From: Acidimicrobiales bacterium
GTDB taxonomy: Bacteria; Actinomycetota; Acidimicrobiia; Acidimicrobiales; SZUA-35
Assembly: GCA_047974625.1 (NCBI GenBank)
Contig: JBKECK010000054.1
Span: forward strand, 148,687 to 212,686
Direction: 5' to 3'
Length of the DNA: 64,000 nucleotides
Shown: positions 1-64,000 of the stretch, one piece after another
Numbering within the stretch: position 1 is the stretch's first letter
How the letters are laid out: each line of letters begins with the position of its first letter
Notes under the pieces: generated by a model
Seen by the model: the letters and a program-made list of their open reading frames with translations, nothing else
Told to the model about the DNA's origin: nothing
Database searches by the model: none
Position numbers and translations under genes: made by a program

Positions 1-500
1 TGGCCGAGGACCTGATCGCCAGCGGGTTGACCACTCCCGCTCACCTGGCCGTCCAGGGGGGTTCGAACGGGGGCCTCATGGCCGGGAACATGCTGGTCCG
101 GCGCCCGGAGCTGTTCGGTGCCGTGGTCATCGAGGTTCCCCTGCTCGACATGAGGCGCTACCACCACCTCCTAGCCGGGGCCTCCTGGATGGACGAGTAC
201 GGCGACCCCGACGACCCCGACCAGTGGTCCTTCGTCAGGACGTTCTCGCCGTACCACCTGCTGGATCCCGAGGTCACCTACCCGCCGGTGCTGTTCACCA
301 CCTCCACCCGGGACGATCGGGTCCACCCCGGCCACGCCCGCAAGATGGCGGCGCTGATGCTGGAAGCCGGTCAGGACGTCACCTACTACGAGAACATCGA
401 GGGCGGCCACGGCGGGGCGGCCACCAACGAGCAGGCCGCCCACCGGGCCGCCCTGGTCTACACCTTCCTGGCCGAGCGGATCGGGCCCCTACCCGGCTGA
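1..500 (+). CDS. S9 prolyl-oligopeptidase-family serine peptidase, C-terminal catalytic part (5' end outside window)
   Basis: The reading frame is open to the window edge. It has the GGSNGGL nucleophile elbow (GxSxGG) plus a downstream Asp (TSTRDDRVHP) and His (IEGGHGG), typical of the S9 alpha/beta-hydrolase catalytic domain. Confidence 0.8.
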   Translation, partial: AEDLIASGLTTPAHLAVQGGSNGGLMAGNMLVRRPELFGAVVIEVPLLDMRRYHHLLAGASWMDEYGDPDDPDQWSFVRTFSPYHLLDPEVTYPPVLFTTSTRDDRVHPGHARKMAALMLEAGQDVTYYENIEGGHGGAATNEQAAHRAALVYTFLAERIGPLPG

Positions 501-539
501 GGGGCCCGGTCCCCCTCGGACAGGCCCCCGTCAGACATC

Positions 540-576
540 CCCCACTAGGCAGCCCCCACTAGGCAGCCCCACTAAG
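540..576. repeat. 14-bp tandem repeat CCCCACTAGGCAGC, about 2.6 copies
   Basis: Read directly in the 72-bp gap between convergent genes. The last partial copy contains the TAG stop (minus strand) of the SDR gene. Confidence 0.7.
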
Positions 577-1435
577 TATTGGGGACCGGGGAACCCGGGG
601 CGCTCGGCTCGGGCACCTCGCCGAACCCGGCCAGTAGGGGGTCGATGTTGGGTCCCCGGCGGAGGTGGTGGCCCCCGTCCACGGGCAGGATGACCCCCGT
701 CACCCAGGCCGATTCGGGGCCGCACAGGAAGCGGATCGCCGCGGCCACGTCACCGGTGGTGCCCCGCCGGCCGAGGGGCATGTTGAGGCGGTAGTCCTCG
801 TTGATCTCCGGGGTGGTCTGCAGGGAGGCCGAGATCGCCGTCTCCACCAGGCCGGGGGCCACCGCGTTGACCCGGATCCCCCGGGAGCCGAGCTCGTCGG
901 CGGCGTTGCGGACCAGGGCGTTGAGCCCACCCTTCGAGACCACGTAGGGGGACATGAACCGGTGGGTGTGGGACCCGGCGATCGACGAGACCGCGCACAT
1001 CGCCCCGCCGCCGTTGGCCAGCAGGTGGAAGGCCCCGTGCTTCAGGGTCAGGAAGGCCCCGGTCAGGTTGGTCCGCAGGACCCGTTCCCATTCGGCCACC
1101 TCGAGGGCCTCGATGAGGCCGGCCCCGCCGGTACCGGCGTTGGCCACCACGATCGACAGTGGGGCCCGCCCGTTGGCCGTGGCCAGGGCTGTGGCCAGGT
1201 CGGCCTCGTCGTCGACGTCGGCGACCACATAGTGGACCCGCTCCCCGAGGTCTTTCACCGCGTCGATCAGGCGGGACTCGGTCCGGCCGCTGATGGTGAC
1301 GGTGGCCCCGTCGGCGGCGAGGGCCCGAGCGGCCCCGAGGCCGATCCCCGAGCCTCCGCCGGTGACGAAGGCGTGGCGACCGGCCAGGGGGCCGGATCCG
1401 GTGGGTGGACCAGGTTCGACCACGGCGCTCACCAC
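572..1435 (-). CDS. SDR-family oxidoreductase
   Basis: Has the TGGGSGIG Rossmann motif, NAG, and the catalytic S...YxxxK (YVVSK). The track ORF 572..2059 is over-extended. GTG starts at 1435 or 1432 give a GTGA overlap with the upstream P450 stop. Confidence 0.85.
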   Translation of the reverse strand: MVSAVVEPGPPTGSGPLAGRHAFVTGGGSGIGLGAARALAADGATVTISGRTESRLIDAVKDLGERVHYVVADVDDEADLATALATANGRAPLSIVVANAGTGGAGLIEALEVAEWERVLRTNLTGAFLTLKHGAFHLLANGGGAMCAVSSIAGSHTHRFMSPYVVSKGGLNALVRNAADELGSRGIRVNAVAPGLVETAISASLQTTPEINEDYRLNMPLGRRGTTGDVAAAIRFLCGPESAWVTGVILPVDGGHHLRRGPNIDPLLAGFGEVPEPSAPGSPVPNT

Positions 1436-2718
1436 TCGACCGGGAGGGTCTCGATGCCGAGCACGAAGTTGCCGCGGCGCTCCGGCTGGAGACCGTCGGG
1501 GTCGACCAGGCGGAGGTCGGGGAGACGGCGGAGCACCTCTTCGAACAGGATCCGCAGTTCGAGCCGGGCCAGGTTGGCCCCCATGCAGAAGTGGCGGCCG
1601 TTGGCCCCGAAGGCCATGTGGGGGTTGGGGTCGCGGCTGATGTCGAACTCGTCGGGCCGGTCGAACACGGCGGCGTCCCGGTTGCCGGACAGGTAGAGCA
1701 ACAGGAGACGGTCGCCGGCCAGCACCGGTTGACCGCCGAGTTCCACGTCTCGGGTGGCGGTCCGGTTCATGTTGCGGACCGGGGTGATCCACCTGAGCAT
1801 CTCCTCGATCGCCCCCGGCAACAGGGTCGGGTCGGACCGGAGGGCGGCCAGCTGATCGGGGTGGTGGAGCAGGGCCTCGAGGCCGCCGGACATCACGTGG
1901 CGGGTCGTCTCGTCTCCGCCGACGAGGATCAGCATGGTCTCGTAGATGAGGTCCTCCCGGTCGAGCTGCTCCTTCTCGTTGTGGATCAGGAGGCTGATGA
2001 GGTCCTCCGCCGCCGGGTCGGTGCGGGTCTCGAGCTGGGCGTCGATGTACTGGATCCACTCGTACACGGCGGTGACGACGTCGTCACGGATCTCCTCGCC
2101 GCCGGTGGCGAACAGGTCAGACCAGTGGAGCAGCTTGTCCTCGTCGGCCAGGGGCAGGCCCATCAGGGTGGCGATCATCCGGAGGGGGATGGGCCGGGCG
2201 ATGTCGTTCACGAAGTCGCAGTGGCCCTGGTCGATCACGCCGTCGATGAGCTCGGTGACGGTCCGGCGCAGGAACGCCTCGTGATTAGCGACCCGTCGGG
2301 GGGTGAACCCGGAGCTGACGATCCGGCGGCGGCGGGTGTGGTCCGGCGGGTCGGTGTTGATCATCGACGGCACCGAGCTCTCGGGCCGTGACCCCTTGCC
2401 GCTGCAGAAGGTCTCCCAGTCGGCCTCGATCCGGCTGATCAGCTCATGGGATGTGACCGCCCACAGGCCGGTGACGTCGTCCCAGTAGAGGGGGGCGTAG
2501 CGGCGCATCCAGGCCATCCGTTCGTTCGGATCGGCGTGGAACTCGAGGGCCATGACCTCGATGTCGTCCCGCGTCGGGTGCTCCGGGGTCCGGCGTCGGA
2601 TGGTCGAAGGGTCGAACCGGTACAGCTGGTTTCGTTGCTCGGTGGGTGCTTCCACGGGTCTGCACTCCTGGTCGGGGGGATCGCCTCCACCGTGTCCGGT
2701 CGGCGGCCGTTGCGTCAA
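1429..2718 (-). CDS. cytochrome P450
   Basis: Heme-thiolate loop FGANGRHFCMGANLA, I-helix GGDETT and the EEMLR (ExxR) motif. Its stop overlaps the SDR start. Confidence 0.9.
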   Translation of the reverse strand: MTQRPPTGHGGGDPPDQECRPVEAPTEQRNQLYRFDPSTIRRRTPEHPTRDDIEVMALEFHADPNERMAWMRRYAPLYWDDVTGLWAVTSHELISRIEADWETFCSGKGSRPESSVPSMINTDPPDHTRRRRIVSSGFTPRRVANHEAFLRRTVTELIDGVIDQGHCDFVNDIARPIPLRMIATLMGLPLADEDKLLHWSDLFATGGEEIRDDVVTAVYEWIQYIDAQLETRTDPAAEDLISLLIHNEKEQLDREDLIYETMLILVGGDETTRHVMSGGLEALLHHPDQLAALRSDPTLLPGAIEEMLRWITPVRNMNRTATRDVELGGQPVLAGDRLLLLYLSGNRDAAVFDRPDEFDISRDPNPHMAFGANGRHFCMGANLARLELRILFEEVLRRLPDLRLVDPDGLQPERRGNFVLGIETLPVEW

Positions 2719-2826
2719 TGCCGGGGCCGATCCCGGCGTGCGGACGCGCCGCCGCCCAGCTCGTACCTGGGTGCGAGCCCACGGGTCGCCCCACCTTGTA
2801 CCCGGGTGCGAGCGACCCTCCGAGTC

Positions 2827-3297
2827 TCAGCCGTTGAGCTGGGCCTGGAGGTACCGCTCGATCCCGATGTCGTTGATGGCGTGCAACTGGGTCTCGATCC
2901 AGTCGAGATGCGCCTCCTCGCCGAGCACCAGGGACTCGCACAGTTCACGGGTCCCCGGGTCACCCTCCTCGACGGCCAGACGGACGCCGCGACGGTACCG
3001 CTCGATGGCGGCCTCCTCGAGGGCTCGGTCGACCTCGAACTGCTCCATCGGAGTCTCCCCGATGCGGACCGTGCCCAGCCGCTGCAGATTGGGCATGCCG
3101 TCCAGCAGGATGATCCGGTCGATGAGGCGCTCGGCGTCGCGCATCTCCTCTATCGACTCCTCCCGGTACTTGCCGGCCAGCCGCGTCCACCCCCAGTTCT
3201 CGCACAGTTTGGCGTGGGTGAAGTACTGGTTGATGGCCGTCAGCTCGGCCGTGAGGGCCTCGTTGAGGAACTCGATGATGGCGGGGGATCCCTTCAT
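2827..3297 (-). CDS. bfr: bacterioferritin
   Basis: The internal start MKGSPAIIEFLNEALTAELTAINQYF... is a classical Bfr N-terminus, followed by ferroxidase E/H residues. 156 aa. The ATG overlaps the bfd stop (ATGA). Confidence 0.9.
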   Translation of the reverse strand: MKGSPAIIEFLNEALTAELTAINQYFTHAKLCENWGWTRLAGKYREESIEEMRDAERLIDRIILLDGMPNLQRLGTVRIGETPMEQFEVDRALEEAAIERYRRGVRLAVEEGDPGTRELCESLVLGEEAHLDWIETQLHAINDIGIERYLQAQLNG

Positions 3298-3533
3298 GCC
3301 GCCGACTGTATCGATCGTGACCGACCCCCCACCGGCGGGGCGGCGATGACGCTCGTCGCCTCCGGCCCGGACCGGTCGGTGACGGCCAGCATCTCCTCGA
3401 GCACGGGCCGGCACCCGCCACAATCGCCCCCGGCCCCGCAGGCGGCCGCCAATGCCTCCACCGTGCGCTCTCCCGACCGGACCAGCTCGACGATCGCCGC
3501 ATAGTTCAACGCTCGGCAGTGGCAGACAACCAT
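3294..3533 (-). CDS. bfd: bacterioferritin-associated ferredoxin (2Fe-2S)
   Basis: 79 aa with CxC near the N-terminus (VCHC) and a later CGGC (CxxC) pair. It lies directly upstream of bfr and is translationally coupled to it. Confidence 0.8.
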   Translation of the reverse strand: MVVCHCRALNYAAIVELVRSGERTVEALAAACGAGGDCGGCRPVLEEMLAVTDRSGPEATSVIAAPPVGGRSRSIQSAA

Positions 3534-3549
3534 CGGGACCCTCTTCGAG

Positions 3550-3579
3550 TTAGGCAGCCCTGAGATATAGGCTGCTTAA
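3550..3579. promoter_or_regulatory. 30-bp imperfect palindrome upstream of bfd-bfr (candidate iron-responsive operator)
   Basis: TTAGGCAGCC-N9-AGGCTGCTTAA. The 10-bp arms have 1 mismatch. The AT-rich centre (TATATC on the coding strand) looks like a -10 element about 30 nt upstream of the bfd ATG. Confidence 0.4.
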
Positions 3580-3626
3580 CGTAGCAGTCGACAAGGCCAC
3601 TGTCGACACCGGGGCCGGTCGAGGGG

Positions 3627-4463
3627 TCAGCGTCCGACGAAACGGGCGGCGCGTCGCTCGCGGAAGGAGGCGAGGCCCTCCTGGAAGTCGTCGGTGGCGA
3701 GGACGGCCTCGGACATGGCGGGGATGGCGGCGATGGCGGTGGGTTCGTCGTGGTCGAGGGCGAGGCGGGCGTTGGCGATGGTGTGTTGGAGACCGATGGG
3801 GGCACAGGCGAGGATGTCGCGGCCGAGCTCCACCGCCCGCTCGATCTGGCGGCCGGGTTCGACCACCTCCTGGACCAGGCCGATCCGGTGGGCCTCATCG
3901 GCCGAGAACTCGTCGGCCCGGAGCAGGTGGTACATGGCGTTGCCCCAGCCGGCGCGCTGCACGTACCGCACGGTGGCGCCGCCCAGGGGGGCTAGGCCCC
4001 GTCTGGGTTCGAGCTGACACAAGCGGGCGTCGGAGGCGGCCACCACGATGTCGCCGGCCAGGGCGACCTCGATGCCGACGGTGAGGGTGAGGCCCTGGAT
4101 GGCGGTGACCAGGGGTTTGGTGAGCCGGCGCCGCAGGCCGAACGGATCGACCGGTTCCCGGTCACGGTCGCGTCGCCGCCGTTCGGCCTCGGCCCGGGCC
4201 TCGGGGGTGAAGAACAGGGGCATCTCGAGACCGGCGGTGGTGTCGGCTCCGGCGAAGGTCAGCACCCCGGCGAACAGGTCGGCGTCGTCGTCGAGCCGGG
4301 TGAGGGCGTCACCCAACTCATTCATGATCTTCGGGGTCACGGCGTTCTTCTTGGCCACCCGGTCGACGGTCATGACGAGCAGGTGGTCGTCGACCACCTG
4401 CACCCGGACCGTGCCGTGCGGGTGCAGCTCCGTGGGTTCGAGTTCAGCATCATCGAGTTTCAT
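3627..4463 (-). CDS. enoyl-CoA hydratase/isomerase (crotonase) family protein
   Basis: Crotonase-like sequence (VDRVAKKNAVT..., GADTTAGLE, ALAGDIVVAA). The start at MKLDD (4463) is preferred over the track start at 4514. Confidence 0.75.
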   Translation of the reverse strand: MKLDDAELEPTELHPHGTVRVQVVDDHLLVMTVDRVAKKNAVTPKIMNELGDALTRLDDDADLFAGVLTFAGADTTAGLEMPLFFTPEARAEAERRRRDRDREPVDPFGLRRRLTKPLVTAIQGLTLTVGIEVALAGDIVVAASDARLCQLEPRRGLAPLGGATVRYVQRAGWGNAMYHLLRADEFSADEAHRIGLVQEVVEPGRQIERAVELGRDILACAPIGLQHTIANARLALDHDEPTAIAAIPAMSEAVLATDDFQEGLASFRERRAARFVGR

Positions 4464-4554
4464 AATGGAATGGACCCTAGTGTCGACGGTTCCGTGATGC
4501 AATCGCAGTTCCATGATGCAATGGGGGCACCGGTGTCTCCCCTAAGCTGGGGAT

Positions 4555-5022
4555 ATGAAGCGAACCGACACGTCGGGATGGCCGTGCCCCATCGCCCGCA
4601 GCGCGGCGGTACTCGGAGACCATTGGAACCTGCTCCTCATCCGGCAGGCCTGCATGGGCACCCGACGCTTCGACGACTTCCAGCGGGAGCTCGGCATCGG
4701 CCGCAACATCCTCACCCGCCGGCTCAACACCCTGGTCAACGAGGACGTGCTCACCCGGGTGCGCTACCAGGAGTCCCCACCGCGCGACGAGTACCGTCTC
4801 ACCGACAAGGGCCGGGACGCCTACCGGGTGTTGGCCGCCATGGCGGCCTGGGGGGATCGGTGGCTCGGCGGGCCCGAAGGCCCCCCGCTGATCCTCCACC
4901 ACACCACCTGCGGCCACGAGATGCACGCTGTGGTCACCTGCAGCGAGTGCGCCGCCGAGATCGATGTGCGTGACGTGCGGGCATCGGCCGGCCCCGGCCT
5001 GCCCCCCGAACCGACCCGCTGA
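4555..5022 (+). CDS. HxlR-family winged-helix regulator with C-terminal Cys/His extension (paralogue 1)
   Basis: HxlR signature CPIARSAAVLGDHWNLLLIR...RRFDDFQRELGI. Extra tail: WGDRWLGGPEGPPLILHHTTCGHEMHAVVTCSECAAEI. Confidence 0.85.
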   Translation: MKRTDTSGWPCPIARSAAVLGDHWNLLLIRQACMGTRRFDDFQRELGIGRNILTRRLNTLVNEDVLTRVRYQESPPRDEYRLTDKGRDAYRVLAAMAAWGDRWLGGPEGPPLILHHTTCGHEMHAVVTCSECAAEIDVRDVRASAGPGLPPEPTR

Positions 5023-5029
5023 CGGCGCC

Positions 5030-6100
5030 CTACCCCCCGGTACCGTCGCCCTCGCCCACCGAGTTGATCAGGTCCACGGCCTGTTCGAGGTGGGTGATCT
5101 GCTCGGCGGCGGTGCGACCCTGGGGTCCGAGCCGAAGCACGTCGACCCCGGCCCGGGCGTAGGCCCGGACCCGGTCCCGGACCAGGTCGGCGGTGCCGAT
5201 CGGATAGGCGGACAGGATCAGCTCCTCGGGCACCGCGGCGGCGGCCGCCGCCTTGTCGCCGGCCACCCACAGACGTTGCACCTCGGCGGCGACCTCGCCG
5301 TAGCCGGCGCGGGAGTAGGCGGCGTTGTAGAAGTTCGTGGTGGCCGAACCCATGCCCCCCAGGGTGAACGCCATGGCCGGCCGGGCCCGTTCGATCAGGG
5401 CGTCGACGTCATCCGACACCGTGATCTGGGCGTTGACCTGGATGTCGATGTCGTCGAGGGACCGGCCCGCCCGCTCGGCCCCGGCCCGGATGGGGGCCAG
5501 CATCACCTCGGCGTGCTCGGGAACGAAGGACGTACCCAACCAACCGTCGGCCAGCTCACCGGTGAGCTCGAGGGACCGCGGCCCCAGGGTGGCCAGGTAG
5601 ATGGGGAGATCGGGCCGGGGTCGGATCGACGACTTGAGGGCCTTGCCCTCGCCCCCGGGCCGGGGCAGCACATGGTGGGTGCCGTCGTAGCGGAGCCGCT
5701 CCCCGCTCAGACCCATCCGCACGATGTCGAGGTACTCCCGAAGCCGGCCCAGGGGGTGGGCGAAGGCGGCACCGTGGAACCCCTCCACCACCTGGGGTCC
5801 GCTGACCCCGAGGCCGAGCACGAACCGGTCGTGGGAGATCTGGGCCATCGACAACGCCGTCATGACCGTCATCGACGGTGTCCGGGCGCTGATCTGCATG
5901 ATGCCGGGGCCCAGCCTGATCCGCTCGGTCACCGCGGCCAGGTAGGCCAGCGGGGTCACGGCGTCCATCCCCCACGCCTCGGCCGACCACACGGTGTCGA
6001 CCCCCAGCCGGTCGGCGGCTCGGACGTAGGCGACGACGTCGTCCCAATCGTCCCCGTCGTAGTAGGCACTGCCCACACTCACCGCGATCCTCATGGTCAC
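5030..6100 (-). CDS. LLM-class (luciferase-like) F420-dependent oxidoreductase
   Basis: TIM-barrel LLM sequence (LGVDTVWSAEAWG..., RFVLGLGVSGPQVVEGFHG). The GTG start overlaps the sulfatase stop (GTGA). Confidence 0.8.
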   Translation of the reverse strand: MTMRIAVSVGSAYYDGDDWDDVVAYVRAADRLGVDTVWSAEAWGMDAVTPLAYLAAVTERIRLGPGIMQISARTPSMTVMTALSMAQISHDRFVLGLGVSGPQVVEGFHGAAFAHPLGRLREYLDIVRMGLSGERLRYDGTHHVLPRPGGEGKALKSSIRPRPDLPIYLATLGPRSLELTGELADGWLGTSFVPEHAEVMLAPIRAGAERAGRSLDDIDIQVNAQITVSDDVDALIERARPAMAFTLGGMGSATTNFYNAAYSRAGYGEVAAEVQRLWVAGDKAAAAAAVPEELILSAYPIGTADLVRDRVRAYARAGVDVLRLGPQGRTAAEQITHLEQAVDLINSVGEGDGTGG

Positions 6101-8007
6101 GGCTCCACGATGGTGAAGTCGGCCGGGAATGACTCGAGGGCGTCGAGCACCGTCCTCAACGCCTTGTCATCCCCGTCGACGGTGACGGCGCCCCGCTCCA
6201 CCAGGTCGGTGAATCCGGCCGCCCCGGACAACAGCTCACCGAGGGTGGGGCGGGTCAGGGTGAGGGTGACGTCGGCGTCGGGATCGAGCCGGCCCGGGGT
6301 GTGATGCAGGGTGCAGTTCTCCAGGCCGAGGACATGGTCCTCCCCGAGGTCGGGGAACCGCCAGTTGATGGTGACCCTGGCCCCGTCCAGGCCGGTGGCA
6401 TCCAGGCGCACCCCGAGGCCGTCGAAGGCCAGATCGATCGGGAGGTTGTCGGCCACCGGGGTCAGGGGCCGGGCCCTGACGGCCACCCCGTCGCGCAATT
6501 CCATTGCCCCGGTCAGGTAGAAGCCCCGCCAGGGTCCCGACTCCGTGCGGTATCCCAGCTGTTCGAAGGTCCGAGCCTGCAGCTCCCGGGCTTCGGCGTG
6601 GTCGGGCCGGGCGAACACCAGGTGGTTCAGCACTTCGGCCGCCCACCGGTAGTCCCCGTCGTCGAAGGCCTGGCGACCGAGGGCCAGGGTGGCCTCGGGG
6701 CCACCGAAGGCGGCCACGTACCGGGCGGCGGCCGCCTCCGGTGGATGGGGGTCGAGGTTGGCGGGGTTGCCGTCGAACCACCCCAGGTAGCGCTGGTACA
6801 CGGCCCGGGCGTTGTGCTTGACGGTGCCGTAGTAGCCGCGGGTGTCGCCGTGACGGGCGAAGCACCCGGGCATCTCGAGCGTCTCGGCGATTTCGGGGGC
6901 GGTGAGACCCCGGTTGGCCAGGCGCATGGTCTGGTCGTGGATCCAGCGGTAGACGTCGCGCTGGCGCCGGATGAAGACGACGGCGTCGTCGTGGCCGAAG
7001 CGGGGCCAGTGGTGGCTGGCGAAGGCGATGTCGGTCTGGTGGCCGAACAGGAGCAGGGCCTCGTGGAGGTACTTGCTCCAGCCCAGGGCGTCGCGAACCT
7101 GGGCCCCGCGCAGGGTGTAGAGGTTGTGCAGGTTGTGGCTGCAGTTCTCGGCCAGGCACAGGAGACGTTTGTCCGGGAAGTGGAAGTTCATCTCCGCCGG
7201 GGCCTCGGCCCCCGGGGTGTTCTGGAACACGATGCGGAGGCCGTCGACGATCAGCTCCTGGCCGGTTTCGGCGATGATCTCGGTGGGCGGGATCAGACCC
7301 ACCTGACCCCGGGCGCTCGTCTTGCCGAGACCGGCGTCGATGTGGCCGAGGGGCCCGACCGGGAGCAGGGAGCCGTACATGTAAGAGGCCCGGCGCCGCA
7401 TGGCCGGTCCGGCCACGACGTTCTCAGCCACGACCTCTTCCATGAACCCGACCGGCGCGATGACCCGGACGTCGCCGGCGTCGACAGCCTCGGTGGTCGT
7501 CACCCCGAGCACCCCGCCGAAGTGGTCGACATGGCTGTGGGTGTAGATGACGGCGGTCACCGGCCGCTCTCCCAGGGTCCGGTTGGCCAGCTCCAGGCAG
7601 GCCGCCGCCGTCTCGGCCGTGGTCAACGGATCGATGACCACCCAGCCTCGGGTACCGGCCAAGAAGGTGACGTTGGAGATGTCGTAGCCCCGAGCCTGCC
7701 ACACCCCGTCGGTCACCTCGAACAGACCATGGTGGGAGTTCAGTCGGGCCTGGCGCCACAGGCTCGGATGGACCGAATCGGGGGCCACCGGGTCGGCGAC
7801 GGCGGCGGCCATGCCCATCTGGTCCCATTGGGGCCGGCGGCCCGCCGCGCCGATCGAGGTCTCCAATCCGGCGATCCGGCCCCGACCCGCCCGTTCCCAG
7901 TCCCCCTCGTCGTCGAGGGACAGGATCGCACCCTGCTCGGCGAGGTGACGGCGGGTGGCCTCGGTCGGCGGTTGCGGGGCGGTGACCATGGCCGGGAGCT
8001 TACTCAC
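6097..8007 (-). CDS. alkyl/aryl-sulfatase, metallo-beta-lactamase fold (SdsA1/BDS1-like)
   Basis: MBL motif YTHSHVDHFGG, followed by an alkyl-sulfatase dimerisation-like region and an SCP2-like C-terminus. 636 aa. Confidence 0.85.
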   Translation of the reverse strand: MSKLPAMVTAPQPPTEATRRHLAEQGAILSLDDEGDWERAGRGRIAGLETSIGAAGRRPQWDQMGMAAAVADPVAPDSVHPSLWRQARLNSHHGLFEVTDGVWQARGYDISNVTFLAGTRGWVVIDPLTTAETAAACLELANRTLGERPVTAVIYTHSHVDHFGGVLGVTTTEAVDAGDVRVIAPVGFMEEVVAENVVAGPAMRRRASYMYGSLLPVGPLGHIDAGLGKTSARGQVGLIPPTEIIAETGQELIVDGLRIVFQNTPGAEAPAEMNFHFPDKRLLCLAENCSHNLHNLYTLRGAQVRDALGWSKYLHEALLLFGHQTDIAFASHHWPRFGHDDAVVFIRRQRDVYRWIHDQTMRLANRGLTAPEIAETLEMPGCFARHGDTRGYYGTVKHNARAVYQRYLGWFDGNPANLDPHPPEAAAARYVAAFGGPEATLALGRQAFDDGDYRWAAEVLNHLVFARPDHAEARELQARTFEQLGYRTESGPWRGFYLTGAMELRDGVAVRARPLTPVADNLPIDLAFDGLGVRLDATGLDGARVTINWRFPDLGEDHVLGLENCTLHHTPGRLDPDADVTLTLTRPTLGELLSGAAGFTDLVERGAVTVDGDDKALRTVLDALESFPADFTIVEP

Positions 8008-8025
8008 CCGCTCCCGGGCGGGCGA

Positions 8026-8712
8026 TCAGACCGCCCGGTCGGTGGCCAGGCCACCGTCGACGATCTCGACGATCCGGTCGGCGAAGCCCAGGATCCGTTC
8101 GTCGTGGGTGACCACCACGGCCGCCAGGCCCCGGTCCTTGATCTCGGCCGCGAGCAGCTCCATGACCTGATGGCCGAGCTCGCTGTCGAGCGCCGAGGTC
8201 GGTTCGTCCACCAGGACCAGGGGCGGCTCGTTCATGAGGGCCCGGCCGATAGCCACCCTCTGCTGTTGGCCTCCCGAGAGCTGGGCCGGGAGGTTCCCGG
8301 CCCGGTCAGCCAGGCTCAGGTCCTCCAGCAACCGGTCGGCCCGGTCCCTGGCCGCCCGGTCGATCCGGCCGCCTCCGAACTGGCGGACCACGAGGAGGTT
8401 CTCCCGGGCGGTGAGGAAGGGCACCAGGTTGACCGCCTGGAAGACGAAGCCGATCCGGTCCCGGCGAAAGGTGGCCAGCTGGCCGTCGTCGTAGTCGGAG
8501 ATGTCGGTGTCGCCCACCACGACCCGGCCGCCGGTCGGCTTGAGCAGTCCGCCCGCCACCGTCAGCAGGGTGGTCTTGCCGGAACCGGACGGGCCCATGA
8601 CGAACAGCATCTCGTTGTCGTCCACGGTGATACTGATGTCGTCGAGGGCGACGACCTGCTGATCGCCCTCGCCGTAGACCTTGCGGACGTCGTGGAGGTC
8701 GAGTGCGGGCAT
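8026..8712 (-). CDS. ABC transporter ATP-binding protein (MacB/LolD-like)
   Basis: Walker A GPSGSGKTT, signature LSGGQQQRVAIGRAL, Walker B LVLVDEPTSALD. Confidence 0.9.
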   Translation of the reverse strand: MPALDLHDVRKVYGEGDQQVVALDDISITVDDNEMLFVMGPSGSGKTTLLTVAGGLLKPTGGRVVVGDTDISDYDDGQLATFRRDRIGFVFQAVNLVPFLTARENLLVVRQFGGGRIDRAARDRADRLLEDLSLADRAGNLPAQLSGGQQQRVAIGRALMNEPPLVLVDEPTSALDSELGHQVMELLAAEIKDRGLAAVVVTHDERILGFADRIVEIVDGGLATDRAV

Positions 8713-8718
8713 GTCAGG

Positions 8719-9819
8719 TCAACCGATCGAGGATGCGGGATCGATCCGGAGGATCCGTCGGGCCGTGAGCAGGCCGCCGACGAGGGCGGTGACCATGAGG
8801 CCGAGCGAGATCTGGACGATCCGGACGGGTAGGACACGAACCGGGAGGGTCGGCGGCAGCACGGCCATCATGGCCGCACTGATGGCGATGCCGACCACCA
8901 GGGCCAACGCGGTGATGACCACGGCCTGGACCGATATGCCCCGGAGGAGCTCTCCGGTGCGGGCCCCGAGCGCCTTGAGCACCGCGTAGAGCCGGCTCTG
9001 CTCCAGGGTGATGAGGGCGAAGAAGAGGGCGACCACCAGCAGGCTCACCACGAAGGTGACGGCGATGATGGCGGTGAAGGTGGAGTTCTGCTGCTGGACC
9101 ACCGACAGGGCGTCGATGGCCTCGGCGATCGTCGCTCCCTGGGCCCCGTCCAGACCACTGATGGCGGTGGCCAGCGAGGCGGCATCGGTCCCTTCGGCGG
9201 GCCGCACGGTGAGGGCCTGGTGGAGTCCGGGGGGCGGCAGGGCCGCCGGGTTGATGGTGGCCACCAGCCGGCGCCACTCGTCCGGGTTGACCCACACCGT
9301 CGGCGCCCCGTTGGTCAGATCGTCCACAATGGCGGTGACCGTCATGGGTTCGTCCGACGGCCCGATGGTGATGGTGTCGCCCACCTCGAAGGGGACCTGA
9401 CGCTGGAGCTGGCGGTCCACGATCACCCCACCGTCGGCGGGAGCCTGGGGCAGGGTGGACGTGGCCAGCTCGTAGCCGTAGAGCACGACGTCCTGCAGTC
9501 GGTCCGGGTCCTCGCCGGTGTCGCCGACGGCGGCCACGGTGAAGGTGGCATCGAGGGTGCCGAGGGCGGCGATGCCGGGCACCGAGTCGACGGTGACCGC
9601 GGTATCGGCCAGGCGCGAGCGTTGGAGCTGGAGGTCGGCGTCCGGGTCGAACACCCAGACGTCGCCGTCGTAGGCCCGGTAGGGGCCGGTCTGCGACCGG
9701 CTGAGCCCGTCGAGGAAGCCGGCCAGGACGACCAGCAGGACCACCAGCAGGGTGAGGGCGATCCAGACGGGCAGGAACCGGCGGGGGTCCCGGACGAGCT
9801 CCTTCAGGGCGATCGACAC
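8719..9819 (-). CDS. ABC transporter permease, FtsX-like (second of two)
   Basis: N-terminal TM helix, a large extracytoplasmic domain and C-terminal FtsX-type TM helices. The GTG at 9819, 1 nt after the upstream stop, is preferred over 9882. Confidence 0.75.
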   Translation of the reverse strand: MSIALKELVRDPRRFLPVWIALTLLVVLLVVLAGFLDGLSRSQTGPYRAYDGDVWVFDPDADLQLQRSRLADTAVTVDSVPGIAALGTLDATFTVAAVGDTGEDPDRLQDVVLYGYELATSTLPQAPADGGVIVDRQLQRQVPFEVGDTITIGPSDEPMTVTAIVDDLTNGAPTVWVNPDEWRRLVATINPAALPPPGLHQALTVRPAEGTDAASLATAISGLDGAQGATIAEAIDALSVVQQQNSTFTAIIAVTFVVSLLVVALFFALITLEQSRLYAVLKALGARTGELLRGISVQAVVITALALVVGIAISAAMMAVLPPTLPVRVLPVRIVQISLGLMVTALVGGLLTARRILRIDPASSIG

Positions 9820-9820
9820 G

Positions 9821-10975
9821 TCACGCTGCTCCGCGGCGGGCGGCTTCCACCGGGTCGATGGCCAGGACCCGCCGGACAGCACCGAGGGAGGCGACCACGC
9901 CGAGGGCCAGGATGAACAGGACGCTCACGATGGTGGTAACCGGGCTCAGGGTGGAGCCGAACGCGTCCCGGGCCAGGTACAGGAGGCCGGCCGCCACCAG
10001 GGCGCCGGCCACACCACCCGACCCGACAACGACCACGACCTCGATCAGGACCGGGCGGACGGCGTCGAGGCGGGACGCCCCGAGGGCCCGGAACAGGACC
10101 AGGCTGTCCTGTTTCTGGACGGTCAGGATGAGGAAGAACACCCCGGTGACGATGGTCACCACCACGAAGAGCAGCAGGTACAGGATGTTGAACGACTGGG
10201 AGATCTGGCCGGCCCCGGGCAGATCGGCGGCCGCCGTTTCCCGGTCGAGGGCCTCCACCCCTCCGCCCAGGGAGGGCGCGCCAGGGGTGGAGGCCGGGGT
10301 GTAGTCAGCGTCGGCGGTGATCCGCCCGGCCAGATCGGTGGGGTCCACCCCGTCCGCCGCCGACACCGCCACCCAGGACAGCACGGGCGGAACCGCCGTA
10401 CCGGCGTTCTCGGTCTTCATGGCCTGGAGGTCGTCGAAGGCCACGTACAGGGTGGGGCTGACGTCGAAGGCGGCGTCGGTGGCCGTCCCCACCACCCGGA
10501 GCTCGGTTCCCTCGATGGTGACGGTGTCGCCGATCTCGTAGCTCGCGTCGCCGGCGCTGAGGCTGGGGTTGCTGGCCAGGGCCTCGCCGGGACCGTCAGG
10601 TCCGCGACCTTCGGTGATCTCGGCCGGGCCCCCGAAGGTGAGGTCCTGGAGGCCGATGACGGTCACGTCGGTGTTGGCGGCCTCGTCGGTGAACTGGCCT
10701 CGGGCCACACCGGCCGCGGTGTCCACACCGTCCACCGCGGCGACGGCGTCGACCGCGTTCGGGGTCAGGAAGCTGGCGGCGGGGTTGTGGCGGGCCTTGT
10801 CGCTGTAGACGAAGACCGAGGCTCCGTTGGCCTTGACCCCACCCGTCAACCCGGTGGTGAGGGCCGACGCGACGGACTGGAAGAACAGCAGCAGGATCAC
10901 CAGCAGGGCGATGGCCCCGGTGAGTAGCACGAAACGACCGAGCAGGCGTCGGATCTCGTGGACGGCGACGAACAT
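9821..10975 (-). CDS. ABC transporter permease, FtsX-like (first of two)
   Basis: Same architecture as the neighbouring permease. First gene of a permease-permease-ATPase operon. Confidence 0.75.
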   Translation of the reverse strand: MFVAVHEIRRLLGRFVLLTGAIALLVILLLFFQSVASALTTGLTGGVKANGASVFVYSDKARHNPAASFLTPNAVDAVAAVDGVDTAAGVARGQFTDEAANTDVTVIGLQDLTFGGPAEITEGRGPDGPGEALASNPSLSAGDASYEIGDTVTIEGTELRVVGTATDAAFDVSPTLYVAFDDLQAMKTENAGTAVPPVLSWVAVSAADGVDPTDLAGRITADADYTPASTPGAPSLGGGVEALDRETAAADLPGAGQISQSFNILYLLLFVVVTIVTGVFFLILTVQKQDSLVLFRALGASRLDAVRPVLIEVVVVVGSGGVAGALVAAGLLYLARDAFGSTLSPVTTIVSVLFILALGVVASLGAVRRVLAIDPVEAARRGAA

Positions 10976-11040
10976 AGCTGCGGCATCGTAGTACGGCCGC
11001 CCGGACCGGTCACCAGGTGAGTGTCTTCCCGCCGGGCCGG

Positions 11041-11685
11041 TCAGCCGGCCGGACGGGGCCGCCAGACGGGGTAGTCGATCCCGGCCAGACGGTTGATGAC
11101 AAAGCCCTGCACGGTGAGCAGGATGACGGCGATCATCAACACCACCAGCTGGTCGGGGTCACGCAGGATGCCGAGCGACACGATCAGGGTCGTGGCCCCG
11201 GCCGGGGGGTGCGGGGCCCGGGCCCACACCATGACGGCGCTGGTCAGGGCCAGGCTGATGGCGGCGGCCCCCACCCGCCCCCCGGTCACCTCGGTGGCCA
11301 GGGCGGGGGGATCGGCGGTCAGGTCGAATATCACCAGGGCCAGGTAACCGGCGGCGGCCCCGATGGCGTGGCCGATCACGGTGTTGCGGGGCGAGGCGGC
11401 CGGGCTGGTGGGGGTGTAGAAGAGCAGGAAGGCGGTGGGCCCGAGGGAGGGGAAGATGAACGGCTGGTCGGTGGCCCAGGCCACCGCCGACATGATGGCG
11501 ATGGCCACCAGGCCGTTGACCCCGGCGAACAGTCCCATCACCTTGGTGTTGTCGTGCCGGCGGGTGAGCGCCGGAATCCGGAAGCGTCGGGCCAGGCCCC
11601 AGATCAGGGCGGCCATGTCGCCGCCCACCGGGCCCGGCCGATGCGGGCCCCCGGCGGTGGTTGGTGGGTCGGTCATGGGCACCAC
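11041..11685 (-). CDS. HPP-family membrane protein
   Basis: Multi-TM protein containing the family-defining HPPAGAT motif. Confidence 0.75.
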   Translation of the reverse strand: MVPMTDPPTTAGGPHRPGPVGGDMAALIWGLARRFRIPALTRRHDNTKVMGLFAGVNGLVAIAIMSAVAWATDQPFIFPSLGPTAFLLFYTPTSPAASPRNTVIGHAIGAAAGYLALVIFDLTADPPALATEVTGGRVGAAAISLALTSAVMVWARAPHPPAGATTLIVSLGILRDPDQLVVLMIAVILLTVQGFVINRLAGIDYPVWRPRPAG

Positions 11686-11766
11686 TCATCCCCGAGCTCG
11701 TCGACCCCCGACGAATCTCAAGTCACAGAGTAGATGACTGGTAGACTTGAGGAAACCGGCGACCGG

Positions 11767-12405
11767 TCAGGTCGCCTCCGGGTCGGCACGCATGCCGGCC
11801 AACCAGCGGTCCAGCAGACGCCCGCTGACCATGTCGAAGTCGACCTCGTGACCGCTGATGCGGTGCCCGATCGGCACCACCATGGTCAGCAGGGCCATGG
11901 AGGCGACCAGGTCGGCGGGCAGGTCGTCCGACAGGTCGCCGACGGTGACCGCCCGCTCGACCTGGGCGGCCACCAGGGCCAGGAGCTCGGGGTGGGCGGC
12001 GTGGGGGTCGGCCCCGGGCAGGGTCCGCACGAACTCGGCCGCCATGCCGGCATGGCCCCGGCCCGTGTTGGCCCAGGCCTCCACCACCGCCATCCGGATC
12101 TCGTTCAGGGCCACGGTCAGGTCGGGGTTGGGCCGGCGCTCCAACCGCTCGATCGCCGCGGCCGTCAGACGGCGGTTGAACTCCCGGAGCAGGCCCGCCT
12201 TGGTGCCATATATCCGGAAGAAGGTGGCCCGTCCCACCCCGGCGCGTTCACAGATGTCGTCCACGCTGACGTCGTCGAACGGGACCTCGCGGAGGAGCTC
12301 GTCGGCGGCATCATAGAGACGGCGGGCGTTGTCGTGGCGTCGACGGGCGCGGCCATCGGCCCGGACCGGTGGGCAAACGACCGCCTCGTCGACGCCGTCG
12401 ATCAT
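11767..12405 (-). CDS. TetR-family transcriptional regulator
   Basis: N-terminal HTH (FDDVSVDDICERAGVGRATFFRIYGTKAGLL). The start overlaps the stop of the upstream ThDP-enzyme gene by 4 nt. Confidence 0.85.
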   Translation of the reverse strand: MIDGVDEAVVCPPVRADGRARRRHDNARRLYDAADELLREVPFDDVSVDDICERAGVGRATFFRIYGTKAGLLREFNRRLTAAAIERLERRPNPDLTVALNEIRMAVVEAWANTGRGHAGMAAEFVRTLPGADPHAAHPELLALVAAQVERAVTVGDLSDDLPADLVASMALLTMVVPIGHRISGHEVDFDMVSGRLLDRWLAGMRADPEAT

Positions 12406-14126
12406 CGTTTGGGAATGTTGTCGTAGTAGGGAATGACGATCTCGTCGGTCGCCGTGAGGTCGCCGAGCATGGAGGTGGTGATCGGGTGCACCACCGAGCC
12501 GGCGGTGGCGACGTTTACCACCGACGGCCGTCCCGATTCGAGGGCCCGATCAACGGCCGGACCGACCTCGTCCACCTCGGTGACGTGTTGGCCGAAGGCC
12601 CCGAATCCCTCGGCCACCTGGTCGTAACGGGTGGGCGCCAGGCGGGAGATGACATCCCCCTTGTCGCCATAGACAGCTTGCTGGCCGTGAATCGACATGC
12701 CCCAGCAGGCGTTGTTGAACACGATCGTCACTACCGGAAGCTGGTGGCGGACCATCGTGTCCCACTCCTGGATGTGGAAACCGATGGCCCCGTCCCCGGT
12801 GACCTGGATCACCCGGCGGTCCGGATGGGCCCACTGGGCCCCGATGGCGTAGCCCTGGCCCACGCCGAGGTGCCCCTGGTAGCCGAGGCCGAGATTGTGG
12901 TGGAGGTCGAGGTGGGGTGCGGCCCAGTCGACCCAGATCGCCGACTCGCCCCCGTCGCGGACCAGGATCGAACCGGCCGGGATCCGACCGACGACCTCCC
13001 GGGCCACACGGTAGGGGTGGATCCCGTCCGCCTCGGTACCGGCGTCCTCGAACATGCTGTCGGCGAAGTTCTTGGTACTGGCGGCCACCGCGGCCCAGCC
13101 CCGGTGGTCCACCGGTCCCAACCGGTCGGCCAGCCCCTCGAGCCCGGCCGCCAAATCACCCAACAGGCCCACGTCGACCGGCCCCAGACGGCCGATCTCG
13201 GCCGGATCGAGGTGGAGCTGTACCACCTTGGCGCCGTCGGCCATGGCCCAGAAGCCCCGACCACCCAGCAGGAGACCGAACGACGCTCCCACCAGGACGA
13301 CCACGTCGGGCGGGGCCGAGCCCACCACGGGCAGGGCCCCCAGCGAGGCCAACGTTCCCGCGTTCAGGGGGTGGGAGCCCGGCAGCCCACCCCGGGAGAG
13401 GCCGGTGGAGTAGACGGGGATACCGGTGGTGGTGGCGAACCGCTCGAGGGCGTCGGACACGTCGACGCTGAGGGTCCCGTCGCCGATCACCACGGCGGGG
13501 CGGACCGCGTCGGCCAGCAGGACGGCGGCCGCGTCGAGGGCGGCGGCGGGCGGAACCGGGCGGTCGGCGGCCCAGGGCCGGCCCATCACGGGCACGTCGT
13601 CCCGGTCGACCGGGGTGAAGGCCACGTCGATCGGCAGATCGAGCACCACCGGGCCCGGCACCGCGCCGGTGGCGTGCCGGATGGCCAGCCCCACCAGGTC
13701 GGGGACCCGGAAAGCGTTGTAAGCCCGCTGGGCCCACCGGGTGATGGGGGCCACCACGGCCAGCTGGTCGAGCCGACCCTGCATCTCCCCCGTCTCGGCC
13801 TCACCGAGCGGAGGGGAGCTGGTGACCACCATGACGCCGATGGCGTCGGCGGCGGCATTGCTGATCCCGGCCACCGCGTTGAACAGGCCCGGCCCGGCGG
13901 TGACGGCGGCCACGCCGAGGCGGCCGGTGGAACGGGCATACCCGTCGGCCGCGTTGACGGCCGCGGCCTCGTGGCGGCAGTCCACCAGCTCGATGTCATA
14001 GGCCTGGCAACCGGTCAGGAATGAATCCAGGTGGCCGCCGTGCAGGGCGAAGACCACCTCGACGCCCGCCTCACGCAGGGCCCAAGCGGCCAGCTCCCCA
14101 CCATTCAGTGTCTCGTCGTGTCCCAT
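12402..14126 (-). CDS. thiamine-diphosphate-dependent enzyme (acetolactate-synthase-like family)
   Basis: N-terminal ThDP pyrimidine-binding domain (AAVNAADGYARSTGRLGVAAVTAGPGLFN). C-terminal ThDP-binding motif GDGAIGFHIQEWDT...NN. Confidence 0.85.
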   Translation of the reverse strand: MGHDETLNGGELAAWALREAGVEVVFALHGGHLDSFLTGCQAYDIELVDCRHEAAAVNAADGYARSTGRLGVAAVTAGPGLFNAVAGISNAAADAIGVMVVTSSPPLGEAETGEMQGRLDQLAVVAPITRWAQRAYNAFRVPDLVGLAIRHATGAVPGPVVLDLPIDVAFTPVDRDDVPVMGRPWAADRPVPPAAALDAAAVLLADAVRPAVVIGDGTLSVDVSDALERFATTTGIPVYSTGLSRGGLPGSHPLNAGTLASLGALPVVGSAPPDVVVLVGASFGLLLGGRGFWAMADGAKVVQLHLDPAEIGRLGPVDVGLLGDLAAGLEGLADRLGPVDHRGWAAVAASTKNFADSMFEDAGTEADGIHPYRVAREVVGRIPAGSILVRDGGESAIWVDWAAPHLDLHHNLGLGYQGHLGVGQGYAIGAQWAHPDRRVIQVTGDGAIGFHIQEWDTMVRHQLPVVTIVFNNACWGMSIHGQQAVYGDKGDVISRLAPTRYDQVAEGFGAFGQHVTEVDEVGPAVDRALESGRPSVVNVATAGSVVHPITTSMLGDLTATDEIVIPYYDNIPKR

Positions 14127-14161
14127 ATCGTCTTTCCCTCGAATGTCGAATCAACTGCTTG

Positions 14162-14179
14162 CGAAATGATCAGATTTCG
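14162..14179. promoter_or_regulatory. inverted repeat CGAAAT-N6-ATTTCG in the leader of the ThDP-enzyme/TetR operon (candidate operator)
   Basis: 6-bp perfect arms inside a locally AT-rich 140-bp upstream region. A minus-strand TTGATC-N17-TACCCT promoter-like pair lies just upstream. Confidence 0.3.
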
Positions 14180-14265
14180 GCGATTGACTCGTGAGGGTAG
14201 TGATACTTGCGTATCGGATCAATCGGGAACGTCCCGATTCCACCGTTGAGGCCTGCGGCCATCAT

Positions 14266-14619
14266 TCAGTCATTCCCCCGATGACAGTCGGTCTCCTGGG
14301 CGAAGACGTCCCGGGCGACCATGATGGCGGAGACCGCTTTTGGCCCGCCGATGTAGAAGGCCAAATGGGCCATCACCTCGACCAGCTCCGCCTTGCTCAG
14401 TCCGTTGCTGCGGGCCAGACCCACATGGAACCCGAGCTGTTCACGGGCTCCGCTGGTGGCCAGACTGGCCAGGGTGATCAGGCTCCGTTCGCGGGAGGAG
14501 AGGCCTTCGCGGGCCCAAACCTGTCCAGGCGCCCCCGAAGTGTCGGGCATGCCGACGAACACCGGAGCCAGGTCACCGAACAGCATCTCCAGGCTCGTCG
14601 GCTCTTCGGTGTTCATCAT
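14266..14619 (-). CDS. carboxymuconolactone decarboxylase (AhpD-like) family protein
   Basis: 117 aa. Typical CMD core: LSSRERSLITLASLATSGAREQLGFHVGLARSNGLSKAELVEVMAHLAFYIGGPKA. Confidence 0.8.
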   Translation of the reverse strand: MMNTEEPTSLEMLFGDLAPVFVGMPDTSGAPGQVWAREGLSSRERSLITLASLATSGAREQLGFHVGLARSNGLSKAELVEVMAHLAFYIGGPKAVSAIMVARDVFAQETDCHRGND

Positions 14620-14727
14620 CGGTGGTCCTTCCCCAGAAGTTGATCGCCGGCCGGATAAGCACGTAGAGCGGCGGCAAGGTGCTCATCGTCCGTCCGGTCG
14701 GGCGAACGTCCGGCCGGCGAGGTCTTC

Positions 14728-15657
14728 ATGATGTCAACCACGCGCCAATGGTTGAAGGCGACGCTGATCCCGGGGTTGGTAGTACCCCCTTGGCGCTACC
14801 CCGCTAGCGTGGCGTCCGTGGACGCCGGCAACGACTTCGGGGAGTTCCTGAGAACCCGACGAGCGCGACTCTCCCCGGAACAGGCCGGACTCCCGTCCGG
14901 GGGCGGTCGCCGGCGGGTCCAAGGGTTGCGCCGCGAGGAGGTGGCCCTGCTCGCCGGCATCAGCATCGACTACTACATCCAGCTCGAACGGGGGCAGGCC
15001 CGCGGGGTGTCCACCGACGTGCTCGACGCTGTCGCCGACGCCCTGCACCTCGGTGATCTCGAACGCGTCCACCTGTACGACCTGGCCCGGCTGTCCCGGG
15101 CCCAGCAGATCTCGGCCGGCGCCACCATCCGCCACGTCCGGCCCGGGCTTCAGCTCGTGCTCGACTCCATTACCGGGGCCGCGGCCTTCGTCCGCAACCG
15201 GGCCCTCGACGTGTTGGCCTCCAACGAACTCGGTACCGCCCTCTACGCCGACGTGTACCCCCCGGAGCTGGCCGACAACTACCCGCCCAACGTCGGCCGG
15301 TTCGTCTTCCTCTACGAGGAGTCCCGCGAGTTCTACGACGACTGGGAGGCGGTGGCCGATTCCCTCGTGGGTGCCTACCGGACCGACCTGGTCCGGTACC
15401 CGAACGACACCGCCATCCGTGACCTGGTGGATGAGCTGCTGGACACCAGCGAGGATTTCGTCACCCGGTGGGCTATGCACGACGTCCACCACATGTGGGC
15501 GGGTCAGCAGGTCTACCACCACCCGGCCGTCGGACGCTTGGTCTTCAGCTTCGAGGCATTCGACATCCCAACCGTCGACGGTCTCGCCCTGGTCGTCTAC
15601 GTTCCCCAGCCCGGTAGCGGCAGCGCCGCCGCCCTCGATCGCCTCAGCCGCCGCTGA
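14728..15657 (+). CDS. XRE-type HTH regulator with MmyB-like ligand-binding domain
   Basis: N-terminus FGEFLRTRRARLSPEQAGLP...RRRVQGLRREEVALLAGISIDYYIQLERGQ is characteristic of MmyB-like regulators. The true start may be a few codons downstream of 14728. Confidence 0.85.
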   Translation: MMSTTRQWLKATLIPGLVVPPWRYPASVASVDAGNDFGEFLRTRRARLSPEQAGLPSGGGRRRVQGLRREEVALLAGISIDYYIQLERGQARGVSTDVLDAVADALHLGDLERVHLYDLARLSRAQQISAGATIRHVRPGLQLVLDSITGAAAFVRNRALDVLASNELGTALYADVYPPELADNYPPNVGRFVFLYEESREFYDDWEAVADSLVGAYRTDLVRYPNDTAIRDLVDELLDTSEDFVTRWAMHDVHHMWAGQQVYHHPAVGRLVFSFEAFDIPTVDGLALVVYVPQPGSGSAAALDRLSRR

Positions 15658-15727
15658 ACGGCGGGCCCTGACCCAGCCGCCGCTGAACGGCGGGCCCTGA
15701 CCCAGCCGCCGCTGAACGGCGGGCCCT
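15645..15727. repeat. 29-bp tandem repeat x2.9, each unit a CCGCCG-CTGAA-CGGCGG hairpin (likely bidirectional terminator array)
   Basis: The unit CAGCCGCCGCTGAACGGCGGGCCCTGACC was read three times between convergent genes. The first copy includes the last codons and TGA of the MmyB-like gene. Confidence 0.8.
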
Positions 15728-15733
15728 GGCTCC

Positions 15734-18253
15734 TCAGCGCAGCCGTCGCGGCTCGGCCGTGCCCGGGTCGTCGGGCCATTGGTGCTTGGGGTAGCGGCCG
15801 GCGAGCTCCTTGCGGACCTGGTCCCAGGATCCGGCCCAGAAGCCGGGCAGGTCGCCAGTGACCTGGATCGGGCGGTCGGCCGGCGAAAGCAGGTGCAGCA
15901 CGATGGGGACCCCAGCCGCGGTGGGGTGGACGGTGGTGCCGTACAGATCCTGTACCCGCACTCGGGCCGAGGGGGCGTCACCCCGGTAGTCGATGGCCGC
16001 GCTCCGCCCGGTGGGCAGGGCGAGGGCGGGAGGGGCGAGGGTGTCGAGGTCGGCCCCCTCGGGCCACGGAAGCTGCGACCGCAGCACCATGGCGAGATCG
16101 ACCCCCTCCAGATCGGCCCTGCCGGTGGCCCCCGGCAGGTACGGACCGAGCCAGTCCTCGAGGGTCACGGTGAGGGTCTCGACACTCCAGTCGGGCCAGG
16201 GTTCGCCCCGCTGGTGGTGCAGGAACTCCACCCGGCTCCGTATCGACATCGACGCCTGCGACCAGCCAAGCACGGCCAGGCCGGTGGCGCGGACCCGGTC
16301 GAGTAGGGCGGCTAGGGTCGCCTCCCCGGCCCCGGCCCGGCGCCGGACGGGATCACCCAGAGTCATCCCACCCAGCCGGCGCTCCACCCGCTCCACCAGA
16401 TCGTCACGATCGGCATCCCAGATCAGGCTGATCCGTTCGTCCACCTCGTCGGCCAGGCGGGCGGCCACCTCGTCGCCGTCGAGGGCGGCGGCCAGGCTGA
16501 TACGGGCCCGGTCCCGCTTGCCGGTGAGATCGGCGGCCACGATGAAGGCCTCGTCGGCCAGGCCATCGCTGGCCGACACGGTGGCCCGACCGCCGGTGCG
16601 GAGCTGGAACTGGCCGCGGCCGCGGCCTACCGCCAACCGGTCGGGAAAGGCGTGGAGCAGGACGGCCCCCGAGCCGTCTGGGTCGACGGTATCCAGGCGG
16701 GGGCTGATGCGGAGCCGGCGGGCCAGATCGGCGGCCCGGTCGCGGAGCCGGTGGACGGCCCCTCGGTCGGCCTGGTCGTGGCGGTCCCGGCCGGTCACGA
16801 CGGCCACCCGGAGGGCCAGGTCCACGGGCCGGTCGTCGGGGCGGCCCCCCATGATGTCCCGCTCGTCGACCAGGGAGGCGACCACGCAGGAGAGCATGGT
16901 CGGGGCCGCCACCAGCATCCGGGCCAGTCGGGGGTGGACGGGCAGGGCCAGCATCGATCGGCCGAGGTCGGTGGGACGGCCGTCGTCGTCGAGGGCGTGG
17001 AGGTCGGTCAGGAGGCGCCGTGCCGCGGCCAGGGCGGCTGGCGGCGGCGGGGTGATGAAGGCGAGATCGGCGGCCGGGGTACCCCAGGCGGCCAGTTCGA
17101 GGGCCAGGCCGGCCAGGTCGACCTCCTCGATCTCGGCCGCCCGGTGCCGGGCCCGGGTGCCGTGCTCCACCTTGCTCCAGAGCCGGTAGGCCACCCCGGG
17201 TTCTACCCGTCCCGCCCGGCCGGCCCGCTGTTCGGCCGAGGAACGGCTGGTCGTCACTGTGGCGAGCCGGGTCATGCCGGTGCGGACGTCGAACCGGGGG
17301 GCGCGGGCCAGGCCGGAGTCCACCACCACCCGGATCCCGTCCACGGTGAGGGAGGTCTCGGCGATGTCGGTGGCCAGCACCACCCGCCGCCGGCCGGACG
17401 CCGACGGGGCCAGGGCGGCGTCCTGTTCGGACATCGACACCGCCCCGGCCAGCCGGTGGAGGTCAACGGGTTGGCCGGTCAGGTCACGTTCGAGGCGCTG
17501 CCGGGTCCGGTTGATCTCACCGATCCCAGGCAGGAAAACCAGCACGTCGCCGGGCTCCTCCCGGAGAGCCCGCAGCACGGTGTCGGCCACGGTGTCCTCC
17601 ACCCGGGGGGTCCGGCCGCGCCGACCGGCCCGGGCGACCGGCCGTCTCCCCCACCGGATGTCCACGTCGTAGGCCCGGCCGTGGCTCTCCACCACCGGCG
17701 TGTCCTCCCCCAGGATCCGCCGTAGTCCGGTCACATCCGGCGTGGCCGACATGACCACCAGGCGCAGATCGGGCCTGATGGTGGCCGCGGCGTCGAGCAC
17801 CAGGGCCAGACCGAGGTCGGTGGCGAGGTTCCGTTCGTGCACCTCGTCGAAGATGACCACACCGGTGCCGGGTAGCTCGGGGTCGTTCTGGAGGCGCCGG
17901 GTCAGGATCCCCTCGGTCAGCACCTCGATGCGGGTGTCGGGGCCGATGCGCCGCTCGTCGCGGGTCTGGTAGCCGACCAGGCCGCCCACCTCCCCGCCCC
18001 GGGTCGGGGCCAGCAGGTCGGCGATCCGCCGGGCCGCCGCCCGGGCGGCCAGCCGCCGCGGCTCCAGCATCACGATGCCGTCGTCGCCGAGCCAGGGCTC
18101 GTCGAGCAGGGCGGGCGGGACGAGGGTGGTCTTGCCCGCCCCCGGCGGGGCAACCACGATCACCCGACCGGCACTCCGGAGCGCCGAGCAGACCTGGTCG
18201 AGCACCTGGGCGACCGGGAGCGGTGATGGGTCGGATGGGACGTTCCTGGCCAC
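15734..18253 (-). CDS. hrpB: ATP-dependent DEAH-box helicase HrpB
   Basis: 839 aa. Motif I GAGKTT, motif II DEVHER, and HA2/OB-like and HrpB-type C-terminal regions. Confidence 0.9.
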   Translation of the reverse strand: MARNVPSDPSPLPVAQVLDQVCSALRSAGRVIVVAPPGAGKTTLVPPALLDEPWLGDDGIVMLEPRRLAARAAARRIADLLAPTRGGEVGGLVGYQTRDERRIGPDTRIEVLTEGILTRRLQNDPELPGTGVVIFDEVHERNLATDLGLALVLDAAATIRPDLRLVVMSATPDVTGLRRILGEDTPVVESHGRAYDVDIRWGRRPVARAGRRGRTPRVEDTVADTVLRALREEPGDVLVFLPGIGEINRTRQRLERDLTGQPVDLHRLAGAVSMSEQDAALAPSASGRRRVVLATDIAETSLTVDGIRVVVDSGLARAPRFDVRTGMTRLATVTTSRSSAEQRAGRAGRVEPGVAYRLWSKVEHGTRARHRAAEIEEVDLAGLALELAAWGTPAADLAFITPPPPAALAAARRLLTDLHALDDDGRPTDLGRSMLALPVHPRLARMLVAAPTMLSCVVASLVDERDIMGGRPDDRPVDLALRVAVVTGRDRHDQADRGAVHRLRDRAADLARRLRISPRLDTVDPDGSGAVLLHAFPDRLAVGRGRGQFQLRTGGRATVSASDGLADEAFIVAADLTGKRDRARISLAAALDGDEVAARLADEVDERISLIWDADRDDLVERVERRLGGMTLGDPVRRRAGAGEATLAALLDRVRATGLAVLGWSQASMSIRSRVEFLHHQRGEPWPDWSVETLTVTLEDWLGPYLPGATGRADLEGVDLAMVLRSQLPWPEGADLDTLAPPALALPTGRSAAIDYRGDAPSARVRVQDLYGTTVHPTAAGVPIVLHLLSPADRPIQVTGDLPGFWAGSWDQVRKELAGRYPKHQWPDDPGTAEPRRLR

Positions 18254-18306
18254 GGGGCGTGATCCTAATCAACCGGCCCCGGACCCGGCGTCCGGGCCGG
18301 TCGGAC

Positions 18307-19752
18307 TCAGAGATCGTCGACGGGGCCAAAGTCCTCCCAGCGGGGCGCCACCTTCGGACGCGGGCGGGGCGCCGGGTACCGATCGGGCGTCGGGGCCCCG
18401 CCGGGGGCGGAAGCCGGGGCCGCGCCTGGAGTGGGCGTCCGGGCCGGGATCGGGGTCGGGAGCGGGGTCGGGGTCTCGCCCGGGACGGGATCCGAGGCCG
18501 GATGGGGCGGCTCGTCGCCGGTCGGGCGGAGCACCGCGGCTGCCAGGGCGGTGGTGATCGGCACGGCAGCCACGAGACCGATCGAGCCGCACAAGGTCCG
18601 TACGATCTCGAGCGCGATCAGCTCGGAGTTGGCCGCCTGGGCCAGCGTCTGATTGGAGACAGCGAACAGGAGCAGGAGGGGCATGCTGGCCCCGGCGTAG
18701 GCCAGGAGCAGGGTGTTCACCGTAGAGGCGATGTGGTCGCGGCCCACCCGGATACCGGAGGCCACCAGGTCGGGACCGGGCAGGCGGGGGTTGCGGTGCC
18801 GGAGTTCGGCCACGGTGGCCACCTGGGTCACGGTGACGTCATCGAGGGCGCCCAGGGTCCCGATCACTCCCCCGCCGAGGAGGAGGGCCCGGAGGTCGAG
18901 GTTCTCCGAGATAAACGGGAGCACCAGGGCCTGCTCGGTGGCCAGACCCGTGAACTGGGCGAAGTGGAAAAACAGCGACGACAGGGCCAGGGTGAGCGCC
19001 AGGGCGCCCAGGGTGCCGGCCAGGGCCACGGTGGTGGTCGGGGTGAACCCGTGGGTCAGGTACAAGCCGATGAAGGCGATCGCCGAGGCGGCCACCACCG
19101 CCACCAGTACCGGGTCGTTGCCGTCCAGCACCGAGGGGGCGATGAACCCGACCAGGACCACCAGGGTGGCCCCCATGGCGGCCAGGGCCAGCACCCCGCG
19201 GAGCCGACCAAGGGCGACCACCACGGCACCGAACATCACGGCGAGCCAGGCCAGCGGGGCCCGGCGATCCCGTTCGGCGAAGAAGTAGATCCCCGTCGAC
19301 TCCTGGAAGGCGAGGTACACCTGGTCGCCTGGAGTCTGGTCCGGGATGGCGTCGTAGGTGAGGTTGATCTCGGGCAGGGCCACGATGGCGCCGACGTCAG
19401 GGCCCTCGATCATGGTGAGGGTCATGGCCCGGCATTCCTGCGGATCCTCCACCGTGGAGTAGCTGCACCGGAAGTCCCGGACCTCCTCCACCGTGGCCAG
19501 GTACTGGACGGTCACCAGGCCCAGCTCGTCGGCGTTGGCGGTGGCGTCATCGTAGGCCGATCCGCTCGGCCACAGGGCGATCACGCCGACCAGGGTGGCC
19601 ACGGCGGTCAGCATCACGGCCCCCAGCACGAGCCGCAGGACACCGTTGTTGGCCCACACCGCCCAACCCCCCTCCAACCCATGGTCGTGGACGTGGGAAT
19701 GGCCGTGGGGTTCGGCGGGGGCAGCTTGGGACGGGCGATCGGAACTCCCCAC
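18307..19752 (-). CDS. YibE/F-family membrane protein with His-rich N-terminus and Pro-rich C-terminal tail
   Basis: N-terminal HGHSHVHDHG, a periplasmic-like domain, then a multi-TM YibE/F core. The C-terminus is a P/T/A-rich low-complexity region. Confidence 0.7.
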   Translation of the reverse strand: MGSSDRPSQAAPAEPHGHSHVHDHGLEGGWAVWANNGVLRLVLGAVMLTAVATLVGVIALWPSGSAYDDATANADELGLVTVQYLATVEEVRDFRCSYSTVEDPQECRAMTLTMIEGPDVGAIVALPEINLTYDAIPDQTPGDQVYLAFQESTGIYFFAERDRRAPLAWLAVMFGAVVVALGRLRGVLALAAMGATLVVLVGFIAPSVLDGNDPVLVAVVAASAIAFIGLYLTHGFTPTTTVALAGTLGALALTLALSSLFFHFAQFTGLATEQALVLPFISENLDLRALLLGGGVIGTLGALDDVTVTQVATVAELRHRNPRLPGPDLVASGIRVGRDHIASTVNTLLLAYAGASMPLLLLFAVSNQTLAQAANSELIALEIVRTLCGSIGLVAAVPITTALAAAVLRPTGDEPPHPASDPVPGETPTPLPTPIPARTPTPGAAPASAPGGAPTPDRYPAPRPRPKVAPRWEDFGPVDDL

Positions 19753-19805
19753 GCCCGGAAGGCTAACGACGCCGACTCGGCCCCGGCGCGACTACCGTCA
19801 GAATC

Positions 19806-20762
19806 GTGGACCGCGCCGAGCACCAACCAGACCGTGATCCTGACCACCGTGATCCTGACCACCGAGATCCTGACCACCGAGATCCTGACCACCGAGATCC
19901 TGACCACCGAGATCCTGACCACAAGGCCCGGGTCCGCCACCAGTTCGGCCGCAACGCCGCCGGTTACGCCACCAGCCCCACCCACGCCGGCGACGCCGAT
20001 CTCGACCTGATGGCCGACCTGCTCCAACCCGATGCCACCTTCGTCGTCCTCGACATCGCCACCGGGGCCGGCCATATGGCCCTGCGGGTGGCGCCGGAGG
20101 TCGCCGCCGTGGTGGCCGCCGATCTGGCCCCCGAGATGCTGGCCCAAGTCGAGGCCCTGACGGCCGAGCGGGGCATCACCAACATCACCACGAGCCGACA
20201 GGACGTGGAGCACCTCGACTTCGACGACGACCACTTCGATGCCGTGATCTGCCGGATCGCCCCCCACCACTTCACCGACATAGCCGCGGCGATGGGCCAG
20301 ATCGCCCGGGTCATCAAGCCCGGTGGAGTGTTCGTGCTCGAGGACAGCTGCTCCCCCGAGGAGCCGGAGCTGGCCGAGTTCATCAACCGGGTCGAGGCTC
20401 TGCGGGATCCCACCCACGTATGGTCCTATCCGGCGTCACGCTGGTCGGAGCTGTGCCACACGGCCGGGCTCGTGGTGGAGGCCGTCGACCGGTTCCCCAA
20501 ACGGCACCGGATCGAGGACTGGATGGAGCGTTCGGCAACCAGTCCGGACGTACGGGAACAGGTCCGGGCCGCCTTCCGAGCCGCGCCGGCGGCGGTCCGC
20601 GAACGGTTCGACATCACCTTCGACGAGCGCCCGGACACCGACGGCGACCCCTCCGGGCCCACCCCCCACGGTGGGGTCCCCGTGAGCTACCGCGACGAGA
20701 AGATCCTGCTCCGGGCCCGCAAACCGGGGGCGCCGACCCCGCCGGGCCCGCCCGGCCGCTGA
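19806..20762 (+). CDS. class I SAM-dependent methyltransferase with N-terminal (HRDPD)x6 repeat
   Basis: Motif I VLDIATGAGHMA and a Methyltransf_11-like core. The conserved pre-motif region (FGRNAAGYATSPTHA) has no in-frame start between it and the repeat, so the GTG at 19806 and the repeat appear to be translated. Confidence 0.75.
   Translation: MDRAEHQPDRDPDHRDPDHRDPDHRDPDHRDPDHRDPDHKARVRHQFGRNAAGYATSPTHAGDADLDLMADLLQPDATFVVLDIATGAGHMALRVAPEVAAVVAADLAPEMLAQVEALTAERGITNITTSRQDVEHLDFDDDHFDAVICRIAPHHFTDIAAAMGQIARVIKPGGVFVLEDSCSPEEPELAEFINRVEALRDPTHVWSYPASRWSELCHTAGLVVEAVDRFPKRHRIEDWMERSATSPDVREQVRAAFRAAPAAVRERFDITFDERPDTDGDPSGPTPHGGVPVSYRDEKILLRARKPGAPTPPGPPGR
19830..19922. repeat. 15-bp tandem repeat GACCACCGAGATCCT, about 6.2 copies
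   Basis: Read directly. The first two copies carry GT instead of GA. In frame with the methyltransferase it encodes DPDHR repeats. Every unit contains GATC. Confidence 0.9.
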
Positions 20763-20770
20763 TCGTCGGC

Positions 20771-21262
20771 TCAGCCCGACGTGGCCGACGGCGGGGGCAG
20801 GGTGGTGTCCGGTTCCGCCCCGGGACCCGCCACCGCCCGCACCGATCGGGCATCCAGCGGTTCACCACAACAGGAGCACACCGGGGTGGCTCGGGTGATC
20901 TGGCCGCAGGCCCGGTGCTCGATCATGACCGGTTCGTTACCTGGGCCCAGGATCCAGTCGTCGCCCCACTCCCGCAGGGCGGTCAGGACCGGCCAGAGGG
21001 CCAGGCCCTTCTCGGTGAGCACATAGTCGTAGCGGCGACGGCCCTCGTCGTAGGGGCGTCGTTCGAGCACCCCGGCGGCGACCAGCTTGTCCAGCCGGTC
21101 GGTGAGCACGTTGCGCGAGATCCCGAGACGGTCCACAAAGTCGTCGAACCGGTGGACCCCGAGGAAGCTGTCGCGCAGGATGAGCAACGTCCACCACTCG
21201 CCCACGATCTCCAACGACTGGGCGATGGCGCAGGGCATGTCGGCGAAGGAGACTTTTCGCAC
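20771..21262 (-). CDS. HxlR-family regulator with C-terminal Cys-rich extension (paralogue 2)
   Basis: CAIAQSLEIVGEWWTLLILRDSFLGVHRFDDFVDRLGI. Tail: WGDDWILGPGNEPVMIEHRACGQITRATPVCSCCGEPL. Confidence 0.85.
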   Translation of the reverse strand: MRKVSFADMPCAIAQSLEIVGEWWTLLILRDSFLGVHRFDDFVDRLGISRNVLTDRLDKLVAAGVLERRPYDEGRRRYDYVLTEKGLALWPVLTALREWGDDWILGPGNEPVMIEHRACGQITRATPVCSCCGEPLDARSVRAVAGPGAEPDTTLPPPSATSG

Positions 21263-21303
21263 ACCCCCAGCATAGAAGTTGCGTCAAGCAACCTACAGTC
21301 GTC

Positions 21304-22134
21304 ATGCTCAGTTGCATGACAGAACCCTTGACGGTTGGAACCGCCCGGTTCGACGCCACCGACCTGGTGGCCGTCCCCGGGCGGAGCGGCGAGTACACGG
21401 TCGACCTCGACGGGGCCTGGATGTCCCTGGTCGCCATCCACGGCGGCTACATGGTGGCCCTCGCCACCCGGGCGGCCGAGGCGGCTGTACCCGGCCGGGC
21501 CGTCCGCACCGTCGCCACCAGCTTCATTCGGCGCGGCAACCCGGGCCTGGCCCGGCTCGTGGTGGAGCCGGTCCGGCACGGCCGCACCATCGCCCAGGTG
21601 AAGGTCGACCTCGTACAGGACGACGACATCGTGTTGGGCTGCCGGATAACCATGGCCGACCCCGGGCTCCGGAGCGAGCCCCTGGACGACCCCTCCCCCC
21701 TGGCCCTGCCGCCGCCCAAAGCCTGCGTCACCGCCGTTCCCCCCAACGCCCCCAACCACTTCACCCGGGCCGAGGGCCTGCTCGACCCGTCCAGCACGCC
21801 GTTCTCCCAAGGGCCGGAGCTCGTCTCCCGCGGCTACATCCGGCCCCGGTTGGGTGAGCCCGACGCCGCCTGGCTGACCATGGCCTGCGATTGGTTCCCA
21901 CCCCCCGCCTTCGTCCGTCTCACCCCTCCGGTGGGCGGGGTCAGCGTGGACATGGTCACCCACATCCACCGGCCCAACACCCCACCGGGGGACTGGCTGG
22001 CCGGGTGGTTCGAGCTGGAGAGCGGGCACGACGGCCTGGCCGTCGAGCGGGGCCGCATCACCACCCTGGACGGGCGGCCCGTGGCCGAGTCGGTGCAGAC
22101 CCGCCTCCTGGTCGGCGAACGCCGCGTCGACTGA
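21304..22134 (+). CDS. acyl-CoA thioesterase-like (double hot-dog, TesB/4HBT_3-like) protein
   Basis: 276 aa with the typical HGGYMVALATRAA...RTVATSF... pattern of thioesterase-II-like proteins. Divergent from HxlR paralogue 2. Confidence 0.65.
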   Translation: MLSCMTEPLTVGTARFDATDLVAVPGRSGEYTVDLDGAWMSLVAIHGGYMVALATRAAEAAVPGRAVRTVATSFIRRGNPGLARLVVEPVRHGRTIAQVKVDLVQDDDIVLGCRITMADPGLRSEPLDDPSPLALPPPKACVTAVPPNAPNHFTRAEGLLDPSSTPFSQGPELVSRGYIRPRLGEPDAAWLTMACDWFPPPAFVRLTPPVGGVSVDMVTHIHRPNTPPGDWLAGWFELESGHDGLAVERGRITTLDGRPVAESVQTRLLVGERRVD

Positions 22135-22166
22135 GCCCGGGCCCCGGCTGCGGTATCGTCGGGATC

Positions 22167-22742
22167 GTGGACCCCAAGGTGGACGCGTACATCGGGCGAT
22201 CGGACAAGTGGCCCGCCGAGATGACCGCCCTGCGGCCGATCCTGCTCGACGCCGGACTCGACGAGGCAATCAAGTGGGGCAAGCCCTGTTTCAGCCACGA
22301 TGGCGCCAACATCGTGATCATGCAGGAGATGAAGAACTTCCTGTCGCTCATGTTCTTCAAGGGGGCGCTGCTGGCCGACCCGGCCGGCGTGCTCGTGGAA
22401 CAGGGCCCCAACTCCCGGTCCGCCCGGCGGATCGAGTTCACCTCGGTCGATGACGTCACCGGGCTGGCTGACACGGTGACCGCATACGTCACCGAGGCCA
22501 TCGCGGCCGAGGCAGCCGGGCTCGAGGTCGAACCTGCCCCCGAGGTCGAACTTGTCGACGAGCTCCAACGGCGCCTCGACGACGACCCCGCCTTCCGGGC
22601 CGCCTTCGAGGCACTCACCCCGGGCCGCCGACGGGAATACAACCTGCACTTCGCCAGCGCCAAGCAGGCCGCCACCCGGGCGGCCCGGGTGGAGAAGTAC
22701 GCTCCCCGGATCCTGGCCGGCAAGGGCTTCCGGGATCGCTGA
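22167..22742 (+). CDS. YdeI/DUF1801-family protein
   Basis: VDAYIGRSDKWPAEMTALRPILLDAGLDEAIKWGKPCF... (DUF1801-like), with a C-terminal YdeI-like PGRRREYNLHFASAKQAATRAARVEK. A GTG start at 22167 is chosen within the longer track ORF. Confidence 0.7.
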   Translation: MDPKVDAYIGRSDKWPAEMTALRPILLDAGLDEAIKWGKPCFSHDGANIVIMQEMKNFLSLMFFKGALLADPAGVLVEQGPNSRSARRIEFTSVDDVTGLADTVTAYVTEAIAAEAAGLEVEPAPEVELVDELQRRLDDDPAFRAAFEALTPGRRREYNLHFASAKQAATRAARVEKYAPRILAGKGFRDR

Positions 22743-22777
22743 CGGGCGCTGCGCCGGGGTCCGCTAAGGTCTCATGG

Positions 22778-23425
22778 GTGTCGAGGCCCGTTCCACCCAT
22801 TCGCCGACGTGTCCTGTTCCTACCCGGTTTCGGCGCCGGTGACGGTTCCACCACGGTGCTCCGGACGGCGATCGCCGCCCACGGCCACCGCGTCCATCGG
22901 TGGCGGGCCGGCCGCAACACCGGTCCCACCCCCGAGCTGATCGAGAGCCTCGAGACCCGGCTGCGGAGCATCGCCGCCCGCCCCGATCCGGCCCGTGGTG
23001 GTACGGATGGGGCCGCTGGCCGTGCCGATCCGACCCCGCCGGTGAAAAAAGTCACGATCGTCGGTTGGAGCCTCGGCGGGGTCTACGGCTGGATCCTGGC
23101 CGGCCGGTCGCCGGAACTGGTCGACCAGCTCATCACGCTGGGCAGCCCACTGCACCGGGGCCAGTTCGGGATGAAGACCCTGCCGATGCCGGTCACCTCG
23201 ATCTGGTCGAAGCAGGACGGCGTCGTGCCGTGGGAGTCCTCCCTCGTCAAAGGCGACCTCACCGAGAACATCGAGGTCTACGGAACCCACATAACGCTCG
23301 GTTTCGATCCCCTGGTCACCCACGCCATCGCGGACCGCCTGAACCAGCATCCGGACCATTGGCAGCCGTTCCGGCCACCCCGGTGGGCCCGGGAGGCCTA
23401 CCCCTCCCGACGCCGGGCCGGATAG
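22778..23425 (+). CDS. alpha/beta hydrolase
   Basis: Nucleophile elbow GWSLGG, with downstream Asp and His candidates. 215 aa. Confidence 0.65.
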   Translation: MSRPVPPIRRRVLFLPGFGAGDGSTTVLRTAIAAHGHRVHRWRAGRNTGPTPELIESLETRLRSIAARPDPARGGTDGAAGRADPTPPVKKVTIVGWSLGGVYGWILAGRSPELVDQLITLGSPLHRGQFGMKTLPMPVTSIWSKQDGVVPWESSLVKGDLTENIEVYGTHITLGFDPLVTHAIADRLNQHPDHWQPFRPPRWAREAYPSRRRAG

Positions 23426-23557
23426 GCGCCCACCAACCACGGTCCGTGGGCGGCCGACCCCGGGGATGGTCGCTGTTGTGTTACCGAACTGTTACTGTGC
23501 TTCGCGCTGTGTTCTGTCGGGGGCCTCGTCCCCAGAGCTGCAGGAGTTGGAGCCGGT

Positions 23558-24925
23558 ATGACAAGCACGACGTCCATCGATCCGATCGTCGACCCCGGTG
23601 GCACCGACCACGGGGACGCCCAAGTCCCGGAGGACGCCCAAGTCCCAGGGGACGCCCAAGTCCCAGAGGACGCCCAAGACCCGGAGGACGCCCAAGTCCC
23701 GCCGGACACCGGAGTCCCGGAGGACGGCGGCAACGGTCCCCGGATACCGGGCCGGGCCCGGTGGCTGGCCGCCCTGGCCCTCGTGGCCGTAGTGATGGTC
23801 GGCGGCGCCGTCTACTACTACCTCACCCGGCCCGTGCCGGTGGAGATGTCCGTCGACGGGGAGACGATCGCCCTCGAGACCCGGGCCGACACCGTGGCCG
23901 AGCTCCTGACCGAAAGGGAGATCACCACCACCCCCCAGGATCTGGTCACCCCGGGCCCCGACGAGGCGATCACCGAGGGGCAGACCATCGTCGTCAAGTA
24001 CGCCCGCCCGTTCACCGTGGTCATCGACGGTGAGGAGACCGAGCACACCACCACCGAGCTGACCGTCGGTGAGGCCCTCACCGCGGTTGACGCCCCCACC
24101 GAGGGCGCCGACGTCTCCCTAGCCCTCACCGACCGCCTGCCCCGCTCCGGGACGACGGTCGAGATCATCACCCCGAAGGCGGTCACGGTGAACGACGGGG
24201 GCACTCCCATCCCGGTCACCAGCAACGCCCGGACGGTCGGCGAAGTCCTCGACGCCCAGGGCATCGAGCTGTCGGGCACCGACGTCGTCGACCCGGCCCT
24301 GGACACCACCGTCACTCCGGACCTGACGATCGCCATTACCCGCATCCGGGTTGAGAACGAGGTCCGCACCGAACCCGTCACCCACGAAACTGTCGAGCAG
24401 AACGACCCCGACCGCACGGTCGGGACCCGCAAGGTGGTCACCGAGGGCGTCGACGGAACCAAGGACGTCACCTACGCCGTCACCTACACCAACGGTGAGG
24501 TCACGGCCGAGGAGGCCGTCGAATCCATCGTGACCCAGGAGGCCGTCACCGAGGTGGTGGCCGTAGGCACCAAACCCAAACCTGCGCCCGCCGCCCCCCA
24601 GGCCACCAGCACCGGTGGCAGCTCGAGCTCGTCCTCGTCGGAGAGCGCGCCCTCCTCGTCCGGGTCCGGGGACGGGGGAGGTTCCGCCGGTGGCCTGAAC
24701 TGGACCGCCCTGGCCAACTGCGAATCGAGCGGTAATCCGAGGGCGGTCAATCCGGCCGGCTACTACGGCCTCTACCAGTTCAGCCTGTCCACCTGGCGGT
24801 CGGTCGGCGGCACCGGCAACCCCGCCGACGCGCCGGCCTCGGAACAGACCCAACGGGCGCAGACCTTGTACAACCGGTCCGGGGCTGGCCAGTGGCCCCA
24901 CTGCGGTAAGTACCTGTTCCAGTAG
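23558..24925 (+). CDS. rpfB: resuscitation-promoting factor RpfB-like (DUF348 repeats, G5 domain, Rpf transglycosylase domain)
   Basis: The C-terminal Rpf catalytic domain is LNWTALANCESSGNPRAVNPAGYYGLYQFSLSTWRSVGG. It is preceded by a G5-like region and three DUF348-like repeats. One TM helix follows a repeat-containing N-terminal tail. Confidence 0.9.
   Translation: MTSTTSIDPIVDPGGTDHGDAQVPEDAQVPGDAQVPEDAQDPEDAQVPPDTGVPEDGGNGPRIPGRARWLAALALVAVVMVGGAVYYYLTRPVPVEMSVDGETIALETRADTVAELLTEREITTTPQDLVTPGPDEAITEGQTIVVKYARPFTVVIDGEETEHTTTELTVGEALTAVDAPTEGADVSLALTDRLPRSGTTVEIITPKAVTVNDGGTPIPVTSNARTVGEVLDAQGIELSGTDVVDPALDTTVTPDLTIAITRIRVENEVRTEPVTHETVEQNDPDRTVGTRKVVTEGVDGTKDVTYAVTYTNGEVTAEEAVESIVTQEAVTEVVAVGTKPKPAPAAPQATSTGGSSSSSSSESAPSSSGSGDGGGSAGGLNWTALANCESSGNPRAVNPAGYYGLYQFSLSTWRSVGGTGNPADAPASEQTQRAQTLYNRSGAGQWPHCGKYLFQ
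23615..23722. repeat. 18-bp tandem repeat GACGCCCAAGTCCCGGAG, about 6 copies (degenerating)
   Basis: Read directly inside the 5' end of rpfB. Encodes (DAQVPE)n. Confidence 0.85.
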
Positions 24926-24935
24926 TGGAGCCCGA

Positions 24936-24959
24936 CCCGGGGGTCCAATGGCCCCCGGG
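24936..24959 (+). terminator. GC-rich hairpin after rpfB (CCCGGGGG-N8-CCCCCGGG)
   Basis: 8-bp perfect GC stem starting about 10 nt after the rpfB TAG. No U-tract follows, so it is an I-shaped terminator candidate only. Confidence 0.45.
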
Positions 24960-25075
24960 CTCCGGCCGTACGGCCCGCCCCGCCGTGGGCCGGACGGCAC
25001 CAATCGTGTGCGCACGATTGCCCTAATCACCGGGATTCGCTTCTCGATCCGCTACGGGACCTTACGATCCCGGTC

Positions 25076-27175
25076 ATGTTGCGGCGGCTTGCAGTCTCGT
25101 TCCTCGGTCTCGTCGGGTTGATAACAGCGGTCGGTCAGCTGCCGGCCGGGGCGATCGGTGACACCGTCGTCATCTCCACCGCCGGCCGGTTCCTCGACCC
25201 GACCCGGACAATCGGGACCGACCTCCAGTGTGTGCGGTTCGGCACCGACGAAACGGGCTCCCCGGTTTACACGCCGGTGGTCCCAGCCGTTCAAGACCCG
25301 GTGGCCGGCACCAGCTCGGTGGCGGGCACCGGAAACCAGATCTTCCGCGAGGGGGTCCTGAACGAGGTCCGCTTCGGCGAGATCCCCCGGGCGGCCCGCG
25401 CCGCGGCCGCCGCCAACGGGACGACCTTGCCCCGGTGTCCCGACCAGTTCGACGGCCCCAACTACGCCGGGAGGAGCTGGGGTGGATCGGGGTTGGGCTA
25501 CCGGGGTGCCGCCGCCACCGGTGCGGTGGGGGCCTACCGCAACGTGGGTGAGCTCTTCCATTTCAACCGGTCCATCGAGAAGGGCATCCAGCAGGCCGAC
25601 CTCCAGATCAACTACTCGATCACCGTCGGGTCGAACTCGGTCGACTACCTGGCCGACTACCTGGTGACCCTGGAGGAAACCCCGGACGCCGTCGACCTGC
25701 CCCTCACACCGGCCAACGAGGCCGCCGCCCACACCTGCGCCTACCCGGACAACCCCGAAAATCACGACGTCCTCGGCCCCGGCGGCGTGGTGGTCGCCCG
25801 CGAATGCGCCGACCGGGTCACCGTTGGTTGGAGCCCCGGAGCGGACCCCACCAGCGTGAACGTCGGCGAGACGACCCTCCAGCTCGACCTGGCCGGCTTC
25901 GCCCCTATCGTCGACGGGGCCTGCGACGAGGCCAACATGGTGGAGGGCGTCACCGTGTTCACCCGCGAACAGGACACCAACGGGTTCTGCCTGCTGGCCC
26001 AGCTGGTTCCGGCCGGGATCACCCTCGACAACACGGTGGACGGTGCCGACGGTACCTTCCACTTCGAACTCACCGAGTACGGCCAGTCCCCCACTCTGGC
26101 CCGGTCCGACCACCACTACGACCTGGAGGTGACTACCGAGGGCGGTACCGGCACCACCAGCCGGGCGATCGAACCCGGCCTCTACCGTCTGGACGAGATC
26201 CTGCCGGATGGTTACGTGAACGAGATCTCGTGCACGGACCGCGGCCGGGACGTCACTGTCGTCATCGACGGTGACCGGTACGTCGACGCCGACTCCGGCC
26301 GCCAGGTCCGCTGTGCGGTCACCAACCACGAGGTGCCGGGGGTGGCCATCACCAAGACGGCGTCGGTGGACGCCGCCGCCGTTGGTGACCGGGTCGTCTA
26401 CATCCTGACGGCCACCAACACGGGCCGGGCCGCGGCCCCGGTCGTCGCCATCACCGATCCGGTCCCGGTGGACCTCATGGTCACCGACGTCCGGTCCGAA
26501 GGCGCCGACTGCTCGGCCGGCACCGGCACCGACGTGACGTGTGTGGCCGAGAACCTGGCGGCCGGCGGGTCCGTCGAGGTGACCGTGACCACCGTGGTCA
26601 CCGCGGCCGGAGGACCGACCGTCAACCAGGCCACGGTCGATCTATCCGGGCTCGGCGACCTGGCCGACCTGGTGGCCGCCACCGGCGCCGACCACGACAC
26701 GGCCTCGGCCACCGTGGACCTGGTGCCGCCGCCAGTGACCCCGGATCCCGGGATCGACCCGACACCCAACGGCCCGTCGGGTCCGCTCCCGTCCGCCCCG
26801 CTCCCCGAGCTCGCCGACGTGGCCATCCCGTTGCGCCCCGTTGCCTCCGGCCCGCTCCCGTTGCCCACCCTCCCCTCAGCCCCGGTCCCCACGGGCACTG
26901 CCCCGGTGCCGGCCGGCCCCTCCGTCCCGGGCCCCACGGGCGCCGTCTCGGTCACCACGGGCGCCGTCCCGGTGCCGGCCAGGGTGCCCGCCAACCGCGC
27001 CCCGGGCCTGATGGCCACCCTGCCCGCCAACCGCGCCCCGGGCCTGATGGCCACCCTGCCCCGCACGGGCGGATTCCCGGGCGAGTTGTTGGCCGCCATC
27101 GCCGTGGCTCTACTGGTCACCGGCGTCAGCCTGGTGGCAGGTCCCCGCCCCCGCCACCATCGCACCAGGCCGTAG
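25076..27175 (+). CDS. LPXTG-anchored cell-surface protein (SpaA/prealbumin-like and DUF11-like domains)
   Basis: N-terminal signal peptide. A DUF11-like repeat (ITKTASVDAAAVGDRVVYILTATNTG). A Pro-rich stalk. The C-terminal sorting signal is LPRTGG, a hydrophobic helix and a basic tail (RPRHHRTRP). Confidence 0.85.
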   Translation: MLRRLAVSFLGLVGLITAVGQLPAGAIGDTVVISTAGRFLDPTRTIGTDLQCVRFGTDETGSPVYTPVVPAVQDPVAGTSSVAGTGNQIFREGVLNEVRFGEIPRAARAAAAANGTTLPRCPDQFDGPNYAGRSWGGSGLGYRGAAATGAVGAYRNVGELFHFNRSIEKGIQQADLQINYSITVGSNSVDYLADYLVTLEETPDAVDLPLTPANEAAAHTCAYPDNPENHDVLGPGGVVVARECADRVTVGWSPGADPTSVNVGETTLQLDLAGFAPIVDGACDEANMVEGVTVFTREQDTNGFCLLAQLVPAGITLDNTVDGADGTFHFELTEYGQSPTLARSDHHYDLEVTTEGGTGTTSRAIEPGLYRLDEILPDGYVNEISCTDRGRDVTVVIDGDRYVDADSGRQVRCAVTNHEVPGVAITKTASVDAAAVGDRVVYILTATNTGRAAAPVVAITDPVPVDLMVTDVRSEGADCSAGTGTDVTCVAENLAAGGSVEVTVTTVVTAAGGPTVNQATVDLSGLGDLADLVAATGADHDTASATVDLVPPPVTPDPGIDPTPNGPSGPLPSAPLPELADVAIPLRPVASGPLPLPTLPSAPVPTGTAPVPAGPSVPGPTGAVSVTTGAVPVPARVPANRAPGLMATLPANRAPGLMATLPRTGGFPGELLAAIAVALLVTGVSLVAGPRPRHHRTRP
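26984..27055. repeat. 36-bp tandem duplication immediately 5' of the LPRTG codons
   Basis: (C/G)TGCCCGCCAACCGCGCCCCGGGCCTGATGGCCACC x2 encodes LPANRAPGLMAT twice, followed by LPRTGG. Confidence 0.85.
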
Positions 27176-27188
27176 TCGGCCCGGCGGA

Positions 27189-28013
27189 TCAGGCGAGCAG
27201 GATGCGGGTCCCGAACACGACCACGGCGGCCTCGTCGGGCAGGTCGGGCTCGGGCCGGACCACCGGGAGCCGGCCCAGGGCCGAGGCGGCCTCGGCGGCA
27301 TCGTCGGCCCGCAGCACCAAGGCGTAGACCCCCGGCCCCCGCTCGGTCAGCTGGCGGGCCACCGACCGGGCCACCGGACCGTCGTCGTCGATCGGGGTGA
27401 CGAGCTCGATCTCGCCTCCGGTGGGCGGACGGCACCGGGCCACCACCAGGCCACGATCCCGGTCCTTCTCCGGCTCGTCGACGGTGAGTCCGAGGCCGAA
27501 CCGGTAGACGTCGGCGGCAGCGACAACGTCCCGAGTGGCCACCATCACGGTGACGATGCCGCCGAGCCCCGGCGACCCGCTGGCCCGGTCGCCGTCGGCC
27601 ACGAACGACCCGTCGGGGTAGACCCGCATCAGGACGCCGTGGGTCGAGCGGGGGTGGATGTCCCGGCCCCCCGCCCCCGCCATCAAAGGCAGGACGTCAA
27701 CGCCCCGGGCACCCAGCTCGTTCGCCTCCACGTTCGGGTCCGGGGCTTCCAGCATGATGGCATAGGGACCCACCCCTCGCCGGTCGAGGAAACGTTGCAG
27801 GGCCTGGCTGAGGGGCTTGTCTGGATCGGCCGGGGCCATCAGCTCGATATTGCTGCCCCCGGCGGGCACACACATGCCTACGTGGGCGCCGAGCTCGGGC
27901 ACCGTCTGGTCTGAGAGGTCACGCACCGGCAGTCCGAAACCCGTACGAAACACCTCCACCGCCTCCCGGTAGTCGTTGACGGCAATGGCGACGCGGGGCA
28001 TTCCGCTGATCAT
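27189..28013 (-). CDS. VOC (glyoxalase/bleomycin-resistance/dioxygenase) family protein, two-domain
   Basis: Two tandem VOC-like modules. The ATG overlaps the ferredoxin stop (ATGA). Last gene of the dioxygenase operon. Confidence 0.7.
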   Translation of the reverse strand: MISGMPRVAIAVNDYREAVEVFRTGFGLPVRDLSDQTVPELGAHVGMCVPAGGSNIELMAPADPDKPLSQALQRFLDRRGVGPYAIMLEAPDPNVEANELGARGVDVLPLMAGAGGRDIHPRSTHGVLMRVYPDGSFVADGDRASGSPGLGGIVTVMVATRDVVAAADVYRFGLGLTVDEPEKDRDRGLVVARCRPPTGGEIELVTPIDDDGPVARSVARQLTERGPGVYALVLRADDAAEAASALGRLPVVRPEPDLPDEAAVVVFGTRILLA

Positions 28014-28318
28014 CGATCCCCTCCCGGTGGACGGGCCCGGACGACCAGGTCGCCGAGCGGTAGCAGGCGGCAGGCCAGGGCGTAGCCGGCTGCCCTCTGT
28101 TGTTCGTTCACGTGACGTCTACTCATCTTCCTGGTCTCGAAGGCTCCGTCCAGGATCTGCACCCGACACGCCCCGCAGCCCCCGCCGCGGCACCCGACGT
28201 CGATCGGCGCCCCGGATCGGCCGACCAGGGGGGTCAGCACCGGTCGGCCGCGGGTCACGAGGAACACCACGTCTCCTCCCCCCTCGACCACCACGGTGCA
28301 GGTGTAGCGTTCGGCCAC
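28010..28318 (-). CDS. plant-type [2Fe-2S] ferredoxin, XylT-like
   Basis: CRGGGCGAC (C-x4-C-x2-C) plus a distal Cys (LACR). About 100 aa and immediately downstream of an extradiol dioxygenase, as for XylT/DmpQ reactivating ferredoxins. Confidence 0.75.
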   Translation of the reverse strand: MAERYTCTVVVEGGGDVVFLVTRGRPVLTPLVGRSGAPIDVGCRGGGCGACRVQILDGAFETRKMSRRHVNEQQRAAGYALACRLLPLGDLVVRARPPGGDR

Positions 28319-28338
28319 GGCTGCGGGACTCGGCGGGT

Positions 28339-29274
28339 TCAGGTGACGATGGTCAGGAACGTATCGTGTAGGACCCGCTTCGACACGTCGAGCCCACCCC
28401 CCTCACCGAGACCGTCCCAGCTCCAGGCCACCGGATCCCAGTCCGGATAGGCGGACGCTCCCCCCTGGAAGGTCTCGAACCGGTTGCCGGACGGATCCCA
28501 CGCGTAGATAGTGCCACCGCGTGTGATGCCGTGCTGGGTGGGGCCGATGTCGACGGGGATGTCGTAGGCGGCCATGATGTCGGCCGCCCGCAACACCTTC
28601 TCCCACGAATCGAGCAGGAAGGCGGCGTGGTGGAACTTGTCCGGCTCCGGGTGGCCCACGAAGGCGATGTCGTGGGCCTTGTCCGAGCAGGACAGCCACA
28701 GAGCCCCCTTCTCATCACTGTCGGGCAGGGTCACGAACTCGGCGAGGTGGAATCCGAGCACGGTGGTGAAGAGATCGAGCACCCCGGCCATGTCGGGGCC
28801 GTACAACAGGGCGTGGTCGAAACGGATCGGGGCGATTCCCCGGTCCAGCTCTGGACACCACGGCTTGGGATTGCGGTTGCCGAGCGAGTTGCCGACGATG
28901 GTCTTGGTGGCGAAGAGCTCGATGGTGTGGCCGGACGGGATCACGAACCGCACCCGTTCCCCGGTCTCCAGAAGGTCGCCGGCCGGCCGTCGCTCGGTGG
29001 TGATGCCGTAGTCACGCACGGCCTTCTCCAGCTGGTCCAGGGTGGCCTCGTTGAGGACCTTGAAACCGAGGAAGTCCATGCCGGCCTCGTCGGCCTCCCG
29101 CAGGATGACGCTGTGGTGATCGTGTTCGTCCCACGCCTTGAGGTACACCCGACCCCGGTCGTCCCGGCCGGTCTCCTGGAGACCGAGCACGTCGCGGTAA
29201 TGGTGCACGCCTTCGTCCAGGTCGAGCATCCTGAGCTGGATGTGACCGGGTCTGGTCACGCCGGTGAGAGCCAT
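28339..29274 (-). CDS. catechol 2,3-dioxygenase (type I extradiol dioxygenase)
   Basis: 311 aa, two-domain VOC fold, with the conserved HxxL...H...E metal ligand context (FDHALLYGP, HDIAFV, HHAAF, GNRFETF). Confidence 0.9.
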   Translation of the reverse strand: MALTGVTRPGHIQLRMLDLDEGVHHYRDVLGLQETGRDDRGRVYLKAWDEHDHHSVILREADEAGMDFLGFKVLNEATLDQLEKAVRDYGITTERRPAGDLLETGERVRFVIPSGHTIELFATKTIVGNSLGNRNPKPWCPELDRGIAPIRFDHALLYGPDMAGVLDLFTTVLGFHLAEFVTLPDSDEKGALWLSCSDKAHDIAFVGHPEPDKFHHAAFLLDSWEKVLRAADIMAAYDIPVDIGPTQHGITRGGTIYAWDPSGNRFETFQGGASAYPDWDPVAWSWDGLGEGGGLDVSKRVLHDTFLTIVT

Positions 29275-29287
29275 GTGAACACCTCAT

Positions 29288-29323
29288 TGTCGGATCTGTC
29301 GGATCTGTCGGATCTGTCGGATC
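29288..29323. repeat. 9-bp tandem repeat x4 (minus-strand GATCCGACA) abutting the dioxygenase ribosome-binding site
   Basis: TGTCGGATC was read four times. It ends 14 nt upstream of the C23O ATG. Each unit contains GATC. Confidence 0.9.
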
Positions 29324-29406
29324 TGCTGGACTGGTCGGGTGGGGCCTGCCCCTCATCCTGTGTGGCACCGGACACAGAGTCCAATACCGATCCCGCGGTC
29401 GCTGTG

Positions 29407-29421
29407 ATACCGATCAGGTAT
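29407..29421. promoter_or_regulatory. LysR-type recognition site ATAC-N7-GTAT (T-N11-A)
   Basis: ATACCGATCAGGTAT lies in the divergent C23O/LysR intergenic region, about 45 bp upstream of the LysR start. Confidence 0.6.
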
Positions 29422-29465
29422 CGAAATGCGGTGTGGGGTTCCGCCGTGGGTAAGACTGCGGTGCC

Positions 29466-30356
29466 GTGGAGCTTCGCCAACTCCGCTACTTCGTCGCCGT
29501 GGCCGAGGAGCGGAACATCGGTAGGGCCGCCGAACGGCTGTTCATGACCCAGCCCCCGTTGAGCCGGCAGATCCGCCGGCTCGAGGAGGAGTTGGGCACC
29601 GACCTGTTCATCCGGGTCCCCCGGGGCATGGAACTGACCGACGCCGGCCGGGCGCTGGTGGCCGACGCCCGCAAGGTACTGGAGCTCACCGACCAGGCCG
29701 GGGTGCGGGCCCGACTGGCCGGGGAGGGCACGATCGGCCGGGTGGACATCGCCCTGTTCGGCACCGGCATCTTCGGGGTCATTCCCCGCCTGCTGCGGGC
29801 CTACCGGGTCGACCACCCAGAAGTGGAGATCGTGCTCCACAACATGACCAAGGACCAGCAGCTTGACGCCCTGATCCAGCGCCACATCGACCTGGCCTTC
29901 AACCGGCTGGTGCCCCCCACCCCGGGGTTGACCGCCGAGGTGCTGTTGACCGAACCCCTCTACGTGGCCGCCCCCAGTGCCCATCCCCTGACCGCCCGTA
30001 CCGCGATCACCCTGACCGATCTGGAGCGCCAGCCACTGGTCCTGTTCCCCACCGGCCTGCGGCCTAGCTTCATCGACCGGGTCCACGACCTGTGCCGGGG
30101 GGCAGGCTTCACGCCGGTGGTGGCGGCCGAGGTGCACGACGTGGTGCACGGTATCGCCCTGATCGCCATCGGTGAGGGGTTCGCCCTGGTCCCCGAATCA
30201 GCCACCAACCTCCACGTGCCCGGGGTGACCTACCGGCCCCTGCACGAAACCCCCCGCCCGACCGTGGAGCTGTGCGCCATCCACCGCGACGATGACCAAT
30301 CGTCGGTCCTCCGGTCCCTACTGGCCTCGATGCGGGCCGGCCGGGGCCTCCGCTGA
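29466..30356 (+). CDS. LysR-family transcriptional regulator
   Basis: N-terminal HTH MELRQLRYFVAVAEERNIGRAAERLFMTQPPLSRQIRRLEEELG. Divergent from the dioxygenase operon. Confidence 0.9.
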   Translation: MELRQLRYFVAVAEERNIGRAAERLFMTQPPLSRQIRRLEEELGTDLFIRVPRGMELTDAGRALVADARKVLELTDQAGVRARLAGEGTIGRVDIALFGTGIFGVIPRLLRAYRVDHPEVEIVLHNMTKDQQLDALIQRHIDLAFNRLVPPTPGLTAEVLLTEPLYVAAPSAHPLTARTAITLTDLERQPLVLFPTGLRPSFIDRVHDLCRGAGFTPVVAAEVHDVVHGIALIAIGEGFALVPESATNLHVPGVTYRPLHETPRPTVELCAIHRDDDQSSVLRSLLASMRAGRGLR

Positions 30357-30404
30357 CCGGTTCCCCCACCCCGGCTCCGGCACGCCGCCGGCGGCGGGCG
30401 GGGA

Positions 30405-31295
30405 TCAGTCGGGCCCGATGGCGTGGGTGGTGTGGCTGACGACGGCGTCCACGATGATCGGCCACAACGGGCGGGGCAAGTCGTGGCCCATGTCGTGCAG
30501 CAGCAGGAGGTTGGCCCCGGGCACGAGCTCTGCGGTGCGTTCCCCACCCGACGGCAGGATCAGCCGGTCGTCGCGTCCGTGGAGCACCAGGGTGGGCACC
30601 GCCAGCTTCCGGAGGGCGTCGGCCCGGCCGCCCGAGGCCCGGATGGCCGCCCGCTGCCGGTCCAGGCCCTCGGGATAGAACATGCGGTCGTAGGACTCCG
30701 CGATCTGGCGAGCCTCGGCCTCGGCGTCGAAGTAGCGTCGGCCGCAGCTGAGGCGTCGACCGGCCACCCCGGCGGCGATGAACTCGTCACGACCGGTCGG
30801 TCGAGGGGCCACCAGAGCCGCCATCGCCTCGGGGGCCGATTCGAAGTAGTCCGGCTCCCCGGTGGTCGACATGATCGACGTGAGGGTCAGGATCCGCTCG
30901 GGGAAGTCGATCGCGGCTTGCTGCACGATCATGCCCCCCATGGAGGAGCCTGCGATATGGGCCGCGGCCACGCCGAGATGGTCGAGCAGGCCGACGGCGT
31001 CCGCGGCGAAGGTGGCGAGGGTGTAGGGAACGGGGGGCAGCTCGGTGCCAGCCTCCACGGCCACGGTAACCGCCTCGACGTCCACCTCGACCCCGTCCAG
31101 GTGGGTCGACAGGCCGACGTCGCGGTTGTCGAAGCTGATCACATACCGGCCCCGGCTGGCCAGCTCCTCCCTGAAACCGGGGCGCCAGCCGTTGATCTGG
31201 CTGGAGTAGCCGTTGACCAGCAGCAGGGCCGGATCGGCGGGATCACCGTGGGTCTCGTAGTAGAGCTCGATGCCATTGGACGCAGCGATGGGCAT
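30405..31295 (-). CDS. alpha/beta hydrolase (possible meta-cleavage-product hydrolase)
   Basis: Internal start MPIAASNGIELYYETHGDP..., nucleophile elbow GSSMGG and a C-terminal HDMGHD His. The track ORF start at 31442 is over-extended. Confidence 0.75.
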   Translation of the reverse strand: MPIAASNGIELYYETHGDPADPALLLVNGYSSQINGWRPGFREELASRGRYVISFDNRDVGLSTHLDGVEVDVEAVTVAVEAGTELPPVPYTLATFAADAVGLLDHLGVAAAHIAGSSMGGMIVQQAAIDFPERILTLTSIMSTTGEPDYFESAPEAMAALVAPRPTGRDEFIAAGVAGRRLSCGRRYFDAEAEARQIAESYDRMFYPEGLDRQRAAIRASGGRADALRKLAVPTLVLHGRDDRLILPSGGERTAELVPGANLLLLHDMGHDLPRPLWPIIVDAVVSHTTHAIGPD

Positions 31296-31669
31296 GGCCG
31301 GACCTCCTCGGGTTCCGACGGAGCTTCGCCCAGCCGCCCGCCGCTCCGCAACCGGGCCCGCCCGCCCACCGATCACTGGAACTGGCCGACCCGCCCTGAT
31401 CACACCGGATCCCGGTTCAGTCAAATGAGACGCAACTACCAAATTTAGCCCGGAATATGCTCCGAGAAATCAACTACTCAAGGCTCACTTGAGCGGACTA
31501 AAACCGGGGTAAAAGAACCCTGAATCCGATGAACAATCGGGCCACGCACCTTGGTCAGATGCCGCGGGAGCTATCACATCCACGCATCATCTATCCGTTG
31601 GTCATTGTTGTTGGCAATAGGGTTCAGATCTCATTGAATTCTCCCCCAGGTTCACCTAATTTGACGAAT

Positions 31670-31770
31670 GGACCGTAACTGGCGTTAGCGTGGAGCACCA
31701 CGAGGAAGCGGTTCCGCTGGCCACCACAACAGTGGTCGTGCGTACACGTATGCCGTTCGCCTGGGCGCTC
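31670..31770 (+). promoter_or_regulatory. ZTP (pfl-motif) riboswitch
   Basis: 5' subdomain: GGACCG-UAACUGGCG-...GUGG-AGCA-CCAC-GAGGAAGC-GGUUCC (P1/P2). 3' subdomain: a small hairpin GCGUA-CACG-UAUGC followed by CGUUCGCCUGGGCG. It lies upstream of folD, a classical ZTP-regulated gene. Confidence 0.75.
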
Positions 31771-31793
31771 TCGTCAGACCCTGGAGGCGCCGC

Positions 31794-32678
31794 GTGACCA
31801 CCTGCTCTCGTAGTGAACGGTTGATGTACGGTACGTCTGTCGCCCATGTCCTCTACGAACGGACACGCCGGCGGGCCACCGATTTCACCGGCGATTTCGG
31901 CCGTCCGCCGTGCCTCGCCGCCCTCCTCGTGGGCACCGATCCGGCGTCCCGCTCCATCGTTCAGCTGAAGCAGAACCGGTGCCGGCAGGTGGGGATCGAC
32001 GCCCGGATCGTCGAGCTGCCCGCCTCGACCACCACCGACGAACTGGTCGTCGCCATCCGTGAGCTGTCCGATGACGGCAGCGTCGACGGGATTGTGCTCC
32101 AGGAGCCGATGCCGAGCACCATCGACCACCGGGCCGCCTTCGAGGCCATCAGCCCGACCAAGGACGTCGACGGGGTGACCCTGGCCTCGTTCGCGGCCGC
32201 CGCCTACGACCAACCGTCGTTCCGGTCATGCACCCCGGCCGCGGTCATGACCCTGCTCAACACCTACGAGGTGCCCCTGGTCGGGGCCCACGCGGTGATC
32301 GTGGGCGCCGGCCCGGCGTTGGGCCGGCCCCTCAGCATGATGCTGCTCGCGGCCGGGGCCACCGTCACCTGCCGTGACACCCGGGCCCGTGAGATCGCCG
32401 AGGTCGTGAACACCGCTGACGTGGTGATCACCGGCACCGGCGTGCCCGGCTCCATCCCCGGGGCCTGGATCCGGCCCGGGGCCGTGGTGGTCGAGGCCGG
32501 TCCAGGCCACGGAGGCCGGGGCGACGTCGAGTTCGACACCGCCGTCGAACGGGCCTCTCTGATCACCCCGGCCACCGGCGGCGTCGGGCCCCTGGCCGTC
32601 GCCCTGCTGCTGGCCCAGACCATGGATGCCGCCCTACCCGCCGAGGACATCGCCCTCTCTGACAAGCTGACGGCCTGA
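31794..32678 (+). CDS. folD: bifunctional methylene-THF dehydrogenase/methenyl-THF cyclohydrolase FolD (divergent paralogue)
   Basis: FolD architecture: LVGTDPAS..., KDVDG, the CTP motif, a Rossmann GAGPALGRP and a C-terminal TPATGGVGP. The GTG at 31794 is preceded by GGAGG at a 6-nt spacing. Confidence 0.8.
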   Translation: MTTCSRSERLMYGTSVAHVLYERTRRRATDFTGDFGRPPCLAALLVGTDPASRSIVQLKQNRCRQVGIDARIVELPASTTTDELVVAIRELSDDGSVDGIVLQEPMPSTIDHRAAFEAISPTKDVDGVTLASFAAAAYDQPSFRSCTPAAVMTLLNTYEVPLVGAHAVIVGAGPALGRPLSMMLLAAGATVTCRDTRAREIAEVVNTADVVITGTGVPGSIPGAWIRPGAVVVEAGPGHGGRGDVEFDTAVERASLITPATGGVGPLAVALLLAQTMDAALPAEDIALSDKLTA

Positions 32679-32707
32679 GCCCGGTCCTGATCCTGGCGCC
32701 GGCCGGT

Positions 32708-34339
<1,632 letters not shown>

Positions 34340-34487
34340 CGCCGGCCAGTGTGGCAGGCGCCACCCACGGAGACCAGCGGGGCTCCGACCCGGCCCCCCC
34401 ACCGGTGGCGAACTACCCTGGGGCCCAGGGACGGCGGCGAGCGGAGCAGCGATGGTCGGGGCACCGGACGGCTGGGAACGCAACCGA

Positions 34488-35237
34488 ATGGACATCACCA
34501 CCACCGCGGGCGGGATCGCCCAGATGATGCGGGGGGTGTGGTCGGCCGACATCCCCGTGCCAGGTTTGGCCTGGTCGGTGGGGCAGGTCGGCGCCCACCT
34601 GGTGACCCTGCCCCGCCGCTACCGGCGGGTCATGCGTGACCCGGAGCCGTTCCCGTCCGACCTCAGCGCCCTCAACACCACGGAGCTGGCCACGGTGGGC
34701 CAGCACGACCCCGAGGACCTCGCCGACCTCCTGGAAGCCGAGGTCGACGAACTCCTGGCCGACCTAGGTGACGACGGCGCCCGGACGGTGCCGTTCTTCT
34801 CGATGGAGCACTCGGTCGCCGGGGTGGGCGGCGTCCTGCTCAGCGAGCTCCTGGTCCACGGATGGGACCTGGCCCGGGTGGAGCGAATCCCGTGGCCGAT
34901 CACCGCCGACCAGGCCCGGTCCGGGCTGCGCGGCCTCCTGCCCACCGTGCCCCACCAGATCGGTCCGGCCACGGCGGCGGGAACCCGCGGCACGCTCCAC
35001 CTCCGGCTCCGTCCCGACGAGGACTGGACGATCGAGATGGGCGATGGCTCGGTGTCGGTGGAGTCCGGCCGGCCCGGCCAGGCCGATGTCCACGTCTCGA
35101 CCGACCCGGCTACCTTCCTCCTCGTCGCCTACGGTCGCGTCAGCCGTCGACGGGCCCGGTTCCGGGCCGGTCTTGTCGGCTACGGCAGAAAGCCCTGGCT
35201 GTCGGGTCCGTTGACGAACCTACTGACCGCCGCCTGA
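34488..35237 (+). CDS. mycothiol-dependent maleylpyruvate-isomerase-family (DinB-like) protein with SCP2-like C-terminus
   Basis: DinB/MDMPI-like N-terminus (VGQVGAHLV...) with an SCP2-type tail. The internal ATG (MDITT) was chosen. Confidence 0.55.
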   Translation: MDITTTAGGIAQMMRGVWSADIPVPGLAWSVGQVGAHLVTLPRRYRRVMRDPEPFPSDLSALNTTELATVGQHDPEDLADLLEAEVDELLADLGDDGARTVPFFSMEHSVAGVGGVLLSELLVHGWDLARVERIPWPITADQARSGLRGLLPTVPHQIGPATAAGTRGTLHLRLRPDEDWTIEMGDGSVSVESGRPGQADVHVSTDPATFLLVAYGRVSRRRARFRAGLVGYGRKPWLSGPLTNLLTAA

Positions 35238-35249
35238 GGAGCCGGCCCC

Positions 35250-36242
35250 ATGACCAGCGATACCGGACCCGTCGACGGCTGGCCCGAGCTGCCCAGCGAC
35301 CGTTGGGCCGACACAATCGAGACCCTCCACCTGTGGACCCAGGTCATCGGCAAGATCCGCCTGGCCCACGGCCCGTGGCTGAACCACTCCTGGGGCGTGC
35401 CGCTCTACGTCTCCACCCGGGGTCTGCGGACCTCGATGATCCCGTTCGGCCTCGAGGCGGTCGAACTCGAACTGGACCTCCTGGACCACCGGCTCACGGT
35501 TCACACGACCACCGGGCAACAGCGGTCGCGGTCCCTCCGGAGCGGGGCGGTGGCCGACTTCCACCGTTGGGTCCTCGACAGTATGACCGAGCTGGGCATG
35601 CCGGTGACCATCAGCCCGATGCCGAGCGAGATACCCGACGCCATTCCGTTCGACCAGGACACCGGGGCCCGGGTCTACGATCCGGATCACGCTACCGCCC
35701 TGTGGCGGGGCCTGGTCCAGGCCGACCGGCTCCTCACCCGGTTCCGGGCCGGTTTCACCGGCAAGGCCAGCCCGGTCCACTTCTTCTGGGGCAGCTTCGA
35801 CCTGGCCACCACCCGGTTCTCGGGTCGGTCGGCCCCGCCCCACCCCGGCGGTGTCCCGAATCTCCCCGACGACGTCGCCCGGGAGGCCTACTCTCAGGAG
35901 GTGACGAGCGCCGGCTTCTGGCCCGGCAACCGTCAGAATCCCGAACCGATCTTCTACGCCTACGCCTATCCGACCCCCGACGGGTTCGCCCAGGCCCCCA
36001 TCGAACCTGGAGCGGCCACCTGGCTCGACGACCTGGGCGAGTTCGCCCTCCCCTACTCGGCCGTGGCGGCCGGCCCCGATCCCGACGGAGCCGTCCTGTC
36101 GTTCCTGTCTTCGACCCACGCCGCCGCCGCCGATCGGGCCGGATGGGCGCGCCACGACCTGGAGACCGCCGACCCGCACGGCCCGGACTGGTGGCGCACC
36201 CGGCCGCAGCGAACCGACCGGCCTGCTCAGCCGAGCGGGTGA
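35250..36242 (+). CDS. DUF5996-family protein
   Basis: The N-terminus WPELPSDRWADTIETLHLWTQVIGKIRLAHGPWLNHSWGVPLYVSTRGL matches my memory of the conserved DUF5996 N-terminus. Confidence 0.65.
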   Translation: MTSDTGPVDGWPELPSDRWADTIETLHLWTQVIGKIRLAHGPWLNHSWGVPLYVSTRGLRTSMIPFGLEAVELELDLLDHRLTVHTTTGQQRSRSLRSGAVADFHRWVLDSMTELGMPVTISPMPSEIPDAIPFDQDTGARVYDPDHATALWRGLVQADRLLTRFRAGFTGKASPVHFFWGSFDLATTRFSGRSAPPHPGGVPNLPDDVAREAYSQEVTSAGFWPGNRQNPEPIFYAYAYPTPDGFAQAPIEPGAATWLDDLGEFALPYSAVAAGPDPDGAVLSFLSSTHAAAADRAGWARHDLETADPHGPDWWRTRPQRTDRPAQPSG

Positions 36243-37327
36243 CGGGAGAAGAACTCCCAGGACAGCTCGGTGGCGTTGATCTCGGTGTTGGTCCGGCCCA
36301 GCCCGGCCGGTTCGCTGATGGCGGCCGACGAGGCCGACCCGGGCCAGGTGTGGCCGCCGTCGGCGATCCGGTAGAACACCGCCTCGACTCCCTCGGGACA
36401 CGCCGGGTAGATGAAGGTCGTGACGTTCCCGGTCACGGCCTGCTCCACCGGCACCGGCCCGCAGCCGTCGCCGGTGGCGAACTCGGCGAACTCGTCGGGG
36501 ATCACCGCCTCGAACAGTTCGACCCGGACACCGGGGAACAGTGACGAGAACCCGCCACCGTCGTAGGGCACGATCTCGTCGAGCACCCCGTGGAACCCCA
36601 GGTAGGGAACCGGCCGCGACGGAAGGCAGTCGTCGGGGTGGGTCAACCCGGCCACGGAAGCCGCGGCGGCGATCCGGTCCGACATCTCGCACACCAGGCG
36701 GGAGCTGAAGTAGCCCCCGTTGGACATGCCCGTGGTGTAGACGCGGGCCTCGTCCACGCAGGTGGTGGCGATCACGTGGTCGAGGACGGCGGCGGCGAAG
36801 GCCAGGTCGTCCCGGGTCGGATCGTCGTCGTCGGTCAGCTCCCAGGAGTTCAGGGCCTGACCCGGCATCGGCACCCCGGTGGGGGCCACCACCAGGAAGC
36901 CTTCCCGATCGGCGAGGGCCGGATACTCCGAGAAGGCGAGCTGATCGGGTCCGTTCGAGCCAAGCCCGTGCCAGTTGAGCACCACCGGTGTCGGCACCGC
37001 CGGGTCGTACCCGGCCGGTACCACCAGTTCGTACACCCGGGTCCGATCCTCGAACTCGAGCGAAACCGTCGTCTGGCCGGGAGTGAGGGTGAGCCCGCAC
37101 CCCGACCCGTCCGGCGGGGTGACCGCCCCGGTCGTGGTCGTTCCGGCGGCGGTGGTCGTGGTCTCCGCCCCGGCGCCGGTCGTGGTCGTCCCGCCGTCGG
37201 TGGTGGTCGTCCCGGCCCCCGCGTCGGTCCGATCGGTCACCGAGTCGGTGCAGGCCGACACCACCAGCGCAGCGACCACCGCCACCACGAGGGCGGCCCC
37301 CCTGAGTCTCGCCTCTACGGTTCCCAT
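36227..37327 (-). CDS. secreted lipoprotein esterase, PHB-depolymerase/LpqC-like
   Basis: Lipobox LVVSAC, a T/G-rich linker with TTTTxGAG-like repeats, and the esterase elbow GMSNGG. Confidence 0.7.
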   Translation of the reverse strand: MGTVEARLRGAALVVAVVAALVVSACTDSVTDRTDAGAGTTTTDGGTTTTGAGAETTTTAAGTTTTGAVTPPDGSGCGLTLTPGQTTVSLEFEDRTRVYELVVPAGYDPAVPTPVVLNWHGLGSNGPDQLAFSEYPALADREGFLVVAPTGVPMPGQALNSWELTDDDDPTRDDLAFAAAVLDHVIATTCVDEARVYTTGMSNGGYFSSRLVCEMSDRIAAAASVAGLTHPDDCLPSRPVPYLGFHGVLDEIVPYDGGGFSSLFPGVRVELFEAVIPDEFAEFATGDGCGPVPVEQAVTGNVTTFIYPACPEGVEAVFYRIADGGHTWPGSASSAAISEPAGLGRTNTEINATELSWEFFSRHPLG

Positions 37328-37396
37328 GGGGTGTCACCCTACCAACGGTGTCCCCCGGACGCCGGAGTCACCGGGGTGGCCTGGCAGGCTGTCCCG

Positions 37397-38626
37397 ATGC
37401 ACGCCACCTTCCGCTCGTTGGAACATCGCAACGCCCGGCTGTTCTTCGGGGGGATGCTGGTGTCCAACATCGGGACCTGGGCCCAGTTCACCGCGGTGGC
37501 GATCCTGGTCGACCGGCTGACCGCGTCGACCACGGCCATCGGTGTGCTCACCGCCCTCCAGTTCACCCCCATGTTGCTGCTCGGGGCCTGGGCGGGTGCC
37601 GTGTCGGACCAGGTGTCGCGGTGGAGGATGTCCCTCATCACCCAGTCCGGCCTGGCCCTCCAGGCCGTCGCCTTGGCCGCCCTCGACCTGGCTGGTCACG
37701 CCACCCTGCCGGTCGTCTACGCCCTTACCCTCGTGCTGGGGGTGGTCAGCGCCTTCGACAATCCGGCCCGGCGGGGTTTCGTCACCGAGCTCGTCCCCAC
37801 CGCCCAGATCCCGAACGCGGTGTCGCTCAACACCGCGGTCATGACCGGCTCCCGGATCTTCGGTCCCGCCCTGACCGCCCTGCTGGTCAACCGGGTGGGC
37901 ACGACCTGGCTGTTCGCCGCCAACGCGGTGTCGTTCGTGGCCATCCTCGGCAGCCTCCTGCTGCTCGACCGCACCCGGCTCCACCATCCGCCCCGGGCCC
38001 CGAGGGGCGGCACCCCGATCCGGGACGGCCTCCGGGCCGTCTGGGATAACCCGGTGCTGCGGTCGACCTTCATCGTGTTCAGCGTCCTGTCCACCTTCGG
38101 CTACAACTATTCGGTCTCCTTGCCCCGCATGTCGGGACAGTTGTGGGGCAACGAGCAGTGGTACGGCGTACTGCTCACCATGGCCAGCGTCGGTTCCCTG
38201 ATCGGCGCCCTGCTCACCGCCTCGCGGGCCGAGGTCTCACTACGGTGGTTCGCTCTGATGGGCGTGGTGCTGGGCCTCGGCGGGCTGGCCCTGGCCTCGG
38301 CCCCGTCGGGCTGGTGGGCCATGGCCATCGCGGTACCGATGGGGATCGGCGGGGCGGGCATGGTCAGCGCCATGAACGCCATCGCCCAGCAGGAGTGCGA
38401 ACCTGACATGCGGGGCCGGATCCTCGCTCTCACGGCGGTGGCCTTCCTCGGCTCGTACCCGATCGGCGGTCCCGTCACCGGCCTGGTCGGCGACCACATC
38501 GGGCTCCGCTGGTCGCTCGCCTACGGGGCCCTCATCTCCCTGGCCGCCATCGCCGTGTTCACCTGGTGGGCCTTCGGGCAGGGTGCCGGGTCGGGGAGGG
38601 TGGTCACCGCCGACGAACGCCGGTGA
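37397..38626 (+). CDS. MFS transporter
   Basis: About 12 predicted TM helices. The N-terminus FRSLEHRNARLFFGGMLVSNIGTW is typical of the MFS_3/EntS-like subgroup. The internal ATG was chosen in the long track ORF. Confidence 0.8.
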   Translation: MHATFRSLEHRNARLFFGGMLVSNIGTWAQFTAVAILVDRLTASTTAIGVLTALQFTPMLLLGAWAGAVSDQVSRWRMSLITQSGLALQAVALAALDLAGHATLPVVYALTLVLGVVSAFDNPARRGFVTELVPTAQIPNAVSLNTAVMTGSRIFGPALTALLVNRVGTTWLFAANAVSFVAILGSLLLLDRTRLHHPPRAPRGGTPIRDGLRAVWDNPVLRSTFIVFSVLSTFGYNYSVSLPRMSGQLWGNEQWYGVLLTMASVGSLIGALLTASRAEVSLRWFALMGVVLGLGGLALASAPSGWWAMAIAVPMGIGGAGMVSAMNAIAQQECEPDMRGRILALTAVAFLGSYPIGGPVTGLVGDHIGLRWSLAYGALISLAAIAVFTWWAFGQGAGSGRVVTADERR

Positions 38627-38635
38627 CCGGTGCCG

Positions 38636-39856
38636 TCACGGGGCGAGCGTCTCCAACCAGACCCGGAGGTCGGCCGGCGTCATCGTCTCCCGGCGCCCCA
38701 GATCCTCGGGGGCGACGCCTAGCAGGGGCTCCGGTACCTGCCGGACCACGAGATCGAGCACCTCGGCCCGGGCGTAGTCGTCGACCACCGCGGCCATCTC
38801 CTCGTCGTGCTCGGCGCCTCGGGCCCGGGCCGCCCCGACCAGGCCGGTGAGCAACGACTCCCAGGTCGTCATCGGACCCTGGGTGATCGAGGCCGACTCG
38901 GCCATCGAGTCGACGAAGGCGAACGGGACCCGCTCGATCCGCAACCCCGCCGCCAGGGTGGCGTACAACCAGTCGGCGTCGAAGGAGAACCCGAACGTCG
39001 ACGGCCCAGCCAGGATCGCCTCGAGCGCGGCCCGGCCGTACAGCTTGAACGGAGCCTGGGTGTCGCTCAGGCCCCGGTCGAACAGTTCGCGGCCGACCAT
39101 CCGCTGCATGTGCCGCAACACGACGATCCCCGGGCCCCACCGGGCCTCGGCCTTGACCAGCACCGACTCCGGGTGCTTCCGGTCGCCGATGACGGCGTCG
39201 GCCCGACCGACGGCGAACGGCTCCAGCAGGAGGCCGAGCTGGCCCAGGTTGACGGAACCGTCGGCGTCGGTGACCACCACGGCGTCGGCGCCGTGGTCGA
39301 GGGCGTGGACGGCCCCGAGCACCATCGCTCCGCCCTTGCGGGAATCGTCGACGTGACCCAGGGAGGCCAGGGGTCCCCCGGTGGCCGGGATGGCGGTCTC
39401 GAGCCGGAGCACGGCCACCCGCGCCCCGTGCTCGTGCCCGGCCGCCCGCTCGGCGGCCACGGTGGCGCTGTCCTCCGGGTCACCGTCGTCGACGGCCACC
39501 AGGCTCCAGTCGACGGTGGAACCGTCGAAGAGCCACGCGAGCTGATCGAGCTTGACGGCCAGGGAGTCCTCACCGGTGGGGTTGGTCTCGGAGCGGGGCC
39601 GTAGCCGACGGCGTTCCCCCCACATGGCCACCAGCACCGCGATCCGGCCCGACCAGTCGAGGTCCCGCACGATGGCCTTGGAACGGGCCAGGCGACGGGC
39701 GATGGCCAGGTCGAGCGGCTCGTCGGCCCCGCCCGGATCGGTGAACCGGCCGGCGGCCAGCAGCCGATCGGCCATGTCCCGGACCCGACGCTGATCGGCG
39801 GTTGAACCAATGTCGAAGCTTCCGGTGACGCCGACCGGTTCATCGCCTGTGCTCAT
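38636..39856 (-). CDS. family-2-like glycosyltransferase with N-terminal extension
   Basis: GT-A features (VAVDDGDPEDS, VVVTDADG as DxD). 406 aa. Confidence 0.6.
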   Translation of the reverse strand: MSTGDEPVGVTGSFDIGSTADQRRVRDMADRLLAAGRFTDPGGADEPLDLAIARRLARSKAIVRDLDWSGRIAVLVAMWGERRRLRPRSETNPTGEDSLAVKLDQLAWLFDGSTVDWSLVAVDDGDPEDSATVAAERAAGHEHGARVAVLRLETAIPATGGPLASLGHVDDSRKGGAMVLGAVHALDHGADAVVVTDADGSVNLGQLGLLLEPFAVGRADAVIGDRKHPESVLVKAEARWGPGIVVLRHMQRMVGRELFDRGLSDTQAPFKLYGRAALEAILAGPSTFGFSFDADWLYATLAAGLRIERVPFAFVDSMAESASITQGPMTTWESLLTGLVGAARARGAEHDEEMAAVVDDYARAEVLDLVVRQVPEPLLGVAPEDLGRRETMTPADLRVWLETLAP

Positions 39857-39918
39857 GGCCCCAGCCTACGACACCCCACCCATGGCCGGGCCCGGACCAC
39901 GGCCTACCCTGGGCCGGG

Positions 39919-40554
39919 ATGGACCTCACGGCCCCCCGTCCGATACTGCGAGGCCACCTCCACGCCTTGACGTTCGTGGTGGCCATCCCAGCCGGGCTGC
40001 TGCTCCTGGCCGGGGCCGACCGGGCCGACGAACGCATCGCGATCGCCTTTTACGCCGCCAGCCTGGCGGCGGTGTTCGGCGCTTCCGCCGGATACCACAT
40101 CCTGGCCCGCCGGCCCCGCAGCCGGGTCATCATGCAGCGCGTCGACCACGCCATGATCTACCTCCTGATCGCCGGAACCTACGCCCCGGTCTGCCTGATC
40201 GCACTGCCCCGGTCGTGGGGGGTGCCGATCCTGGCCCTGGTGGCCGCGGGCGGGGCGGCGGGGGCGATCGTGAAACTCACGGCCTTCTCCACCCTCGGCC
40301 GGTACGCCAGCGCCCTGTACCTGATCCTGGGCTGGGCCGCGGTGGTGGCCGCGCCCGCCCTGGCCGAGGCCCTGACCGGGAACCAGCTCACCCTCCTGGC
40401 CCTGGGGGGCCTGGCCTACACGGTCGGTTTCCCCGTCCTGATGCTGCGCCGACCCGATCCATGGCCCCGCTTCTTCGGGTACCACGAGATCTGGCACGTG
40501 TTCACAGTGGTGGCCGCCGGCATCCACTTCGGCCTCGTGGCCAGCCTGCTGTAG
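39919..40554 (+). CDS. hemolysin-III/PAQR-family membrane protein
   Basis: 7-TM protein with the conserved RVDHAMIYLLIAGTYAP and a C-terminal HEIWHVFTV. Confidence 0.85.
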   Translation: MDLTAPRPILRGHLHALTFVVAIPAGLLLLAGADRADERIAIAFYAASLAAVFGASAGYHILARRPRSRVIMQRVDHAMIYLLIAGTYAPVCLIALPRSWGVPILALVAAGGAAGAIVKLTAFSTLGRYASALYLILGWAAVVAAPALAEALTGNQLTLLALGGLAYTVGFPVLMLRRPDPWPRFFGYHEIWHVFTVVAAGIHFGLVASLL

Positions 40555-40635
40555 GTCGCCGCCCGGCGGAGGCGTAGACGCCGGGGTGGTCGGCTCGTAT
40601 CGTCGGGCCGTGCGCCGCCCGACGACAGGACAGTT

Positions 40636-42360
40636 GTGACGCGGCCCGGGTTCGGGTTCCACAACCCGTTCCGGGGCCTGCGGGGATCCGACGTCCGTGG
40701 CGACGCCGTGGCCGGCCTGGTCCTCGGGGTGGAGAGCGTGCCGGACGGCCTGGCCAGCGGCCTGTTGGCCGGGGTCAACCCGGTGGCCGGGCTGTACGGC
40801 TACCTGTTCGGCATGGTCGGGGCGGCGTGCTTCACCAGCACCACGTTCATGACCGTGCAGGCCACCGGGGCGATGGCCATAATCGTCGACGACGTCGACC
40901 TGGCCGCTCGACCGGACCCGGAGCGGGCCCTGTTCACCCTGTCGATGGTCACCGGGGCGTTCATGCTCCTGGCCGGGTTGCTGCGGCTCGGCCGGCTCCT
41001 GCGGTTCGTGCCCCGGGCGGTCATGACCGGTTTCATCACCGCGGTGGGCGTCAACATCGCCCTTGGCCAGCTCGGCACCTTCACCGGCTACGACGCCGAG
41101 GGGGCCAACCGGATCATCCGGGCCCTGGACCTCCTGGTCCACGTGTGGCGGATCGACCTGGCGAGCACCGCGGTGGGCGCGGTCACGGTGGCCTCGATCG
41201 TGGTGCTCCGCCGTACCCGACTCGGGGCCCTGGGGCTCGTGGTGGCGGTGGTGATCGGTTCCGCGGTGGCCGTGGCCCTGTCGGGACTCGACACCCTGGT
41301 GGCCACGGTCGGCGACGTGGCCGACGTCCCCCGGAGCCTGCCGGGGCCACGGCTGCCCATCCTCGCCGATGTCGCCGACCTGCTCATCCCGGCCACCTCC
41401 CTGGCCTTCGTGGGCCTGATCCAGGGGGCCGGGGTCTCGGCCGCCATGCCGAACCCCGACGGCACCTTCGGTGACGCCTCGGCCGATTTCGTGGGCCAGG
41501 GCGTCGGCAACATCGCCGCCGGGGTGTTCCAGGGCATGCCGGTCGGAGGTTCCATGTCGGCCAGCTCCCTGGTGGTGGAGGCCGGAGCCCGGTCCCGCAT
41601 GGCCCTGCTCATGGCCGGCGGGGTCATGGCCGTGGTGGTCGTCGGCCTCGGCGGCGTGGTCAGCCGGGTAGCCATGCCCGCCCTGGCCGGGCTCCTCATC
41701 TTCGTCGGGATCCGCAGCATCCGGCCCTCCGAGGTCATGGCCGTCGCCCGGACCGGGTCGGTGCCCATGGCGGTGATGACCACCACCGTGGTGATCACCA
41801 TGCTGATCCCGCTCCAGTACGCCGTTCTGGCCGGTGTCGGGCTGGCCACGATCCTCCACGTCGTGCGCCAGGCGGGGACGGTCACGGTCCGCCGCATCGA
41901 GGTGCACGACGACGGCCGACTCCGCGAGGTCGACCCGCCCGACCGACTCGGGGCCCATGAGGTGGTGGTCCTGCAGATGTACGGCAGCCTCTTCTTCGCC
42001 AACGTCGAGTCGTTCGAGCGGCTCCTGCCCACCGTGACCCCGGAGTCCACCGGCAGCGTGGTGCTGCTCCGGGCCCGCGGGGCCGAGGACTTCGGGGCCA
42101 CCCTGCTGGCCGCCCTCAACCGATACCTGGCCCAGACCCGCTCGGCGGGCAGCAAGGTCGTGATCGTCACCGACAATCCCCGGATCCGTCACCAGCTGGC
42201 CGTCACCGGCACCCTCGACGCCCTCGGCCCGGGCAACCTCTACCAGAGTGACAGCTGGCTGGGCGAGACGACCCGCCGGGCCTACCGGGACGCCCGGCAC
42301 TGGGTGGCCGAGCGTCAGGAACCCGACCAGCCCGGCTCCCGCCCCGGAGGCGGCGACTGA
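40636..42360 (+). CDS. SulP-family anion transporter with C-terminal STAS domain
   Basis: Sulfate_transp-type TM core followed by a STAS-like domain (VVVLQMYGSLFFANVESF). 574 aa. Confidence 0.85.
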   Translation: MTRPGFGFHNPFRGLRGSDVRGDAVAGLVLGVESVPDGLASGLLAGVNPVAGLYGYLFGMVGAACFTSTTFMTVQATGAMAIIVDDVDLAARPDPERALFTLSMVTGAFMLLAGLLRLGRLLRFVPRAVMTGFITAVGVNIALGQLGTFTGYDAEGANRIIRALDLLVHVWRIDLASTAVGAVTVASIVVLRRTRLGALGLVVAVVIGSAVAVALSGLDTLVATVGDVADVPRSLPGPRLPILADVADLLIPATSLAFVGLIQGAGVSAAMPNPDGTFGDASADFVGQGVGNIAAGVFQGMPVGGSMSASSLVVEAGARSRMALLMAGGVMAVVVVGLGGVVSRVAMPALAGLLIFVGIRSIRPSEVMAVARTGSVPMAVMTTTVVITMLIPLQYAVLAGVGLATILHVVRQAGTVTVRRIEVHDDGRLREVDPPDRLGAHEVVVLQMYGSLFFANVESFERLLPTVTPESTGSVVLLRARGAEDFGATLLAALNRYLAQTRSAGSKVVIVTDNPRIRHQLAVTGTLDALGPGNLYQSDSWLGETTRRAYRDARHWVAERQEPDQPGSRPGGGD

Positions 42361-42561
42361 GGACACCCGGCCCGGGGCCACGCCGGCCGTGGTCGTCGTC
42401 GGCAAACACGTTCGGCCTCCGGGCCGGTCGGTGCCTGATCCACCGCGGCCGAGATCCCGACCGGTTCCACGTTCAGCACCGACGCGGAGATTCCCGCGAA
42501 GGAGCGCTCGGCGTCGCCGCGGCCTCCGACGGGGTGGAGCCAGTCGGGAACCTGGGGCGGG

Positions 42562-43641
42562 TCAGGCCGGGTTGACGCTGATCTCCGTGGCCTTCACCGA
42601 CGCCCAGACGGGCTGACCGGGTCGGAGCGAGAGGGCTCGGGCGGCGTCCGGCGTGACGTCGACACCGAGGGGAACCGGATCCCCCAGGGTGACCCGGGTG
42701 ATCTCCCCCAGTGGTTCGATGACCCCGACCCTGGTCGACCAGGTGTTGCGGGGACTGCCGTGGGGTTCGTCGAGGTGAAGGGCGATCGCGTTGGGTGGGA
42801 TGGTGATCAGGACGTCGCCGGTGGTGTGGGTATCGGCGGTGTTCAGGCTCACCCCGACCCGGTCGCCATCCCGCCCGTCGGCCACAGTGAGGACGCCCCC
42901 GGCGTTGGTCCCGGTGAGCAGGTTGACCCCGGCCAGGGCAGCCACGTACGGGGTCGTCGGTCGGCGACGCAGCTCATCGGGGGTGCCGGTCTGGACGATC
43001 CGGCCGCCCTCCAGGACGTGCACCCGATCGGCGAGCAGGAAGGCATCGGTGGGGTCGTGGGTGATCAGGAGCCGAGGTCCCGGATAGTCGGCCAGGTGGG
43101 CCCGGAGGAGGCGACGGAGCCCGGATCGGGTGGCCACGTCGAGGGCGGCCAGGGGCTCGTCGAGCAGGAGCAGGTCCGGCTCGGTAGCCAAGGCCCGGGC
43201 CAGGGCGACCCGTTGAGCCTGGCCACCCGAGAGCTGGGACGGCCGCCGCCCGGCCAGGTCCGACAGGTCGAGGGTGTCGAGCCAGCGGCGGGCCACGGCC
43301 CGGGCCTGACGACGGCGCAGCCCGCCCGAGGCGGGCCCGAAGGCGACGTTGTCGGTCACGTCGAGGTGTTCGAAGAGGAGGTACCGCTGGAACACCACCC
43401 CGACCCGTCGCTGCTCGGGCGGCACGAACTCCCCTGTCCCGGCGTCGTCGAGGGTGCGCTCCCCGAGACGGACGTGACCGGCCTCGACGGGCCGGAGGCC
43501 GGCGAGGGCCTCGACCGTGGTCGACTTGCCCGATCCGTTCGGACCGAGCAGGGCCGCCGTCGTCCCGGCCTCGATGGTGAGGGCTACGTCGAGTACGAAC
43601 CTGTCCCCCCGGGGCACCCGCATCCGGGTATCGAGCTTCAT
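42562..43641 (-). CDS. modC: molybdate ABC transporter ATP-binding protein with C-terminal TOBE/Mop-like domain
   Basis: Walker A GPNGSGKST, signature LSGGQAQRVALARAL and a TOBE-like tail. The ATG overlaps the modB stop (ATGA). Confidence 0.8.
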   Translation of the reverse strand: MKLDTRMRVPRGDRFVLDVALTIEAGTTAALLGPNGSGKSTTVEALAGLRPVEAGHVRLGERTLDDAGTGEFVPPEQRRVGVVFQRYLLFEHLDVTDNVAFGPASGGLRRRQARAVARRWLDTLDLSDLAGRRPSQLSGGQAQRVALARALATEPDLLLLDEPLAALDVATRSGLRRLLRAHLADYPGPRLLITHDPTDAFLLADRVHVLEGGRIVQTGTPDELRRRPTTPYVAALAGVNLLTGTNAGGVLTVADGRDGDRVGVSLNTADTHTTGDVLITIPPNAIALHLDEPHGSPRNTWSTRVGVIEPLGEITRVTLGDPVPLGVDVTPDAARALSLRPGQPVWASVKATEISVNPA

Positions 43642-44438
43642 GCCCGCCCCCACCACCGGTCACGCATGGCCACCAGCACGACCAGGGACACGGCCACCAG
43701 CACCAGGCTGATCGCCACCGCGGTGTCCCGGTCGGATTCGAGGGCGACGAACACGGCCAAGGGCAGGGTCTGGGTCTTGCCCTGGAGATTGCCGGCGAAG
43801 GTGACCGTGGCCCCGAACTCACCCAGCGCCCGGGCCCAGGCCAGCACCGCCCCGGCCCGCAGGGACGGGGCGATCATCGGCAGGGTGACCCGCCGGAAGA
43901 CCCGCAGCCGGGACGCGCCCAGGGTGGCGGCCGCGTGCTCGTAGCCCTCGTCCACCCCGGCCAGCGCGCCTTCCACGGTGATGACCAGAAACGGCATGGC
44001 CACGAAGGTGTTGGCCACCACCACCCCCCAGGTCGAGAAGGGTAGGAGGAGCCCGGTCAGCTCGGCCAGTGGTTCACCGACCAGGCCCCGGCGACCGAGA
44101 GCGAACAGGAGGGCGGCCCCACCCACGACCGGGGGCAGCACCATCGGCAGGGTGACCACGGCCCGCACCAGGTGCCGGCCCGGGAAGGAGGCCCGGGCAC
44201 GGAGCCAGGCCAGCGGAACCCCGAGGGCGACGGCGATGAGCGTGGCGGCCACCGACGTGATCAGGGACAGGCGCAGGGCGTCGGCGACCACCGGTGAAGC
44301 GATGAGCCGGGGCAGGTCCCGCCACGGGGTCCGGGAGGCCAGCCCGGCGAAGGGAACCGCGAACACGGCCACACCGAGCGCGCCGAGAACGACCAACGGC
44401 CACGGGGGCCGCCGGTAGATCCGGCGCGCCCGGGTCAC
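43638..44438 (-). CDS. modB: molybdate ABC transporter permease
   Basis: CysTW/ModB-type permease with the EAA loop (AAATLGASRLRVFRRVTLP). Confidence 0.8.
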   Translation of the reverse strand: MTRARRIYRRPPWPLVVLGALGVAVFAVPFAGLASRTPWRDLPRLIASPVVADALRLSLITSVAATLIAVALGVPLAWLRARASFPGRHLVRAVVTLPMVLPPVVGGAALLFALGRRGLVGEPLAELTGLLLPFSTWGVVVANTFVAMPFLVITVEGALAGVDEGYEHAAATLGASRLRVFRRVTLPMIAPSLRAGAVLAWARALGEFGATVTFAGNLQGKTQTLPLAVFVALESDRDTAVAISLVLVAVSLVVLVAMRDRWWGRA

Positions 44439-45301
44439 GGGGCAGCGAAACCGTAGGACGCCAGGATGGCCTGACCGTCGTCAGAGCGGACGAAGGCCAC
44501 GAACTCGGCGGCCGCCTCCGGGTTCGGCGCCCCCGTCAGCTGGGCGATCGGGTAGGTGGCCACGACATTGTCCTCCTCGGGGATTTCGATGCCCTCCACG
44601 GTGTCGCCGGCGGCACGGACGTCGGTCACGTACACGATGCCGGCGTCGAGCTCGTCCGCCCCGATCTTGGTCAACAATGCCCGCACGTCGGGCTCGTTGG
44701 TGTCGATCTCCGGCACCACCCCGGCCAGGCCCAGCGACTCCCGGGCGAAGTCCCCGCACGGGACGCCCTCGGCGCACAGCCCGATCAGCAGGTCCGCGTT
44801 GGCGAAGTCGTCCAGCCCGTCGACCCCACCGGGGTTGCCGGCCGGGACCGCGATCTGCAGCAGGTTCTCGGCGAACGGCTCCGGCTCGGATGCCGTCTCA
44901 CCGGCGTCGCGGACCTGGTCCATGTTGTTCGTGTTGGCCGAGGCGAAGACGTCGGCCGGTGCACCCTCCAGGATCTGCTCCCGCAGCGACGAACTCCCGG
45001 CCAGGTTCAGCTGTACGTCGACGTCCGGGTGGGCGGCCTCGAACGCGGTCTCCACTTCGGCGAAGGCGTCGGTCAGCGACGCCGCCGCGAACACCAGCAC
45101 CGGGCCCTCGGTCTCCGACGACGGCTCAGTGGCCGGGGCCTCCGTCTCCGACGACGGCTCAGTGGCCGGGGCCTCCGTCTCCGACGACGGCTCAGCGGCG
45201 GGGGCGTCATCCCCACAGCCGGCGGCCACCGCCAACAGCACCCCCACGATCAGCATCTGCCGCCACCGCGGCCTGCGGTCCCACATATCCATCTCTCCCA
45301 T
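44435..45301 (-). CDS. modA: molybdate-binding lipoprotein
   Basis: Lipobox LAVAAGCG, an (EAPATEPSSET)x3 linker, then a ModA core (VFAAASLTDAF...NLAGSSSLREQILEGAPADVFASAN). The start is ambiguous among the ATGs at 45301, 45292 and 45286. The track start at 45535 is over-extended. Confidence 0.8.
   Translation of the reverse strand: MGEMDMWDRRPRWRQMLIVGVLLAVAAGCGDDAPAAEPSSETEAPATEPSSETEAPATEPSSETEGPVLVFAAASLTDAFAEVETAFEAAHPDVDVQLNLAGSSSLREQILEGAPADVFASANTNNMDQVRDAGETASEPEPFAENLLQIAVPAGNPGGVDGLDDFANADLLIGLCAEGVPCGDFARESLGLAGVVPEIDTNEPDVRALLTKIGADELDAGIVYVTDVRAAGDTVEGIEIPEEDNVVATYPIAQLTGAPNPEAAAEFVAFVRSDDGQAILASYGFAAP
45111..45208. repeat. 33-bp tandem repeat x3 inside modA
   Basis: GTCTCCGACGACGGCTCAGTGGCCGGGGCCTCC was read three times (the third copy is degenerate). 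It encodes the post-lipobox linker. Confidence 0.85.
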
Positions 45302-45398
45302 CGGTCGCCGCCGCCTGGTCTCAACGAGACCAATTGGCCGGCCCCTGTGTAGTCGCAAAGTTCCTACCGGGCAAGGAACCTTCGCTACCATCGGGTCG

Positions 45399-45926
45399 AT
45401 GGCTGGCACCGGAGCCGTTCCCGACCTCTCCCTCACCGAGTGGGTGGTGCTGGCCGTGCTGGCCGAGGCACCCACCCACGGTTTCGCCATTGCCAAGGAG
45501 CTCCGGTCCGGTACCGACCTGGGCCGGGTCATCACCGTCCACCGCCCCCTCGTCTACCGGGCCCTCGACCGCCTCGTGTCCGCCGGCCTAGTGGAACAAC
45601 ACGGCACCGAGCCCAGCGACACGGGACCCAACCGCACCATCCACCGCCCCACCGACCCGGGTCGGCACGCCTTGGAGGGGTGGCTCGATCGGCCGGTGCA
45701 GCACGTCCGCGACCTGCGGATCGAGTTCCTGATCAAGCTCCGCCTCAACCAACGGCGCCACCGGAACCCCCCACCGCTCATCGCCGCCCAACGGGCCGAG
45801 TTGGCCGACACCTTCGACCAGCTGACCCGGAGCCGGTCCGAGGACGTCGTCGACGCCTGGCGGAACGTCAACGCCACCGCGGCTCGCCTGTTCCTCGACC
45901 ACCTGGCCAGCCACGGCGCCCCATGA
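45399..45926 (+). CDS. PadR-family transcriptional regulator
   Basis: LTEWVVLAVLAEAPTHGFAIAKEL...VYRALDRLVSAGLVE is a winged helix typical of PadR. Divergent from modABC. Confidence 0.8.
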   Translation: MAGTGAVPDLSLTEWVVLAVLAEAPTHGFAIAKELRSGTDLGRVITVHRPLVYRALDRLVSAGLVEQHGTEPSDTGPNRTIHRPTDPGRHALEGWLDRPVQHVRDLRIEFLIKLRLNQRRHRNPPPLIAAQRAELADTFDQLTRSRSEDVVDAWRNVNATAARLFLDHLASHGAP

Positions 45927-46050
45927 CAGCTCCCCGCGTATGCGTTGGGGCCCTTCAGATACCAGGAAGTAGTGTGACGATACTCGATGTGTCACCGGGC
46001 ACGACCCGGTCCTTGAACACGCCATCCCCCGAGCCAGGACAGGGTGCCCG

Positions 46051-47382
46051 ATGACCTACACCGCCAGTGACGCCCCGCAGACCGACGACATCGACGGCGG
46101 CTTCCGAACACCCGAGCAGGAGCAGGCGGCCAACGGCGCCGACGTGGCCCCGGCCGCCGAACTGCCGCTGGAGGAGATCAACCCCCTCAATCCCCACCTA
46201 TTCCGCGACAACCGGTGGCCCGACTACTTCGAGCGGCTCCGGCGGGACGACCCGGTTCACCTCAATGAGCTGGAGACCGCCGGTCGGTACTGGTCGATCA
46301 CGACCTACGACGACGTCCGGACGGTGGACGGCGACTGGAAGACCTTCTCCTCGGCCGAGGGAATCGCCATCGGGGTCAAGGTCGGCACCCCACGGCCGGC
46401 CAACCTGCAGCGCACGGCATCGCCCTTCATCGCCATGGACCCGCCCAAGCACGGCGAGCAGCGCAACACGGTCCGGTCGGTGGCGGCGCCGAAGAACCTC
46501 CGCAACCTGGAACCGCTGATCCGGGAGCGCACGATCCAGGTCCTCGAGTCCCTCCCCGACGGTGAGACGTTCGACTGGGTCGACACCGTGTCGATCGAAC
46601 TGACCACCATGATGCTGGCCACCCTGTTCGACTTCCCGTTCGAGGACCGCCGCAAGCTCACCCACTGGTCCGACATCGTCTTCGCCATCCCCGAGCCCGG
46701 TGGCCTGGTGGAATCCGAGACCCAGAAACGGGCCGAGATGATGGAGTGCGTCGCCTACTTCGAGAACCTGTGGGAGGAGCGCCGCAGGAACCCCGGGAAC
46801 GACCTCGTCTCGATGCTGGTGCACGGTGAGGCCACCAGGGACATGGCCACCATCGACCACCTGGGCAACCTGCTGCTGCTGATCGTCGGGGGCAACGACA
46901 CCACCCGCAACACCATGTCGGGCAGTGTGTACGGGCTCAACACCTTCCCCGACCAGTACGACAAGCTGATCGCCAACCCGGACCTCATCGCCGGGATGGT
47001 CCCCGAGATCATCCGGTGGCAGACCCCCTTGTCGTACATGCGCCGCACCGCCACCCACGATTGCGAGTTCGGCGGCAAGCAGATCCGCAAGGACGACCAG
47101 GTCCTCATGTGGTACGTATCGGCCAATCGCGACGAGGCGATGTTCGGCGACGACGCCGACGTGATCGACATCGAACGCCCGAACGCCGATCGCCACCTGT
47201 CCTTCGGCTACGGCATCCACTTCTGCATGGGCAGCCGGCTGGCCGAGCTCCAGCTCCGGGTCCTGTGGGAGGAGGTCCTCCAGCGGTTCGAGCGGATCGA
47301 GGTCCAGGCCGAACCGACCCGCACCTTCTCCTCGTTTGTGAAGGGCTACACCTCCCTACCCGTCACGGTGACCCGGAAGTGA
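46051..47382 (+). CDS. cytochrome P450, CYP153-type (alkane/terminal hydroxylase family)
   Basis: The I-helix NLLLLIVGGNDTTRNTMSG and the heme loop FGYGIHFCMGSRLAE match the blocks used to define and amplify CYP153 genes. FIAMDPPKH is also present. Confidence 0.85.
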   Translation: MTYTASDAPQTDDIDGGFRTPEQEQAANGADVAPAAELPLEEINPLNPHLFRDNRWPDYFERLRRDDPVHLNELETAGRYWSITTYDDVRTVDGDWKTFSSAEGIAIGVKVGTPRPANLQRTASPFIAMDPPKHGEQRNTVRSVAAPKNLRNLEPLIRERTIQVLESLPDGETFDWVDTVSIELTTMMLATLFDFPFEDRRKLTHWSDIVFAIPEPGGLVESETQKRAEMMECVAYFENLWEERRRNPGNDLVSMLVHGEATRDMATIDHLGNLLLLIVGGNDTTRNTMSGSVYGLNTFPDQYDKLIANPDLIAGMVPEIIRWQTPLSYMRRTATHDCEFGGKQIRKDDQVLMWYVSANRDEAMFGDDADVIDIERPNADRHLSFGYGIHFCMGSRLAELQLRVLWEEVLQRFERIEVQAEPTRTFSSFVKGYTSLPVTVTRK

Positions 47383-47392
47383 TCCGACACCC

Positions 47393-48226
47393 TCACCCGG
47401 CGTCGGGCTCCGGGGGCAGCAGGGCCTCGTAGACCGGCCGCAGCAGGTCGACGACGGGGGTACCCCGGACCTCCAGCTCGGTCGGATCGAGTCGGTCGAG
47501 TCCGGGGGCACCCGGGCCCGGCGGTCCGACCGGGCCCGGGGTCGATCCGAGGGCGTCACGTGGCACCTCGCCCGGGCCGAACGGCCACCAGGGGGCCACA
47601 TGGTCTCCGTGGCCGGCCCCGGACGACCGCAACAGGTCGATGATCTCGTCCCGGTGGCGGCCGCGCCACTGGAGCAGCAGCCACGGGTCGCGGTCCAACT
47701 GGTCGGCGAAGACGTAGAGGACGGCGGCCAGGTGCTTGCACGGGCTCTCCGGATCGGGGCAGGAGCACGACGCCCGCAGGTCCGCCCACCGATCGGGCAG
47801 CAGGGGCACCCCGGCGGCGTTGAACACCTCGACCAGGTCGGTGGGTACCTCCCCGGCCAACAGGGCGGCCACCGGTCCGGCCCGGTTCGACAACTCCCGC
47901 TCGATGACCGACCATTGGCGGTCGTCGACCTCGGAGAACCGGACCGACACCAGGTACGGGGTCCGGCGCGATCCCTGGACCTGGGCGGCGATCAGGCCGG
48001 GTTCGACCTGGAGGGTGAGCACCTGGCCCCGGCGGGCGTACCGTCGCCCCCTCTGCATGCGGGCACCCAGGCCGTAGGATTCGAGCACCTCGGCGAACCG
48101 CAGGGCCCACCACTGCTCGGCCATGGCCCCCCGCTGCCGGGCGGTGGCCAGGCCGTCCTCGGCCGGTAGCGGGACCGACTCCGGGAACCGCTGCCAGGCG
48201 TTGCTCCGCCCGTCCCGGCCCGCCAT
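47393..48226 (-). CDS. SWIM zinc-finger protein
   Basis: SWIM CxC...CxH signature (CSCPDPESPCKH). The ATG overlaps the SNF2 stop by 1 nt (TGATG). Confidence 0.8.
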   Translation of the reverse strand: MAGRDGRSNAWQRFPESVPLPAEDGLATARQRGAMAEQWWALRFAEVLESYGLGARMQRGRRYARRGQVLTLQVEPGLIAAQVQGSRRTPYLVSVRFSEVDDRQWSVIERELSNRAGPVAALLAGEVPTDLVEVFNAAGVPLLPDRWADLRASCSCPDPESPCKHLAAVLYVFADQLDRDPWLLLQWRGRHRDEIIDLLRSSGAGHGDHVAPWWPFGPGEVPRDALGSTPGPVGPPGPGAPGLDRLDPTELEVRGTPVVDLLRPVYEALLPPEPDAG

Positions 48227-50715
48227 CAGGCCGCCGCCCCGGGGGCCAGGGCGACGGCCTCGGCCAGCTCGTCGGTGCTCAGGCCGGTGAGCCAGTCCTC
48301 CCCGGTCCCGACCACCCGTTCGGCCAGCTGTCGCTTGCCGGCGATCATCTCGTCGATCCGCTCCTCAATGGTGCGCGCCGACACCAGCTTGTGCACCTGG
48401 ACCGTCCGGTCCTGACCGATTCGGTAGGCCCGGTCGGTGGCCTGATCCTCCACGGCCGGATTCCACCACCGGTCGTAGTGGATGACATGGCTGGCCTCGG
48501 TCAGATTGAGGCCGGTCCCTCCGGCCTTGACCGACAGCAGCAGCACGGCGGGTCCGTCGTGACCGGTGAAGGCCGCCACCATCCCGTCCCGCCCGGCCCG
48601 GTTCACGCCGCCGTGGAGCCACCAGCATTCCACGCCCAGGCGGGCCGCCAGGTACGGGGCCAGCCGGTCGCCCCAGGCCGTGAACTGGGTGAACACCAGT
48701 GTCTTGTCGCCCACCGAGACGATCTCCTCCAGCAGTTCCTCGGTGCGGGCCAGCTTGCCGGACCGACCGGCCAGGCCGGAGCCGTCGCCAAGGAAATGGG
48801 CGGGATGGTTGCCGACCTGCTTCAACCGGCTGATACCGGCCAGGACCAGGCCCCGCCGCTGCATCCCGTCGGTCTCGGCGGCCCGTTGCAGCAGTTCCTC
48901 CACCACCGACTGGTAGAGCGACACCTGCTCGCGGGTCAGGTGGCAGGCGTCGACGGTCTCGATCTTGTTCGGCAGATCGGTGATGATCGACCGGTCGGAC
49001 TTCAATCGGCGGAGCACGAACGGGGTGGTTACCCGGGCCAGGTGCGCCGTGACCTCCTCATCGTGGTCGGCCTCGATGGGCCGGGCGAAGGTCTCCCGGA
49101 ACGAGGCCGCCGAGCCGAGCAGGCCCGGATTCAGGAACTGCATGATCGACCACAACTCCGACAGCCGATTCTCCACCGGGGTGCCGGTGAGGGCCACCCG
49201 GCGGCCGGCGGCCAGGGCGCGGGCGGCGCGGGCCACCCGGGTGCCCGGGTTCTTGATCTGCTGGGCCTCGTCGAGCACCACCCGTCCCCAGGCCACCGCT
49301 TCGAGCTGCTCCCGGTCGCGTTGCAGCAGGCCGTAGGAGGTGAGGACGATGTCGTGATCGGCCGCCTGCGCGGCGAAGGCCGCGGGGTCCTCCCGGATCC
49401 GGTCGGGGCCGTGATGGACCCGGACGGTGAGCCCCGGGGCGAAGCGTTCGATCTCCCGGCACCAGTTGCCGAGCACGGAGACCGGGCTGACCACCAGGGT
49501 CGGCCCGCCGGCCGTGTCCGCCAACACGGCACCGATCAGCTGGGCCGTCTTGCCGAGGCCCATGTCGTCGGCCAGGCAGCCGCCGAGCCCGAGGCGGCCG
49601 AGGAACGTCAACCAGCCGACCCCCCGCTGTTGGTATGGGCGCAGCTGGCCGGCAAAACCGGGTGGCGCCGCCACCGGTTCCACCGACCGGGTGATGGCCT
49701 CGTCGAGCAGGTGACCCACCCAGCCGTCGGCGTCGACCCCGACCACGTCGAGCCCGGCCGCGTCCGCGCCCAGGTCGTCGAGACCGAGACCGGCCCGAAG
49801 CAGGGCCCCGGCGGTGGTCTCCTGGTGCCGCCCGACCCGTTCGAGCAGGGCCTCCACCTGGCCGGGGTCGATCTGGATCCACCGGCCCCGGAACCGGACC
49901 AGGTGCTCCTTGGCCGTGGCGGCCCGGGCCAGGTCGGCGAGGTCGGCCTCGCTGAGCTCCTCGTCGCCCAGAGCGGCCACCCACGAGAAGCTGACCAGCT
50001 CGTCCAGGCCGAACCCGGCCTCGGTCACCGACGGTTCGGACGCCGACCGCGACGTCGCCTTGGCCCGAAGACCCAGCCGGCCATCGGTCGTCCACCAGTG
50101 GGGTAGCCAGACGGCCACGCCCAGGTCGGCCAGGGGGCCGAGCCGGTCGCGGACGAAGGCGATCAGACCGTCCGAATCGAACGACATCCGGTCCGGTCGG
50201 GCCTGCTCGACCAGCGGGGTCAGCTCGGGGGCCAGGCGCACGGCCCGGCCCAGCACGGTCAGGGCCTCCTCCAACGCCTCGGGGCCGAACATGGCCGAGC
50301 CGGAGAACAGCTCGGCCAGGGGGGTCACGATGGCGGTGTCCACCAGGTCCTGGGCCACCACCTCCAGGCCCCACCCGGGGTCGGGATCCGGTTCGGGGTC
50401 GGCTTCGGGTTCCACCACCCGGAGACAGACCCGCACCGAGCCCGGCACCGCGGCTCCGGTCCCGACCCACCCCCGGACCTCGTCGACCAGGGCCCGGACC
50501 CGGTCCGGGGCCAGGGAGGGCGACAGCCACGGATCGGCCGACCCCAGGGACCGGACCCAGGCGTCAGGCACGGTCCGGCGGCCGGGACGGACCGGCAGCA
50601 GGCTGGCCCCGCCGGCGGCCAGCCGCTCCCGGACCAGTCGATCGGTGGCCTCGGCCAGGGACGCGGCGAGGTCCCGCTGGGCCTCGGCGGAGCCGTCGAC
50701 CAGCAGGCGCGCCAC
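48226..50715 (-). CDS. SNF2-family DEAD/DEAH helicase-like ATPase (HelZ-like)
   Basis: LRPYQQRGVGWL, DDMGLGKT (motif I), VLDEAQQIKN (motif II) and the C-terminal helicase domain WWNPAVEDQATDRAYRIGQ. Confidence 0.9.
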   Translation of the reverse strand: MARLLVDGSAEAQRDLAASLAEATDRLVRERLAAGGASLLPVRPGRRTVPDAWVRSLGSADPWLSPSLAPDRVRALVDEVRGWVGTGAAVPGSVRVCLRVVEPEADPEPDPDPGWGLEVVAQDLVDTAIVTPLAELFSGSAMFGPEALEEALTVLGRAVRLAPELTPLVEQARPDRMSFDSDGLIAFVRDRLGPLADLGVAVWLPHWWTTDGRLGLRAKATSRSASEPSVTEAGFGLDELVSFSWVAALGDEELSEADLADLARAATAKEHLVRFRGRWIQIDPGQVEALLERVGRHQETTAGALLRAGLGLDDLGADAAGLDVVGVDADGWVGHLLDEAITRSVEPVAAPPGFAGQLRPYQQRGVGWLTFLGRLGLGGCLADDMGLGKTAQLIGAVLADTAGGPTLVVSPVSVLGNWCREIERFAPGLTVRVHHGPDRIREDPAAFAAQAADHDIVLTSYGLLQRDREQLEAVAWGRVVLDEAQQIKNPGTRVARAARALAAGRRVALTGTPVENRLSELWSIMQFLNPGLLGSAASFRETFARPIEADHDEEVTAHLARVTTPFVLRRLKSDRSIITDLPNKIETVDACHLTREQVSLYQSVVEELLQRAAETDGMQRRGLVLAGISRLKQVGNHPAHFLGDGSGLAGRSGKLARTEELLEEIVSVGDKTLVFTQFTAWGDRLAPYLAARLGVECWWLHGGVNRAGRDGMVAAFTGHDGPAVLLLSVKAGGTGLNLTEASHVIHYDRWWNPAVEDQATDRAYRIGQDRTVQVHKLVSARTIEERIDEMIAGKRQLAERVVGTGEDWLTGLSTDELAEAVALAPGAAA

Positions 50716-50879
50716 CCGGGCCCGGTCGGTGGCCGCCGGCAGCGGCCACCACTAGGAGCGGGCCCGCCCGTCGGCCTCGATCGAGGCACCGGGTACCACC
50801 CGGCCACCGTCGACGAGATAGGCGGCCAGCTCGGCGACCCCCGGGTCCACGACGGTGTCGGTGGTGCCGGCCACGAGGC

Positions 50880-51647
50880 TCAACCGGCCATGGTGAGGCC
50901 GCCGGACACGCTGAGGACCTGACCGGTCACGAAGCCGGCGGCGTCGCTGGCGAAGAACAGCACCGCCCCCACCAGATCGTCAGGCTGGCCGAGACGGCCC
51001 ATCGGGATGGCCCGGCGGAACGCCTCCCGCAGCTTCTCCGGGTTGGCGGCGGTGTCGGTGACGGTCGTCAACAGGGCGGTATCGGTGGGGCCGGGACACA
51101 CCACGTTGAAGGTGACACCGTGGCGCGAATGCTCCCGGGCCAGGGTCTTGGAGAAGGCGACCAGGCCGGCCTTGCAGGCGGCGTACACGGCCTCGCCCGA
51201 CGAGCCCACCCGGGCCGCGTCGGAGGCCACGTTGACGATCCGCCCGGCCCTCCGCTCCACCATGGCGGGCAGGACCGCGTGGTGCATGTTGAGGGCGCCG
51301 ACCAGGTTGATGTCGATCAGGCGGGCCCAGTCGTCCGGGCTGGTGTCGAGGAAGGGGACGAACAGATCCCAGCCGGCGTTGTTGACCAGGACGTCGATCG
51401 GGCCCAGTTCGTCGCCGACCCGCCGGACTGCGGCGTCGACCGAGGGTCGTTCGGTGATGTCGGACTCGACGGCGAGGGCCCGCCCGCCGGCGTCGTTGAT
51501 GGCGGCCGCGGTGGCCGAGGCGGCCTCGGCCGACCGGTCGAGCACCGCCACCGCGGCCCCCTCGGCGGCGAAGCCGGCGCAGACGGCCCGGCCGATACCG
51601 CCCCCGCCCCCGGTGACCACGACGGTGCGCTTATCGAATCGATCCAT
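50880..51647 (-). CDS. SDR-family oxidoreductase
   Basis: TGGGGGIG, NNAG and S...YAACK catalytic residues. The internal ATG (MDRFDK) is preferred. Confidence 0.85.
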   Translation of the reverse strand: MDRFDKRTVVVTGGGGGIGRAVCAGFAAEGAAVAVLDRSAEAASATAAAINDAGGRALAVESDITERPSVDAAVRRVGDELGPIDVLVNNAGWDLFVPFLDTSPDDWARLIDINLVGALNMHHAVLPAMVERRAGRIVNVASDAARVGSSGEAVYAACKAGLVAFSKTLAREHSRHGVTFNVVCPGPTDTALLTTVTDTAANPEKLREAFRRAIPMGRLGQPDDLVGAVLFFASDAAGFVTGQVLSVSGGLTMAG

Positions 51648-51715
51648 GACATCCCCTTCAGAATCCCGACCGGAACCAACCAGATCACTGTATGACACGG
51701 CCGCTCAACGACCGG

Positions 51716-51771
51716 TTTGTTCAACGACCGGTTTGTTTAACGACCGGTTTGTTTAACGAACAGCCTGACAG
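51716..51771. repeat. 16-bp tandem direct repeat (C/T)AACGACCGGTTTGTT, about 3.5 copies, upstream of the SDR gene
   Basis: Read directly between the TetR stop (51777) and the SDR start (51647). Each unit has an ACCGGT core. A TACAGT -10-like hexamer lies just downstream on the coding (minus) strand. Confidence 0.85.
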
Positions 51772-51776
51772 GACGA

Positions 51777-52427
51777 CTAGGAGGTCGTCGCACCCCCGCT
51801 GTCGGCGTCCACGGCTTGCTCGGCGGCCCGGCACAGGACGTCGGCCAGGATGTCGGCGAGCTCGTCCAGGTCGGCGGTTCCCTCCACCTGGGCACCGACG
51901 AACAGACCATCCGCCACGGCCATGGTGAACCGGGCCAGCCGGCGGGACGGGTCATCCGGCCCACCCCTGTCGCCCAGCACCCCGCTCCAGAACCGGGCCA
52001 TGTTGTCGATGACCCGGGTCCGGATCTCGATGAACCGTTGGCGGGCGGTCGGCTCGACGGGGTGGTTCTCCAGGGCGAGCAGGAGGCCGAGCCGCCAGAA
52101 GTGGGGGTTGGAGGCGATGCTGGCCACGGCCCGTTCGATGCGTCGAGCGACCAGCTGCCCGAGGTCCTCGCCGTCACCGGGCAGATCCCACCCGGGCAGG
52201 GACCGCCGCCACTGGTCGAAGCTGTCGTCGATCACGGCGGCGAACAGGGCGTCCTTGCTCTCGAAATGCCAGTAGACGGAACTGGCCGGCAACCCGGAGC
52301 GCTCCGAGACCTGGGCGATCGAGGTGGCCGTGTAGCCCCGCTCGTGGGCCACCTCGAGGGTGGCGTCGATGATCCGACGCCTGGACTCCTCGCCCTGTCG
52401 GCTGCGTCGCTCCGTCTTCGGCTTCAT
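51777..52427 (-). CDS. TetR-family transcriptional regulator
   Basis: HTH RRRIIDATLEVAHERGYTATSIAQVSERSGLPASSVYWHFESKDALF. The internal ATG (MKPKTE) was chosen. Confidence 0.85.
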   Translation of the reverse strand: MKPKTERRSRQGEESRRRIIDATLEVAHERGYTATSIAQVSERSGLPASSVYWHFESKDALFAAVIDDSFDQWRRSLPGWDLPGDGEDLGQLVARRIERAVASIASNPHFWRLGLLLALENHPVEPTARQRFIEIRTRVIDNMARFWSGVLGDRGGPDDPSRRLARFTMAVADGLFVGAQVEGTADLDELADILADVLCRAAEQAVDADSGGATTS

Positions 52428-52504
52428 CGTCCCACTCCCCGGTGCCGGCCCCGCCGGGGCGCCGCGTCTTGTCGGATCCGCCCGGCCAGGGTACGCTCCG
52501 CTTA

Positions 52505-52522
52505 CTGTAGTGATCACTACAG
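52505..52522. promoter_or_regulatory. perfect 18-bp palindrome CTGTAGTGATCACTACAG (candidate TetR operator)
   Basis: Verified as self-complementary by eye. It sits centrally in the 218-bp divergent TetR/HpaB intergenic region. Confidence 0.6.
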
Positions 52523-52644
52523 GGACACTGCGGGCTTCATCGCGGTGACCCGTCGCGGAAATCAGCACGTTGATCGCGGCGATGAAGCCGAGTACCGAGT
52601 CGGCACCCGGTGGAACGGGGCCACAACCGAAGGGGAGCACCACC

Positions 52645-54102
52645 ATGGGGGCACGTACCGGAACCGAGTTCCTGGATGCGCTGAGGGAGCGGCCGCGCCA
52701 CGGCTGGGTCGACGGGAGCCAGATCGGCGACGTCACCGAGCATCCGCTCACCCGGGGGGCCGCCGCTTCCCTCGCCCGCTACTTCGACCGTCAGCACGAG
52801 TACGCCGGGGAGTGCCTGTTCACCAAGCCCGACACCGGGGAGCCGACCAACATCAGCCACCTGCTGCCGCGCTCCCACGACGACGTCCGGCGCCGCCACG
52901 CCGGTCTGGTCCGGTTGAGCGAGGCGTCGATGGGCCTGATGGGCCGGACCCCGGACTATATGAACATGAAGTTCTCGGCCTTCGCCTCGGCCCCGTGGGT
53001 CTGGGCTGGCGAGGACGGCCGCAACGAGCGAGGCGCCGCCAACCTGGTCGCCTTCCAGAACCACCTGGCCGACGAGGACGTGTCGCTGACCCACACCATC
53101 ATCCAGCCCACCACCGACAAGCGGACCGACTCCAGGATCCTTGGCAACAAGGTCACCATCCGCAAGGTCGGTGAGACGGCCGACGGGATCGTGGTGCGCG
53201 GGGCCCGGGTGCTGGCCACCCTGGCCCCCTTCGCCGACGAGCAGACCGTCTACCCGGCCCTGCCAATCCCTCCCGGGGCCGAGGAGTACGCCGTCTCCTT
53301 CGCCATCCCCCTCAACACCCCGGGGTTGAAGTTCCTGTGCCGTGACTCGATGTCGGCCTGCGGCGCCCCGTGGGACAAGCCGCTCTCCTCCCGGTTCGAC
53401 GAGCAGGACGCCTTCTGCATCTTCGACGACGTGGTGGTGCCCTGGGACCGGATCTTCATCGACGGTGAGGTCGAGATCTACAACTCGATCGGCCAGACCG
53501 GTTTCCCCATCAACATGACCAGCCAGTCGACCACCCGGGCGTTGACCAAGCTCGAGTTCGCCTACGGCCTGGCCACCCGGATGGCCGAGATGATCGGGGA
53601 CCACGGCCCGGCCACGGTGGACATGCTCGGTGAGATTGCCTGCTACGTCCAGGCCACCCGCAACGCCCTCGAGCTGTCGGTGGAGCACGCCTGGGAGCGC
53701 GAACGCGACGGCCACTGGTTCCCCGACCCCCGCCCCCTGGATCCGATGCGGGCCCTACTCGCCGGCTGGATGCCGCGGGTGGCCGAGATCATCACCCTCA
53801 TCGGCAGCCACAACCTGCTGACCACACCGACCCGCTCCCAGTTCGACGACCCGGAACTCCGACCCCTAATCGACGAGATGCTGCACGGCGCCGACGGGGT
53901 GCCGGCCAACGACCGGGCGGCCTTGTTCCGCCTGGCCTGGGACTTCGTCGGCTCCGGCCTGGCCGGGCGGGGCTTCCTGTACGAGCGGTTCTACCTCACC
54001 TCGGCCAGCCGCAACCGCCAGCAGTTCCACGCCCAGCTGTACGACCGTTCCCGGGCCAACCGCTATGTCGACGAGATGCTCGAACTGGCCGGCCAGGACT
54101 GA
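52645..54102 (+). CDS. 4-hydroxyphenylacetate-3-hydroxylase-family (HpaB-like) flavin-dependent monooxygenase, oxygenase component
   Basis: HpaB-family N- and C-terminal domains (GRTPDYMNMKF..., THTIIQP..., YERFYL). A GAAGGGGAG Shine-Dalgarno sequence precedes the ATG at 52645. Confidence 0.85.
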   Translation: MGARTGTEFLDALRERPRHGWVDGSQIGDVTEHPLTRGAAASLARYFDRQHEYAGECLFTKPDTGEPTNISHLLPRSHDDVRRRHAGLVRLSEASMGLMGRTPDYMNMKFSAFASAPWVWAGEDGRNERGAANLVAFQNHLADEDVSLTHTIIQPTTDKRTDSRILGNKVTIRKVGETADGIVVRGARVLATLAPFADEQTVYPALPIPPGAEEYAVSFAIPLNTPGLKFLCRDSMSACGAPWDKPLSSRFDEQDAFCIFDDVVVPWDRIFIDGEVEIYNSIGQTGFPINMTSQSTTRALTKLEFAYGLATRMAEMIGDHGPATVDMLGEIACYVQATRNALELSVEHAWERERDGHWFPDPRPLDPMRALLAGWMPRVAEIITLIGSHNLLTTPTRSQFDDPELRPLIDEMLHGADGVPANDRAALFRLAWDFVGSGLAGRGFLYERFYLTSASRNRQQFHAQLYDRSRANRYVDEMLELAGQD

Positions 54103-54152
54103 CCCGGCGGCCCGGCCCGGATCGGTACCTGTGTCGGTGCCCCGCCGGAGCC

Positions 54153-54947
54153 TCAGCGAGGCATGGCAAAGCCGCCGGACACGCTGACCACCTGACCGGT
54201 GAGCTGCCGGGCCCGCCGGGAGGCGAGGAAGGCGACGCTCCAGGCGATGTCCACCGCCTCCGAGCGTCGGCGGAGGGGGATGCCGGCGGTGATGTTGGCC
54301 ACCTCCCGCTCCCCCATGCCGATGTCCTGGGACCAGAGGCTCTGCTCACCGATGTCCTCCTCCACCGGGATCACCAGCCCGGGGCACACGGTGTTGGCCC
54401 GGACGCCGTAGCGTCCGTACTCCTTGGCGATGACCCGCATGAAGGCCATCACCCCGGCCTTCATCGGGCCGTAGTCGCCCATCCGGAACTCGCCGAAGCC
54501 GGCGTCACTGGAGATCGAGACGATCGCCCCGCGCCGACGCTCCACCATCCCGCCCAGGACGGCGTGGGTGGCGTTGAAGGTGGGGAACAGGTTGAGCCGG
54601 TAGGCCTGGTCCCACCGGTCCGGGGTGAGATCGAGGAAGAACTCGGCCCGGCCGTTCCAGCCCACATTGTTGACCAGGACCTCCACCGGACCGAGGTCGG
54701 CTTCGGCCCCGGCCACGGCGGCCGCGGTGGCGTCGACGTCGGTCAGGTCGACGGTGTAGGCCACCGCGTCGAGGCCCCGGTCGGCGAGCCCGCCGACGGT
54801 GCTCCGGGCCATGGCCTCGTCCCGGTCGAACACGGCCACCCGGGCCCCTTCCTCCGCCAGGACGGTGGTGATGGCCTTGCCGATGTTCGACGCCCCACCG
54901 GTGACGACGACCGTTGTGTCTGCGAGCCCCAGGTCCACGATGCCCAT
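54153..54947 (-). CDS. SDR-family oxidoreductase
   Basis: TGGASNIG, NNVG and a Y...K active-site context. The internal ATG (MGIVDLG) was chosen. Confidence 0.8.
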   Translation of the reverse strand: MGIVDLGLADTTVVVTGGASNIGKAITTVLAEEGARVAVFDRDEAMARSTVGGLADRGLDAVAYTVDLTDVDATAAAVAGAEADLGPVEVLVNNVGWNGRAEFFLDLTPDRWDQAYRLNLFPTFNATHAVLGGMVERRRGAIVSISSDAGFGEFRMGDYGPMKAGVMAFMRVIAKEYGRYGVRANTVCPGLVIPVEEDIGEQSLWSQDIGMGEREVANITAGIPLRRRSEAVDIAWSVAFLASRRARQLTGQVVSVSGGFAMPR

Positions 54948-55058
54948 CCCTCCCCGTGGGTAGGCCGACTGCGGGCACTGTAACCAACGCCGACGGGCGG
55001 GGACGAAACCGTGACGGGCCGGCACCGACCCACCCGGGCCGCTCCGGCGGCTCTGCCG

Positions 55059-55694
55059 TCAGTCCCGGCGGCCGGTCACGGCCAGTTGGGCGCCGAGGCC
55101 GATCATCACCAGGCCGCCCCCGGCCCGCAACCGCTCCAGCCGCCGGGGGGAACGGGCGAACCAGGTCCGGGCGGTGCCGGCCGCCAGGCCCCAGGCCCCG
55201 TCAGAGACCAGGGCGACCATGCTGAAGACGCCGCCCAGGACGAGCATCTGCACACCGGCGGGGGCACCGGTAGGGCTGACGAACTGGGGGAGGATGGCGG
55301 CGAAGAACACGATCGCCTTGGGGTTGGCGGCGCCGACGACAACCCCGTCGAGGAACACCGACCGGAACGACCCCCGCTCCGGGGCCACCTCGACGGTGGC
55401 CGCGTCGCGCCGGTGCCGCATCGCCTGAACACCCAGCCAGACCAGATAGCCGGCGCCGGCCAGCTTCACCGCGGTGAACACCGCGATGGAACGGGCCACG
55501 ATGGCACCGAGGCCGACAGCCACCAGCACGACCTGGGCGTACACACCGACCACATTGCCGAGCACCGTCACCAGGGCGGTCCGCCGGCCGAACGACACCG
55601 CCCGGCTGACCACGAACAGCACGCTCGGCCCCGGCACCACGATCAGGGCGAAGGCGAGGCCGGCGAAGGCGGCGATGGATCCCGGGGACGGCAT
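55059..55694 (-). CDS. LysE/RhtB-family amino-acid exporter
   Basis: 211 aa, about 6 TM helices. The N-terminus FALIVVPGPSVLFVVSRAV is typical of LysE translocators. Confidence 0.8.
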   Translation of the reverse strand: MPSPGSIAAFAGLAFALIVVPGPSVLFVVSRAVSFGRRTALVTVLGNVVGVYAQVVLVAVGLGAIVARSIAVFTAVKLAGAGYLVWLGVQAMRHRRDAATVEVAPERGSFRSVFLDGVVVGAANPKAIVFFAAILPQFVSPTGAPAGVQMLVLGGVFSMVALVSDGAWGLAAGTARTWFARSPRRLERLRAGGGLVMIGLGAQLAVTGRRD

Positions 55695-55730
55695 CCGGCG
55701 AACCGTATCGGCGTCGGTCCGCGAACTTCG

Positions 55731-56060
55731 CTACCGCCCGGCCCGCCGGCGGTCGAGCAGATCGTCCAGGCCCTCCGGCGGATCGACCACCTCCACGACC
55801 TTGCTCCGATGGGTGGCCCCGTGGACGATGGAGAGCTGCCGTCTCCGGACCTTCAGCACCGAGGCCAGGAGCTTGATCACGGCGTCGTTGGCCCGGCCGT
55901 CGACGGCGGGAGCGGTGACGGCCACCACCAGGGCGTCCGCCTCACCCCAGGTTCCACCCACCGCGGCCGCCGACGAACCCGGTTTCACCCTGATCTCGAA
56001 GCGCGCCGGTGCCGTCACCGCCTCGATCGTGGCGCCTGATCCGTCCCCGGGCAAGCCCAC
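55731..56060 (-). CDS. DUF167 (YggU) family protein
   Basis: About 109 aa, with the VKPGSS... and AVDGRANDAVIKLLA pattern characteristic of DUF167. Confidence 0.7.
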   Translation of the reverse strand: MGLPGDGSGATIEAVTAPARFEIRVKPGSSAAAVGGTWGEADALVVAVTAPAVDGRANDAVIKLLASVLKVRRRQLSIVHGATHRSKVVEVVDPPEGLDDLLDRRRAGR

Positions 56061-56101
56061 GGCGACGCCAGTGGGCCGGGCCCGGGGACGAGCCGATCGG
56101 A

Positions 56102-56389
56102 TCAGTCCAGGTCAATTAGAAAGTCAACCCACATGAGGGTGGGGCCGTCGGCGCCGTCGAGGACCTGGAGGGCCACCGAGAACCGCCGGGCCCCGTCAGC
56201 CATGAGGATCACCCCGTCCACAATCCGGATGTCCGGACGGGCCGAGATGGTCATGGGAAGGTCCGGCCAGTAACGCTCGGCCACGGCGACCGCGTTGAAC
56301 ATCTCACCCAGCAGGGCCCGGCGGAGCCCCTCGTCGAGGTGCTCCAGCTCGGCCTCCACCAGTGACGCATAATCGAGGGGCGTGGGCAC
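56102..56389 (-). CDS. hypothetical small protein (about 95 aa)
   Basis: High GC3 coding signal. The upstream part of track ORF 56102..56761 runs through a 17-bp (non-triplet) repeat and is rejected. The GTG at 56389 is the first plausible start. No family recognised. Confidence 0.45.
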   Translation of the reverse strand: MPTPLDYASLVEAELEHLDEGLRRALLGEMFNAVAVAERYWPDLPMTISARPDIRIVDGVILMADGARRFSVALQVLDGADGPTLMWVDFLIDLD

Positions 56390-56426
56390 TGGAATCAGCC
56401 TATGACACCGGAGTGACACCGAACCG

Positions 56427-56492
56427 ACCGTGTCCTGCTGACAACCGTGTCCTGCTGACAACCGTGTCCTGCTGACAACCGTGTCCTGCTGA
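56427..56492. repeat. 17-bp tandem direct repeat ACCGTGTCCTGCTGACA, about 3.9 copies
   Basis: Read directly in the divergent gap between two small hypothetical ORFs. The period is not a multiple of 3. Confidence 0.9.
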
Positions 56493-56539
56493 TGTACGGC
56501 CTTCGGGACGACACCGCCGATGTCGGGTAGTATTGCTGC

Positions 56540-56803
56540 ATGGCGTGGCCACCAGCCCCGATCGTGTCGTTCCAACCCACCTACGAACGGCTGGACGGCC
56601 GGATGAGTGCTGAGGACGAGGCCGCCTACGGGAAGCTCCACCTCGAACTGGCCGCCCGCCTGCGGGAACGTGAGGGTGACGATGCCCCGACGAGGCTGCG
56701 GCCCTCCGACATGTGGGATCGGTTCTTCGGGCCCGCGGTCACCGACGAGCAGTGGGCCCACCGGACCGAGTGGTGCACCCGGCTCGGCCAGCAGGTCGAC
56801 TGA
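56540..56803 (+). CDS. hypothetical small protein (87 aa; may start at the ATG at 56603)
   Basis: High GC3 and a plausible acidic/helical sequence. No family recognised. Confidence 0.4.
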   Translation: MAWPPAPIVSFQPTYERLDGRMSAEDEAAYGKLHLELAARLREREGDDAPTRLRPSDMWDRFFGPAVTDEQWAHRTEWCTRLGQQVD

Positions 56804-56824
56804 GAGGACCGGCGCACCCCACCA

Positions 56825-57775
56825 TCACAGGGCGGCGAGCGCCGGGTTGACCTCGGCGGCGAGCCACTCTGGGACCACGTCCTCCTCGTGGCAGAAGTGC
56901 TCGAATACCACCTCGTCGAGGCCGAGCGCCCGCAGCCGGCCGACCCGATCGACCAGCTCCTCGACCGTCCCCATCCACGGTGCCCGCCCGACGGCGGCCG
57001 CGTTCTCCAGAGTGAGGCGCCGTCCCCGGGGCGACATCATGGCCAGGTAGCGGTCGAGGGCCAGGTCCCGGCTGCGCCGATCGGGGCCGATGGCCGCGAA
57101 CAGGAGCATCGACCGTCGGATGTCGGCCGGGTCCCGCCCTACGGTGGCGCAGTGGCGCTCGAGGGCGTCGACCGCAGCCGCGTAGCCCTCCGGGTCCATG
57201 CCGGTGGCGTTCCACTCGGCGGCGTGCTCGGCCACGATCCGCAGGGTCCGGCGTGGCCCGGTCCCTCCCACCAGGATGGGTGGTCGGCCGACGGGCGGGT
57301 GGGGCTGGGAGTCGGTGCCATCGATCCGGTAGTACTCCCCCTTGAACGTCCCGGCGTCGGAGTACCACAACCGCTTCATCAGGGTGATGGCCTCCTCCAG
57401 GCGGTCGTAGCGTTCGGGGGCGGAAGGGAACTCGAGGCCGTAGACCTCGTGCTCGTCGGGGAACCAGCCGGCCCCCAGGCCGAGCACGAACCGTCCACCG
57501 CTCAGGGCGTCGAGCTGTTGGGCCATGCGCCCCACGTCCACCGGCCGGCGGAACGTCACCGGTGACACCAAGGGACCGAACCGGACCCGGCCGGTCTCCT
57601 CGGCCGCCATCACGAAGCTCAGGTACACGTCGACGGCGTCCTTCTGGGTGCCGTTGTAGTAGTGGTCGGAGCGGACCAACGAATGGAAGCCCAGCCCGTC
57701 GACCAGGCGGCAGATGTGCCGCCACCGGTCCCAGGTCAGCGGGGTGGCCTCACCCACGATCATGCCCACGTCCAT
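56825..57775 (-). CDS. LLM-class F420-dependent oxidoreductase
   Basis: Luciferase-like TIM barrel (GFHSLVRSDHY..., RFVLGLGAGWFPDEHEVYG). Confidence 0.8.
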   Translation of the reverse strand: MDVGMIVGEATPLTWDRWRHICRLVDGLGFHSLVRSDHYYNGTQKDAVDVYLSFVMAAEETGRVRFGPLVSPVTFRRPVDVGRMAQQLDALSGGRFVLGLGAGWFPDEHEVYGLEFPSAPERYDRLEEAITLMKRLWYSDAGTFKGEYYRIDGTDSQPHPPVGRPPILVGGTGPRRTLRIVAEHAAEWNATGMDPEGYAAAVDALERHCATVGRDPADIRRSMLLFAAIGPDRRSRDLALDRYLAMMSPRGRRLTLENAAAVGRAPWMGTVEELVDRVGRLRALGLDEVVFEHFCHEEDVVPEWLAAEVNPALAAL

Positions 57776-57903
57776 ATGCCGCGCCCTCCCCCTCGACGTG
57801 CCCGCCTTGACCCCGGGCCACCATGATCAAGATCGTATGCTGCCGATCCACGGGGATCGAACGTCCGCGTCGACCCGAGCACCCAACGCCTGAGGAGACC
57901 AGC

Positions 57904-58332
57904 ATGGCGAATCCACCGGTCAACCCGTCCCACCAGATCTCGCTCGACGGTGCCCGCACCGTCCTCGACGCCGCCCTCACCCAGGCGGCTCGGATGGGCC
58001 TGGCCTTCTGCATCACCGTCGCCGACCCGTCCGGCGAGCCGGTGACCACGGCCCGGATGGACGGGGCGCCGCGCCTGTCAGCCGGGATCGCCGCCAACAA
58101 GGCCTACAGCGTCGCCGGCTTCAACGGCATGCCCACCAACCGCTGGTGGGACATGGTCAAGGACAACGGCCCCCTGTTGCACGGGCTGACCCTGACCCCC
58201 CGCCTCACCATCTTCGGCGGTGGGCTGCCCATCCTGGTGGACGGGGATCTGGTCGGGGCGATCGGTGTGTCGGGCGGCTCCGCCGAGCAGGACACCGAGG
58301 TGGCCGCGGCGGGGGCCGCGGCCCTCGGCTGA
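57904..58332 (+). CDS. GlcG/HbpS-like heme-binding (DUF336) protein
   Basis: LDGARTVLDAALTQAARMG...ITVADPSGEPV...AANKAYSV...GGGLPI...GAIGVSGGSAEQD is a textbook DUF336 pattern. The internal ATG (MANPP) was chosen. Confidence 0.8.
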   Translation: MANPPVNPSHQISLDGARTVLDAALTQAARMGLAFCITVADPSGEPVTTARMDGAPRLSAGIAANKAYSVAGFNGMPTNRWWDMVKDNGPLLHGLTLTPRLTIFGGGLPILVDGDLVGAIGVSGGSAEQDTEVAAAGAAALG

Positions 58333-58369
58333 TGCCGCCGACGCCGCGGCCGTTCGTACTGTCAGTCCC

Positions 58370-58429
58370 CCCAACGACGGTCCTCCCAACGACGGTCCTC
58401 CCAACGACGGTGCACCCGACAACGGTGCA
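58370..58429. repeat. 15-bp tandem repeat CCCAACGACGGTCCT x4 (last two copies variant)
   Basis: Read directly in the gap after glcG. It translates as PPNDG in one frame and PTTVL in another. Confidence 0.85.
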
Positions 58430-58474
58430 CTCCTCAGTGCTGCCGGTCGCCCGCCGGGACCGGGGCCTTCGGAC

Positions 58475-59182
58475 GTGACCGGGCCCGCCAACCCCCTGCT
58501 GGAGGCCCTCCGGCGGGCCGCCCCCGGGGACGGGGCCGCCCGGGACGACGCCATCGGCCGCTACGGGTTCGCCGTGCCTGACGAGGTGGCCCTGGCCGCC
58601 ATCGCCCGGCACGCTCCGGCCGGGGTGGTGGAGATCGGCGCCGGTACCGGCTACTGGGCCGCCCAACTAGCCGGGCACGGGCTCGATGTGGCCGCCTACG
58701 ATCCCCAGCCGGCCCCATCGCCGGACAATCGGTGGTTCGCCGGGGCCGAGCCGTGGTTCGAGCTGACCACGGCCGACCACCGGGTGGTGGAACGGCACCC
58801 GGACCGGCTGCTCCTGCTCGTCTGGCCGACCCGGAACGAGACGTGGGCGGCCGAGGCGATCGAGTCCTACGCCGCGGCGGGTGGCGACCGCGTGGCCTAT
58901 GTGGGCGAGGGCCCGGGGGGACGGACCGGGGACGATCGCTTCCACGCCCTGTTGGGCGAGATCGACCGGTGCCTGCGCTGCGCCTACGAGGTGGCCGACA
59001 CAGCCTGCACCTGTGGCGTGACCCCGCTCTGGGAGCGGGTCGAGCGGATCGAGCTGCCCCACTGGCCTGACTGCCAGGACCGGCTCCACATCTACCGCCC
59101 CGTCTCCGCGGGCACCCCGGCTGGGGGCGGGCCCCGGCGACGGCGGTGGCTGGGCGGTGGACGACAACGTCGGAGCCGCTGA
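58475..59182 (+). CDS. putative class I methyltransferase-fold protein with C-terminal Cys cluster
   Basis: VVEIGAGTGYWAAQLAGHGLDVAAYD resembles SAM motif I. The C-terminus has CLRC...CTCG...C. The start is uncertain: the GTG at 58475 was chosen, but the ORF is open from 58220. Confidence 0.5.
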   Translation: MTGPANPLLEALRRAAPGDGAARDDAIGRYGFAVPDEVALAAIARHAPAGVVEIGAGTGYWAAQLAGHGLDVAAYDPQPAPSPDNRWFAGAEPWFELTTADHRVVERHPDRLLLLVWPTRNETWAAEAIESYAAAGGDRVAYVGEGPGGRTGDDRFHALLGEIDRCLRCAYEVADTACTCGVTPLWERVERIELPHWPDCQDRLHIYRPVSAGTPAGGGPRRRRWLGGGRQRRSR

Positions 59183-59214
59183 CCGGCCGGTCGCCCGGGT
59201 TCACGCCCGGGCCT

Positions 59215-60369
59215 TCACCTCTCCGGGAGGGTGATCGCCCCATCGGCGGCCAGGCGACCGATCTCCTCGTCCGAGAACCCGAACCGGGCCAGCACCGTGC
59301 CAGTGTGCTGGCCGACGGCGGGCGGGGGCGCGGTTGGGGCAGGCATGGTGCCGTCCAGGCGGATACCGGCCCCCGGCAGGTAGAGGGGCTCGTCGGCTCC
59401 GGGGACGTCGACCGGGCTCAGCAGACCCCGCTCGATCGGATACCCCTCCCCGGTCACCTCGCTGAGCGACCGGACCCGGGCCGCCGGCACCCCGGCCGCG
59501 TTCAGCCTCGTCTCCCACCGGGTCGCGGTATCGGTGGCGAAGATGCCGCCGAGGACGGCGCGGGCCCGGTCCACGTCGTCGGTGGGCAACGGGTCGACAC
59601 CCAGCAGGGCTTCCAGCTTGGTCAGGTGACTGGCTTTGTTGGCGGCCAGCATCAGCCAACCGTCGCTGGTCTCGAATGCCCCCGAGGCGACCGCTCCGCT
59701 GAAGGCGTTGTTGCCGGTCCGGGGCGGATCGACTCCGGTCGCCTGGGTGTTGACCAGGGCGGCCGCGTTCATTAGGAGGCCGGCGTCGAGCATGGTGGCG
59801 TCCACCCGGACAGCCCGGCCGGTGCGGCGCCGTTCCAGGATCCCGGCCAGGAGCCCGAAGGCCAGGAGGAGACCGCCCCCGTAATCGAGGTATGGGGCAC
59901 CCACCTTGATGGGCGGGCCGCCGGGGAACCCCGAGCTCATCATGGTCCCGCTGACGGCCTGGACCACATGGTCGAAGCCGGGCCGGCCGGCGTAGGGGCC
60001 CGACGATCCGAACGCGCTCAGGGAGCCGTAGACGATCGTCGGGTTCCGTTTCCGGGCGTCGTCCCAACCGAGCCCCATCGACTCGGCGGTGCCGGGGGCG
60101 AATCCCTCCACGAACACGTCGGCCGCCTCGATGAGCCGGCGGACGACCTCAGACCCGCCGGGAGATCGCAGGTCTACGGTCACCGACTGCTTCCCCGCGT
60201 TCTGGGTGGCGAAACCGCGTGGATTGCCGCCGCGCATCCACTCCCCCGCCGGGGGCTCGATCTTGACCACCTCGGCCCCGAGCAGGTGGAGCAGGTAGGT
60301 GGCAAACGGGGTGGCCAGCACCTGCCCCATGTCGACGACGACGACACCGTCGAGTGGACGTTCGGCCAT
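59215..60369 (-). CDS. CoA-transferase family III (CaiB/BaiF) protein
   Basis: LDGVVVVDMGQVLATPFATYLLHLLGAEVVKIE... plus a conserved Asp context (GRPGFDHVVQA). The internal ATG (MAERPL) was chosen. Confidence 0.85.
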   Translation of the reverse strand: MAERPLDGVVVVDMGQVLATPFATYLLHLLGAEVVKIEPPAGEWMRGGNPRGFATQNAGKQSVTVDLRSPGGSEVVRRLIEAADVFVEGFAPGTAESMGLGWDDARKRNPTIVYGSLSAFGSSGPYAGRPGFDHVVQAVSGTMMSSGFPGGPPIKVGAPYLDYGGGLLLAFGLLAGILERRRTGRAVRVDATMLDAGLLMNAAALVNTQATGVDPPRTGNNAFSGAVASGAFETSDGWLMLAANKASHLTKLEALLGVDPLPTDDVDRARAVLGGIFATDTATRWETRLNAAGVPAARVRSLSEVTGEGYPIERGLLSPVDVPGADEPLYLPGAGIRLDGTMPAPTAPPPAVGQHTGTVLARFGFSDEEIGRLAADGAITLPER

Positions 60370-60411
60370 GGCGACGACCCTAGCCCCTGAGGTGACCACG
60401 GGCACACCGGC

Positions 60412-60906
60412 TCAGTGGTCGGAGAGCCGCTGGCCGATAAGGCGGGTCCCCGGTCCGGGCCCACCGCCCGGCCCCGGTCCGGCGCTGACCCCCTCGGCCT
60501 GCACCGGCTCGCCACAATGCGCACAGACCACGGCGACCTCGATGGGGTGGCCGTGGTGATAGGTGATCGCCGGAGGACCGGCGTCGCCGGCCAGCCAGCG
60601 ATCACCCCAGGCCAGCACGGCGAGGATGATGGGCACCAGATCCCGGCCCTGCTCGGTAAGCAGGTAGTCGTGGCGGAGTGGCCGCTGCTGGTAGGCCCGC
60701 CGCTCGACGAGCCCGTCGTCGACCAGTTCCTGCAGCCGTTGGGTGAGCACCTTGCGCGAGACGCCGAGGTCGGCCACAAGCTGGTCGAACCGGGTCAGGC
60801 CCACGTGCAGGTCCCGCACCACCAGCGCCTTCCACGGATCGCCCATGACCGCGAACGAGCGGGCGATCGAGCAGCGCATGGTACCGAAGTCGGTGGAGGC
60901 CCCCAT
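60412..60906 (-). CDS. HxlR-family regulator with C-terminal His/Cys extension (paralogue 3)
   Basis: CSIARSFAVMGDPWKALVVRDLHVGLTRFDQLVADLGV. Tail: WGDRWLAGDAGPPAITYHHGHPIEVAVVCAHCGEPV. The internal ATG (MGAST) was chosen. Confidence 0.8.
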   Translation of the reverse strand: MGASTDFGTMRCSIARSFAVMGDPWKALVVRDLHVGLTRFDQLVADLGVSRKVLTQRLQELVDDGLVERRAYQQRPLRHDYLLTEQGRDLVPIILAVLAWGDRWLAGDAGPPAITYHHGHPIEVAVVCAHCGEPVQAEGVSAGPGPGGGPGPGTRLIGQRLSDH

Positions 60907-60971
60907 GGGGTAGGTTCCCTTCAGAGACTTACTAGGGTATGTGAGTTCCCAACGGAGACTCAGGAGGATCA

Positions 60972-61427
60972 ATGTACTGGAGAACTGTTGAACGTCAGGT
61001 CCGAGCCACGTTCGCGGAGCTCAACAAGGGCAACTATCCGGCCATGCTCGATTCCCTGGCCCCCAACTTTGAATACCACTTCATCGGCGACCACTCCCTC
61101 GGCGGCCGCCGAACCACGATCGAGACCATGGACCGGTGGTGGCAACGCGTGCTGCGCCTGCTTCCCGACCTCCGGTTCGACATCCGGGACGTGATCGTCC
61201 GCGGCCACCCCCTGGACACCCGGATCGCGGTGCGGTCCACGGTCTCGGGCCATTCGCCCCTGGGGGACCCGTACCGGAACGAGATGATGCAGTTCATGCA
61301 CCTCCGACTCGGCAAACTGACCCGGGTGGAGAGCCTGGAGGACACGGCCCTGCTCCAGACCTTCCTGTCGGAGCTGGATCCGGCCGACCATCCCGACGCC
61401 GCCGCCCCGCCCCTGGTGGACGCGTAG
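60972..61427 (+). CDS. SnoaL-like / NTF2-fold protein
   Basis: 151 aa. A FAELNKGNYPAMLDSLAPNFEYHF-type N-terminus typical of SnoaL_2 domains. Divergent from HxlR paralogue 3. Confidence 0.65.
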   Translation: MYWRTVERQVRATFAELNKGNYPAMLDSLAPNFEYHFIGDHSLGGRRTTIETMDRWWQRVLRLLPDLRFDIRDVIVRGHPLDTRIAVRSTVSGHSPLGDPYRNEMMQFMHLRLGKLTRVESLEDTALLQTFLSELDPADHPDAAAPPLVDA

Positions 61428-61457
61428 GGGCGACCCGGGGCCGGCCGGCCGGGCCCA

Positions 61458-61808
61458 CTACCCGACCTGGAACGGGCGGAGCTCGATCGGACCCTCGGCG
61501 GCGGCGGCCGCCTTGGCCGCCCACACCATGGCCGCGTCCGAGTCGTCGGCCTCGAGCACCCAGAATCCACCCATCTGGGCCGGGCCGCCGGCATAGGGGC
61601 CGGCCGTCGTCGCCGACCCTTCACCGGAGGACCGCACCACCGTCGCTGACGAGGCCGGCTGCAGTCCGCCACCGAACACCCAGGCCCCGGCGGCCGTGAT
61701 CTCCTCGTTGAACGCCCCGACCTGAGCTCCGATCCGTTGGGCATCCCCACTGTCGAAGTCAATGTCGTACTCGTCGTCGTGCCATACCGAGATCAGATAC
61801 TGAGCCAT
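61458..61808 (-). CDS. YciI-family protein
   Basis: 116 aa. MAQYLISVWHDD... and GGFWVLEADDSDAAMVWAAK are typical YciI/DGPF-like sequences. Confidence 0.75.
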   Translation of the reverse strand: MAQYLISVWHDDEYDIDFDSGDAQRIGAQVGAFNEEITAAGAWVFGGGLQPASSATVVRSSGEGSATTAGPYAGGPAQMGGFWVLEADDSDAAMVWAAKAAAAAEGPIELRPFQVG

Positions 61809-61914
61809 GACGGCATTGTGCCCGACGACGGGAACTCCGTGGCTGCCGACGTCGAGGAAGGCGAACTCTCGGTCCAATACCGGGAATCGTTCTTGTTCCC
61901 ATTACCCTAGGGGG

Positions 61915-63231
61915 ATGACCCACCCCCAGGTCCCGGACACCCGGATGCCCGTCGGCGGCACCGACGTCGACGTCTGCATCCTCGGAGCCGGCCCCCACGG
62001 CCTGGCCGCCGCGGTCCATCTCCGAACGGCCCGACCCGGCGTCGGCATCATCACCCTCGATCCGTCCGGCGCCTGGCTCACCACCTGGCACAACCAGATG
62101 GCCCGGGCCGAGATCGCCACCCTCCGCTCCCCCATCGTGCACCATCCGTCGCCCGACCCCTCCGGCCTCGCCCGACACCTCACCGACCGTCGGCTCGCCT
62201 CCTCCGGCCTCCCCTACGAGGTCCCAACCACGACGGCGTTCGCCTCCTTCTGCGCCGAGCTGATCACGGGCCACGGCCTGGACGCCCCCGTCGCCGCCCG
62301 ACCGAGATCGATCACCCCGACCAGATCGCGGGTCCGGATCGAGGCCGGCCGGGCCACCATCCACGCCTCCCGGGTGATCGTGGCCACCAACCCCCACCAC
62401 CGGGTGGTCCCCGAGTGGGTGTGGCCCCTCCTCGGCCGTGAGCCCGGCCTGTTCGCCCACGCCGCCGACCTCGACCTCACCGACCTGGATCCGGCCGGCA
62501 CCGCCGACCTCGACGGCGAGCGGGTGGCCGTCATCGGCGGTGGCTTGAGCGCGGCCCACCTCGCCTGCGGGGCGGCGCGGCGCGGGGCCTCCGTGGAGCT
62601 GGTGATGCGGGGCCGCCAGCGGGTCCGCCCCTTCGACACCGACCCCGGATGGCTCGGTCCCCGGTGCCTCCGGACCTTCGAGGCCGACCCGGACCCAGCC
62701 AGCCGGCTCCTCCGGGCCCGGGCGGCGCGCGGGGGCGGCTCGGTGCCACCTTGGATGCGGGAGCGACTCGACGCCCTCGTCGACGAGGGCCGGCTAGTCG
62801 TCCGCGAGGCGTGCTCTGTGCGGGCTGGCTCGGTGGATCCAGACGGACGCGGCCGTCTGGCCCTCGCCGACCACACCACCCTGCTCGCCGATCGGGTCTG
62901 GTTGGCCACGGGAACGACCCCGGACATCGCCGCCGACCGAGCCCTGGCCGGACTGGTGCCCGACCATCCCGTCGTCGAGGGCCTACCCGTCGTCGGCCCC
63001 GACCTCGAGCTCGGCTCGTCGCGGGTCCACATCATGGGACGCCTCGCCACGCTCGCCCTCGGCCCGGCCGCCGGGAACCTGTGGGGGGCGCAGCGGGCGG
63101 CCCGCCAGATCACCCACACCGTCACCGGAGTCGATCTCAGTGTGGACACCGTGGCCGCGGCGCCCCCACCCCCACCCCGATCGGCCCAATCATCCGGCCA
63201 TAACCTGTCCGGTTCGATCCCTACCCCGTGA
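61915..63231 (+). CDS. FAD/NAD(P)-binding oxidoreductase (two-dinucleotide-binding-domain flavoprotein)
   Basis: GxGxxG (ILGAGPHGLAAA), a second Rossmann motif (VIGGGLSAAHLA) and an ATG-like motif (LATGTTPD). The internal ATG (MTHPQ) was chosen. Confidence 0.6.
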   Translation: MTHPQVPDTRMPVGGTDVDVCILGAGPHGLAAAVHLRTARPGVGIITLDPSGAWLTTWHNQMARAEIATLRSPIVHHPSPDPSGLARHLTDRRLASSGLPYEVPTTTAFASFCAELITGHGLDAPVAARPRSITPTRSRVRIEAGRATIHASRVIVATNPHHRVVPEWVWPLLGREPGLFAHAADLDLTDLDPAGTADLDGERVAVIGGGLSAAHLACGAARRGASVELVMRGRQRVRPFDTDPGWLGPRCLRTFEADPDPASRLLRARAARGGGSVPPWMRERLDALVDEGRLVVREACSVRAGSVDPDGRGRLALADHTTLLADRVWLATGTTPDIAADRALAGLVPDHPVVEGLPVVGPDLELGSSRVHIMGRLATLALGPAAGNLWGAQRAARQITHTVTGVDLSVDTVAAAPPPPPRSAQSSGHNLSGSIPTP

Positions 63232-63234
63232 GCC

Positions 63235-64000
63235 ATGGCCGGCACCGGGGAACGCATGCTCGAGCTGCTCGCTCTGCTCCAGGCCCGGCACCGGTCGACG
63301 GGTGACTCGCTCGCCCGCCGCCTCGGCGTCAGCGAGCGGACGCTGCGCCGGGACGTCGAACGGCTCCGGGCCCTCGGCTACCCGGTCCACGCCGACCGTG
63401 GCGTCGACGGCGGTTACCGACTCGGCCCGGGAACCCGGCTGCCGCCGCTGCTGCTCAGCGGGGAGGAGGCCGTGGCCGTCGCCATCGGGCTCCGTCAGGC
63501 CGCCAGCCAACCTATCTCCGGCATCTCGGACGCCGCCGTGAGCGCCCTGGTCAAGATCATCGACATGCTCCCCGCCGGGGATCGCCACCAGTTCGAGGCG
63601 CTGACCACCGGCCTCCGCCCGCCGCCCGGCGCCACCCCCGACCCGGCCCAGCTCACCGATCTGGCCACCCTGACCGACCTGGCCCGAGCGGCCCGGGACG
63701 CCGTCCGGATCCGGTTCAACTACCGCGACGGGACCGGCCACCCGACCGACCGGTACGTGGAGCCCCACGAGGTCGTACCCGTCGACCGGCGATGGTACCT
63801 GGTGGCCTGGGACCTCGATCGCGACGACTGGCGGACCTTCCGACTCGACCGCATCACCGGGGTGCACACCACCCGACGAGGATTCGAGCCGCGCCGGCTG
63901 CCCGCCCCGGACGCCGCCACCTTCGTGGAACTGGCCCGGTCGTCCCAACCGCTGACCCATCGGGTCGAAGTGCTGTTGGCCGCGTCGGCGGCCGTCGTCG
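63235..64000 (+). CDS. YafY-type HTH-WYL transcriptional regulator (3' end outside window)
   Basis: Not in the ORF track because there is no stop in the window. My own translation gives MAGTGERMLELLALLQARHRSTGDSLARRLGVSERTLRRDVERLRALGYPV (HTH_11-like), then IRFNYRDGTGHPTDRYVEPHEVVPVDRRWYLVAWD (WYL domain). It starts 4 nt after the flavoprotein stop. Confidence 0.8.
   Translation, partial: MAGTGERMLELLALLQARHRSTGDSLARRLGVSERTLRRDVERLRALGYPVHADRGVDGGYRLGPGTRLPPLLLSGEEAVAVAIGLRQAASQPISGISDAAVSALVKIIDMLPAGDRHQFEALTTGLRPPPGATPDPAQLTDLATLTDLARAARDAVRIRFNYRDGTGHPTDRYVEPHEVVPVDRRWYLVAWDLDRDDWRTFRLDRITGVHTTRRGFEPRRLPAPDAATFVELARSSQPLTHRVEVLLAASAAVV

Follow-up and report, generated by a model that had tools for sequence, protein, structure and literature searches.

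Regulators of the HxlR/DUF24 family are commonly transcribed divergently from a small gene for a detoxifying enzyme or an oxidoreductase. The canonical thiol-sensing members, about 105-130 aa long, have no ribbon after the winged helix-turn-helix (wHTH) domain. Longer relatives are represented in the PDB by two Pseudomonas aeruginosa proteins, PA1607 (BosR; 2F2E, 2006; 146 aa) and PA1374 (4GCV, 2013; 168 aa), of which PA1374 is an uncharacterised protein. The proteobacterial PA1607/BosR is linked to biofilm growth, and a sensor role has been proposed for its N-terminal Cys (both as reported in PMC9611778). Its structure, 2F2E, is listed as a 'strand-swapped' type-2 zinc ribbon of the 'MarR family' (Kaur, Iyer, Subramanian, Aravind; bioRxiv 10.1101/217323; Sci Rep 2018, PMC5906684). 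The same two texts give 2F2E as an example of a domain published under the name Ku-Mar zinc finger (Kaur and Subramanian 2015). As these sources describe it, the Ku-Mar zinc finger is a segment-swapped type-2 ribbon that comes after a MarR-like wHTH. The Ku bridge has a related zinc ribbon (Krishna and Aravind 2010); in core and function, Ku differs from these regulators. Literature searches found no study of a zinc-binding HxlR protein, actinobacterial HxlR included, and no metal, DNA-binding or regulatory data on members that carry the metal ligands.

The window, a stretch of 64,000 nucleotides from an Acidimicrobiales bacterium with a G+C content of 71%, encodes three such proteins. HxlR paralogue A (4555-5022, + strand) is 155 aa long, with a wHTH at residues ~12-104 and a Ku-Mar-type zinc ribbon tail at ~105-148. 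Paralogue B (20771-21262, - strand; 163 aa) begins with a GTG start codon and has the same architecture as A. Paralogue C (60412-60906, - strand; 164 aa) is a His2Cys2 variant. The open reading frames are present at the coordinates and on the strands at which the sequence-only reading had placed three HxlR genes, and the Pfam HxlR model (PF01638) recognises all of them well above its curated cut-off of 20.8 bits (A: 80.7 bits, E 7e-23; B: 70.7 bits, E 9e-20; C: 85.3 bits, E 3e-24), so that their family membership is clear. A six-frame HMM scan of the 64 kb found no further HxlR genes beyond A, B and C. For C, an NCBI protein encoded by an Acidimicrobiales MAG (P0271) matches at 100% identity; for B, an exact-product look-up found no identical product on record. 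Pairwise identity among the three is 42-43% and their alignment is straightforward through the tail. They fall in different, old orthologue groups; their clustering in 64 kb reflects an abundant family and not a recent local duplication.

In all three paralogues the Pfam match is confined to residues ~19-104/106, which leaves a tail of ~50 residues without coverage by Pfam or NCBIfam models. The tail sequences given in the sequence-only reading are accurate. The predicted shared tail pattern, (H/C)-x2-(C/H) followed by C-x2-C, is borne out in each of them: both zinc knuckles (H-x2-C/H and C-x2-C) are present, giving four putative chelating residues. In A these are H116 (codon 4900-4902), C119 (4909-4911), C129 (4939-4941) and C132 (4948-4950), all on the + strand, and B has its ligands at the same residue numbers (H116, C119, C129, C132). 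In C they are H117, H120, C128 and C131 (H-x2-H...C-x2-C), with a loop two residues shorter than in A and B, and the protein has an additional C-terminal motif, GPG-x4-GPGT-x-LIG. Close orthologues of C retain H-x-[GD]-H...C-x2-C. The W-G-D-(R/D)-W motif, which had been assigned to the extension, is indeed present but is part of the final helix of the HxlR domain, since the Pfam match extends to residue 104 and the helix in the model spans residues 90-103.

The AF2 model of A has a pLDDT of 93 and a pTM of 0.83. The pLDDT of the tail is about 89-96, and the tail is thus predicted to be ordered. The structural matches of this model belong to the HxlR and MarR families. HypR, YodB, QsrR, HxlR, YtcD and CdTR_3200 match it with a TMt of 0.78-0.89 over the first ~95-105 residues only. 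The suggestion that the extension is absent from canonical HxlR proteins is supported by the solved structures of YodB, HypR, QsrR, HxlR and YtcD (107-131 aa), which align only up to query residue ~101-111. A Foldseek comparison with 2f2e_A, in contrast, covers 144 columns (TMq 0.82 / TMt 0.90, rmsd 2.3 Å). The match to 4GCV is looser (TM ~0.65, rmsd ~6 Å).

Sequence searches lead to the same two structures. PA1374 and PA1607 are the top PDB sequence matches, and a profile of 142 relatives aligns with them end to end (4GCV: E 3e-41, positions 1-158; 2F2E: E 5e-32, positions 1-143). Profile and Foldseek results together identify the tail as an all-beta domain that directly follows a MarR-like wHTH and is a homologue of the corresponding domain in 2F2E. 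In place of the four ligands, 4GCV carries E/S/A/D and 2F2E carries E/S/R/D. As these are not ligand residues, the solved structures are metal-free versions of the same domain. In Pfam and NCBIfam the tail drew only faint, sub-threshold matches on the CxxC knuckle (Zn_ribbon_LysW, E 0.03; TRASH, 0.04; DZR; Zn_Ribbon_TF; CDC24_OB3, 24.8 bits against a cut-off of 25.4). These matches are compatible with a zinc ribbon but do not prove one. The zinc-ribbon reading of the tail is right. By sequence and model, A, B and C are one-component HxlR/DUF24 winged-helix regulators of the PA1607/BosR subfamily with a Ku-Mar ribbon after the DNA-binding domain. The architecture is not an uncharacterised one, as had been supposed: PA1607 and PA1374 contain the same C-terminal domain, so that the PDB has included it from 2006 on, and a computational description, as Ku-Mar, dates from 2015. 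It is also very common, and A, B and C are additional, uncharacterised members.

Conservation of the tail extends far beyond this genome. The closest 120 relatives of A (72-93% identity) come from Acidimicrobiales and Ilumatobacter MAGs, and all 120 keep the pattern L-H-H-x2-C-x-H-x-M-x-A-V-V-x-C-S-x-C...G-P-G. A-type tails contain further conserved His residues (LHHxxCxHxMH). Among the relatives of C, followed down to 48% identity, are proteins of cultured Nocardia, Actinomadura, Streptomyces and Jatrophihabitans, and the tails of these relatives read H-x2-C-G...C-x2-C-G or, within C's own group, H-x-[GD]-H...C-x2-C. In a broader alignment of 142 sequences (A2), whose columns average 38% identity, H116 is kept in 141/142, C129 and C132 in 142/142 each and C119 in 116/142; the remaining 26 at the C119 column are of the gapped HxxH type, as in paralogue C. 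A profile search over 1.84 billion cluster representatives (clustered at 50% identity) returned 27,358 matches at E <= 1e-3 and 1,052 at E <= 1e-30. Among the best 150 of these representatives, 257 of the 285 HxlR+tail modules have HCCC at the four ligand columns. The few modules that do not have mostly lost both residues of one knuckle, or all four.

The sequence-only reading had left room for a tail that is restricted to this genome, disordered or variable in its Cys/His residues. The opposite was found on each count: the tail is conserved elsewhere, its Cys/His are conserved and it is confidently predicted to be ordered. A chance or disordered tail is ruled out by the near-invariance of the ligands (in the 142 relatives and in 257/285 modules) and by the confident AF2 model. 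These alignments and models support a folded, conserved zinc-ribbon-type module with four conserved His/Cys.

Most of the top-scoring representatives are 300-350 aa long and contain two HxlR+tail modules. Such tandem fusions occur in Proteobacteria, and named examples come from Pseudomaricurvus, Sneathiella and a Mycobacterium. The AF2 model of one natural tandem fusion (P0131) is a single compact body (pLDDT 90.9, pTM 0.89), for which Foldseek found only half-matches to 2F2E and 4GCV. Each tail in this model has three beta-strands, whereas the monomer model of A has isolated bridges only. The extra strands fit tails that pair with each other. The segment swap and the dimer role of the tails are inferred from the citing papers and from this comparison of predicted secondary structure.

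Each of the three genes had been described as divergently paired with a small-molecule enzyme gene, and Pfam identifies all three partners. A is divergent from an ECH_1 enoyl-CoA hydratase/isomerase family gene (3627-4514, - strand; E 6.5e-32), B from a two-domain acyl-CoA thioesterase (4HBT_3 + 4HBT_3C; 21304-22134, + strand) and C from a SnoaL_2 family gene (60972-61427, + strand). The SnoaL_2 partner is also found beside an 85%-identical orthologue of C in locus L001, and a divergent ECH gene stands beside an A-type regulator in the window and in loci L086, L088, L089 and L090. The ECH gene is the likely regulated target of A. Its product probably begins in fact with the Met encoded at 4463-4461, 17 codons inside the listed reading frame, which would make the intergenic region of A ~91 nt instead of 40 nt. 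This is because the internal Met gives an ECH protein of ortholog-like length and the listed reading frame would contain two operator-like sites. An iron link was also considered for A (bfd-ferritin genes in the window and L086, an EfeUOB-like cluster in L081/L082) and was dropped as non-recurrent.

Divergent arrangements are frequent among the relatives. A scan of one-genome-per-species contigs with the peptide pattern WGDRWL[AT]G matched at least 599 stretches, of which at least 564 were confirmed relatives. The best 80 of these loci all belong to Actinomycetota (Micromonospora, Nonomuraea, Amycolatopsis, Lentzea, Streptomyces, Nocardia, Nocardioides, Iamia and others), with the caveat that the scan alignment (A3) skews the 80 towards one 150-aa actinomycete orthologue group. 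All 75 tails recovered from them have H-x2-C...C-x2-C or, in L001, H-x2-H, and the upstream neighbour is divergent in 56/73. The divergent partners in relatives are small enzymes: RibD_C reductase-like, PNPOx-like, DUF899, cupin, NIPSNAP and SnoaL. Partners of this kind are the usual habit of HxlR/DUF24 regulators.

When the sequences between hxlR and ECH were compared for A and four of its orthologues, a 15-bp palindrome emerged, GTTyCATnATGCAAy. Three sites lie between hxlR-A and ECH, at 4457-4471, 4489-4503 and 4508-4522. In the control region of B and the thioesterase gene a related palindrome, GTTGCATGACAGAAC (+ strand), is found at 21311-21325, and 33 nt from it another one, GTTGCGTCAAGCAAC, at 21278-21292, which is the sole exact match to GTTNC-N5-GNAAC in the window. 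Allowing up to 2 mismatches, the 15-bp motif has 5 matches in the 64 kb (4 distinct sites, three before A and one before B); 0.23 are expected, and none of 100 shuffles reached the observed count. In loci L081-L091 one copy is located ~36-48 nt upstream of every A-type hxlR gene, irrespective of the neighbour gene, and a second copy usually follows 31-34 nt further upstream. More motif pairs occur before an ECH/Polyketide_cyc2 gene pair (L083) and elsewhere (L091), and other orthologue groups, sampled over ~650 kb of loci, yielded two weak motif matches. These comparisons show that the control regions of both A and B hold conserved, operator-like palindromes.

The intergenic region of C gave a different picture. 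No operator common to C was found among the regions compared. An imperfect 19-bp palindrome, GAGTCTCC-GTT-GGGAACTC (minus strand), lies at 60943-60961 between C and the SnoaL gene. Its version in L001, GAGTTTCC-GTT-GGGAACTC, is part of a conserved block, although L001 is the only locus compared and the block runs into the ribosome-binding site of the SnoaL gene. The 19-bp palindrome is a weak candidate for the operator of C. A generic inverted-repeat search of all three intergenic regions detected a single palindrome, GGGGGCACCGGTGTCTCC, at 4523-4540.

Cys11 (codon 4585-4587 in A, + strand; motif C-x-I-A-R) is present in 141/142 relatives, aligns with the sensing Cys14 of HypR and corresponds to the N-terminal Cys that HxlR/DUF24 proteins conserve where helix 1 begins. 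The corresponding residue is Cys11 in B and Cys12 in C. The partner Cys of HypR-type proteins, which forms an intersubunit disulfide with the N-terminal one, is absent: HypR Cys49 ('RRICPS') aligns with Leu46 of A, which is invariant in the 142 relatives, and the proteins do not have the two-Cys redox switch of the HypR type. The position two after the N-terminal Cys is Ile in these proteins and Lys13 in B. subtilis HxlR. A disulfide between Cys11 and a Cys of the ribbon is conceivable. From the alignments, the conserved N-terminal Cys is most likely the sensor, rather than the zinc site.

Taken together, A, B and C are probably regulators of the PA1607/BosR type that hold a structural zinc, form dimers, sense through Cys11 and bind palindromes. 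Each protein would bind 15-bp palindromes as a dimer in the short region shared with the divergent enzyme gene, and the bound dimer would control that gene together with its own. Each chain would hold a single structural Zn(II) at its His/Cys site, the ion would keep together the small all-beta C-terminal domain, and this domain would pair with that of the partner chain and thereby stabilise the dimer. The signal would be read by the N-terminal Cys, probably in a one-Cys mode (S-alkylation, S-thiolation or oxidation). That homologues of the same fold, PA1607 and PA1374, lack the ligands suggests that the zinc site is structural and can be replaced by packing. A structural, dimer-forming zinc site is most likely on the sequences and models.

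The His/Cys site could instead be a dedicated redox or electrophile sensor, in which oxidation or alkylation of the zinc thiolates would release Zn, re-pair or unfold the C-terminal domains and switch DNA binding, as in RsrA or Hsp33. Four near-invariant ligands, three of them thiolates, would fit a function as well as a structure, and the extra conserved His residues of the A-type tails, LHHxxCxHxMH, can be read in the same way. The family is also a thiol-sensing one, with HypR, YodB and QsrR among the structural matches, and the partners in relatives include oxidoreductase types (RibD_C, PNPOx-like, DUF899). However, PA1607, PA1374 and P0142 have no ligands and are nevertheless full-length regulators with an N-terminal Cys, and the canonical sensing Cys is kept in 141/142 relatives. 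We consider such a sensor unlikely. The sequence-only reading had proposed the tail as a dedicated sensory module; nothing found here favours this, the ligand-less homologues of the same fold point to structural zinc, and the N-terminal Cys typical of the thiol sensors of the family is retained. A role of the ribbon in contacting the DNA that flanks the palindromes, like the Ku bridge, or in coupling dimers cooperatively would be compatible with a structural zinc site and with the relationship to Ku. The pairing or tripling of the operator-like sites, 31-34 nt apart in the A-type loci and 33 nt apart at B, agrees with it, and the 12 chains in the 4GCV entry are a hint at most. Canonical HxlR proteins, however, bind DNA without the domain (7BZG and 4HQE are among the matches), and paired operators are common for MarR-type dimers, which need no extra domain for them; we regard this role as distinctly unlikely.

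The ligands could also bind iron, in a rubredoxin-like site or an Fe-S cluster, making the proteins iron-responsive or IscR-like Fe-S regulators. The [2Fe-2S] site of IscR is formed by 3Cys+1His, the same set as in A and B, and the CxxCG knuckle resembles rubredoxin knuckles. Paralogue A adjoins ECH-bfd-ferritin genes in the window and in L086, and an FTR1-M75-DyP iron-uptake cluster is divergent from one orthologue of A. This neighbourhood does not recur, as L083 and L088-L091 have no iron genes, and the spacing and hairpin knuckles are of the zinc-ribbon type, in a domain that is classified as a zinc ribbon and keeps its fold in ligand-less homologues. No Rrf2/IscR model was found among Pfam/NCBIfam matches at E <= 1, and the proteins are not Fe-S regulators of the Rrf2/IscR type. 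Iron binding therefore appears extremely improbable. There is a small chance that the ribbon is a zinc switch labile to oxidants or electrophiles, possibly talking to the N-terminal Cys, or a coupler of two dimers on paired 15-bp operators. If true, this would be a mechanism unseen in YodB, HypR and QsrR, and it would apply to a large actinobacterial subfamily.

For the structural-zinc regulators proposed here, the practical value of the assignment lies in annotation: the label of A, B, C and their thousands of relatives goes no further than 'HxlR family / winged helix-turn-helix regulator'. The common form of the domain bears the ligands (257/285 modules from diverse representatives) and is abundant in Actinomycetota. 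In the A-type group of Acidimicrobiia, GTTyCATnATGCAAy offers a handle for EMSA and regulon prediction, including the conserved link to enoyl-CoA hydratase.

Among the closest known systems, PA1607/BosR is 35% identical to A over the superposed 144 columns. It has an HxlR-type wHTH followed by the same all-beta C-terminal domain and shares with A the N-terminal motif Cys-x-V/I-A-R. Unlike A, B and C, it has E, S, R and D at the ligand positions and hence no metal site, and it has no known link to the enzyme partners found beside them. PA1374 is the best PDB sequence match to A (E 8e-25 with the single sequence), in an alignment that spans the tail and also the post-ribbon GPG... segment, but its C-terminal domain is placed differently relative to the wHTH than in the A model (TM 0.65). 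The tails of A, B and C have both of the knuckles required of a Ku-Mar zinc finger intact. Canonical HypR/YybR, YodB, QsrR and B. subtilis HxlR have the same wHTH as A (TMt 0.78-0.89, ~95 columns) and differ from A, B and C in ending before the ribbon. For the tandem relatives, an analogy is offered by duplicated winged-helix regulators of the SarS type (1P4X), which likewise have two wHTH modules per chain and form a pseudo-dimer. SarS, however, belongs to a different wHTH family without zinc ribbons, and the proteins of the window are single-module.

A conserved 15-bp palindrome, GTTyCATnATGCAAy, lies upstream of paralogue A and of every A orthologue examined, in 2-3 copies placed 31-34 nt apart. 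The copies upstream of A fall at 4457-4522, and in the A-type orthologue loci from other genomes (L081-L091) the palindrome precedes each hxlR start by about 36-48 nt. A related pair of palindromes is present upstream of paralogue B (21278-21325). Only 4 distinct sites of this type occur in the whole 64-kb window, against 0.23 expected, and almost none were detected in the 650 kb of loci of other orthologue groups that were searched.

The listed start codons of two divergent partner genes, the ECH ORF 3627-4514 (-) and the acyl-CoA thioesterase ORF 21304-22134 (+), overlap these operator-like palindromes, whose CATnATG core itself reads as a start codon in both orientations. For the ECH gene, the Met at 4463-4461 is a more likely start than the listed codon. 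From this Met the protein has 278 aa (orthologues: 271-288 aa), and the A intergenic region would then be approximately 91 nt. The methyltransferase ORF 19806-20762 carries at its 5' end a near-perfect 15-bp tandem repeat, ACCGAGATCCTGACC (19831-19922; 6.1 copies, 98% matches), which would encode (DPDHR)n there and is also found within a long overlapping ORF in a different frame.

The C/SnoaL intergenic region contains an imperfect 19-bp palindrome, GAGTyTCC-GTT-GGGAACTC (60943-60961), which is inside a block shared with the locus of the 85%-identical C orthologue (L001, ~3935-3955). Its conservation is ambiguous because it overlaps the SnoaL ribosome-binding site.

The ECH gene divergent from hxlR-A is followed downstream by co-directional bfd-like [2Fe-2S] (3294-3533, -) and ferritin-family (2827-3423, -) genes, and the same arrangement is seen in L086 (1083-1753). 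In L081 and L082 (600-3848) the divergent neighbour of the A orthologue is an FTR1-M75-DyP (EfeUOB-like) iron-uptake cluster. In five other A-type loci no iron genes were found beside the regulator.

Among the matches listed for the best-scoring relatives (P0121-P0270), the majority are natural fusions of 300-350 aa with two HxlR + zinc-ribbon modules each (pseudo-dimers), with examples from Sneathiella, Pseudomaricurvus, and a Mycobacterium. The AF2 model of one of them, P0131 (m7d614de10d75), is a single compact body with a pTM of 0.89.

Many members, for example paralogue C (C-terminus, 60412-60480) and P0296-P0323, possess a conserved segment after the ribbon, G-P-G-x4-G-P-G-T-x-[LV]-[IV]-[AG]-x-R-[LM], which paralogues A and B lack. 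This segment aligns with the C-terminal 'AGPAASEEMRQRLA' (residues ~145-157) of PA1374 (PDB 4GCV), the P. aeruginosa HxlR-type protein with a ligand-less version of the same C-terminal domain.

Follow-up and report, generated by a model that had tools for sequence, protein, structure and literature searches.

A ZMP/ZTP riboswitch aptamer in the leader of a divergent folD-like gene from a high-GC Actinomycetota genome

Identification of the aptamer

Positions 31665-31773 (+ strand) of the 64,000-nucleotide stretch analysed here (the window) constitute a genuine ZMP/ZTP (pfl) riboswitch aptamer that is ordinary for its class. The 3' end of this aptamer lies 21 nt upstream of a FolD-family start on the same strand. 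The riboswitch would occupy a 5' leader of roughly 125 nt, and the folD-like gene behind it stands alone in an Actinomycetota genome of high GC content; no second folD, nor any purine or one-carbon gene, was found near the element within the window. The element is very probably a functional ZTP riboswitch that controls the folD-like gene as an ON switch. As a riboswitch it adds little to what is known, since both the target gene and the type of expression platform have been described for ZTP elements before. The gain for annotation is a flagged leader and a likely start codon corrected by 10 codons.

31665-31773, + strand: ZMP/ZTP riboswitch aptamer, full length (RF01750, 44.9 bits; model R1, 47.8 bits)
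31794-32678, + strand: divergent FolD-like gene, 294 aa, GTG start, methylene-THF dehydrogenase/methenyl-THF cyclohydrolase family (PF00763 + PF02882)

The RF01750 (ZMP-ZTP) model of Rfam matches 31665-31773 (+) over its full length (model positions 1-86 of 86); the match scores 44.9 bits, where the gathering score is 39. The E-value of this match is 4e-4 when the full 64-kb window is searched and 3.9e-6 for the 600-nt leader. It is the sole Rfam match across the window, and a search of the 600-nt leader for further RNA families at E-values up to 1 found none. Both the pfl identity and a run of RF01750 on the leader as its check had been put forward in a first-pass annotation of this DNA; the identity is now borne out by the curated covariance model and, as described below, by recurrence before homologous genes, covariation and lineage-specific conservation. 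With our own model (R1) the aptamer reaches 47.8 bits. Its Rfam score is among the lowest of the related aptamer set, and the model's three outermost P1 pairs are mismatched. From what is established for the class, the aptamer is predicted to bind ZMP.

The choice of target is also in line with the literature: folD, named earlier as a classical pfl target, ranks in the top five of the genes associated with pfl RNAs, whose ligand was predicted to activate expression (Weinberg et al. 2010, PMC2864571).

Secondary structure

31670-31676, + strand: P1 5' strand GGACCGU, pairs with 31708-14; columns covary in the 29-sequence alignment
31677-31684, + strand: conserved junction AACUGGCG, corresponds to ACUGGCG, which is invariant in the Rfam consensus
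31689-31702, + strand: P2 hairpin C-GUGG-AGCA-CCAC-G, 4+1 pairs
31702-31709, + strand: post-P2 segment GAGGAAGC, read from the sequence
31708-31714, + strand: P1 3' strand GCGGUUC, 7 uninterrupted pairs with 31670-76, 2 of them G-U
31719-31737, + strand: linker hairpin, 6 pairs, 7-nt loop (-6.6 kcal/mol, ensemble probability 0.55)
31751-31767, + strand: P3 hairpin UGCC...GGCG, whose loop holds the invariant CGCCUGGGC, including pseudoknot strand CGCC 31758-61
31754-31767, + strand: CGUUCGCCUGGGCG, read from the sequence and placed here by the first-pass annotation as well

In this class of RNA, the ZMP pocket is made by a P1/P2 subdomain docked onto P3 through a GGCG/CGCC pseudoknot. All of the elements listed in the first-pass annotation are present where it had placed them (GGACCG at 31670-75, GCGUA-CACG-UAUGC at 31740-53 and GGCG at 31786-89 included), and several of the helices can be redrawn. 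P1 exists, but instead of six pairs with a bulge it is better described as seven uninterrupted pairs (31670-76/31708-14). In the closest relative, locus L004, G31671 is an A: this change turns a G-U pair into A-U in the seven-pair register and would leave an A-C mismatch in the earlier one. P2 was correctly located at 31690-701 (GUGG-AGCA-CCAC), but its fifth, covarying closing pair, C31689-G31702, had been missed.

Within the conserved junction, C31679 has G31705 as its partner and U31680 has G31704, and GGCG 31681-84 forms the 5' strand of the pseudoknot. The 3' strand is CGCC 31758-61, giving the four Watson-Crick pairs that had been anticipated (all G-C or C-G). The segment 3' of P2 reads GAGGAAGCG against cGgGgAgCg in the Rfam consensus; two junction positions depart from this consensus, with 'GA' in place of 'cG' after P2, and the A is found in at least nine relatives. 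In the 3' subdomain, GCCGUUCGCCUGGGCG at 31752-67 fits the invariant CCG..CGCCUGGGC.

The linker between the two subdomains is long (36 nt) and contains the hairpin at 31719-37, in whose loop all three differences from L004 are located. This linker helix was not listed in the first-pass annotation, which gave a small hairpin at 31740-53 instead. The latter is weak (-2.0 kcal/mol, ensemble probability 0.02), is imperfect in L004 and overlaps the P3 5' strand with its 3' arm, and we do not consider it meaningful.

Set beside the pfl/RF01750 class, the window element shows the same P1/P2 with ACUGGCG and P3 with CGCCUGGGC, the same GGCG/CGCC pseudoknot and the same placement in the 5' leader before a gene of formyl-THF or purine metabolism; its predicted platform, which would share sequence with the aptamer's 3' portion, would follow the ON logic of the class. 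Nothing categorical separates them, the differences being the long, hairpin-containing linker, the short outer P1 and the two junction positions. Extra linker helices have been described in natural ZTP riboswitches (PMC7484762).

A putative promoter lies directly upstream, with an L004 counterpart that reads TTGAAA, 18 nt, TAGTTT, the spacer itself being 47% identical. Transcription would be predicted to start at about 31668-31671, at the foot of P1.

31634-31639, + strand: putative -35 TTGAAT, read from the sequence, below the threshold of the sigma-70 scan
31657-31662, + strand: putative -10 TAATTT (TANNNT type), 17-nt spacer after TTGAAT

Recurrence and covariation in related leaders

Relatives of the gene were gathered by exact-protein look-ups and an alignment-based metagenome scan; a single-protein scan of genome contigs gave three distant FolD loci (33-43% identity). 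Besides the window, 28 loci carry the same aptamer ahead of a gene of this FolD subfamily, and all 29 related leaders tested with Rfam's model reach the gathering score. Scores range from 45.9 to 65.3 bits before the homologous gene in L004, L005 and Streptomyces loci, and from 42.7 to 64.2 bits in further sampled loci, where the aptamer precedes the gene in 20 of 20. Model R1, run on 92 sources, gives 29 matches; of the 20 metagenomic relatives that are closest, 16 have one.

The covariation that the first-pass annotation had proposed to look for in such leaders is observed. In the 29-sequence alignment, 91% of cells are paired, compared to 37–56% when the partners are slid, and 13 pairs have changed on both sides; the covariation score of 0.339 (0.05-0.10 for slid partners) is reached by none of 500 shuffles, with the caveat that the alignment was fitted to the model. 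P2 is 99% paired, with three of its five pairs changing on both sides across relatives, and the extra closing pair is G-C in 23 sequences, C-G in 3 and U-A in 1. The inner three pairs of P3 are paired in every relative and show eight G-C to A-U double changes. The pseudoknot is 98% paired in relatives, and one of its pairs changes from G-C to A-U in L091 and L047. The P3 of L005 is mis-assigned in the model-based alignment because of the long structured linker in this locus, and was kept as noise.

Between the window and L004, identity is 98% in the 5' subdomain, 94% in the 3' subdomain and 88% in the platform, compared to 42% in the upstream intergenic DNA. Synonymous divergence (dS) between the two is 0.47-0.58 over four compared genes.

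As a separate observation, the aptamer of this class in Actinomycetota is carried by the FolD subfamily that has PDB 4b4u as a solved member (discussed below).

Expression platform

31764-31791, + strand: SD-sequestering hairpin, proposed OFF state (GGCGC/GCGCC + CUC/GAG + CAG/CUG; 11 pairs)
31783-31787, + strand: Shine-Dalgarno (SD) sequence GGAGG, 6 nt before GTG 31794

The 5' arm of the hairpin at 31764-91 is the 3' strand of P3, such that the two helices are mutually exclusive. The hairpin has an energy of -14.1 kcal/mol in context (-12.5 alone), and its outer pairs have probabilities of 0.95-0.99 in the unconstrained ensemble. In the free ensemble the SD is paired at p≥0.9, and CGC 31758-60 can pair with 31792-96, overlapping the GUG start (p about 0.5). 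The probability that the SD is unpaired is 0.09 with the leader free and rises to 0.33 once the aptamer is enforced; the linker 31715-32 is then predicted to pair with the SD region, so that the release seen in silico is partial.

A translational ON switch operating through SD sequestration had been suggested in the first-pass annotation. The principle is supported in silico, in that the + strand scan found no terminator, the SD is predicted to be buried in the free leader and its accessibility rises when the aptamer is enforced, but the register does not hold. The proposed pairing of CGCC 31758-61 with GGCG 31786-89 is worth -5.9 kcal/mol (-8.9 extended), compared to -14.1, and is absent from the ensemble; the dominant pairing is GGCGC 31764-68 with GCGCC 31787-91. 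Pairing between core and SD is nonetheless the correct description of a different leader sub-type, as the SD pairs with the CCU of the core in L005, L007, L019, L021, L023, L033 and L037.

The SD/start region pairs with the invariant core or its flanks in all 18 high-GC leaders that were compared, and the mean probability that the ribosome-binding site (RBS) is unpaired over the compared leaders is 0.28 when free and 0.48 when the aptamer strands are blocked. Shuffling the aptamer-derived part yields, in 10 of 100 cases, an RBS that is as occluded as in the native sequence, which makes this a modest control; part of the sequestering hairpin, its CUC/GAG and CAG/CUG segments, lies outside the aptamer. 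The minimum free energy of the whole leader is no better than that of shuffles (z = 0.69) and is uninformative, a value near that of shuffles being usual for GC-rich RNA. The platform differences between the window and L004 are not compensatory within one fixed hairpin, and L004 re-registers the inner pairs.

The following mechanism can be proposed. ZMP (AICAR monophosphate) accumulates when 10-formyl-THF is short. Without ligand, the P3 3' strand GGCGC 31764-68 would close the hairpin at 31764-31791 and bury GGAGG, while the pseudoknot strand CGC could pair across the GUG start, keeping translation off. With ligand bound, these strands would be held in the aptamer and the ribosome-binding site freed. 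More FolD-like enzyme would then be made, and methylene-THF would be converted to 10-formyl-THF.

Given a functional ON-switch riboswitch, folding predictions suggest that the read-out is probably translational. The main alternative is that the aptamer is real and the read-out transcriptional, with the hairpin at 31764-91 serving as a terminator without a U-tract, or with Rho acting on the untranslated leader, and SD occlusion being secondary. The best-studied ZTP riboswitches are indeed transcriptional (PMC7484762, PMC11754884), locus L016, from a low-GC genome and with the same FolD subfamily, carries a classic stem and U-tract terminator directly after the aptamer, and the window hairpin is stable (-14.1 kcal/mol). 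Against this, the bases that follow the window hairpin are GCGUGACCACC, which includes no U-tract, and a terminator scan of the + strand of the window found no intrinsic terminator. The SD also lies within the hairpin, whose 3' end adjoins the start codon, and in 18 of 18 high-GC leaders compared it is the SD/start region, and not a U-tract, that the competing helix holds. Mycobacterial RNA polymerase reportedly needs a U-tract for intrinsic termination (a result attributed to Czyz et al. 2014). We regard a transcriptional read-out as improbable.

The predicted translational switch can be compared to known systems. In the translational ZTP riboswitch of Pectobacterium carotovorum rhtB, the invading strand includes the start codon (PMC11754884). 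Control of translation initiation and invasion of P3 from the ribosome-binding region/start codon are common to both systems, as a prediction in the case of the window; the phylum and the regulated gene are different. The invader in the window would be the SD-start spacer GCGCC 31787-91, with the SD predicted also to pair just 3' of the aptamer. The Clostridium beijerinckii pfl and Fusobacterium ulcerans ZTP switches (PMC7484762, PMC10085676) share the aptamer class and a competing helix that displaces P3 and the pseudoknot, but are transcriptional and use an intrinsic terminator with a U-tract, which the window lacks and L016 has. Across the 29 leaders of this one gene family, a single aptamer type is joined to three or more kinds of platform: in one the SD pairs with the aptamer core, in another it pairs with sequence directly 3' of the aptamer, and in a third there is a classic terminator.

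The FolD-like gene and protein

Both Pfam domains of the family are found above threshold in the window protein (PF00763, catalytic, 99.4 bits; PF02882, NAD(P)-binding, 143.8 bits). It reaches none of the NCBIfam FolD cutoffs, the best score being 263 against 475 bits and the closest margin 247 against 355. Its best solved relative is PDB 4b4u ('bifunctional protein FolD'; E 2.8e-64), which we take to be the Acinetobacter baumannii enzyme.

The NCBI annotation starts this protein at ATG 31824 (P0001, 284 aa). A start at GTG 31794 is supported because the conserved LM(D/Y)G lies 5-8 residues after the starts of homologues, codons 1-11 show only two differences from L004 (both synonymous), the same protein has also been called at 294 aa (P0121), and no SD precedes ATG 31824.

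The first-pass annotation had called this FolD atypical on account of LQEPMP. Most of that impression reflects its subfamily, which has the motifs YVRMK, LQHPVP, DVDGVT and CHSRT and a solved member in 4b4u, but the window copy is an outlier even there: of the 104 positions with conservation of 90% or more across the subfamily, it departs from 29, while the other members depart mostly from 0-8, with two at 14-15. The roles of the FolD substrate/catalytic residues and of the triad that binds the NADP 2'-phosphate are known in human numbering (PMC3368264). Like 4b4u, the window protein has both domains and keeps the equivalents of Lys56, Gln100, Asp125, Gly273 and Gly276; it differs in that Tyr52 is replaced by Ile55 and Leu101 (His in the subfamily) by Glu104. 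The triad Arg173/His196/Ser197, kept as Arg/His/Ser by 90% or more of the other subfamily members, is Ala172/Asp195/Thr196 in the window protein and likewise Ala/Asp/Thr in its sister protein P0002, in which Asp125 is also replaced by Asn. The dN/dS ratio of the folD-like gene is 0.27, compared to 0.11 in neighbouring genes, and the ORF is intact in both the window and L004 genomes. Judged by these comparisons, the regulated protein is an outlier in its subfamily under relaxed selection.

Such features could indicate that the aptamer is a decaying relic before a decaying gene, resembling its family without useful regulation. Consistent with this are the low Rfam score, the 29 of 104 near-invariant positions lost (Tyr52 among them), a dN/dS more than twice that of the neighbours, and a sub-lineage with only two members among 5.8 billion clustered proteins. 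A relic would not be expected to remain 88-98% identical across aptamer and platform at a neutral divergence of about 0.5, with flanking intergenic DNA at 42%; moreover, the single P1 change relative to L004 improves a pair, the two genomes each keep an unbroken ORF, whose dN/dS is well below 1, and the five residue equivalents named above are retained in the window. Decay is very improbable on this evidence. That GC-rich DNA resembles the pfl motif here by chance, for which one could point to the whole-window E of only 4e-4 and the score 6 bits over threshold, is effectively refuted by the expected position and strand directly ahead of a gene that is a classical target, the repetition of this arrangement at 28 further loci among relatives of the gene, and the covariation and lineage conservation.

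A spare FolD isozyme, as put forward in the first-pass annotation, is plausible. That ligand binding would yield more FolD activity is an assumption, because the enzyme is without the substrate-stacking Tyr and the NADP 2'-phosphate triad. An alternative to a simple spare copy, rather unlikely and suggested by these residues, is that the window FolD may have turned into a methylene-THF dehydrogenase that prefers NAD, or is re-specialised in some other way, and would push one-carbon units to 10-formyl-THF specifically under folate stress. The lineage consists of two metagenome-assembled genomes in which the triad has been lost, an Asp has been gained at the end of the second Rossmann strand and the Tyr of YxxxK has been replaced, and this FolD paralogue is still under purifying selection behind a strongly conserved riboswitch. 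It offers, as a lead, a small lineage with a putatively ZMP-controlled FolD-like enzyme and a remodelled cofactor pocket.

Identification and structure of the riboswitch

Rfam 15, run over the whole window at gathering thresholds, returned a single match: RF01750 (ZMP-ZTP riboswitch) at 31665-31773 (+), covering model positions 1-86 of 86 with 44.9 bits (gathering score 39). This agrees with the first-pass annotation, which had proposed a ZTP (pfl-motif) riboswitch from the sequence alone and whose strings are all in place in a reading of 31300-32100. A permissive search of the 600-nt leader brought up no further RNA families. The elements of the leader and gene are listed below.

Elements of the leader and gene (window positions; aptamer pairs in the model register)
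31634-39, +, putative -35 (TTGAAT)
31657-62, +, putative -10 (TAATTT), 17-nt spacer from -35
31670-76 with 31708-14, +, P1 (GGACCGU with GCGGUUC), 7 pairs, no bulge
C31679-G31705 and U31680-G31704, +, junction pairs
GUGG/CCAC plus C31689-G31702, +, P2 with an additional pair
31681-84 with 31758-61, +, pseudoknot (GGCG with CGCC)
31719-37, +, linker helix
31751-54 with 31764-67, +, P3 (UGCC with GGCG)
31764-31791, +, predicted Shine-Dalgarno (SD)-sequestering hairpin (GGCGC/GCGCC, CUC/GAG, CAG/CUG)
31794-32678, +, FolD-like ORF with both FolD Pfam domains

Two details of the earlier description required correction. P1 had been drawn with a bulge, which disappears in the model register, and the small hairpin proposed at 31740-53 has little stability (-2.0 kcal/mol, probability 0.02) and shares bases with the 5' strand of P3; the linker helix proper lies at 31719-37.

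Conservation of the aptamer

The closest relative of the encoded protein, P0002, is 83% identical and comes from L004, a syntenic locus with the gene order dioxygenase, LysR, hydrolase, FolD-like, AMP-ligase; the next relatives, from Kribbella, Nocardioides, Streptomyces and soil metagenomes, are ~55% identical. RF01750 is found immediately 5' of the gene in L004 (45.9 bits), L005 (49.2) and six Streptomyces loci (65.3), and in 20/20 additional sampled loci (42.7-64.2 bits). Our own covariance model, built on 12 short-linker members, detected 29 aptamers among 92 sources; the aptamer is carried by 16 of the 20 closest metagenomic relatives versus 6 of the remaining 60.

Covariation was tested on a 29-sequence alignment with the Rfam structure plus pseudoknot. 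Since this alignment was fitted to the model, its figures lean towards the structure, and the margin is still large: standard pairs fill 91% of cells (37-56% with partners slid by 1-3 columns), 13 pairs have changes on both sides, the pseudoknot has one G-C to A-U double change, and the observed covariation score was reached by no shuffle.

Compared with L004, the 5' and 3' subdomains of the window aptamer are 98% and 94% identical, the platform 88% and the linker 83%, against 42% for the upstream intergenic DNA; dS in four compared genes is 0.47-0.58. The sole P1 difference converts a G-U to an A-U pair in the model register. Because the leader has been kept while intergenic DNA and synonymous sites diverged, and the P1 change preserves the pair, the riboswitch is under purifying selection in this lineage rather than a relic.

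Expression platform

A terminator scan found no terminator-like site on the + strand. The first-pass annotation had suggested that CGCC 31758-61 pairs with GGCG 31786-89 to sequester the SD; the complementarity exists, but this helix is worth only -5.9 kcal/mol. The strongest competing structure is instead the hairpin at 31764-31791 (-14.1 kcal/mol in context), which encloses the entire GGAGG and uses the 3' strand of P3 as its 5' arm. The translational switch interpretation is supported in principle, with a different and stronger anti-SD helix. In local folds the hairpin is extended by pairing of CGC 31758-60, from the pseudoknot strand, with 31792-96 across the GUG start (-17.4 kcal/mol). 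In the free full-leader ensemble the outer hairpin pairs have probabilities of 0.95-0.99, start-codon pairing ~0.5 and the aptamer helices <0.1; enforcing the aptamer raises the probability of an unpaired SD from 0.09 to 0.33.

In the local minimum-energy fold, 18/18 leaders have the SD/start region base-paired to the invariant core or to sequence flanking it, in two registers. In one, the SD has CCU of the core as its partner (L005, L007, L019, L021, L023, L033, L037); in the other, it is paired just 3' of the aptamer, with the spacer and start codon paired to the P3/pseudoknot strands (window, L004, L014, L020, L022, L026, L030, L032, L049). In L016 (1353-1480), a locus of the same FolD subfamily in a low-GC complete genome, the ZTP aptamer is followed by a long perfect stem and U-tract, a classic terminator. 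Given this terminator versus SD/start pairing in the 18 high-GC leaders, the same gene family and aptamer are combined with expression platforms that differ by genome type.

Several controls temper the folding results. Mean RBS accessibility rises from 0.28 to only 0.48 with the aptamer strands blocked, and when the aptamer-derived part of the window leader is shuffled, 10 of 100 shuffles hide the RBS to the same degree. With the aptamer enforced in silico, base pairing is predicted between the linker 31715-31732 (CGCUGGCC...CAG) and the SD/start region 31781-31796 (p 0.4-0.75); this may be an artefact of folding GC-rich RNA or an additional layer damping the ON state. Given a functional aptamer, a translational ON switch is probably the mechanism, and is the best supported one.

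These features have precedents. Weinberg et al. (2010, PMC2864571) name folD as one of the five most frequent gene associations of pfl RNAs and reason that ligand raises expression; a shortage of 10-formyl-THF is signalled by ZMP/ZTP (PMC10882993; Kim et al. 2015, as cited in PMC7484762). Linkers between ZTP subdomains are variable, often with extra helices (PMC7484762), and in one translational ZTP riboswitch that has been characterised, the start codon is part of the invading strand (PMC11754884). Because all of its RNA features fall within this published picture, the window element is a further case of a known kind, an ordinary ZTP riboswitch whose platform is probably translational.

Gene start, promoter and neighbourhood

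The NCBI annotation of the identical protein P0001 (metagenome-assembled genome, 308-kb contig) starts at ATG 31824 (284 aa). The GTG at 31794 favoured by the first-pass annotation, 30 nt upstream, is the better-supported start (294 aa) on five lines of evidence: GGAGG lies 6 nt before it, with no SD-like sequence before ATG 31824 in a reading of 31300-32100; homologues start 5-8 residues ahead of the conserved LM(D/Y)G; similarity to solved FolDs starts at residue 9 of the long form; codons 1-11 differ from the closest relative at only two positions, both synonymous third positions; and the same protein in another assembly (P0121) is called at 294 aa.

The putative promoter, which was not reported by a consensus scan, would place the transcript start at the foot of P1. 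Its L004 counterpart is TTGAAA, 18 nt, TAGTTT, with a spacer 47% identical to that of the window. A 37-nt block (31603-31639), which takes in the putative -35 and the sequence just upstream of it, has 89% identity in the two loci (flanks, 42-47%), and TCATTG occurs twice at it (31602-07 and 31631-36). The block could be an operator or UP-like element alongside the riboswitch; no extra copies were found in the window (<=3 mismatches) or the other 97 loci (exact match).

Upstream of the aptamer, a 240-nt stretch has a G+C content of 48.5% (window, 71%). This AT-rich intergenic region holds a terminator-like hairpin with a T-rich tail (31476-31494, -), located between the putative promoter of the riboswitch and the divergent hydrolase gene; it is not conserved in L004. 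Flanked by two opposite-strand genes, the folD-like gene is monocistronic. Its neighbours are genes of aromatic-catabolism type and genes typical of Actinomycetota (catechol-dioxygenase-like, LysR, alpha/beta-hydrolase, AMP-ligase, a mycothiol-type MDMPI_N protein and an RpfB-like DUF348-G5-transglycosylase protein), with no purine or folate genes among them.

The FolD-like enzyme

What remains of interest is a divergent enzyme under riboswitch control. The ORF scores below all NCBIfam FolD cutoffs. Its LQEPMP block had been taken as atypical; this is largely a subfamily trait, since LQHPVP, DVDGVT and CHSRT are shared by relatives and by the best solved match, 4b4u. The window copy is still an outlier within the subfamily: of the 104 positions with at least 90% conservation, it differs at 29 (P0002 at 33), versus mostly 0-8 in other members and 14-15 in two. 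The match to 4b4u (E 2.8e-64) is far stronger than that to the Mycobacterium-type FolD 2c2x (E 8e-41), as would be expected of a paralogue that differs from the usual actinobacterial housekeeping enzyme; no second folD lies within the window.

dN/dS between the window and L004 is 0.27 for this gene and 0.11-0.12 for three neighbouring genes. Divergent residues are 55, 104, 172-175, 194-198, 213-215, 237 and 260-261. The Arg/His/Ser triad for the NADP 2'-phosphate is Ala/Asp/Thr in the protein and its one close relative. An acidic residue ending the second Rossmann strand usually accompanies NAD preference, and for this reason an NAD-preferring or otherwise re-specialised enzyme was considered; this is rather unlikely. 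The changes could reflect a cofactor switch or functional drift. Mapped on the human enzyme, Lys56, Gln100, Asp125, Gly273 and Gly276 are retained, and Tyr52 (the YxxxK tyrosine), which stacks on the substrate in the human protein (PMC3368264), is Ile. In P0002, Asp125 is also replaced, by Asn.

The aptamer is absent from the subfamily members at L006 (1-3837) and L017 (1-2343). Their FolD gene ends an operon with genes for a DAO/FAO_M/GCV_T protein (dimethylglycine- or sarcosine-dehydrogenase-like) and a formyl-THF deformylase-like protein, which suggests a catabolic one-carbon-oxidation role for these copies. In L003, from a Tenericutes genome, a purine riboswitch (RF00167, 3865-3964, 65.2 bits) lies directly 3' of the FolD gene and presumably controls the next gene.
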